A stretch of 48,679 nt of DNA, the filler included, from Sphacelaria rigidula (Eukaryota): NCBI GenBank assembly GCA_964200075.2. It is 2 parts of 2 records of this genome, joined end to end, with 100 filler letters (N's around TTAATTAATTAA, not from the genome) between each part and the next. Parts side by side here need not be neighbours in the genome. Positions count along the whole stretch, not along the records: positions 1 to 24,299 come from CAXNAA020000211.1; 1 more part is not named here. One strand, written 5' to 3'. The position numbers were made by a program, and so were the translations under genes. Below the pieces are notes generated by a model. It did not search any database. It was not told the origin of the DNA and saw only the letters and a program-made list of their open reading frames with translations. Of the stretch, positions 1 to 48,679 are shown one piece after another; within the stretch, counting starts at the first letter, position 1, and every line of letters begins with the position of its first letter.

Positions 1-1048
1 CCGCTTTTCTCTCTCAATCGTATCATCTACTCTCAATCTCACGAAAACACTGTTTATTCTGAAACCCAGATGTGGCATCGTTCATCTGACCCCATGTCAG
101 TGGCGTCTGTGTTGTAAGAGTCAAACTTGTTTCTACCGTACATTCACTAGAATTGGTCCTGCATAACTGCATCTAAAATGCGCACAGCGTGAATCGGGTT
201 CGATAATACAAAATACATAAACGACGGTATAGTCGACGTTTGACTATGTACACGACGCGGCACAGCGTGCGATCACTTTTCTCCCCGACCCGACTTCATT
301 CTGTTTCACGTCTATGACCCTTCCATAATGTATCATCACTCAGAGCCCGTGAATGTCCCTTTCTTTGGGGGTGGGCCGAGGTGAACAATTTGTTGTATTG
401 TAAATAATCGGCGCCGGCTTGCAGCATAGTACCATTTGTGGCGGGGCATTGTAATTGTTCCGAGGCGATGTAGCGTGTTGACCTCTGCTGCTGTTGATAA
501 GCACTTAGTTTTCTGTACGTGTTGCTTGGGTTGTGGTCCGCCGGTCACGGAGACCAAGCGCTGGTCTGGAAGGAACATGGGTGCAACGGCAACGATCGGA
601 GGAAGACACCCGATTGTACAGCATGCGCCGTTCGCTTCAGGCGTTTTTGCTCCAATCCGGAATCCGGTCGGTGTCCATCTCCGTTTCCGAGCCGCAAATT
701 GCAGATCCGGCAACGGTCTGATGTTCTGTCTTCGCATGATGCCATTCGGGCTGGTGTGTCGGCAAGATGTTCACCCATGTTCGTTGAATCTTCGTAAGCT
801 CCGGCACACAAGCGATCTGTATGCATCGTTGGATCTTCCGGGTCTTCGGACCGATCAACAGGGGGGCTACACTCTTCCGGTCGTTGGGTTTCGGCATTTT
901 TTTTGGTGGGGTATAGTTTCACCGAAATTGGCTATGGTTGTGACTGCTCGGCGTGACTTGTGCTGAGACGGCGGTACGGTCACCACTTCACAAAAGAGGG
1001 TCAACAGGAAAGCAAAAAAGGGTAGATATAACTTCTTAGCAGATGGCA

Positions 1049-1296
1049 GGGTGTACCTTCCTGGTTTGTTTACAAAAAAGGGTACGCTCACAGGCTCTCA
1101 TTTTCGGCGCCGTAGTTCAGCCCAGTAACACTTGTGAAAATGAAAAAAAGTGGACGGGCATGCTGCCCAGACACCTTGGGCGTGAGGCTGAGGTTTTGGA
1201 ACGTGTTTCCGAGGTGTTCAGCCAGCGTGCAGCGCCGCGCCCCAGAACGAAAAAAGCGTTACCCTTTTTTGTTCCGAAAGCACCAGGGTGTACCCT
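1049..1296. mobile_element. Old MITE-like element with imperfect TIRs
   Basis: Left AGGGTGTACC...ACAAAAAAGGGTACGCT pairs with right AGCGTTACCCTTTTTTGT...GGTGTACCCT. Confidence 0.5.
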
Positions 1297-3789
1297 TTTT
1301 TGTACATTGCCCAAAAATAAAAATAATAAACAAAAAGTGCGTATCTATGAAGCTTCAATTCTTCGCATAACTTCGGAGCCAAGTGAGGCCGAGTTATATT
1401 CATGGGTTTCGGCAATACATTGCACATCACACGTTCACGACAAGAAAAAGATCAGACAAATACCAAAATGCTCTGCAATGCTTGCTCAATCAAGCTGAAC
1501 GCATCTATCTGCACCGCCAATTTGCGTCCAATGTACGTCGCATCTTGTGGTGGCAGATGGAGCCAACAATCATGGGCGGTACCTCACACAAGTCGCCCCA
1601 AAATGACCATGTATTGAGCGTTTCTTGATGTGAAGGGAAAAAAAAACTACAACAGCCGGAGGGGGCGGGGGGGGGGTACGTGAGTCTCGGAAGGTTTTTT
1701 TCGGGCACCCCTGGTTGTGACAAATAAAAAGAGATTGAAACGGAGAAGACCGGCGGCAACCATTTTTACTGTGGAAGACCAAAGGAGACTCAGACTCATA
1801 CTTCATGGATGTGCCGAAAATGAAACCCCGGAGCGGTCGGGTTGGGTTTGTCCAATGATATCACGCGATGTGCGAAGTGTGTCCAATTGTATGCATCGAC
1901 AAAACTCTCGCAAAACGGTGCAAACTCCTATATTTGTGATTTTTGTCAGTGGGAATCTGCGGAATACCTCAATTTGAGTTCGGTGCAAGAATATGTCACA
2001 TTAGTGTACTCAAACTTGGACTGGCGCGCTAATATACTAGAAATTAGAGTGGTGCACCGTTTTGGTGGGCTGCATCATCATCATCATCATCATCATCAAC
2101 ACTTGGCGAGCGGAGAAAGTCACATTAAACGGCGACAATGATGTGGCGGAGTGAGTGGAAATCCCGTCGCCACATGTGGAAGAGGTGGCTGAGAAGTACA
2201 ACCAGGACGCTGCCAAGCGTTTCGCTGAAAAAGCTGCAAGAGCGGTTAGGGCAGCCCATCGCCCCCCGGCGCACACCGACCCCCCGCTCGCTTACCGAAC
2301 GTCAGCACAGTAACCGCAGCAAGAGAAACGCTGCGAGGCACACAGGATTATGTGGAACATATCAGGCGGACGTGACTGCCAGCGTCCAGACAGGCGACAA
2401 ATTCGCGAATGGTCGACAACCGACCGCGGCAGCCTTTCGCAACTAGCCTAACCCCAAGTATTACTACAGTCAGCAAACGCACTCCACACTTCACTACAGT
2501 CCAGTATAAGTGGATAACGATGTTACGGTGTTCCATGTCAGAAGACAGAAGGTGTGTAATATCATTGCATGAAACCCGAACGCCGCCCACGAGGACAGAC
2601 GGTCCGAACGCGATAGCGCAAGCCGGAGTAGTACACCTCACGCGGCACGAAGTGGGGCTCTGCAACGTTCAGGCATGATCTACCCGCATTATAGAGGTGA
2701 TTTTGTGGAAACGTACAGCACAAAACGCAGGATGAGATATGCGGTAAGATCACAGCCTACGAAGTGACAGCCTGTATCGGATATGTCAAAGTAACGGCCC
2801 CCGCCTATGCGGCACCAGCAGTATGTAAAACGGCGGGGTACATGGCATCCTCGTCGCCGTTATGGAATGATCGACGCGCAGTGCGATGCCGTGTAAGCGC
2901 GGACGACGGAGTACAGTAACGTACACGACGTATGCTTGTACTTGAAATAAGCTAAAAATATCATGATCACACGCAGTACACAGCAGTAGGTGAACACATC
3001 CCCACAGGGCCTGACGGTGACTGTCTCCGAATACAGACAGTAGACGAAGGCATGACTGAGGTTAATGTGCCGTCGGCGTCGCAGGCTTGCCATGATGCGG
3101 CACGGAGCATCTACTGCAGGTGCGGCGTGAAGATTGCTTCACGAAAGGTCAGCCGTGCACTCTAGCGAGGGTTAAAAAACACCGACAGGCCGAACAATCC
3201 GTCATACCCATAAAATAGGGAACCTTTTTTCCCTTCACGCCCCATTCGCACGGGTCTGAAAAACACGCTTTGGGCTAATCGTTTGCTCAATGGCTGTAGA
3301 AAAACAACCATTACTTGCCCGAAAAAATATGAAATGAAATGGCCAATTTTCCATCGACGGTTCCAAAAGGGTTTAATACACCAAAATGTTGGGCTTTTCA
3401 TGCGCGCATATAATCTCGCATAAAACGGGGTTTTGTGCATACCTCACGCGTTTTTTGAAAACATACCAGTCTGGGCCGAAATATAACCAGGATCCAAAAA
3501 AACCGAACTTGAAGCCTGATATGGATGGACCGCCCTAGAATGACTGTCGAGCAATTCCACAAGCGTGATGCAAGTGAGGCGAAGTTGAGGTTATTAATAG
3601 GCAAGTCCCCTGGATGACCCGGTGATGCCATAGTAGCGCCCCCGGTTTTTCCTGGATTCCCCTGGATTCCCCTGGGATTTCAAGTGCAGATATCACACAG
3701 TGCCCTCTTGCTAGTGCACTTCTGGCCAAAATGCCCCACGTATTAGCGTGCTCCATACTATGGTACATGGTACACTATACGCGGCACAC

Positions 3790-3990
3790 ATGAGGGGTTT
3801 CGTTGCTCAATGGATCCTCGGAGCACAGGAGACGAAGGGAAACATATCCGCGCATCGCTTCAGGTCCCCCTTCACTAATTGTGTTGTTGCTGCTCTTGAG
3901 GAGCTGCTCGATCAACGCGCGTCTCTCATTTTCCTTGGGATTCCTTCTCGACACCCTCTCAGCAGTGCCTCCGGCAAGGGACATGTTCAT
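3790..3990 (-). mobile_element. Possible Tc1/mariner transposase N-terminal remnant
   Basis: Peptide SRRNPKENERRALIEQLLKSSNNTI resembles, from memory, the N-terminal helical segment of plant/oomycete-type mariner transposases. No DDD domain or TIRs were found. Confidence 0.3.
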
Positions 3991-6900
3991 CAGCAGACCG
4001 GAAGGCGTTTTCACGATGATTGCCACACGAGAGCTCTGCCTACCCCTGCTTTGGGTGCTGTTGTCGCGTCCAGGACTGTGCTGTTTTGAAAGAGCAACGG
4101 CCTTGACAGCCCCGCGAGAACGCCAGGAAAACGATGAAGAAAACAATCGACCTGAAGGTTGAAACTGCCAGAGTTATTGCGCCGCATGTTCAAATCCTGC
4201 TTACATTCCGGCCCAGACTGGTATGTTTTTGTGCACTTCAGCACAGCAAAGGTATGAAAACCAAGTTTTACGCATGATTTGGCGCATACAACTACAACGG
4301 GATTATGCATCTCATGCGCAGCAGCTAGTAGCTGCCCACGGGTGCTCCATGTGGCGTGGCTCGTCGAGTCGTGGCGTTTGTGTTCGTAGTTTCTTGTTTT
4401 GAACTTTGTTGCGGGTCTGAAATCGGTTATCGTGCTGTATGTGAACTACTCTGTTTATGTGAAACTGATCAAAGTAAATGTGCAGTTTTTCACATCAAAC
4501 GTAGGCTTTTGCTTTTCACGTCCTTTTTCTTGTCATTCTGGAAGAATCCTAACCCTAACGTTGCTTACCCTGAGTACGTTCCATGCGGGGTGCCGCCAGG
4601 AACCGCCTCAAGGAGGATGCGAAAAAGGCGCATAATTTTCATCTTTGAGCATTAAAAAAGTAAAGCCTACAAAATGCTGCGACATCTCTGCAATCAAATG
4701 TGAAAAATGAGTGGAATATGAGTCGACAAGTAGCTTTAATTGGCCCATCGAATACGTGCTGGCTCAGCTTGTTTGCCTCAATCTGCACGCACCCGCTTCG
4801 CTTGTCTTCCCCGATCACAGCACCGACTGTTGCTGGAGTACCAGAAAAGATGCAACAGACAGCTGCACGGCCGTGACGTGACGATTGTTTCAACCTTTCT
4901 TCGTTTGGACAGCACTTTGATCCCACCCCAATCATGCGTAGACAGAAACACAGCATGCAGCAGTACTACTGTTCAGGCACTCTCCAGTGCACATCGCACC
5001 ATGATCGCCGTAGAATGTCGAGATACACAACAGCACAGCGACAACTACAGCATGGAAATTATGGGTTTGGGAAGCGCCTTGTTCGTTTGAGTCGAGACGA
5101 AACAGCCAACACACCATGAATAAAGCGCAAGGTCCACAAATCAAACACATCCGACTCCTGTACATCCGCACACGCCACGAATGTACAGCAGGTACACCTC
5201 CCACCAAATTCGCCGCGCCCGTTCAGCTGTTGAGCATCAGCTGTGAGTGTTGAAATCTCGACTCATGCACGACCAACCACATAGATGTACTGCCGCCATC
5301 GCGATCACCGCAACTGTACTCTCGAAAACAAATTCCGAACTGCTCCCCCAAGAAGCCACCCAAATGGCGGCCAAGTGACGACTGAGCGCCCAAAAGGTGT
5401 TGATGCCAATCAACATTGTATTCATCGCATCGTCCGCTTCAGTCGGCACGTGATGCGCGGTGTACCAAGGAATTCGCGACGTCGTTGCGACGACGACGGT
5501 GCTCGTGTGAAAGATGAATATGGAAAGCACGTAGCGATATTATGGCACCATAGTGCGATACCGTAGTCTCATCGAAGACGCGGCGACCATTTCTCTGCGC
5601 TCCTTGCGATACCTTCTTTCTGCTTATTGTGTACAACGGCGCCCCGCACTCGTCACCACTTCTCGTGAGTGCCAAGCCATCCGTTCCTGCTACGTGGTTG
5701 CTGTGCTGAGCATGTTCGTTTTGGCAATACTGTACGGTACCCGTGTTGACGTTGTCCGTGTAGCTGTAACGTCGAGGTATGACACTGCAAGTGCACAGTC
5801 TGTACCTTTTGCACGTAAAACGAGAAGTTTTATGCGAAGTGCTTTTCATTCTTTGGACTTGGCTTCGTCTGGAAACAGTATCACCAGCCGACAGTCCGGG
5901 AAGTTCACGGGGAGCTGAGGTGTGGAGGTTCAAAATTGGAAGGAAGGAGACGTTCCCCTATTCCCCCGATGGTGTGACAAAACTTCCTAGATCCACTATG
6001 CGTGTTTCCGGGTTTCTTGATCGGGCAACAGGCCCGAAGGGAGTGGACTCATCATCCTGACAGTTTCAATCGGTCGAATATTTCATCATATCCCCGTACA
6101 ACTCGTTAAGTACTGTTCACTTGGCGTTCAAGCAATATTTTGATCATTTCTGCGAAGGGCCAATCAACTATTGAAGCACACGAAAAAAATAAGCGAATGT
6201 TTTGCGCCTTGGGAGCCAGTTTTGCAGCACGCCTTTCCCTCCCTTGTGGTGGCAAAGTAGCTGCACACTTGTCGCAGAACACCAAGCAGATGCAGTGACA
6301 AAGAGAGAGAAGGAGCGTAGATGGGGTGTAGTGTACAGCGATGACTCACTGATTGTTTCGTAGTGATGTATCAAGCCGCTCGAGGAGTGAGGTATCGCGG
6401 AATCGAAACATGCTCGGGTGTGCTGTTGATAGCACTGCCTCCCGAGGTACCGAGAATGCGAAGGCATCGGCGAGAGTATGTCATTTGTGTACATGGAGCG
6501 GTAGTGATAATCGGCACGCTCCGCGCGCGAAGCATGAAAGTGAGGGTTCTCTCCCTGGAAAAATGATTGACGGAAAACGTGCGTATGCTTGACTTCACTC
6601 AAATCCAACATGTAATATAAATAAGCATGCCGTGTCACTTGAACAGACATTGTTCCGAAGCAAAATTGACCGTGAGCGATTTTTGGCGATGTGGTCGTGG
6701 GAATCGCGGTCGAAATTTTATGAAGCAGGGTATCGAGAGACACTTGCGGCGCGGGAGATGACAAAGGGATAACGCCACGCCGACAGTGGTGTTGAGGAAA
6801 TCGTGGAGGATGACGGTGGTCTCCTTGTTTGAATACATGAGAAGGAGAAAACTCGACTTTGGCGGCATAGTTTCACCCCTTACAGTACCGTATGGCATGT

Positions 6901-7994
6901 TTTGTCAGCTCGTAAAGGCCAACATTATGCCTATATGATGAAGAACACTTAAAAAATATGCGATTTCATGCGGGGTAGTAGCAGCTCATAAGGTCGACTC
7001 GTGATATAGTTCTTTCGAACGTACGCGTTTTCATCTTGGGGGTCAGGTGTAGCCGCTCAGCTTTCATGCCGACACCAACGAAGACCGGGACAGAATGCCC
7101 CTGTATCCGGAATTGGGTAGGCCTATAAAGTCGAGAGTGTTTTGAGCAGGCCCGAGCTCGGCCGTTCTTAATTTTATTCCTGTGCACATGTCCAGGAAGC
7201 CTGAACGTGTCTGACACAAGAGTTGCGCAAAGTTTCAATTGAATTGGGGTCGAGTACTGCTGTGGTACCGAGCCTCCCTCAGCGCTGCCTCAGGTGTATA
7301 ATTTCGGGATGACAAACCTGCCGCACACTTCTGGGGAGGGCGGTGACACTGGGGGGTGTTTGGGATATGAGAGCCATGATGAGCTGAAATCGAGGATTGT
7401 TTAGCTCGAGATGAGACTCAGTGATCCGTTCATGGGCTGTTGCACAATCTCTGACCCGCTGTTGGTCCAGCCGTCGTTGGAAAATAGCCGTGAAAAACCC
7501 GCTGAAGAATAAATTCTGGAAAGGAGCATCGAGTAAAAGGGCTTGAACACGCAGTTTTAACTGGCATGGGGCACCGGAAGTGTGCCGGCATCATCAGTCC
7601 TACGCCGACCGTAAGCTCCGATCTCAAACTAGTGTAATAATTCTGGTGGTCTCCGTTTTTTCTTCGTCCTTGCGAGTTGTTGAGGGCTGATGCCCGATTA
7701 TCATCGCCCTCGAAATCACTCTCACAAAAATGAATCGTTTTGGTATTTATAAAAAGTGAAAACGGAGAAACAACCGGATGAGGATGCGAAAAGGACGTTG
7801 ACAAAATGGTCGGCACGAGTGGGCTGTTCGGCTCTTCATGGGGGCACAGCTGGCGTTCCCATCATGATCAGCAGTCGCCGCGCGTGGAACAGACACCCAA
7901 CGTGCACAGCTCCCAAAGAGAGACGCGCACAGCCACATCCCTCCGCACTTGGTCGAGTCAGTGAGCATGGACCCATCGGCGGGCAGTACGAACA

Positions 7995-8269
7995 AGGGAT
8001 TCCCAGCAGGGTGACAATCACGCGCAAGGTGCGTGGGCATTGTCACACGGTCGAATAACGAATCGTCTCCAGGACGAGGAAGAGCAGCAGCAGCAGCAGC
8101 AGCAGTATCGGCAGCGGCTGATTCAACCCCACCTCCAACCATACACAGCTGCTGGTACAGTAGTAAAGATGATGCGGCTTCTTCTCCTGCTGTGGGAGGC
8201 GGTCCGCGTTCGACCGTGCGACAAACCTTGTGCACCTTGCGCGTGATTGCCGCCCCGCTGGCAATCCCT
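7995..8269. repeat. ~275-nt imperfect hairpin (candidate miRNA/hpRNA precursor or old foldback)
   Basis: Perfect 18-bp core CAATCACGCGCAAGGTGC (8015-8032) / GCACCTTGCGCGTGATTG (8232-8249). It extends through CACGGTCGAA/TTCGACCGTG and AGGGATT/AATCCCT, with the loop near 8120-8145. Confidence 0.75.
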
Positions 8270-11019
8270 GCTCTGTCTGTGTGTTGTTGCTGTCATTGCA
8301 ATCTCGGTGTTCTTCCTTCTTGCCTTCCATGGGAAAAGGCAGGCGATTTGTCGCGATGATGACATCGTGAACCATTATATCATTGTCGTCATCACATGTT
8401 TCACTATGATTGTTTTGTCCCGTTAACCCTTTTGAAACCAAATTCCCAGAAACATGCTGTTCGCACATGGGGGCCTTTTTGTGAAGCGGCATCATTTATA
8501 CTTGAAAACGACTGACGATGACATCGAGTAACAAAAAGACCTCTGAGTGCATACACCGTGTTTCTGGGAGTCCGGTCCCAAAAGAGTTGAGACGGGACCC
8601 AAGCCCGCCGTATAAGTATAGCCGGCAATATCGCCAGTTGTAAGACCTCGCTGAACCCAAGGGTATGTGACGAAACGAAATCATCCGCCTCGTTACTCTC
8701 ATCCCGCTCCATGAGTGCTTCCACATGGCGGGTCCACCACTTACTGCATGCACGCACAGGCCAGTTTTATGCGTGGCAGGTACGAAAATGACCCCCCCCC
8801 CCCTTTTTTTATTCGTCCGCACGAGACAGGTAGGGGGTCTTGACCATGCTCTCCGCTATTTGTAGTTTCGTACAGCGCTTTCGGGTGCGCTCAACCCCGC
8901 CGCCACTTCGAACTCAGCCCCACAGCTTGGTTGTTATGAAGGTGGTCAGGTGCACGGGTAGGCACCAAGGTGGGGGTGCCCCCCCACTCAGGTAGTCTCG
9001 GACTTGCATGCCATCCTCACCATGCTGACGTCCCTTTGATGTCCCCCAGGTAGACTCTGTACACGGCTCACCCTACCCGTCCGAGCGTTGTTCCTCAAAA
9101 TGACCGTAGTTGGTATAAGTGTGACCAGGTATCGCTTTGTGCGGAATGCACGAGTGTGATTTTTTTTTTTTTCCCTCGCACTTTGTACCCCTCCCCTTCC
9201 TCGGGATGAGTCCGTGGTCTCGGGGGATCAACCCATCTCTTCCCCGGTACGCGCCTTTCATTTTGGCCTCGCGGATTGGGTCAGCACTCTCGCACCGTGT
9301 CAAATCACGTGTAGTCAATTACCTTGTTTCCTCATGTTCCCACGCATTCCACGGTGGAAATCATACATTACGAAGAAAAAACCCAACGAATCGGGTGACT
9401 GTACTGGATATGAGGGAGGTACACCGCCCGTTGGTCTGCCGATTTTGCAAGCAGGTACGCACCCGCGACGATTGTCTTCTTCGTGAAGAATAACTCCCCA
9501 TCTCCACCTACTCGGTCGTCGAGTATCAATCAAAACATCATGCAAAAAAAACTCGGAAGTCAATAATGAAGGGCGTTTTTCTCCCTCGAAACTTCGTTGC
9601 AGGCGATATGGCAAAAGGTGCAATGACCTCCTGTCGTTGGGGATGCACCCAGCGCTCATCTGGGGGGTCTAGTGGCCTAGGGCTTTATGGGCACCAGATG
9701 TCGCAGATTGACTCTCGAGCGGCCTGTGGATTTATGTAAAGAAATTGCTGCTCAGACTCACTCGTTCAGTGCCATGACCCCGGGTTGGACGTGAAACAGA
9801 CGAACCTTTTGTCGTCGCCGTTTTTTTGGGGGGGGGTGCTCATTTGTTGCTTGCCCTAATATTTTGATCTTTGACCGCGTTTTTGTTTGTTTTTTGTGGG
9901 GGAGGGAGAGAGTTGTTCTCGATGAAGAGACAAACCCAAGGCTCTTGGCATGACCGGTGTTACACTTGTCTTTTTTCTTGTATCCACATTCCTGAACTGA
10001 TTGAAAGATTGGTCGTGTGAAATTTTCATCTTTTTTTGTTCTCGCCGTCTGGTTCAAAAGTGGTTCCGCGAGACTTGTGCGTAGTTGAGAGATGGTCATT
10101 TGATATTTTCCCCCCACCTTTGCCGTTCCACTGGAGGGACGGCCATTTCAGTCGTGTACCCTGTTCAGAGATTGATGGTCATATGAAAGCTTGCCCTGCC
10201 CGTGAAATGCCTCCAAAGCAACGCACGCATGAAAAAGAAATACATTGCCACGCATACATCACGCGTCATCATTACTCGTGCATCATGCCACGATGTAACT
10301 GACCCTCTTGCAATACATAACGACACACCCGGGGTGGTGATTTAGCCTGACATTTTCCCTTCCTTTTATCCTCCTCTCTTCTTGTATTCTTTCCTGCTTA
10401 CAGGCCCCTGCTTGTGTCCCCTCTCTTTTATCATTTCCTCCCTCTTGTGGGTTTTTCTCATGCGAGTGTTTCGATGTGCTTCCTGTACCATGGGTACGGC
10501 TATTTTGTGAGCAGAGCTGGATGATGACTCTTGGCGGGTCAGTCAATGTGCGATAATCAATACATTATCAATCAGCGCGAAAGTAGGCAAAGGGTGTCAG
10601 GGGGCAATATTCAGCGGGCCTGATATTCTCCGTGCTCCCTAGGTCGTGTTCCACCCCCTGGGATCCACGCTGGGGGTAATGACTCGGATGTGTGTGAGTG
10701 GTACTGCGCCAAGCCAAAACACCTGAATGCACTGATGGATTGGCAGGTAGTGACGGGTGGAAACTGGGAGAGACACTGTAACTTTCACGTCTGCAACATC
10801 ATATCCGCTGCAACAGGCTTCGTCAAACTACGCGTCAAAATAAATATCTGCTTGCCTTGCACTGACCGATTACTTGGCTGATTGATAGCTGCTTCTCATC
10901 TAGTATGGGCAATGCTATTGTGACATAAAACTGTTTCCCGGGCCGTCCTTTGTGTCAGGGTTCTGAAGAACAGCCTCTGATAAAAGGAGCTCTTGTGTTG
11001 ACGGCAACTTGCTTGAACT

Positions 11020-14000
11020 ATGGCGACAGCACCAGGTGTCCCGTTTGGAGTCATCGCCCCTGGCCGTCCCGTGATATCAGAGTTTAGGTGAGAAACGAAG
11101 CAATCCTAGTTCTACTGTAAATTGCCAGGGGGCGGTCATATCTTTTCCATTGCTTCTTGTTTCATTTCAATCTTCTTTTTTTTCCTTATTTTCGTCATGT
11201 TCGCCTGAACCGACTGGCTGTTCGTGTTCTTCTCCTCAACTTTGCTTCAACTTTTTCCTTCTAATTTCCCATTCTATAACTATAGTTGTTATTTTGTATG
11301 TTTCTCTCGCTTTTTGCTCCAGTTTTACTCAGTTTTTTCTGTCCGTCTTGATTTCTTTCGTCCCTTCCCTTTCCTCGGAGTGCCTTGAGCGATCGCTTCT
11401 CTGTTGCTTTGTTTTCTTCACCTTGGGTATGTCCATCTTGTGGATGATGACCAAGCCTGGGTCCCTAGGAGATAAGCAGTTGATGTGCGACAATCACTTG
11501 AATCAACCCTTTTGGAACCCATCGACGATTTTTATTTTCGTGAATCGGCATCATCTCCAGTCATTTTCAAGTAAAAATGATGCCGATTCTCAAAAACGGA
11601 AATCGTCTATGGGGCATGATGTCGCCCTGTCGTAGCTCACCCTCACTTGATGCCTCAGGCAGTCGTGGATACTGATGGTGGGCTTGTATGGGGACAGTTG
11701 TACGGCAACGCACGAGCGGCCACCGGTGACGCTCAAGCCGGACGTCCAGCACGTGCGTTGGTCATGTTGAGGTCGTCCTGCTTTAGTGCGTTCAACCTTG
11801 AGGGATAATGAGTGTGTAATACATTTCAACATACTTTGCCAAAACTCGATGGGAATGGATGTCGTATTCGCGATATATATATCCCGTTCTCTGTCACGCG
11901 CGCTTCTCCGTTGCTCCCTCCGAGCAATACACCGTGCATCGCCAGGGCGTTAGTACCTGGATGTGTGGAGTATGGCGAGTCTCGAGATGCCGTAGTCCCT
12001 TTAGAAGGAGAGTAAAAGCACCACAACTCGCTGGTATGTTCCGTATGTTCCACGTGCGGATTGTCTCGAGGCCAGGTAGGTCTACTTGGCTGGCATTCGG
12101 CAGTTGATGAAGTACACTTTGCAACTACGAAGCATGACTATGATCCGGAACCCTGCCCATTGAACCTTGACGATTTCGTATCTACTTGTTCCCCCCGTCC
12201 ACCGACTGCTCAGGGTGATAGATTCCTCCAAGTGCGTGACGGAGATATCTTGTCCACGAGAGGTGAGTAAGCGCGTCATTGCAGTGGCTCGGAGAATCCG
12301 CCATGGTTGTGTGCTTGTTCACGACTGTAGTGACGATTGATTCACTTGAAGTGATTTCATGCTGTGCTGACAACACCTTGATTTACAATTCACAGGGGGT
12401 TAGGGTAGACCAGGGTACAAAGTAGGGTATTTTCGGTTGTCGATACCCCGGGTACCCTGAAATACTGAGTATTTTCAGCTGTAGATACCTCAGGTACAAT
12501 GAAATACTGAGGATATCTGGCAGTCAAAATCCCCAATACCCTCGATGGAGTATTGGGTGCTCCAAAATACCCTGAAACTCCAGGGTAACCCAGGGCTCAG
12601 GGTAGTTACCTTAGCAAAACATATTGAAGGTAGATGGTTGGGATAGGGTAGGGTACAGGGTAGTAGAGTATTTGGAACTTTCAATAATGCACCCAACGCG
12701 CCCCAGAATTCGAATGGTGCAACTGTGACTGTTAGTGTGGACAGAACGTGGTTTCGATTTCTGATCCGCCGGATTTTTTTCTTTCTCCGAAGCATCTGAT
12801 TTCCACTGTCGAAAGCGTGAATACGGGAGTAAACAAGAAAAAAGTGGACCGAGTTTGTATTGCGAGAGGTGTCGTGGTGAGGGAGTGCTGATTCGATCCG
12901 CAGGACCAAAACGCAAGGTGTGTACCGGGAAGAGATGCATGGATCGATCTGCGACAATATCACGCAATCACTACTCATTTTTCTCCCCCATATTTTGGGC
13001 GTCGTGCATCAGGCAAACCAAAAGGGTACTCTCAAACACAACTGCCTCCTCCCCGTCAATCTCCTTTGAAGATCATGATGCGCCTCCCCCCCCCTCCCCG
13101 TCCCGTCCCTCCCGAGCCTGCGCGCTCAAGAAATGTACAACGGCGTATATGCCTTGGGTATCGTGGTATTCTGGGTATTAAAAGCATTCGATACTCTGGG
13201 TACCCTAGAATACGTGGTGTTTCTGGCATTCGTTCCCCTTTATCACTGGGTACTCCGAAATACCGTGGAGATGCGGCGTGCCCCAGAGTACGTACCCTAT
13301 CCAGACCACCTTTGGAGCAATTTGCTCTACTTATTTTAGTGAAAGTCATGGTCGCATTCTCATAGTATTGATCCCATTCCAAGCGATGAGTATACTGAAC
13401 ACCTGTGTGTCCGGTACCGTGTTCGTTTGTCATGGTGCGTTGCGGTGTATACTTCAGGTGGATGAAGTGGTGTTCTTCCTCTTGCCCAACTCTCCGGTAC
13501 CACCAGGGCATGCTGCCGTGCTCTACTTCAGTGTGCCAAATGCTACAACGGGAGCTTTCGAACACTGGTGAGCTGTGGCTCGTATGTGCGACGACAGTGT
13601 CCCGTGGTGGAACAGCCGGAGTGGAACACCACAAACGGCGTGGGCAAAGTGTACGATACAGTTTATCACAGTTGATGTCAGCAGGTCGTTGCTGTTGCAC
13701 ACAGAGTGGACCACAAGCGGTAACAAATTGTAGCAACATGCCGTCCGTTGAACGTGCGTCTTGCGGCGTGCGAGATGGATCCGTGTAACCACGTCTTCGC
13801 CCCTCAATTGTCTCGGTCTTGAAACGGCCTTGTGCGCTTGTGATATTGTTGCACATGACATGGCTTTAAAAAACGCCGTTCGTCCGTGATTTCGCATAGT
13901 TAGGGAGGTACTCGGCGCGGTGGCGGCCGGGAAACCATCCGGCGTATTCAGGACTGGCTGGGCCACCAACGACCAGATACGACCATGCCCGGTTGCACAA

Positions 14001-15624
14001 CTGGGTGTGTCTATAGAGTCAGAGGTGAGGCTGCGGTAGTGAAATCATACTCACTGTCGTATGAGTTGGGTGAACTATGGAACGCAAATGATATCCCCCC
14101 AACACAGGTGCTGACGATGAATCGAAGAACAAAATTGAGCTATTTTTCTGCGCAATGATTGGGTTGAAATAAATGTACCTCATTGTGACACTTGTTTTTC
14201 AGTGTAGAGCAACACGGGGTGAGGGCGCGGCAGAGAGCAATGATATTGGAAAGGGTGGTGAAGTACTGTGACGAGGCCTTCAAAATGGCTTTGGATCTTC
14301 TGGCATAAAACCGAAATGATGACGAGGACAACTTACTAGTTTTTGGTTCATTTTTTGCTGACATTTTTGGCCTCCGCCACATGGGCGAAACACGATAAAG
14401 TAAGAAAACGTGTAAACAAAACGAAGAAAAATTCAAGAAAAAATCGAACACAGTGAAGGCTCCATACAAACATGATTCGCTTGACCCTTGCTTGGACCGC
14501 GAGGGTTGTCCATCTAGATCATGGGTACTTTTTTTTAAAGCTGATGCTGATGCATAAGATGACTTACTCTCGCCGTCTAAGGGCTAACTTCCGGAACAGA
14601 CGTTGATGTCACTCGAAAGTCACGCGAATTTTGGAGACGCAATCCTTGAAGAATCAGAGTTCCCTGTCGTGAATGGCCGTACGTCTGGCCAGTACAATTG
14701 TTTCTGTAATGTCGCCTAAAAATCAGGTAGAACCTGTTCATTCGTTTTGCTGTACCAAGTATCGAGTCACTACAGTTCTGGTCGGGAACATACACATGTA
14801 GATACATATCTATATATAGCGCACAAAGTACATGCCTGGATCATGTAGCGTCAAGCTAACTTGCATTACCGTTATATCTGCTGGCCATTCAAATATTTGA
14901 ATTTTGGTGGTCGAAAACTATGTAGTCGTGTCCGCATGGAAAATTGAATGTCTCTGTCCTGCTTACACGTGCATATACAGGAGGTCGTGGCCAATCTTCG
15001 GCTCGAAGCGGGTGGAGTGCAAGATCGCAAGCAGTTCGCGCTGAAAATCGCTAAAGATCTGTTCCAGTTCATGTCGTCGTTCAGCAATAGCACACAGGCG
15101 GGAGCGGAGATGATGGTAATACCGACGAACGTGTTGGACAGGTGCGAACAGTGACGGTGACATAAGCCTCTCAAGGTGGTTCGGTTTTGCTTCCCTTCGT
15201 ATTTTCTTGAGACTTTTCCTGCGTTACGTTGTTCTTACTACCCCGTACTGGCACGTGGCCTTGCTCTCAGCTCGAAGTTTCGTGTGCTTTTCCGTCGCTC
15301 CCCCCCGTGTTGTTGCCGTCAATGTCTGATGACTATGGCATGCAAGATCATGAGCGCACCCCTATTGTTGCCGTTTCTTGACGTTGTAGTGTCTACTCGT
15401 GATCCAAGCTGCATCGCTAGGCCAGATGGTGGTGTTCTACTCTGCCGCGCCTGGAGTTGAAATCTCCAGTGTGAAATAACGGCGCTTCGTGCACGCCGAT
15501 GGTCGTGTGTCGCTCATTTCTCTGTACCGCCCGCCCGTTCTCACCGCGGTTGCAACAACGCAGGTGGATAACTCGCTTCGAGTCCAAGTATAATCGAGAT
15601 CCCAACTTCATGCTCAAGGAATGA
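11020..15624 (+). CDS. HIKESHI: Hikeshi/Opi10 (DUF775) family Hsp70 nuclear import carrier, 6 exons, 189 aa
   Basis: Exons spliced by hand, all GT-AG and phase-compatible: 11020-11087, 12214-12262, 13458-13567, 13904-14024, 14981-15141, 15564-15624 (570 nt). Translation: MATAPGVPFGVIAPGRPVISEFR VIDSSKCVTEISCPRE VDEVVFFLLPNSPVPPGHAAVLYFSVP...EHW EVLGAVAAGKPSGVFRTGW...AQLGVSIESE EVVANL...FALKIAKDLFQFMSSF...MVIPTNVLDR WITRFESKYNRDPNFMLKE*. The FG-x3-PGRP, KPSGxF, GVSIE, LFxFMSSF and WxxRFExKYxxDPNF motifs are typical of Hikeshi. Confidence 0.93.
11507..11614. mobile_element. Truncated copy of the same piggyBac-type MITE in Hikeshi intron 1
   Basis: CCCTTTTGGAACCCAT...GTGAATCGGCATCAT...CAGTCATTTTCAAGT...AAAATGATGCCGATT aligns by eye with 48026-48135; the right terminus is missing. 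Confidence 0.8.
12395..13300. repeat. Degenerate GGGTA/TACCC-rich repeat blocks in Hikeshi intron 2 (12395-12680 and 13150-13300)
   Basis: Dense GGGTA, TACCC and GGGTACCC motifs on both sides of the family-B SINE. Confidence 0.5.
12722..12955 (+). mobile_element. SINE-like dispersed repeat (family B); inverted partial copies at ~9175-9365 and ~38652-38870
   Basis: B-box-like GGTTTCGATTTC near the 5' end. The body GATTTCCACTGTCGAAAGCGTGA...GACCAAAACGCAAGGTGTGTACCGG is the reverse complement of similar sequence at 38731-38862 and 9240-9362. Confidence 0.6.
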
Positions 15625-15631
15625 GGACGCG

Positions 15632-15830
15632 CTACGTGTGTGTGTGTTGTCGTCCCATCTATTCTGGGCGCCGACCTACACCTTTCGGTATATGTGTGCG
15701 CATCAGCCGGGGTCACACAGGAGGAAGGTCAACACAGGAGTTTTTATTTATTTATTTGTTTTTAGTATCCCACCTTCCTTCTGCGGTGCTCACCTTTTTA
15801 TTTTTGGTGATAATTTCAAGGAATTGTTTC
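15632..15830 (-). mobile_element. Partial copy of SINE-like family A immediately after the Hikeshi stop codon
   Basis: TCCCATCTATTCTGGGCG...GACCTACACCTTTCGGTATATGTG...GGGGTCAC..GAAGGTCAA closely matches 17210-17345. Confidence 0.75.
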
Positions 15831-16246
15831 AGGACTGCAGGTATCACCTGGTGACGTAGCTTCTGCCTTTGGTCCTACCAGGCCTGGAATATTGTTTCGT
15901 GTCATGGAGAGCACCGGTTGGAAGTCGCGTTGTGGTAGGAACTTGGAGAGTATCGGAAGTCTTTCTGAACGCTGACTGCTTCGGGGCATGTCCCCATGTT
16001 TTGGGTGAACTTACTTGAGGGCAGGCGCGTGCAAGTCACGCATGCTCGCAGTATGTCGTTTGTCGTTTTCGGGTACTTTACGTGATGTGGAAATAGCGTG
16101 GGTGGGAAACGCTGTAAATATCCCGTCAAATGGTGGTTGTAAAAGTGATGACTGCAAACCGATTGTATATTGTAGAACTGGTGACTGCAAGTGGGTTGTA
16201 TATTTGAGATATACGATTGGTACCATTAGGACAGGTTTGACTATGT

Positions 16247-16420
16247 AGATCAACATGCCGCCCAGTGACGAGCAAGTGAAGTAAGCCTAGTGATTAAAAC
16301 TTGTTGAGCGGATATACAAGATCTCTACCCGCCAGATCATCATGCCGCCCAATGGCGAGCAAGTGAAGTAAGCCGAGTGACTGAAACTTGTCGAGTGGAA
16401 CTACATGATCTCTACCCGCC
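16247..16420. repeat. Two-copy 87-bp tandem duplication
   Basis: AGATCA.CATGCCGCCCA.TG.CGAGCAAGTGAAGTAAGCC.AGTGA.T.AAACTTGT...GATCTCTACCCGCC starts at both 16247 and 16334. Confidence 0.85.
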
Positions 16421-17194
16421 CTCATCGTCATCGACTTGTCGCGTCTGCGAAATGCGTCTTCGGCTTCCGTTCCCTGGACGAATCATATCCGTTTCATACT
16501 TTTACGTGAAGAAGCCCCCAGTGTTCGGGGCTGCGACCAGCTTCCTTGAGCCCTTTTACGGTTGTCCCTACCAGCACGATGTGCTTCGTAAAACGCGTTT
16601 CGTCCTGCCGGACAAGGTCCTCCCCGATCCAGAGTTACATATGAAAATTATATGTACCGTAGACATTTTCTTCGAAACAGTTTTGGGGCTGGTTTGTGAG
16701 GGTGCTGTCGTGACATTTATCTGGTCACAAAATCACTGGCACGGAATGTGCGATATCATAATTTTTCATTGATCGCGAGGCAGGGTGAAGGCCATCTCTA
16801 TCACGCCGTAAGTTAGTAAAAGTGACGCCGACTCAACAAATAACTACCCTGGCAATCGAAGAACCAACCGAGGCGAAACTTGGCACCTTTTCGTCTCGTT
16901 TCTTTCATTTTGTAAACTAATAGCGCATACTATGTTTTTATCGTTTGGATGGAACCCCCATTTTGCGCACAGAACACAAAGCCACGACATGGGCTTGTGA
17001 GACTGCATGAGTGGTACTATGACCAATTTTTTTAGTGCGCGGCGGGATTGACAGCTGAAAATGCAGCTGCCTCATTCCTGTGAAAGAATTTCTCTTTCGT
17101 GCGCACGCCCAGCATGTTGAGACCGTGTCTGACCTGCCTTCTCTGTCCGTGACCAAAGCTCGTGTATTCCAGAAACAATGGATAAGAGGCAATG

Positions 17195-17540
17195 TATTAT
17201 GTGCTGTCCTCCCATCTATACTGGGCGACCTACACCTTTCGGTATATGTGGGCGCACCAGGTGGGGTCACGCAGAAGGAAGGTCAAGGATCTTTTTCTTT
17301 TATATTTGTCTTGAGTACCGCGCCTTCCTTTTGCGGTGCTCGTCTTTATTTTTTATCGCGAGAGGGGTTCAGCACTTCCTTTCCCTCGTCGACCGTTAAG
17401 TCGAATGTTGTGTATCCACGACATAGTCGCTCTCATTGTTGGGCATGGTGCGAGAAAAAGTCTCAGATTGCTCAGAGATTTGAACACACGACCCAACCGT
17501 CAAAAGGTGTAGAGGTTACCAGCTCCCACTGGGGCGACCG
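17195..17540 (-). mobile_element. tRNA-derived SINE-like dispersed repeat (family A)
   Basis: The minus-strand head GGTCGCCCCAGTGGGAGCTGGTAACC...GTGTTCAAATCTC has A-box and B-box-like motifs. The body is shared with 15632-15830. Confidence 0.6.
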
Positions 17541-18001
17541 TGATCGTGAGGTATTATACTTGTATCTCAAGCTCGAGGTTCCCGGTATAGTTATGGATGA
17601 ATCTTGCATCAATCGACGATAACAATGCGTCGAAGAACCACATTCCAGTTCTCAAGCATCACAAAAGACCTGCAGGACGTGGGTATTTGGAGCTCACCAC
17701 ACAGCTTTTACACTCGTTCTATTTTGTATTTGTGGTATTTTGCACTTGAGCCATCGCACGATCCCTGAGAAGCGGGGAAACTCCGGTATCATGCGGCGGG
17801 ATTACAACTGCTTCGCAGCAATCTCCGGAGATTTGCAATTGGGGACTATAATATGTGCAGAGGCAGATCGTTGCGAACAAGGACGAAGCGCACCTGATCC
17901 AGACCTAATCTACGTGGTGAGAAGACTAAAATATTATGCACCACGCTTAATGCGCACAGATTAAGGCGCAAGTCAACCCTGGTGGAGCAAGTGACGTTTC
18001 A

Positions 18002-21000
18002 ATGATGGCGGAGCAGCAAGTATTCCTGGAGAGCGAGCCATACCCCTGGCCGTTCGACGGCAGCTTCAACTCAACCAACACAGCGATTTTGGCGATCGAT
18101 ATGCAGGTTGACTTCTGCGCACCTGGCGGCTACGTTGACACGATGGGGTGAGTATGCCTCACAATGAAACTTATCCCTCGAGTAGGTCAATTCCATGCAT
18201 GACACAGATACGGAAGAGAAAGGCTCGGTTGTTTGCAAGTGGTATGTTAAGGTATCGTCTTCTGCCGTCTGGTGTATGACTCTATACATTATTTCTAGTT
18301 ACCCTCGGCAACCTCATCCTCCCTTCCCATCGCAAAACTTTGGTCCACAAGGTTATGACAACAATGCTGGTCCAGGGTTAACGCCCAAAATTTATTCCCG
18401 ACAAGATACAGAACGCAGAACTGATCCTAAGAAAACATGTTAAGTATCACAGTGACCCCCAGGAGGAAACGAACAGTGTGGCATGACCAGATTTTCTCGC
18501 ATCCTTCGCCTTGGTGCCGGTAGTAAAAATGTTGATCGGCCAATCAGGGGTCTTTGAACTGTCCTGAAATTAAAAATGCGAACTCCGGACTCAATTTTTA
18601 TCTCATCGCATCACTAATTAAACTCTAGTAGACGTCAAAACCTAGGGAATCTAACACGAAAAACGGGTTTGAGAACGGTTTGTATGGGATTGAGTTATAC
18701 CCCGAAACGTGATATTCCGGTGACGGGGTTATGGCGTCGTCGAATTTCCACTGATGATACGCATCAGACCCAGAAAGCCTCTGGGCGTTTTTCCTTGTAA
18801 CTATTGTGCAAAAGCTGCGATCACCCTCAAATTTGGCAGTTTGGTAGATATGGGTGCTTCAAAAAAAAAAGCAAATCGTTCAAGGATATTTCCCCAAGTT
18901 TATCCGCTCTCAACCAGCTTCCGGGGTCCCAGTGTGAAGACCCTCAGAAGCCGGTACAAATTGTCTCAACATAGAAGATTTAACTTTAACTCGCCCCGAG
19001 GTAGTCCAAGGAATGTACAAGTTTTCGTTGCGTAAAATCTGATCCCACAAGGTGGATGCAAGCTCAAGCGCGCAAGGAAAACGTCGGTAGCATACTATAA
19101 TCAATTAATTCGGAGGATTCAGCATACAATTGTGTACTATACTTCAATATACATAACGGGCGATTTCTCACGCCTTTTTTCCCATTTAGACCCTACAACT
19201 TTGAAGGCGGGTGCTTTGAGATATTCAGGAACTCTCCATAAATGTTTTTTTCGATTTTTCTTTTGTGTTCGCCAGATATCCGGAGTCCTAGGAGGCGGTG
19301 TGACATGGCACCGGTGGTCATTCGTTGTGATGGTGCTCGGCAATACTGAATACACCTTCGATTCTAGAATGCTCCGGAGGCGGACGCTGGGTCTTGCAGA
19401 GCTTCCCCGAGAAAAGTCTACGGACTTATGGCGCAAAAATAATACTTTGGAGCTTACATGGCGTGTCGAAACGGCCACAGACAGACGGAGAGACTGACAG
19501 ACAGACAGACAATTGAAATCACTACTTCTCGATATGATCCAACGTCGAGCCGCCGGAATCAATTTAAGCCGCTGGGACTAACCAGGTCATGCCCATTCTG
19601 CAGGTACGATATCTCGCTCACACGAGGGCCCATAAAGCCCCTCCAGCGAGTATTCGCAGCAGCACGCAAAGCGGGGTTCACGCTGATGCACACAAGAGAG
19701 GGACATCGCCCCGATCTGGCCGACTGCCCGTTGAACAAACGATGGAGGAGTAAGCAGATTGGCGCCGGCATCGGCGACAGCGGGCCTTGCGGTAGGCGAG
19801 TCAAACATATAGCCCCCCCGGTTGTATGCGTCACACCCCTCTTGCGACACCTGCCTTTGCTGAGCTGCCTTGGCGCTCGTGTGGCTTTTGCGGTGTGTTG
19901 TGTACATTTTTGTCATGTCTTTTCACGTGTGATTTCGGCGGTGCTATGGCGGTGCTCACTATGCGGTGCCATGCATTCGCACGTCTTGTGTTGTAAGTCG
20001 GTTTTCTAGTGTTGCTGACTGCTGCTGTTGGTGTGGTCATAATAACCAACGCCCCTCGTGTTGCTGACTGCTTCTCTTGGGCTTAACGTAACTATCAGGG
20101 TTCAGAGCGAGGGCTTTGTACAAGCTCGAGAGGTATGTTCATCGCCGTGACTGCTGTTCGAGCAATGTCATCACACTCATACATGCACTGCGTGAATCCA
20201 ACCCAGGATTCTTGTAAGAGGAGAACCTGGCTGGGAGATTATTCCGGAGCTCGCCCCGGCCGCTGGGGAGGTGGTGATCGACAAACCGGGCAAGGGCTCA
20301 TTTGTGGGCACTGATCTTGATATGGTGAGCTATTGATCGAGTTGGCAACTGGGCGGTGTCTGGAAGGCATGTTTTCAAAAACATGCTTTCCCTTCTATTG
20401 CTTTTACTGCAAGTACGCACCGCATTTACAACTCCAGAGTCAAAATATGACCCCTGTGTGCCACTTAACTTTTCACACTAGAACATTGTGACATCTGCCG
20501 AGAGATACGGACGATAAGCCCCTGGATCGCTACTAGACGCCGAGGGTGTGTGTGAGTGGAATATGACTGTGTGTATGGTTACTACTACTACAAGCGATTG
20601 TCGAGGACTCATGGTCCTTTCACGTCGGCGACACCGGGAGATGACTCTGTATACTTCCTGAGCAGTAGACCCCGGGTTCAAAACCGCGGCCCCGATCAAC
20701 ACAGCCGATGGAGATATTCCCAAAAAATAAGCGAGCAAAAAAGTGGACGTAAAATTGGTGAGGGGTCAAATAACTGGTGGGGGATGTGGACACTGTCACG
20801 GACAAGTTTTCGGGGGATGTTATTGGCTTGGCGATCCAACACGCGCAACACACATGTGCAAAAATGTGCAACAGTATCTTAACCACCAACCGGCGAAAAA
20901 AGTTACCTCTTCAAGCTCATCCCCGTCAAAGAACTCACGAAGAGACTCATTAAGCGGGGATGTGATGTGGACATTCCCAGGTAGAAGGTATGTTCTTTTA

Positions 21001-21298
21001 CTATTGTGACCATGGGTTCGAGAGATCGGACTCATGTGCGGAAGTAATACATACGTGTAACAATAATGTACAAGTGTCCGTCGAGGACGCTTCCCCTTTT
21101 CACGCATGAGCCTTTCCATTTACTGCCGACCACAGGGCAAGTCAGTGTTGCAGGTATGGCCAGGTTGACAGCTCCGTGCGCAGCTCGGCCGTTGAAGACA
21201 AAGTGCTACCGCGACTCAGCGACTTATTGTGCACACAGTCTCCAGGATTGTCGTTTTGTTGAAAGAAGCCCTATCGTAGCTGAATTGCCCGCTTGCTG

Positions 21299-21332
<34 letters not shown>

Positions 21333-22392
21333 TGGGGGGGGTTGCCACGGGGGCCGGGGGGGGGGTGGTCCCCCCCCCTCCCNNNNNNNNNNGTCGGTGG
21401 GGGGGGTGGGGGGGGGGGGTTTTGGGGGCGGGTGGCGGGGGGGGGGGGGGCGTTGTCAGCTGCATGACGACCCTCGGTAGAGTGTGCTGCACCATGCACC
21501 ATTTCCTTACCTTGTGCCTTTCATTTGTGTTGTATCAGGTGCTGAGAACGCGAGGTATCAAGAACTTGGTGCTGACGGGTGTGACAACAGATGTTTGCGT
21601 GCACACGACAATGCGAAACGCCAATGACATGGGGTACGAGTGCGTCCTGCTTGAGGTGAGGGGGTAGTGCCGAGGCATTGGCTGAAATATCAACTTGTAC
21701 AACAACAGAAGGTGAGGGTAAAAGTTGGCGAGTTCGAATCCTGCCAGACACGGTGTTTTTGAGCAGAATCTGATTCCCTTGTTGAAAGGGTGGGACGCGA
21801 ATAGTGAAGAAAAATAGACCGAAGTTGATAGGGTGCGGAAGTGCTAATGCAATGATTTGTAGTAAACAATGCAAAGCAAGTGCCGGAAGGGAGACTGGTT
21901 GATCCCTTGTGACTACAGACTCGACGCGAGGAAATGCAGCGGTTAAAAGCATGAGGGAACCTCCCCCCCCCAAAAAACTGGCAGTCGGCAGCAGTACAGT
22001 GCGACTCGTCCGTTTAGGGGGTGGCGATGTTTCGTAGAAGGACACCGATGAACATCACCCCTGCTCCAATACCCCAGAGACACTGAGCGGAGAAGGGTAG
22101 CGTGTTGCTTCCGATGCAGCGTTTTCAGCACATCGATTCGTGATCAACGCCAACATCTGCTGCCGAATTCACCTTGTGTCAACCGCCCCGCCGCGATGGT
22201 TGGCGTTGTTTTTCGGGGGGGGGTACCCTTTTCCGGACCATACAGGACTGCTGCGCGGCTACGGATCCCCTGAACCACTCAGCTGCTGTATCCATGATCA
22301 AGAAACAAGGAGGCGTTTTCGGCGCAGTGTCGACTTCGACGGCGCTCATCGCAGCCATGGAACGGACACAAAACCCCCCAACACCGCTTTAA
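18002..22392 (+). CDS. biuH: Biuret amidohydrolase (BiuH-type cysteine hydrolase, isochorismatase-like superfamily), 5 exons, 239 aa
   Basis: Exons 18002-18147, 19604-19795 (GC donor), 20207-20324, 21539-21655, 22246-22392 (720 nt). Motifs: [116 protein letters not shown]. The residues D33/K139/C172 and F38/K142/Q212 sit at a constant offset from Rhizobium BiuH D36/K142/C175 and F41/K145/Q215 (reference recalled from memory). Confidence 0.92.
21309..21450. other. Poly-G/poly-C tract around a 10-N gap (21383-21392) in biuH intron 3
   Basis: Long G runs flanking Ns indicate low-quality sequence. Confidence 0.8.
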
Positions 22393-22789
22393 CTCCCTTC
22401 GTCCGTCGAGTACTTGGGGATACTTTTTTATTCACCAGAGACATTCGTACATGGAAGTAACACGTGAATGGTAACCCACCATCGGTATATATTGTACAGG
22501 TTGCAGTTGAGGGTTTTCCCGTAGCCGCGGGGATACCATACGAAGCGCAGAGGTGCACAAGTCGTTCCGCTTCGCGTGTTTGCTGAAGTACTGCTGTAAT
22601 TGGAGGTGGAGGTAAGATGCGCAAGACGTTGTTGCCGTAAGGGGATGAGAAAGTGCGGTGGCCTTCACGTAAGCGTTGTGTTTCTTGAAAATCACTCTTG
22701 GGCATGAAAATCCGCACGCATGCAGAAAATAGCGGCATGCTGGTGTTTCAACTTGTTTCTTCTTCTGTTTTTTGCGTCTGATTATTTTT

Positions 22790-23148
22790 TTTGCGCTGAG
22801 CTGTGATCGAAAACCATGGTGCGGGGGTCGGGCGTATCTTGTTCCTTTTTTTTCAGATTTGTTCGTCGGGACCGGTTTGTCATGTTCTTGTTCTCCTTTC
22901 CCTCTCCTTTCCTTTCCCTTTCCTTTCCTTTCCTTTCTGTTTTTTTTGTCTCTCGTTTTTGTTTGGTTTACTCTGTCTGCTCCATCTTTTTTCCCTTGGT
23001 GTTTTACCTTCCTTGAGTCTCCACTAGTGAGTGTTTCAGTGTTGTTAGCCTTGGGCACGTCTATCTTGTGGGTGATGACCTCGGCTGGATCATGACTCCT
23101 GGGGGTCAGTTGATGTGCGACCATCACTCGAGTAATCAAAATCAACCA
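22790..23148 (+). mobile_element. LINE/SINE 3'-tail repeat (family C); related copies at ~10330-10573 and ~11150-11504; a related inverted tail at 23207-23390
   Basis: A pyrimidine-rich body is followed by CCTTGGGyAyGTCyATCTTGTGG.TGATGACC...CAGTTGATGTGCGAC.ATCACT and AATC-type ends. The minus-strand copy ends in (AATC)n at 23212-23227. Confidence 0.6.
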
Positions 23149-23518
23149 GTTGGGGGAGAAAACTACGCTAGTGCGACCCCTGTAAAGTACGGTGCCTCTC
23201 CGCTGAATGAGTGATTGATTGATTGATAGCGCACTTGAACTGACCCCCCAGGCATCCACCCGTGGTCAGACGATAGACGTACCCGAGACAAAACACTCGC
23301 GAGATAATAAAGAAAAACAGAAAAGGTAGAACACAACAACCGAGTAGACTAAGAAAAAAAAACATGCCGTCAAAGTCGCTTGTCGCATGTCCGCACACAC
23401 TATTGATAGGATTCGGGAGGGAAAATATTCGTACTTCGCGACCCTTTTCGGATCAAGATGGAGTTGAAGAAAAATGCCGTCAACTTGACATGAGTGCGCA
23501 CGGCCTCTTGTCCCTTAC

Positions 23519-24144
23519 GCTCCATTTGTTGCTTGACAACGATCCCGACAACCAGCGGCAACGTCTTCCAACACAGCTTTGGGGAGCACGCAGCCGCCAA
23601 ACAGAGCGGCTTCTCCTAGCGCAGCCAGAGCACCTTGCTGCGTCACAACACGCGCCGATACCTCTGGGTTCCCGTCCAAAGACACTGCGGTACTAAATGC
23701 CCTACTATCTGCGGCAGAAGAACTGCGAGCTTTTGCCGCAGTGAATAGAGGCGTCCCTGCTAATGGAGGCAAGTCTGTGTAACCCCATGGGCTACTGCAA
23801 GCCTCCTCTGACTGACTTAAGGTTGTCCCCTGATTTGACACCTGCGTCTGCTTCGGCGTCTTTGCTCCTCTAGGGCTTTTCTCAGCCACTTTCCCTTCGC
23901 CACTGACTACGTTTGTACTATTCCTCGATGCAGCGACGGTTGTCGACAACGACTCGGGTTTCTGAACGGGGAGTACACCGTCGCTCGTCGTGTTACTGAG
24001 TTGCAGCCGCCGCTGTTGGTGGCGTTTTAGACGGTGAGCCCTCTGCTGCCGTTGGCGGTGGTCGTCAAAGTCCTGACCAAGGACAGCGCAAGACATGGCG
24101 CTCACGCCAACATCTTTGACGCGGTTGTTTTCCAAGTTTACTGT
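23519..24144 (-). CDS. Large internal exon of an uncharacterised gene, starting with an RI-like leucine-rich repeat followed by a low-complexity region
   Basis: 626-nt open exon between a pyrimidine-rich CAG acceptor (24145-24147) and a GTAAG donor (23518). It begins TVNLENNRVKDVGVSAMSCAV (LxLxxNxIxDxG-type LRR), followed by Q/R/S-rich sequence. Confidence 0.6.
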
Positions 24145-24299
24145 CTGGGATTCCGGCAAGGGCAGTGACGCATGGGGGGAGAAGGAGATTGCTCAGTTGA
24201 CACAGAGTGTTTGCAGGTATCCGCCTGTAACAGTGTTTTCGTGAGATTGAGAGTAGATGATACGATTGAGAGTGAAAAGCGGTCAATCAGTGAATTAAT

Positions 24300-24399
24300 N
24301 NNNNNNNNNNNNNNNNNNNNNNNNNNNNNNNNNNNNNNNNNNNTTAATTAATTAANNNNNNNNNNNNNNNNNNNNNNNNNNNNNNNNNNNNNNNNNNNN
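24300..24399. other. Assembly gap/contig-join spacer
   Basis: Exactly 100 nt: N44-TTAATTAATTAA-N44. The central 12-mer gives stops in all six frames, typical of an artificial scaffold linker. Confidence 0.85.
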
Positions 24400-24784
24400 G
24401 GGAGTCACCCGCCTATAGACTGGGACATGTTTTGTTTCGATCCTGTCCATGCTGTGCGAATGCTCCTCAGTTGTCTACCCAACCCGCGGACCTTGCCAAA
24501 GGTGGATAAGGTCCCAAAATGACCAGATTACAGACCACAGTGGCCACCCGTGCTGGCAGACGTGTGCGTCCCCTTTCGTGTACAGTAGGCGCGGTCCCAG
24601 TTGTCGTGCACTGTATAGCATATTGTCTTTCCCTTGCTCCAAAAAATAAATCATCCCCAAATGACCAACCATCCATCCATCCATCCAATAAATTAATTAA
24701 TTAATTAATTAAATTTATTATATTTTGCACCGATATAAGCCGATATCTTACAAATGCATCACGTAATGCAGTCATACATACACC

Positions 24785-24915
24785 GTAGATCACCTGATAT
24801 AGGCATCAAATTGTCCAGTATAATCTGATATAGGCTTATTTATCACCCGATATAGGCCTATATATCACCGGATATAGGCCTATATATCACCTGATATAGG
24901 CCTATATATCATTTA
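24785..24915. repeat. 22-bp AT-rich minisatellite within an AT-rich island (24690-25120)
   Basis: TATCACCnGATATAGGCCTATA units at 24841, 24863 and 24885, with degenerate copies upstream. Flanked by (TTAA)n and (TA)n runs. Confidence 0.85.
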
Positions 24916-25069
24916 CCACGTATCATATACCCTTCTAGTCACATTTTGCTGAAAAAGCTTCATATATATAGGGTATATGATATAAAGTCATGAAAAGTAT
25001 CATTTCATATCATGTACCCTCCGAAAAAACATGACTAAGGTATACGAAATATCATATAGTATAGGGGGG

Positions 25070-25100
<31 letters not shown>

Positions 25101-26667
25101 GGCCAGGGGTATATCTATATCAGGCTCCACCTCGCGTAGACACGGAAACACCTGAAATACCCTCGTACACTCCGTAGCCATCGTTCAAGCCATGGCACGG
25201 TGCAAACGGCTCGATAAAGGACGAGGAACGTGTTTGTGCTGTCGTCAGCACGTCGCTGTTCTACACGCAGTAACTGCGCGTATCACCAGCATGTGCTCCC
25301 AAATACTTGAAGCTTTGTACCTTCAAGTCTTGAATCGCGTGGGCAAGACAGCAGCAGTAGCTCACAGGAATGCAACCATAATCTTACGGGAACGGCTAAG
25401 GGCCAGGTGCAGGCGATGGTAGCACTCGATTTGTGTGCGTGCTTCGCTTAGCGGCAGCGTTGCAGACAACGTGGTACTTTTGAAACCCACAGTATTGTCA
25501 CGATTTTACGCAGGTTACAGGTAGCTTTACGATGTGAGTACAGCAGCATACAATACTGTATTCATCAGACAACAGATAAATGCGCACGTTGTTGACCTAA
25601 TTTGCGTTGTACTGCATAAACGGCATAAACCCGGCTACTGCATGTCCTGGGACTGGTGTTACAAACCTCATAATACACGCTGTATGTACAATCCCCGCCG
25701 CTTGTTTAACCCGTCGTATAAGTGCGGATAAAATGTACCAGCGGACACCTGCTCGTGCAAGGCGGCTCCATGAGTCCACACTTTCTCCGTGGCGAGGGTG
25801 GAGCCGCGAAGAAGATTACTACCCTACCCTAGTCCACGAGTAGGAACGGTGCTCCGTCTCGAAAGGGATGCGTGGTCAATGGTCACACGACTAAGGCGAG
25901 CAATAAATGAGTACGCCCCTCCCCCCTAGTCCACGACTCGACGGCACCGTGATGGGGCTCCCGCGCTGTACTGGGGCAACGGATGAAGTGCAAGCTGTAC
26001 TGTACAACGTGCGGTGACAGTAGCGCTGGCGCAAGTGGTCATGTCCACGAATATAGGGTCAGTCCGCAAGATTGCACTGACGTCGAACACCAGGAGTCGC
26101 GTTCATAGCTCAAGGCTGGTTGTGCGTTTGTACCTGCTCTGCCCTACCGTGCCCTCATCAAGAACTTTCACTGCCTCGTTTCCTCTATCCTCCTCCCCAT
26201 TCCTCTCCCTCTTTACCCGTGCAATGTCCCTCCTGATGTATGAAGTGGCAGTGCGGTGCCTCACGCCAGTAGGCCTCGTGGGAGATATCTTATACCCGAA
26301 AGGGCATTGACGAAATGGACGATAAGCTGCGATCTATTCACCTCACGGTTTACTTTTTTTTCGGTTGAGATAAGAGGGCGTACGGTTCAGCGCACGGCCT
26401 TTTGCACCTGAAACCATGTTGCAGAGGCCGGCCATGTTTTTGTGTTTGTTCTGTCCCTGTTTTGCTTTTGATCCTGTGCTTATTATTCCAGCCAACTCAT
26501 GAACATGAAAACCGTCATGTACTTGCCACATCATTACCGCTGAGCACAGATGAACGCACGAGTGCAACAGCAAACAGCAAGTGAATTTGTCACGGATCGC
26601 CTGCGAAAATGTCGGGAATGTGTCGAGAGCTCTGACGAGAAATATCCACAACTCACCAGATTTCACC

Positions 26668-27869
26668 ATAAATTCTGTAGTCAGACTGGAAGGGTCCAAC
26701 GCTATGCTCTTCTCACTAACTGCATACTCGTACAGGGGGACCTGCGTGGAATGGCCGGACGCGACACGGACGAAGTGAATCAATCAACAGTCAATCTCCG
26801 TGAAGGATCGCGATCGATCACCTGGGTTAGTAAGCTACCGACACCAAGAGCTGCGTAGAGGTGCTCGCTGCTCGAAACGATGTCGGCCATGCCCACAAAA
26901 TGAGAAATTATCGTAGTTGCACTCACGATTGCCTCGCACATGTACTCCTTGACAGTCTTATCCCTGCGGCGATTTTTTGGTAGCCCTCTCCTTTGCCACG
27001 GGCCACGGAATAAAGGGTCTGCCGGGAGAAGAAATCTGGACGCGTAGCCCACCCCACCCCACCTCCCCTCCCGGAGAGCAAGTTTTCGAAAATTGTCATG
27101 ATTTTCGTTCGATTTTTTTGTTCAAAAATATTGAACAACCACTCAAATCGGTCAGTCAATTGCGCCGCTCTTGCTCGCTCGCCAATGTTTTGCTGACCTC
27201 ATGGCCCAAGGAGTGGATTGATTGATGATAGAAGGTTGGGGAATAAAAGGTTTGGTTGGTGTTTGGATTATTGTTTCACCTCGTACTATTTTGTACTCCC
27301 TCTGACCGAGAGTATAAACAAGATTTGGATTTCCGGCAACATACGCAAGGTTTCCATGATATTGAGAGAAGGGTGCCATTTGGGCACGGTGGACGTCGGA
27401 CAACTTTGCCATACGATCACGTATCACATTGGAGAGCGAAAAAATAAAATCCGCTCAATGGGGGGGGGGGGAATGGTGCGTTACTATCCCCTGATCCGGG
27501 AAATGGCGGATATCTGGCGTAGTAACGTACCCAGCGACGTGGCAAACAGACTGCATGCCAAGTTTGATAGGGGTACTCCGAAGAGCTGAAGTTGGGTTAG
27601 ACATCAGATGCGAAAGAACAAGTGCCGCGTCGAAAAGTGAGGGGAAAGTTTATTTTCATCCCCGGGTTGGCGTAATCATAGAAAACGCCGCCGAACCCCT
27701 TCCTTGCTGCCGGCGAGCAAATGGCGAACCACCTCTTCTCTCTCCGAAGCGTTGAAATTCTTGCGTTTCTGTCCCTGAGAATCACTCTCGGCAGCGGACA
27801 TGTCTCACCAGCAGATGGGAAGGCGTTTGGCCGGAGCTTCAAAGTTGGGGTGGTGAAATCGGGCACCGT
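26668..27869 (-). CDS. Candidate short exons of an unresolved minus-strand gene
   Basis: AG...GT-bounded open segments: ~27869-27809 (TVPDFTTPTLKLRPNAFPSA), ~26963-26927 (DKTVKEYMCEAI), ~26741-26668 (VPLYEYAVSEKSIALDPSSLTTEFM). No family recognised. The link to the LRR exon crosses an assembly gap. Confidence 0.3.
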
Positions 27870-30292
27870 CTGCTGGGGTGGAACACACTTTTTTTATGTG
27901 GTTTGAAAAAAGCAGCAGTTCTGCGAGCTGCGCGCCAGCGCGGTGGAACTAACAAAAAAAACTGTTAGGAAAAAGAGTTCTGCACACCCGAGTTAGACCG
28001 CTTTTTGTCCAAATCTTGCTTCTCGGTCAGAAGTAGTATAATTTATTTAGAATAATTTGTTTGCTTGTTGATTTAATAAAAATAGGTTGGGTTTGTTGGA
28101 TGGGCTGAATTATTATTTTTTGGAAAAGAGGAACACAATATGATCAAGAAGCACTGACAAAAATCGGAAGGTGTGGCGGGCTTGTGCCGTTCGTATATTT
28201 GCTTCCGCTCCTCGCGCGCTCTGTCCCGATGACCTCGGATGCCGGCCATGCTTAAACAAATGTATGCACACGAGCGCACCGTAGCGACAGCGTGTAGCCA
28301 AAGTAGCAACGTTGTCTCACGCATGCCTTGCCAAGCATGCCCAGGCTGATGGTGGGTACTCGAAGCACTCGCCATGAAACCCGATCCCATGATTGTAATC
28401 AAGGTAAGTGATCTCTTATGTGGCGAACGTTGGCCCTACGTGGCGGTCTCCTAGCCGAGGTCCTGTGTACACAGCAGCTGACTGCATCCGCCAACGCCTC
28501 GACTATAAAGTAGGGGACAACAGGCTAGGTGTCGCCGCCCCCGCGCCACCAACCCCCCTCACAAACTCCAATTTTCCGTCTCGGGGCCTACATGCCCAGA
28601 ACTTTTCTCTCGGCAGACCCTTGGTAGATGGACACCTTGAAAACGTGCACGTGCTTCTTCCCTTCATGACGTTTTTCGTTTCTGTTCCCAAATTGGGAAT
28701 TGGGCACACGCATAATTCAGCAGTGCGCTTGTTCCATGGGGTTAGGGGCACGCACAGCCCCTATACTGTACTGCACATATTTTACTGTACTTCATACAGA
28801 TATATGATTTTGCTGCTCTTGATGATAATGATTCTCTTGGGCCCTTGCGCTGCTTGCATGACACCCGGTGATGACACGGTGTGACGAGATGTGGAATGTG
28901 GACGTGCGCCCCAAGCCATTTGGCATGAAACATATTTTCCCCCTTGTCGCAGAAGATGGAAAATGGAAAACCGCATTGAATTTTTCCAAAGTTCACCTAT
29001 CCTTGAGAGCGGCCCTTAAAAGGTTGCGCAAAAACAGAGCAAGCGCGCCTCACTCGTGCTGCGAAACCGGGTAGGAAGGTCACCCGGAACTATTGACTAT
29101 ATCCGATGTGAACTCTTTGGGAATCGATGTCCTTTAGGCTGTGTGAAGCCGGCTCACGCAACCGCATGAGCATAATTTTTGTTGAAGGCGAGTAGTTTTC
29201 CCAATGAACACTAACAACCAGATTTCTATATTAGAGTCCATGCGACCTCACCTGTACATGCTCGCAATTGCCTGGATTTGAGAGATCCATGTCGTCTGAG
29301 CGCGTGCGTCTTCACATCATCGATTTGTTTCTCCACATTCGTTCAAAACAACGGCCGGAAACATGAACCGCAACTCTTGGAGCAGATTACAGTTTCGTTC
29401 ATGAAAACTCAGGCTTCTTGAAATGTAGTTTTCAGGCACCAATAATAGCTGCGAACGGGGAGTCAATAAATGTTGACAATGGAGTACACACTTCTAGTGT
29501 AGCAGGCTCTGATGGTTCGCTAACCCGAGGCTATTGGGTCTGCTATCAGAGGATCTTTTTCGCGTCCTGAGTAGTGAGCGAGCCCAAACAATCCCTAGCA
29601 GTAGACAAAACGTCGAAGTACCCGATTCATCGTTCTGAGGTCCTTTGAGGAAACTGTCGTTTGCACTGTTAGGGGTACTAATCGGGGCCGAAATATATAG
29701 GAAAGTTTGCAAAGTGTGTGTAGGATCTTCCTGTTGGAAAACCGCTCAAGCCAATGAGAGGAGAATGATCCGCCCAGTCGAACGGCAAAGAAGCGAATGG
29801 GCCGCCCGGTCAGTTGGGAAAGAAGTGCAGAAGGCCATCTGCACCCATGACACGCATACCTCCCTGCTGCATTACATCGCCCGTTCGGTCTGTTCATCAT
29901 TCATTTTTCATCAAAACTGTGACAATACAACACAGATGACCCACCCTGGGGGTCCCCGTCTGTATCGGTCGAGGCAGAGCAGATCGAAAACGCACCACTA
30001 TGCGATATTTTCTTCGACACATTAAAAATCCAATCTATTTCACTACCAAGGTACGCCCCCCTCGCGCTACAGATACCCGCTGCAGTCATTACACAACGGT
30101 AGAATAAATACATAGCGATAAGAAATCCCCCATCCCCCTCACCGCCGTGTAGCTGTACAAAAAATAGTCAAAACGGCATGTGATTCGACGGCGGAGGCAT
30201 CCTCACTATCGATAACCGAAGCGGCCAAGCAAAAAAATATACGAAGGACGGGGAAAATTGCCGAGATACTCTCTCCTCTCCTGTTCCACTCG

Positions 30293-33200
30293 TCATGATA
30301 TAACACATGCTCCCGATTGCGCATTTGGATCCCCTAGCTCCTTTAATAACGCGCACACGGCCTGCGGCAAATGAATCCAGCACGAGTAGCAGGGAAGGCG
30401 GGGGATATGCGTACAGTCCGTCGTGACACAATGAATTCCTGAATATTGATAGGAAAGAAACAAATATTTCACAGCTGATAAGAGCAAAGAGCACAATATT
30501 GATCAGTGCCAGGTAAGCTGCAAGCATTTCCCGTTCGGCTTTACAGGATTTTGCTTAGATGTGAAGCGACTTCAACATTTTGTGAGGTCTGAAATCTACG
30601 AGTTGCGCGTCTGCAACGTGAGCGTCCCATGTAAAACTGCATGTGATCTACATTTAGGGGATCGAGTGAGGATCGTCAACATGACAGAGGGAGTGCGTAC
30701 GACATGATCGAAGATGCTGTCCAGAAAACTTCACTGTCATACGTGGTTTTGGGCTCGGAGGATCTCGAAAAAGCCCTGCCTGCTGCTTAAGGGCTTCGAA
30801 ACATGCAAGGAGCGATCCAAATGGTAAATATTCACCGAATACCGTACGTTCGAGGGTACTGATAAAAGCCCCAAAGAATTGAATTTGTTGGCAGGCGGCA
30901 TGTCCTCGATGATGTGCCCCGAGTTGATCGTTTTTGTCACCTCTGCTACCAGTGGAGCGCGATTCCAGCTTCTCCGTCCATGAAATGAGACGAGGAAAAG
31001 GCAAATATTGAAGCCAAGGTAGACGTGGATATACATGAGTAGACGAAAGAGCACAGACCTTGGGATGCGGATGCAACTGTTGGGTCAATATGCGGTTCGC
31101 TCACATCGAAATGGTACGTGCTTTCATTCTCCCTGTCAAACGAGTTCTTCGGTGCACCAAGTTTGTATTCATGGACATCAGTCGCGCTCGGGCGCTTTGG
31201 AATAATATGGCCCACGTCTGGGGGCCCACCCACCAAAATACAAACTAGCCACCGATATTCGAACAAGTGATGATCCTGCTCGTTCTCCGATGCTGAGGGA
31301 GATGGCGGAGACACGAGTACACTGATAAGTTTTCAAGGGCGAAGTTATACCGCACCCTTTTTCAGACAAGAAGCACTTGCATCAGAGGAGATGCTCTGCA
31401 AAGCAGATTGCCTAGACATGGTGCAGTGGAGGGGTCGCTACGATTGTCTCCTCGCTGGCCGCTTGGTGTCACCGCAGCAGCAGCTTGTGTCACCCACACC
31501 TAAGCTGTCTCATGTTCGGGTCTTTGGTTGCGCCGCGCGTTTCAACGCATCTTGACACGCCAGCGGTCCATTTTTTTATCTTCGTTCTTGTTGCGCCTTC
31601 CAACTTGTTTTGACATGGATTTCACCGAGGGCCACCCCGATGGTTGGTGGCCGAGCGGTTCACAAGCGACGTGGCTGGTGCTCGAGCTGTTCAAAACTGA
31701 CGCTTCGAGCGACTTTCCGAGCGTTCCGAAGTGTCGACATGAGGCATATTTTCGGACAAAAGGGGAGGAACTGGTGGACAAACCGAGGTAGAACATAAAC
31801 TTAGCAGAGATGCGAGGTCATATCCCCCAAATGGTGGGCAAACTGGGGGTACTCGATGACACCGTTCAGCGCCGCGGCAGTGTTAGCCCCAGAAAGTGCC
31901 CGAACCCGGACAACCTTGGTGCTTGTGCTCTGCATAAGTTGTGAGCGCAATGCCAGCGCAGTAGAACCGAATATGAGGCAGGCTAGGGTACGCGCGGGCA
32001 TGTCGCGCGCACCTGTGTTCCTGATCCACCCTTGTCTGAAAAAGGGGTGGGTACACCCCGTTTTGACTTTTCCCCCTTTTTCAAGGCAAAGCAAGGTTCT
32101 CTTCGCGAGAGACGACCTTCTGGTTTGGACGACAGCGTTTTTCATGAGCGGAAAAAAAGGCTTCTATCGTATTCCCTGGAAAACCGGGAGGAGCTCTTTC
32201 TTGGGGGGCGGACGGAAACTTGGTACTGTGGCTCTGATTTTCAGACGCGACCTTGGCCAGCAACGTCCAAATTTCGTTCATAAATTGAAGCACGAGAGAA
32301 GTCGAAACGTTGAAGAGGGACAAAAGACCAAAGTGAAACCAACAGAACCGGCACTATTTATTGACTGTGGCGTACGTACCTTATGTTGACCGGCCGCGGC
32401 CAATTCGAACGCCGTCTTCTCCGCATTATCCTTGGTGTTACACATTTCTTCAAGCTTCCCCGCTGCAGTAGCCTTTTCCATCAGCAATCGAACAACTTCC
32501 ACGCGCCCCCCCTCACACGCGGCCGTGAACGGTGTCGTCCCGCTAGACGTTGCGGCAAAAAGGTTTGTACCCTATTTGTATCAGCGTTCAACGGTCAAGG
32601 TTTGGGGGAGAGGGAGGGGGGGGGAGGAGGAGAGGCGTACTCACTTGTTGCCTGCCTTAGTCGTTCGACCATTGACCACGCATCCCTTTCGCGACGGAGC
32701 GGTTGAGGTCGGGGGGTCAGTTATGTTCTACGCCGGTGGAAAGCGCTTACGAATAGAAATATTTATCTTATAGGTGCGGATCCAGCAATGCACATGCCGG
32801 GAACGATCATCGAAGCTTGCTTCGAGTTTGCTATGAAGATTGACCTCGAGTCAACTTTGGCATCGTTTCAGACGAGACGTGCTTTTACCCCGGAGACTAT
32901 CTACCTCTCTCCCCCTGCCTTCGTGTAGTCGTTTCTGCAGACAGGCAACAGTCACGATCGACGCGCGAATCAAAACCTGTTGCGTCTTGATCGTGTTGTA
33001 GATCCCTCTCCCGCATCTACATCCTCGACGAAGTGCGCATGAGCTCGTGACGACCCCGTAGAGCGACGTACGATTTCAACGGCACGCGGCATCGATAGTA
33101 GACTATGAGGTGCATCTCGACTTACTAATCACGAGCCCTTTCGTTGTCGGCCGTCACCTTCCCAAGTAAAATATCTGTGGCCTCTTTGTGCCCACTGATG

Positions 33201-33305
33201 GCCGCCCAGTGAAGTGCTGTCCGTCCACTCTTATCGGTCTGATCTACGGGCGCTCCCTTCTCAATTAAGTAGTTCATGATGTCCACATGATTTCCGCCAG
33301 CGGCC
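30293..33305 (-). CDS. Small ankyrin-repeat protein with C-terminal CaaX motif (3' exons only; 5' exon(s) not located)
   Basis: Exon 33305-33158 gives (R)AAGGNHVDIMNYLIEKGAPVDQTDKSGRTALHWAAISGHKEATDILLGK. Exon 32571-32380 gives GTNLFAATSSGTTPFTAACEGGRVEVVRLLMEK...KDNAEKTAFELAAAGQHK. Exon 30361-30293 gives AVCALLKELGDPNAQSGACVIS*. Boundaries are GT-AG with phases 0/0, and the ankyrin motif GRTALHWAA..GH is clear. Confidence 0.85.
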
Positions 33306-35370
33306 CTGGACGACCAGCAAAAAAACACCAGGCGTTGAAACGCGAATTATCCATCGGAGGTTGAGTTGTTTAGGAGGTCAACGATGAAGGAAAGGTGGAA
33401 TGGTGTCGTTGCATTCATAAATCTTTGCCTGCGGGCTTGTCACCCTCGACAGCGAAGTTGGCACGTGGGAATTCACGTATTGTGCCAGCGCGTCGCGTCA
33501 TATTGGAGTATGCCAATGCCCCTGTAGCGCATCCCACACTTGTTTCGCGTTCAAAGAGGTACGTGTCCGGGGTTACGTGCTTCAGGCAGCAGAGAAGAGA
33601 GAGGGCGCACGGGTTGGGGACGCGTGGTAATGTTATACTAAGTCCATCGTCTGAGCAAAGCACACGCCATCTATGGCTTGCTGGTGGTTCACATTCCGCA
33701 GTCATGTTCCAACGTGTCCACTAGTTGGGGGAGAAAGCAGTGTCACGACTGATGTAGAGTAACATTGTAACACGCGAGGAAACAGCCTGATATAACGCAC
33801 GCAATCACAACTACTCCACTACACCGCCGTAGACAACTCATTCTTTTACGTCCCCGACGATCTCCGACTCAGTTCCACCACTCACAGCGCACGAACGAGG
33901 GGTATTGCTACTGCGCGCATAAACAGAGCTTTCTAGCCGATCTCAGGGCAGGAGGCCAAAATGCGTCGCCGAAGCAAACAATGCGGACATTGATACATGC
34001 CACAAAACGTAGGTTCCATGCAACCGTGCAAGCACCTAAGAGTGCACCGCGCGCTCTGATCGATCATCCGGGCGTTTTCGTCATTTGTTTCGCACTAAAG
34101 CAGCCTACTGGCGGCAGCTAGCGGAAGGTTTGCTATAAGCATCAAGACTACTTGAGTCGTTCTGAATCGTTCTGAGCTTTGGTGTGTGTGTCGTCGACAT
34201 GAAGCAACAAACAGTGACACCTCCTTCGACCCCCAGCTCGATACCGTTAGAAACCTGTGGTCAAGACAGATACCAAGGAGACGCCTAAAATCATATATGG
34301 GATTTCCAAGCCCTTAGGAATGCACACAAGTTGGATTTGTCACCCAAGCTTCGAGAGTTAGGACTTGGAAAACTGAGGACAGGACCGATTTGATCAGTTG
34401 AAGCGCACCATCAGTGCAGTTGCTGTTGCTTGTTTCTGAGGCGAAGGCCAGTCTCAATTTCGGGATTTAATTCAAATGGGCCTCCTTCCAAAAAACACGG
34501 AGTAATACAAGGAAACGATAATGACGGCTTTCGAGTGATCGATTGGCTCCTTTCTCCGATTTCTCGGGTCCTAACTCGCGAAGGCCGAGCGGGAAATCTC
34601 TCGAGATCCTTCTTGACCTTCTTCACGGGGACCATGTTTCCCCGAAATCCTAGTTTGACATCACTTGTACAAGCTTGTGGCGGTGTCGTAACAGCTGTTT
34701 TCGGCAGAGGAACAAGACCGGCAAAGCAGAGATTGTTGCCACGTATACTCCGTGTGCCATCATTCGTCGTGCATAGGTCACGTACAGCAGCACATGTCGT
34801 CGTGGATGTACGAAGATTTCAGTGCACACGTTAGAATTATACATGAAGCAAGAAACATGAAGCCGCATTTCTCAAATATAGCACAAGGTTGCTAAACGCC
34901 TGTTGTCCGAAAGCTATAGATCTGAACAACTCATGCTACCCATCTATGTTCGTCTAGCGCCCACCTACGCCTGCAATGAATGCCCTCCACAATCTTCTGG
35001 CATTGTCAGCACGGGGCGGTCAATTGATTCAACATACGACTGCGCTCAATCAACATGATTCTATTTCCGTGGTTCCGCCATCACCTCAGCTCTGAAATCC
35101 ACGGCAAGGATACATCTCGTCAGGATTTGAAAGGCTTGCGCTGTGCGTCTCAGCTACACGAAGTAAGTGGAGCTATCTCAGTAGGTATTGTGTGAGTGGA
35201 TGAATCGCTAACTCTGTGTGGGGTGTTTACGCATGGGGGATACGGTCGAAAGTTGATATGATAAGCTCAACGATTTCATCGCAAATTACTTTCTTTCCTC
35301 GTGGATCATACTTTTCTTTGGGGTAGCGTTGTTTAGTTTGATTTTTTCTTGTACGTAGGTTGGAAATCAT

Positions 35371-35590
35371 CAGGGTCTTACACGTTACACGTTCACGTTT
35401 CACGTTTCACGTTTCACGTCAAAAGTATAGCCAGGCTAGTAATGCGGTGGGGGACGGGGACCACGTGGGGAGCTATGTTCAAAAATCAACTGAAATCAGG
35501 GCTCCGGACTTTGTCCTCCACCGTATTACTAGCCTAGCTTAACTTTTGACGTGAAGCGTGAAACTTGAACGTGCAACGTGTAGGGCCCTG
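35371..35590. mobile_element. hAT-type MITE (220 bp)
   Basis: Termini CAGGGTCTTACACGTT...AACGTGTAGGGCCCTG with ~80-bp imperfect TIRs and subterminal TTCACGT repeats. Perfect 8-bp TSD GAAATCAT at 35363-35370 and 35591-35598. Confidence 0.9.
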
Positions 35591-37439
35591 GAAATCATGG
35601 TGTTTATGTACTTACCCGATACTGGTGCAGGGTTGCTCGATCTTCCTTTTCTTTTCGAAATTCAGAAATCACCGCACAGTAGTCAAGTCAGTGTGTTCGA
35701 CACAGGCTGTTCCAAGTCAAGGACCGAGTAGTGGCATGGTATCTGTAAGTTTGCCCGACGTCTGCCCCTTCCTTTACTTCACAGCACGAACGTAGCCCGG
35801 CCAAACCCCTCGCAAACGAATGCTCATGACTCTTGCATCAAGTTTTTTTTTCGTTGTCTTTACCCCTTGACCGCGCCCTCGCGCAAGATCACTCATTATC
35901 GCCTATAGGCAGCGGAGCCGTACGTCTATTTTCGTGAATAAGTAGGCGTTTCCTTTACATCGCATTGTGCGTAGGAGAACCCCTGAACAGGTTGTTTGAG
36001 CCACGTCAAGTTTACGTACGAAAAGTCAAGTTTACGTTTGACTTCGTTGAGCCATTGTCGTCGGATGCATGATTTCATGCTCTGGAATTGGTGCCCGCTG
36101 GTAGCCACTACTGCTGCGGTATCCATAAACTATCTGCCTATGCTTCCGCAATCTCGGGACTTTCGACCAGGCGCTGGGACACATCTAGAATTTTTTCATC
36201 CTGCACGCATGTGACGTTCTCTAAAATATATTTTTTCTGTACCCTTGCTGCTGTATCACGCATACAAAAATGTGTATCAGCGACGGAATTCAACGGTACA
36301 GAACAGCCATCACTGTGCCATCGCTTTTCACTGCACCCTTTCTATTGCACCTCGTTTCTCGCTATACTCGATGGTCGAGCAGGCGAACAGATCGCAGCGA
36401 CTGCACGAAGAGCAAAACGCATGTCACTATTATGTGTGCTTCAATAGTTGAGGGACCGTCACAGTAACAGTGAAATGTGCCTCGACCGCCGCGTGGGCGG
36501 CACTGGGCGATTTCTAGGGAAGCATAGTAAATCATTCAACAAGCTTAACCATCAAAATGATGAACCCACTTCCTTCAGGCCTATTGCCCGATCTCGACAA
36601 TTCCTGAAAACGTACATGATTGATCGTGAGAACTTTCTTCAACGATCTACGAACCTACTTCCCCCCCTCGAAAAAGGCCCTTTCCTCAAGTCCCTGAACT
36701 GTTAGCCGTCGACACCGGTTCGAGACAAAGCCGGCGGTCAATGGCTCAATATATTGCGAAGTATGAGGTTGTTCTTCATTGATTGTCAGTTCAACGCTAC
36801 CCAGAAAAAGATAGAAAGTAGATCCCGAAGTACCGGCATGTCTAGGTCTCCTCGGTCTAGTGCATGGCCGTGGCGTCGGTTACAGCCGTTACTCCTGTCT
36901 CAACATGCGGCGTCATTCACACGCAAAACTCAATACACAGCGAGAAGGAGGCGCAGCTGGCTGAAGTCACGTCTTGTCACGGTGGAGGCCTTGCTGATAA
37001 ACATAGTCTCCCCCAAAACGGCATCGGGGTGATCAGGATGTAAAAGAAAAAGTGTGTCGGGTATTGTTCACAGCCGTGGATGTCAGGGCCACGAGTCAAC
37101 TTCATGACAGTTCTCGTCGTTTCTAGGAATATATCGTCACACACAGGCTGTGCATCGGTAGCAATAAGCGACAAAATACATATCGGCGAGCATAGTGAGC
37201 ATCTAGGCGAAGCTGAGGGAGCGCGCTTCGCGAACGCCAATCACCACACACACACCCGACTGGTGAAGGGGGCCCGCTTGAGGTCCCGCCGGAGAAAGGA
37301 AAAATGCGACGTTTTCGCTCCATATCTCATCAAAATTACTCCAAAGTGCGCCATCAAAACTGGTGATGTACAGGCAGCCGAACTCAACGAAAAATGTTAC
37401 CACATCATTTCTACGGCTCACTCGAGATGACCATGCGAG

Positions 37440-37689
37440 GACACTTTCTACGATAGCCCCCCCCCCCCCAAAAGTGCCTGGTTTGGGGAGGCAAAAACTT
37501 AACGTATATCGAGGTGGAAAAAGCCGAGCACAAAGAGGAGCTGGGGATTCCCACGCTTGGGTTCGTTCTCGCCAATGCCGCCCATATGAGGCGCTTCGTG
37601 AAGCCTGAACCCATACACCAGGCGCTGTATGGCCATTTTTTTGTGACACTTTCGGGCTGGTTTGGGGGAGGGCTATCGTAGAAAGTGTC
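37440..37689. mobile_element. MITE with ~25-bp TIRs and apparent 4-bp TSD (superfamily unclear)
   Basis: GACACTTTCTACGATAGCCC...GGGCTATCGTAGAAAGTGTC flanked on both sides by CGAG (37436-37439, 37690-37693). Confidence 0.75.
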
Positions 37690-38588
37690 CGAGGAAACTG
37701 GCGGTTCTGTCTGTTGACAAGAGGGACTGGATCTGTTGACAAGAGGGTATGAGCGTGCACATTCGGTGAAGAACCAACCTCACTGCCGTGTGCTTTTCAG
37801 TTTGTTGTGTGAAAAAGAGCTTATTTCATCGGAGAACCCACACACCACACACCGACAAGCAGATCTTACTGCGCTCACGTGCTCAACCAAAATATCTACG
37901 GACTACCGGTGGTGCTGAATAACACGCCACTACGCCAGAGGATTCCGTGCTGTGTGCGAGCATCCGCCAACTGCCTGTCAAACACCAAGCACTAAGCACC
38001 ACACCCCACACACCACACAGCGTTGAAACTGTATGCGAGTATGGACTTCTTGAGCTCTGGCTTGACTCTCGTAACTTTTATGTCTACTTTGGTTTGCAGA
38101 GGTCCACCGCAGGCAGGGGCCGCATCCTGCTGCACACTCTCTTCATCGTCGGAGGTCATTGAGAGCTACAGGGGTGCGTAGTTGTGGTCCACAGCTGGAA
38201 TGTGAACGCGCCTGGGCGTCTGTGTGCTGTGTCGTAGTGCGAAGCACGGCACTGCCAACAAACTCCCCATTTCCCAGATTTTCACTCACTTATACTCTGT
38301 ATAACACCCCCCAAAAGAAGGAGTGTCGGTCAAGCTATCGCTTCGACCTTTTTATATTTGGCACAATACATGTATATATACATATCGATAGCATCAAGTG
38401 TATCGGTAACCGTACATAGCCCTACACCATACACTGTGAATTGTACAGAGGGCCTGATATCGGCGTGTGGGTGGAAAGAAGGCCGTTTCAGCCATCCTGA
38501 CGTTAGTCAGAGCGTCGTTATGCCTCTCATGTTATTGATCAGCGCTTTGTCATACACACGAAATACAGTCGTAGGTCTTGTACAGTAT

Positions 38589-41500
38589 TGTGAATACCAG
38601 GGTGGATGCCGGTCCTAACAACACCTACATGCGGCAGGCACCGTCTCCCACGCATTTGTTTCTGTCGCACTTTAAATCCCTCCCATTCCTCGGGACGAGT
38701 TCGTGTTCTCAAGGGATCAACTCATCTCTCTCCGGTACACGCCTTGCATTTTGGTCTCGCGGGTTGGATCAGCACATCCGCATCGCGTCAACTCTCGTCA
38801 AACAAACTCAGCCAACTAATTTTATTTACTCACGCACTCACGCTTTCGACGGTGGAAATCAGAGATGTATGCATAGTCCCTGGAACGTTCCCCATAGACG
38901 TGATTCACCGTCACCTCAGGTCATCATGCATTTCTGTCACCAGATGGTCATACTCCGCGGATAGGTGAGGACCATCCCTCACCCCCCGCCGGCTGTTCAC
39001 TTCCTCCATTCTCGTCCTTACACGAGACCTCGTCCAGCTCTATGCACATACACACAAACACTACAATGAACACACCTCGCCCCCGTGGCTCACCGCCCGC
39101 GACCCACGAGGTTACTGTCCCTACTGTCCAGGGGTGTGAGCCTCCGTTGGCGTCAACGGTCGGACGGACCTACGCAACCCACCGTCACTCCTGTATAGTA
39201 CAGTCAGAAAAGTGCAGACGGTACCCCTTCCTACACGTGGCCACCCAACAGTACACCGTGGATCACTCCGACCACTGGACAGCTGTCGACGAGCACGGCA
39301 ACGAACCCTGCGTCCAACACAAGAAGGAGGGAAAGCGGCCTACGCCCCCACGCAACCTACGCTCACGATCTAGCAGTGATGACTTCGCCCAGGAAGTGGT
39401 GGCAAATGGAGCCGTGAACCCACAACCCCCTCCACCGATCTACCTTCCACCACCAAATATAACCAAGACAGCTCGCCTCGCCATTGCCGAAAATCCCCAC
39501 GAGTCACCCTACCCGGCTCAAAAAACGGGATCTTTCAAATTGGGGATGAGAAACCCGGAGAATGAAAATCTTTGTATCCACACCAAATCTTTGAAATATG
39601 GTTCCATGTCTTCACCTACTGGTAGCTATTGATAACTGCTACGCGCCATAGAAATTTGGATTTCGATCCTCGAAATGCTGGGGTCCGAAGTGAAAAACCA
39701 ATTTCGGAACCGTTTTGGCGCCCGTTCGGACACCCGATATTCCCCAAAATTGGTTTTTCACTTCGGACCCCAACATTTCGGTGGTCGAAATCCGAATTTC
39801 TATGGTATGTAGCAGTTATCAATAGCTACCAGTAGGTGAAGAAACGGAGCCATATTTCAAAGTTTTGGTGTGGATACGAAGATTTTCTTTCTCCGGGTTT
39901 CTCATCCCAAATAAAAGGTCCATCCCTAATTTGTAAAATCCCGTGTTTCCACCGTCCACAGGGGTTGGAACCACCCATCGTCTATTACTGCTCCTCTTCC
40001 CTCAGGAGCGACTCCGTCCACATCTTGGACCCCACCGTCCTGACAAGTGCAGTTCACCGTTCCATCGTCCTCCATGCCTACGCAACCATCGGTTGTGGCC
40101 CTGATTGCCAACCATGAACGTCTCAATACTACATGTGGGTGATCGCCGATTCAGCACTGGCCAGGCGAGCGAATGGAGAGGTCTCCGAGTTCACACCAGA
40201 AGCTCAAGAAACGTGGAAAATTTTGGCAAGAAATGATCCTTCGTCCATAACCTCCGAGCATGGTTCTTCTATAAGGGGGTACCTCAGTCACGTCTGTGGA
40301 ACCAATAACACTCAATTCGCCCAAGTACTGAACGAACCCGAAGAATGTACCATTAGTGCAGCTGATACCCACCGTGTCACAAGATTGGATGGTTTGCCCA
40401 ACGCAGATGTGCCAGACACCATGGCAAAGTACTGTCTCGCAACCGTTCTCTAAAAAACAAAAGTACCGTCCCGGTGATGAGGCGAGAGCGGATCGACCTT
40501 TGATATTTTTGCCCTCATCTGTAATGGCTCGTGCCATACAACCTTTGAACAACAAATGGCGAGGCAGATGGGCTGGAAATGGGATTTGTCCGATGATGAC
40601 GGCATAAAAGGCTCGTTTATCCCACCCTCGAACCGAGAAGAACTCAGCAAAGCAATGTTGGAACCACCACAATAATGCCAATAAACTCGGTTGAGGAACG
40701 CACAATGTGTCTCGCTTCGTACAAACTGCATTCGTCACTGAACATGGAAAATATGCCTTGAGTCGTCTCCCATTTGGCATGGTATGAGCACCATAGCTTT
40801 TTGAACGTGGCATGTCCATGGATCTGGGGCACATTGGTCTAGATCACTGAATCCCGTATTACATAGGCGACCTCGTTTGCCTCAGCGTTACATTCCATGA
40901 ACATCCCAAATCCCTCCGACGTACACCTGCAGCTCCACAAGCAGAAGGCTTGACTCTGAAACCGAGCAAACTCCGCTTTAGTACAAAACAGGTCGCATAC
41001 ATACATCATGTCATCACAGCAGAGGGTATTTGAGCTCATTACAGCAGAGGGTGTTTGAGTTGGGAAAGATCGTATTCGAGCTATCCACTATTCACCCACA
41101 CCGTCCTAAAGAAGTATGTTCCGTCCTAGATTTAGTGGATTTCGTCCGTCGGTTTATCAAAGACTACGCCGACATTACCGCGTCCCTTGAACTCACTTGC
41201 AGAGACCTCGCTAACAAGTACCATCTCTAAAACTCTTGGGGGACAGAGCAGCATACAGCTTTTGACCACATCAGGCGAGTATCAAGTTCGGCTCCCGTAC
41301 TAAACTTCCCTCAGTTGTTCCGAGAATTTGTCATCCACGGCGATGCGTACGACCTGGAGGTCAGCAGTTTCAGTGCCAATGCCTGCGGGAATATTTCCAA
41401 ATCAAACGATATCGATTATCATTGCGTACTTCTCGAAGCAACTTCACCGTCACTATAAAGACTAACAATGAGAGAGTGTTGTGGACTCGACTGGTTCCCA

Positions 41501-44500
41501 CTCCACTGATGAGCACACCTTTGGGATAACCACTTCACATGTTGTACCCAACATCAGGCCCTCACGCACCTGTATCATATGCAAGATACAAGCATTATCT
41601 TGACTTATTGGTCCATCCAATTGCAGATTATCGACTTCACTGTCAAGTATGTGCCTGGCGAATGGCATATCGTGCCTGATGCACTATCCCGCCTGTTTGG
41701 TGACACGAACGTCGATAAAACTCCGCTCTATCCGAGGCTGGCAGCAAACTGCGGAAACATCCCCGATAATCGGCTAAATCTCCCACTGTCACCTCAATAA
41801 CTTGAAGGATCAGCTCACAAGCTAGATAGCACCCTACCCGTCGAGAGTGATCGCGAATTGTTTGCCGGCGTCGTGTGCGTCGTTTCCATTATAAATACCG
41901 CACAATTCGCAATCAAACAACGTGAATAACTCGGCTTATACTTTGAGGATCTGAAGTCGCCTGAATCGCCGCCGTTGGTCCCTAAATAAACCAAGCATAC
42001 CACGAGCAACTTTTTTCTCCTCCGAAACATACTTCTCCAATCCTGTGTGCCAGGAAATTTCCGGAAGTGTAGAGACTTCCGCGATAAAGTTGTCCCCAAG
42101 AAACTACGCCAACTCGTCATAAAAGGGAGCGATGACCTACCGTCGTCTGGTGGTCATCTCGAGATTGATGCTGGTGGACAACGATACAAGCGGGTAATAG
42201 TTGCCACTTCGAACAGTGTCAACCTTGTGAACATCGTTAATCCCCGAGCCGTCCACCAACATTGTCCATCGGTCATCGGCCCACCACCACCCCGTTTCAG
42301 TGCGGTGCAGTCGACCTCGTAAAATAGATTATTTCGGGAGGAGCCGCTTCGTCCTGTCCGTCATTGACTACCTGACACTGACTGCCATTCCGGACGAAAA
42401 AACAGTCCCGGTAGCTTGCAACATAGCCAAGCATGTATTGTCCACCCTTGGCCCACCGGAAACCCTACACTCTGACCAGGACATCGAGTTTGAAAACCAA
42501 CTCGTCAAAAACCTACAGTCAATGTGCGGGTACAAGAAAGCTTGCACTTCCTCATATCGTCCCTTGTGAAATTGGAAACGCGTCCACAGTTCAGCACACA
42601 TGTTGGAGATATATAGCAATGTAGTATGAAGAGATTGGACAGATATTTACCGCAACACAGCGTAGTCAACAAGCCTACACGAAAAGCCCCAGTCTCTCGT
42701 GTTCGGTCGCCCCGCCGTTTTACCTGTTGATGTGATACTAGGAGTACCATCCACGTCAGCACCCCAGCCATCCCTCGGCTACACACATGAAACCGTCCAC
42801 AACCTCCAACTCACCGTGAGTAGGCCAAAACGAATCTCGAAAAAAAAGGCACAATAACGAGTCAACGGTGAAAAACTGTCCTTCCCCGAATTCGTTCTGA
42901 GTAAGCAAGTTTTGATTAATTGTCCTTATTCTGAAAGTGACTGGCCTAACCGTAAGCAAAATAGTCCATGTACACAGCTCGTAAACCGGTCACAGTCTGC
43001 TATCGCCCGTCCTCTATCGGGTCACGATAGTAAAGAGAGCGAGCTGTTAGAGATCAACGTCCATCGGTGTATGAAGTGATATCCTGCCCGATCGTCCTCG
43101 TCCATCACAAGCGTGGGAGCCTTAGATGATATTTACCTGTGCCCCACGCTGCCCCCGTCCCCGATCTAAAAGGTAAACGCATATATATTGAAATGGACGC
43201 CTTCAGAATCGAAGGGATAGATGGGAACAGACGTGGTATTCGCGCAGCGTCCGTCAACAACTTCCAATTAACGTGATGTTCAAAGCTTACCCTCCAAGCT
43301 GTGGCATGTGGGGACTCGTCTCCATCCTACCTCAATGTCCAGACACGATCGCATTTCCTCGCGAGGATATTTCAGCATGAGATCCCACCGCCTTCGATCC
43401 CCCGAAGCGGAAACCGCGGTCCAATGAATTCCAACACTCCTGGGCACTTTCATCCCCTTTCGTAGGTACCCCGTCCGTATTCGTCTGCCATCCACAGGTG
43501 CCGGGCGAGCAACTGTCGCCACCCGCCCGGAGTCTATAAATCTTCAATTGTTGTACGGATGCACTGAGACATCGCTGTCTTCTGTGGCTGTAGGAACACC
43601 CCATTTGAGCCACACCGTGGTACCATAGACCATGTATTATGTGTGCCTTTTCAGCCGTCTATCTCTTTGTCGATACTCAAGTGTCGGGAATCCGCATAGT
43701 TTGCATAGCGCGTCCTCAGGTGTCCAGTTGTGTGATGTACCACACACGGCCAGGCTTTCAGAAGACCACAAGAAGTGGCGCGAGTGGAGTTGCCATTTGC
43801 CGCCTGTCGTCCGTCTACCGTGACCTGGGCGACTGAAAGTAGTCTACTCACCTATCTGTGTGTGCTGTAACATTTGTTTTCGAGTGTTGGATACCCACCC
43901 AAGGCACACGTGAAACCCCTGATCATCTCACCATCGGATCGTCCCACGTATGGCCAGTCTGGGGGAGGGTCAAACGGAACCGTACACACCCTCGGATGTG
44001 AGCTCTTAGGCTATTGATAGTGAGCATTCAACTTTGTGCTACGTAGGATGCCCATCAGCTGTTGAAGGGTATCCTAACGTGAATTCGAGCGTAATGGTCA
44101 AGCCATCTTACGATAGGGGAGGAGAGCGTTCGGGGCAACTTCTTTCACGAAAATGCCGGTTCAGATCGTCGTTGAAAGCAGCAGCCGTTGTCCGAACGCG
44201 CTCGGTACCAACAGCACACTCTCATCCATGCTGCTTTGGACTGTTTTTACCCAAATACACGCGCACCGCGAGTGTGTTAAATCGTCTGACACACCTCTGA
44301 CCCAGTTTTTTTCGTGGAATCAAACACCCCCGTCCCCTATCGTGGGGGCACGGTGTCATCGGACAGTAATGTGAATTAGACAGAAATGTATTTAGATAAA
44401 AATATTCGAGCAACTTCAATAAACTCGCATGAATGGTTTGACTTGATCGCATCGTCGCCCAACTGAGACACGCAAACGCGAAATGATTACAGCGTTGAAA

Positions 44501-45749
44501 GTAATGCCCCAAAGAAGAGCAAATAGGATAAGGCAAAGCCGGCAAACTATACCTAGTTCCATGCACGGTACAGGACCAGCCGAAAGGTTTCAAGGTACCG
44601 TTGGTTCACATGTCCTCGGATCTACTGTGTGACTCCACCCAAGTGCAAGGTTTCAAAGAAACGTTAGGGGATCAGTCCGCAGAAATGCCCCCCCCCCTCT
44701 GTACACGTCATTGCCACCCTCTTGTCGCTTGAACGACTGTCGACAAACCGAGTTTCCAGAGATTGTGAATGAGTCGATCAAATCGTCCACGGATCCCATC
44801 TCCATCCCCCCTCACTCGTTACCCGTCATCCATCTCTATGGTTTGTCATTTTGTCCTGTGCACCACTCAAGAGGAAAAGATACCAAGCTTACGACATACC
44901 TATAACCACATCAAACACTTGAGTGCGTATCGTCCACCCTCATGTTGAAAGGTAAGGTTGGTTGGGAAAACTCAGCGTCGCTCAGGCTCGCGAGTGGTAG
45001 TTTCACCATCAATCACGAGCGCACTCCCATATTAAAAAATCCAGCAAAACCTGCTGGTCATCACCGTATTCGTGGTCTATTCTATCACAGAGTTTGAACA
45101 TCGTCCGATGGGTATTGAAAAACAAGCCTGTTCATTTTGACGTGAAAAAATGGAAAATTGTCTCCTGTCCATCCTTTCGTCTTGCCCACAAATATAGCTA
45201 GCGTACGATGTTGCCCCATCTACATTCGGCGGAGATGTTCGTCGCACATTCGTGTCTCAGGGTGGTATCATATGAACTTTGTCGCATTTGATCAAATGGT
45301 CGGCTAAATATCACAATGGGGCGGCGCGTATTCATTTGTTGTTTGCCTGATTCGTTTGACCATTGACCACGCATCCCTTGCGAGACGGAGTAAGCCGGGG
45401 AGGGGAGTGAGTACCAGGATGGATCCCGGTCTTAAGAACACCTACATGCGGCAGGCACCGTTCCCCCGCATGTTCCCTAGAATGTTCCCCGTAGACAAAA
45501 TACGCCTACACCGTCACCTCTGGTCATTGTCCATTCTCGCGTCGTCATACTCCAGGGATGGGTGAGGGTCATCCCTCACCCTCGACCGTCGTCTGTTGAC
45601 TCCACTCCCTCACTCTCCTCCTGACCCGAGGTGCGGTCCAGCTCCACACGCATAAGCACATATACTACAACAAACACACTTCGCCCCTGTGGCTCACCGT
45701 CCGTGACCCAGGAGGCTACCGTCCCTACCGTCCAGGGGTGGTAACCTCC
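38589..45749 (+). mobile_element. Degenerate full-length Ty3/Gypsy LTR retrotransposon
   Basis: Diverged direct repeats (LTRs) at 38589-39145 and 45406-45749. TGG-starting PBS-like site at 39148, purine tract GGGGAGGGG at 45397-45405, possible GTAT TSD (38585-38588 / 45750-45753). Broken pol in RT-RNaseH-INT order: QTAFVTEHGKY..RLPFGM (~40722), YIGDL, LTLKPSK..HVITAEGI, FVRRFIKDYADITA, DFTVKYVPG...PDALSRL (~41640), GPPETLHSDQDIEFEN...SYRP (~42450-42560). Many stops and frameshifts. Confidence 0.88.
39528..39921. repeat. Near-perfect ~390-bp inverted repeat (foldback/MITE) within the gag region of the Gypsy element
   Basis: Arms of about 170 bp with a ~30-nt spacer near 39705-39745. Example: TCTTCACCTACTGGTAGCTATTGATAACTGCTAC (39610-39643) is the exact reverse complement of GTAGCAGTTATCAATAGCTACCAGTAGGTGAAGA (39809-39842). 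Confidence 0.9.
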
Positions 45750-48025
45750 GTATCCACCAAAAGTTTCCAGTAAAGCTTATCCCAACTTGCCGCCGAACAT
45801 TCACGGCTCAAGCGCATTTGGTGATGGTATGGTTAATGACATCTCGATCTTCAGGAGGCTGACAGTCCTCGAGCGCTTGTGCACGGCACGCCATTTTTTC
45901 TCAAGCCAGCGCCTGCGGCGTCAATTTGAGTCCTGTCAACGAACACTGTGCAAAGCGTACCCTCTGCACCCGAGGCTTCTCGGCCTGTCTCGTGTTGATA
46001 TTCCGGACAGGGTTGGCCTCAGGGTTTTCCAAAAATAGAGTATTCAGTCATGCCATTTCGGCAACCGCGTCGAAGCTCACGTCTCATATTGCGGAAAAAA
46101 CGTTAGTATGTGACGGCGGCAAGACCAAGAAAGCTCAATCTCACAGCGTCGACAGCACATGAGGCAGCCCCAGGTGATTTGAGGGTATCCAGATTCAGGC
46201 AGGCTCTCATGGCGGGTGACACGGATGACCGCTCGAAAGTGATACCACCCTTTTTAGCCTCACGGAAGGGTGATCCACTCGATACATAATTTTCATATTT
46301 ACGTTCGTTTCTGTTCCAAGAAGTTCAGGTGATCTCACGCTGAGATTGCCCCTACATTCGAACCCCTTAGATCTGAGGCGTGGTCGTTGGAGGGACGTTT
46401 GATTGCTGCATTGGCGGTTACAGCCTCGACTCCTATGGCGGCATCGCAGCGTCATTTGGCTCCATAACTCAATGTACAGTGCTACGGGGACGCAGATCGC
46501 GTAAGCCACCCACATTGTCAACGTTGTGGTTGTTCAGACAAACTTAGTCTCACCCACAACGGCATTGCGGTTGTAGAGTTTTGAGGGAAGAAATGAGACG
46601 TGTTACGTCTTCATGGCCGTGGTTGTCATCACCATGCCACAGATTATGAACATTTCCAATCTTTTCACGCGTCGGACAGCTCATTATCTACCCGAATACT
46701 ATTATTAGTTTGTTGATCTAGATCATGAGCTAGCTCAATTGACCCCTTTTCCCATATTTGCTCCCTGCAGCGCTAGAAGCCGAGGACGCAAGGCACCGCA
46801 CAGGTGGCGCTTTGACTTCTCGGACCCGGCTGTCACGTATTCAATGCTCTTCATCGACGGGTGTGAGAGTCCTCTTCGATTAGAGATTTCAGGTAGCTCA
46901 TGAGCTGTCCGACATGAGAATCATTTCTGGGCATATTTCATTATGCGAAACCAGAAAACAAATAAGCAGAGCTTTGGTATCCATGTTTCGGTAGGAGGAA
47001 GGCCGTTCCAGCAAAACTTTGGCCACAGCATCGTCGTGTTTGCCGTGCTGTTTCGATTAGTATCTAGTCACACTAATAAAAAACAAGGAAGCAAAATTCA
47101 GATCCAGATCTCCTGGATATGAAATGTTACACTTCCCCGGCTTACCCAAACGCGATCATTGTTAGAATCTTGCGCTCAAACCGCAACATTTGAGATTACT
47201 TTCTGTTCCGGGAAATGCAATAAATCTCAGGCTGGGACACAGTACCCCGAACTTCGCTGTATCCGGGGCATGATTGTCAGAGAGGCGTTCGATGGCTGCA
47301 TTGGCGATGAGAGTCCTGGCTCCTGTGGCGACATCGCGTCGTCCTTCGACTGCACGCCTAAATGTAAAAGTGAGAATGGGGCATAGCTCACACAAGCCAC
47401 GTACTGTCAACGTTGTCGACGTTCAGACAAACCCGGTCTCGCCCACCACCGCATCGTGATTGTCCATATTAGACACAAGACGTGAGGCGAGTCATATTTG
47501 ACGGCGGTGATTCCCAGCATCATAACTCAGTATTTGTTTTCAGTTTCCACATTTTTCTCATGTATAACGGCAATCGAGCAGGGGGCTCGATATCGACATG
47601 TAGGTCGGGAGGAGGCCGCGCCAAGCTATCCTGACTCTGGACAAAGCGTTTGTCGTGCTTTCGGATGGTGCCTAGTCACACAATTTGAACATATAGAACA
47701 CCACGGAGGATGAGCTCAGGTGATTTCGGAAAATATATCTTTACCCAAATCACCCGAGTGATTAAGCCGTCACGTTTTCAGATGCAGATCGCCTGCCGTA
47801 AGAGTCGGGCCAAGGAAGTGACTGAGAGGGTAGTCTCTAGTTACACCACCATACTGTTCCGCATGGAAGCGAGAGCGACAACGTAATGGGCGCCAACCCC
47901 CGCCCTTCCGCGTTCCGAATCCGCTCGCCCTGCTGCCAAACGTCGGCCGGACTTTTACCGTCCATCCACGACATCCAACGTAATCGTTCTCGCGGTCGCC
48001 TATGCTCACTGGGGTTTGCTTTTAA

Positions 48026-48143
48026 CCCTTTCGGAACCCATTAACGCTTTTTGTTTTTGTGAATCGGCATCATTTTCAGTCATTTTCAAGTCAAAATGAT
48101 GCCGATTGACACAAACAAAAACCGTCAATGGGGTCGCAAAGGG
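48026..48143. mobile_element. piggyBac-type MITE (118 bp, palindromic)
   Basis: TTAA|CCCTTT...AAAGGG|TTAA with internal inverted AATCGGCATCATTTT / AAAATGATGCCGATT. Confidence 0.85.
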
Positions 48144-48679
48144 TTAACCCTTAGACGACGAGCGTCGCCTCGGAACAGTTGTACAGGCTGACAGTTCCGA
48201 GACATCCGGGTGTTCCCAGAGCTCGAGGGAGGTGGTTTTTGAGGGGAGGGGGGGCGTCTCTCTACGGAACATCGGAAAATTATGAGCCGTGCACGAGGCC
48301 CGAGAGACGCGGGATGAACATTCTCACCAATCACGGTCGTCAAAATGAGCACTCTTGTTACGGTAGAGGTAGACACCTGGTCGACACATTCGCTGTCTAC
48401 CCTCATAGCTCATTTTGAGCATGCCAAATAACCATAGGTTATATAACCAAAAATTAAGTGTTTGAGCATCTTCGTTACACTGTGTCTGTCTGTTCAGTAC
48501 TGCCTGCGAGTCGTACTAGCTCCACACCTCCACCCGGTATCAAACGTCATGGCGCAACACGCGAGCGGCGGCCACGAGTACCCAACGGTGAGGCGACCGG
48601 CATCGCCGAGCAATTGCTCTTCGGTAGTCAGGGGCGTTCGCGGCGGTAGTCATGGTGCGATATCCAAACGCATGCTGCG

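Follow-up and report, generated by a model that had tools for sequence, protein, structure and literature searches.

A spliced nuclear gene of the biuret hydrolase subfamily in the brown alga Sphacelaria rigidula

The closest described relative of the gene reported here is BiuH of Rhizobium leguminosarum bv. viciae 3841 (PDB 6AZO/6AZN/6AZQ/6AZS/5BK6), for which a catalytic mechanism has been published (PMC5806882) and which was the best match in both the PDB and NCBIfam (NF050097). RhdBiuH of Rhodococcus sp. Mel (PDB 6XJM/6XK1) is a lone BiuH whose genome has no trtA, and it adjoins atzD; TrtA (PDB 6XIX) belongs to the same fold family and carries the same six active-site residues (PMC7948467). 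Biuret enzymes have been linked to fertiliser and s-triazine use (PMC7700744) and to urate oxidation (PMC7948467). That the pathway occurs in eukaryotes is already in print, for 'some fungi and phytoplankton', and a literature search found no account of a brown-algal or diatom BiuH. The gene described below is best explained, with a probability of about 0.6, as a single-copy, spliced brown-algal nuclear gene for a cytosolic BiuH, of a clade shared with diatoms and of one ancient bacterial origin, acting in a route free of allophanate hydrolase.

The window is the whole 48,679-nucleotide stretch of S. rigidula DNA that was analysed, filler included, and the gene lies in its first part (CAXNAA020000211.1). 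When every GT or GC donor and every AG acceptor around the eight junctions was tried, a single open model with the family motifs emerged, comprising five exons, 720 nt and 239 aa (Table 1). This reproduced the reading frame of the first-pass annotation, with D33, F38, K139, K142, C172 and Q212; that annotation had been silent on the GC-AG borders of intron 2. A GT donor four bases upstream gave no open model, and the GC donor, the only fit, agreed with the 411-nt skip in assembled contigs. The start codon was fixed at 18002 or 18005 by an in-frame stop at 17948, and the leader contains two upstream ATGs, at 17936 and 17950. Just 12 residues precede the conserved PYxW, leaving no room for a targeting peptide, and a cytosolic location is predicted. 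Exon searches of the assembly indicated a single copy. Within intron 3, a gap of 10 N (21383-21392) falls in a poly-G/C tract.

Table 1. Coordinates of the biuret hydrolase gene within the window
Feature	Position	Strand	Contig evidence
5' untranslated leader, minimum extent	17881..18001	+	spliced contigs start at 17881 (X2) and 17905 (X1)
Exon 1, aa 1-48; D33, F38, BiuH-type Y44	18002..18147	+	
Intron 1, 1456 nt, GT-AG, phase 2	18148..19603	+	joint in X1, X2, X8
Exon 2, aa 49-113; BiuH-type Y50, C90	19604..19795	+	
Intron 2, 411 nt, GC-AG, phase 2	19796..20206	+	411-nt skip in X1, X2, X8
Exon 3, aa 113-152; catalytic K139 and substrate-binding K142 (by homology), BiuH-type S144	20207..20324	+	
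Intron 3, 1214 nt, GT-AG, phase 0	20325..21538	+	joint in X1, X2, X8
Exon 4, aa 153-191; T168, BiuH-type D170, nucleophile C172	21539..21655	+	
Intron 4, 590 nt, GT-AG, phase 0	21656..22245	+	joint in X1, X2, X8
Exon 5, coding part, aa 192-239 and stop; T197, K211, Q212, V215	22246..22392	+	
3' untranslated region, minimum extent about 1 kb	22393..23362	+	one X8 contig

All four exon joints were present in contigs of three of the four runs (X1, X2 and X8), of which X1 and X8 are apparently one data set filed twice; none of the gene-containing runs is on record as RNA, their RNA nature being a guess, and contig depths are no measure of expression rank. One X8 contig joined exons 3, 4 and 5 and extended as far as 23362. 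Contigs of the genomic-looking run X7 read through the introns, and the joints were absent. The earlier claim of a real, nuclear, spliced and, by its residues, catalytically intact gene was thus upheld, as the four introns are skipped in contigs and the frame is intact. Four introns, a nuclear setting and a long 3' untranslated region set the gene apart from Rhizobium BiuH, and unlike bacterial BiuH genes it has no operon with an ABC importer, trtA or atzF.

The spliced protein aligned with Rhizobium johnstonii BiuH at 62.4% identity in one gap-free block (residues 1-229 to 4-232), confirming over 229 aa the colinearity proposed at first. BiuH residues D36, F41, K142, K145, T171, C175 and Q215 correspond, at a constant offset of 3, to D33, F38, K139, K142, T168, C172 and Q212, and the Asp-Lys-Cys triad (D33, K139, C172) is present. 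The best NCBIfam match of each exon was the BiuH model NF050097, at the successive positions 2-40, 42-104, 106-144, 145-182 and 184-221 (E 2e-10 to 8e-28 each); as separate pieces these matches sum to ~321 bits, where the cut-off for a whole protein is 370 bits. All five brown-algal orthologues tested exceeded that cut-off (384-399 bits) and two TrtA-like controls fell below it (244 and 248 bits). A home-made profile built from 98 named prokaryotic BiuHs gave 422.6 for the window protein, between two orthologues that pass NF050097 (420.5 and 423.2), and 234-241 for TrtA-like proteins. Exons 3 and 4 exceeded the cut-off of Pfam PF00857, the isochorismatase-like cysteine hydrolases. A survey of the ESM Atlas returned isochorismatase/BiuH clusters only, with taxonomy that could not be used.

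The six residues cited in the first-pass annotation do not discriminate between BiuH and TrtA, as TrtA carries all six, yet membership of the BiuH subfamily stood on other evidence. At the positions that separate the two enzymes (F35, N41, A134, E160, Y187 and I205 in TrtA; PMC7948467) the window protein was BiuH-type at six of six (Y44, Y50, S144, D170, T197 and V215, the Val as counterpart of I205 being taken from our own alignment) and carried none of the six TrtA signature residues. Identity to TrtA was 48-50%, with gaps, and in trees of 229 and 100 rows a branch of support 100 split the TrtA-like rows from all BiuH rows, with the window protein on the BiuH side. The gene product is a member of a known enzyme family; neither the family nor its occurrence in some eukaryotes is new. 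Departures from the bacterial type adjoin the active site: K replaces the M of Rhizobium BiuH before the binding Gln, V167 replaces its I170, and there are other ochrophyte-specific residues. K211 was found in 19 of 20 brown-algal and diatom rows and in none of 98 named prokaryotic rows. Since K211 and V167 set the protein apart from most or all prokaryotic BiuHs, its substrate range could be different. C90 is common to brown algae and diatoms; the position of S144 is Ala in RhdBiuH and Ectocarpus. In the PDB, the Nemacystus orthologue matched RhdBiuH second best (348 against 367 bits).

The gene is not peculiar to this organism. Orthologues, without a BiuH label, were present in public databases for six brown-algal and nine diatom genera, with identities to the window protein of 87-90% in Ectocarpales, 79% in Discosporangiales and 72-74% in diatoms. 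They include CBN77501.1 of Ectocarpus siliculosus ('conserved unknown protein'), g5883 of Nemacystus decipiens, B7FUZ0 of Phaeodactylum tricornutum and CAB9526318.1 of Seminavis robusta, which is labelled RutB; orthologues scored 123-134 bits on the RutB model TIGR03614, for which the cut-off is 378. In Nitzschia inconspicua BiuH follows a TrtA-like domain in a fusion protein. No named algal entry examined was labelled biuret hydrolase, and the present assignment corrects the labels unknown protein, RutB and nicotinamidase-like. Since other brown algae and diatoms carry the same gene, BiuH is an old, hitherto unlabelled part of algal nitrogen metabolism, not a one-off, and, given its distribution over these genera, it is vertically inherited inside the brown algae.

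By homology, D33 would activate C172 with K139 tuning D33, and K142, T168 and Q212 would bind biuret, Q212 being contributed by the neighbouring subunit; the enzyme would thus be expected to convert biuret to ammonia and allophanate. A downstream allophanate step had been thought necessary. Exon-by-exon searches of the fragmented assembly (27,214 contigs), which did recover exons of GatA and BiuH with identities of 41-63%, found no allophanate hydrolase (AtzF), and the amidase matches were GatA-like, including the candidates L009/L092 and L093, which were rejected because GatA gave their best score. Urea carboxylase was likewise not found in this assembly: all 14 matches lay in biotin-carboxylase or biotinyl parts, and model positions 419-1132 had none. 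Exons of uricase were present, as were urease exons carrying the HxH motif; an AtzD query gave no match, the positive controls likewise being unmatched. Allophanate breaks down to urea spontaneously, according to PMC7700744, and since urease exons are present an allophanate enzyme is not required. Unaided loss of CO2 from allophanate, giving urea, appears the most likely step because no allophanate hydrolase was found; urease would complete the route and all three nitrogens would be recoverable.

The brown-algal and diatom sequences formed one clade in four trees, with SH support of 98 (229 rows), 99 (100 rows) and 100/94 (62 rows, bootstrap not settled at 0.962). This clade joined alphaproteobacterial BiuHs with support of 96, 95 and 99/90 respectively, and its closest sampled bacterial relatives were Hyphomicrobiales and other alphaproteobacteria; the trees contained no named fungal or green-algal BiuH. 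Within the brown algae, Discosporangiales stood apart from Ectocarpales, as in the accepted phylogeny of the group. Transfer from bacteria is favoured by these trees, and any transfer would be very old because the brown-algal and diatom orthologues form one clade. A single ancient entry from a bacterium, followed by intron gain and by retention in some lineages, seems the most likely course. With the named matches listed confined to Ectocarpales, Discosporangiales and diatoms, this course demands many losses. Of the old horizontal transfer first proposed, nesting among prokaryotic BiuHs and vertical descent within the brown algae held, but approximately unbiased (AU) tests left alternatives standing, and the protein grouped with BiuH without a wider eukaryotic grouping being rejected.

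If brown algae and diatoms had each received the gene from related bacteria, or one alga from another, this would suit the patchy distribution, in which the named matches (among 120 listed per search) came solely from Ectocarpales, Discosporangiales and diatoms, with no xanthophyte, pelagophyte, raphidophyte, kelp or fucoid among the matches listed. AU tests on 62 rows did not reject splitting the clade, whether brown algae (p 0.32) or the diatom side (p 0.23) was joined to alphaproteobacteria. We consider such a history improbable: it has against it the single clade of all four trees, the order of the two brown-algal groups, and nine alignment columns common to brown algae and diatoms and rare in 98 prokaryotes, for which a control on consensus columns was only moderately skewed (12 brown=diatom, 8 diatom=prokaryote, 4 brown=prokaryote). 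A viral vector found no backing, with 47 pattern matches and no relative in viral contigs. A further reading is a vertically inherited gene of ancestral eukaryotes, lost in most lineages, which in view of its alphaproteobacterial neighbours might go back to the mitochondrial ancestor. Reports of the pathway from fungi and phytoplankton fit such a gene, and grouping of ochrophytes with a rotifer-labelled (Rotaria) protein was not rejected (p 0.51, likelihood 1.66 above the free tree), nor was grouping with Rotaria and two unnamed fusion proteins (p 0.35). In all free trees, however, these three rows fell among other bacteria, outside the 99/90 branch, and they lack nearly all ochrophyte signature residues; identity of 62-77% to bacteria also appears high for so old a split, and PMC7700744, citing Robinson 2018, states that neither animals nor land plants had detectable homologues. 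An ancestral gene is accordingly judged very improbable. High identity to bacterial proteins might suggest bacterial contamination, or a pseudogene, a negligible prospect that was ruled out by the skipping of four spliceosomal introns in contigs, with the frame intact; orthologues 79-90% identical in brown algae and a eukaryotic, Hikeshi-like exon lying 3 kb upstream in this contig further bear out the original claim that the gene is no contaminant.

Function also admits another reading: the enzyme might be a generalist for biuret and triuret, or have shifted towards a related endogenous ureide, and handle urate oxidation products itself as RhdBiuH does. TrtA was not found in the 27,214-contig assembly, searched exon by exon with a bacterial or diatom query, and RhdBiuH, from a genome without trtA, is a generalist with identical active-site residues (PMC7948467). 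K211 adjoins Q212, whose position decides between biuret and triuret, uricase is present, and the Nitzschia fusion implies that a triuret step exists in the clade. The discriminating positions are nonetheless all BiuH-type, and even RhdBiuH favours biuret ~40-fold in kcat/KM (PMC7948467), which makes a generalist unlikely.

Beside the preferred reading of a cytosolic BiuH of single bacterial origin, a bolder form is put forward only tentatively. Brown algae and diatoms would share one alphaproteobacterial biuret (or biuret/triuret) hydrolase acquired before their divergence, retuned beside the specificity-determining Gln and working without allophanate hydrolase, with dissolved biuret or the products of urate oxidation as input, ammonia and urea as output, and urease to follow. 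If so, biuret-type ureides would be an ancient natural nitrogen currency of major marine primary producers, beyond a fertiliser or herbicide by-product. Conservation of an intron-bearing BiuH in both groups suggests that marine phototrophs kept it well before agriculture, and the question of a natural biuret source is now reachable in two tractable models, through Phaeodactylum B7FUZ0 and Ectocarpus CBN77501.

In the surroundings of the gene, 42 selected ORFs of the window were scanned and the Hikeshi-like exon was the one credible match. A 54-nt inverted repeat lies at each end of the contig; carriage of the gene by a mobile element was considered and rejected, the repeat being a high-copy sequence found at many contig ends (1222 candidates).

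To define the gene, all GT/GC donors and AG acceptors near the eight junctions were tried, and a single open model with the family motifs remained (see table). As the first-pass annotation had claimed, its five exons encode a 239-aa product containing D33, F38, K139, K142, C172 and Q212. The introns measure 1456, 411, 1214 and 590 nt, the second being GC-AG, and the CDS has a GC3 of 0.66. The gene is single-copy in the S. rigidula assembly.

Coordinates of the BiuH exons and of an upstream Hikeshi-like exon
Feature	Position	Strand	Basis
Exon 1	18002-18147	+	Splice-site enumeration
Exon 2	19604-19795	+	Splice-site enumeration
Exon 3	20207-20324	+	Splice-site enumeration
Exon 4	21539-21655	+	Splice-site enumeration
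Exon 5	22246-22392	+	Splice-site enumeration
Hikeshi-like exon	14978-15139	+	C-terminal domain PF21057, E 1.5e-5, just below cut-off; one exon traced

Eight sequencing runs from two studies matched the gene, none recorded as RNA, and the contigs of four were aligned. Contigs from runs X1, X2 and X8 leave out the four introns exactly (1456, 411, 1214 and 590 bases), while those of run X7 contain none of the four joints and read across the introns, the pattern expected of spliced cDNA and genomic DNA respectively. Since X1 and X8, identical in size and depths, probably represent a single data set, splicing support comes from at most two samples; it consists of assembled contigs, from which expression level is not derivable. 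Spliced contigs start at 17881-17905 and one of them reaches 23362, so that the 3' UTR measures ∼1 kb. An in-frame stop at 17948 sets the translation start. With only 12 residues ahead of the first conserved motif, a spacing also seen in bacterial BiuH (biuret amidohydrolase), the product is unlikely to carry a targeting peptide and, judged from its sequence, is probably cytosolic. The transcribed leader (17936-17952) holds two upstream ATGs, the first in frame and ending at the stop. In X1, X2 and X8 a separate contig spans the whole GC-AG intron (19796-20206), the other introns being covered less fully; the depth of this contig was 7-9, against 77-121 for spliced contigs, and it may represent intron retention, pre-mRNA or DNA.

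The best NCBIfam match of every exon was the BiuH equivalog NF050097, in model order, and exon 2 alone matched the structures of Rhizobium BiuH (2e-26), Rhodococcus BiuH (4e-23) and TrtA (triuret hydrolase, 5e-10). The product aligned gap-free with BiuH of Rhizobium johnstonii (62.4% over 229 aa) and Ideonella (68.3% over 221), whereas the TrtA-like neighbours of these two aligned with gaps at 48-50%. The residues cited earlier do not settle the substrate, because BiuH D36, F41, K142, K145 and Q215 are also conserved in TrtA according to the accessible text of PMC7948467. The same text lists six positions at which BiuH and TrtA differ; the product is BiuH-type at all six (Y44, Y50, S144, D170, T197 and V215), while both TrtA-like controls carry the TrtA residue throughout. 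Ectocarpus and Rhodococcus BiuH differ from it in having Ala at S144. All five brown-algal orthologues exceeded the NF050097 cut-off and the TrtA-like controls fell below it. NF050097 itself was matched exon by exon; on a home-built profile of 98 named prokaryotic BiuHs the whole protein scored 422.6 bits, among the NF050097-passing orthologues. The gene is real and its assignment to BiuH is right.

Among the matches listed, the nearest named proteins were brown-algal, from Nemacystus (89.5%), Ectocarpus (88-90%), Scytosiphon (87%), and Discosporangium and Choristocarpus (79%); with a partial Hapterophycus protein these make at least six genera. Diatom orthologues followed (72-74% where measured) in at least nine genera among the matches listed: Phaeodactylum, Amphora, Seminavis, Fragilaria, Cyclostephanos, Asterionellopsis, Licmophora, Cylindrotheca and Nitzschia. 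This range is a lower bound, since it derives from the best 120 of 2237, 8000 and 8000 matches, mostly unnamed, and from the members of 30 clusters. Named kelps, fucoids, xanthophytes, pelagophytes, raphidophytes, oomycetes, fungi and green algae were all absent from the matches listed. The named brown-algal matches listed belong only to Ectocarpales and Discosporangiales, and the absence of kelps and fucoids from them hints at loss in those orders. The database labels are 'conserved unknown protein' (Ectocarpus siliculosus), RutB (Seminavis) and 'nicotinamidase-like amidase' (Nitzschia); the brown-algal and diatom proteins form an unlabelled branch of the known BiuH family. The Nitzschia inconspicua protein so labelled (KAG7368282.1, 492 aa) has a TrtA-like domain followed by an ochrophyte-type BiuH, and three unnamed proteins have the opposite order. 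A protein labelled Rotaria sp. Silwood1, a bdelloid rotifer (CAF3650950.1), is bacterial-type BiuH over its first 118 aa and unrelated thereafter, and may reflect transfer, contamination or a gene-model error.

Brown algae and diatoms, with unnamed environmental rows, formed one clade in all four trees. Its support was 98 with FastTree (229 rows, leaving out proteins <215 aa, AtzF (allophanate hydrolase) and one chimeric row), 99 with IQ-TREE LG+G4 (100 chosen rows), and 95 quick and 100/94 careful under a mixture model, the bootstrap of the careful tree being unsettled (62 rows: the 100 minus 39, TrtA-like rows among these, plus the Rotaria fragment). The named members of the neighbour clade are the alphaproteobacteria Bosea, Flaviflagellibacter, Bauldia, Jiella and Rhizobium sp. 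CSW-27, with joint support of 96, 95, 93 and 99/90. Nine columns are shared by ≥80% of 11 brown-algal and ≥75% of nine diatom proteins and by ≤15% of the 98 prokaryotes; examples are C90 (20/20 vs 1/98), M183 (18/20 vs 1/98) and K211 (19/20 vs 0/98). Two points speak against this: consensus columns agreed between brown algae and diatoms in only 12 cases, compared with 8 for diatoms with prokaryotes and 4 for brown algae with prokaryotes, and 80 of the 98 prokaryotes were picked for closeness to the sister group.

These trees place the gene beside alphaproteobacterial BiuH, as the old horizontal transfer suggested earlier would have it, but four alternatives all withstood AU tests (LG+G4, quick trees): brown algae with alphaproteobacteria (P = 0.32), the diatom side with alphaproteobacteria (0.23), ochrophytes with the Rotaria-labelled fragment (0.51, likelihood slightly above the free tree), and ochrophytes with that fragment and two unnamed BiuH-TrtA fusion proteins (0.35), which we guess to be eukaryotic. 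Given these tests and other counter-points, a single ancient acquisition from bacteria is the favoured but tentative interpretation of the sequences; within brown algae, vertical inheritance of the gene has good support.

A downstream allophanate step had been thought necessary. Exon-by-exon searches of the assembly (244 Mb, 27,214 contigs) with the AtzF protein, its C-terminal domain and TIGR02713 as queries turned up two amidase places and no others. Both candidates (on C26945 and C15745) are amidase-signature genes scoring best as GatA and were rejected; that on C15745 could be another amidase. Urea carboxylase matches in the assembly were confined to biotin-carboxylase and biotinyl parts. 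An AtzD search was blank, as were its controls, and carries no information. Contig C17072 carries three urease-alpha exons, of which one has the metal-binding HxH motif, and C16724 carries uricase. Together, the searches and the urease exons suggest as the simplest route that BiuH would split biuret into allophanate and ammonia via a C172 thioester mechanism (described in the accessible part of PMC5806882), with allophanate passing to urea and then to urease. The main rival is a substrate range wider than biuret: K211 adjoins Q212, bacterial TrtA and Nitzschia fusion queries matched only exons of this gene in the assembly, and PMC7948467 reports a BiuH, alone in its genome, that acts on triuret as well. 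As a possible source of biuret, the same paper puts forward uric acid oxidised to triuret and cyanuric acid. biuH of nitrifiers is treated as purine-linked in the available part of PMC12625717. We give roughly one chance in four to the combined reading of one gain before the brown-algal and diatom divergence, retuned specificity and AtzF-free salvage of natural ureides. The gene brings natural biuret metabolism within testing in Phaeodactylum and Ectocarpus.

The abstract of a 2018 paper reportedly names some fungi, archaea and green algae. Old bacterial genes are frequent in brown-algal and diatom genomes and eukaryotic pathway members have already been mentioned, which lowers the surprise. 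HGT genes make up ∼1% of brown-algal catalogues in the Phaeoexplorer preprint (10.1101/2024.02.19.579948), whose main text, as far as accessible, lacks 'biuret', 'isochorismatase' and 'urea'; its supplementary HGT tables may list the family. Algal names are absent from the accessible supplementary file of PMC7948467 (6,123 characters), and term look-ups in the available text of PMC13155557, PMC10805520 and PMC7928374 returned nothing on algae. No report of BiuH in brown algae or diatoms was found in literature coverage mostly outside subscription journals.

The gene shares its contig with the Hikeshi-like exon, 3 kb upstream. A very high-copy, transcribed-looking short repeat occurs at 17226-17445, ∼600-750 nt 5' of the start, and at 15672-15732. 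Window positions 24300-48679 lie past the N gap, outside this contig, and the ORFs scanned there gave no Pfam match. A 54-nt inverted repeat, high-copy and common at contig ends, marks both ends of the gene's contig (1-54 and 24229-24282).
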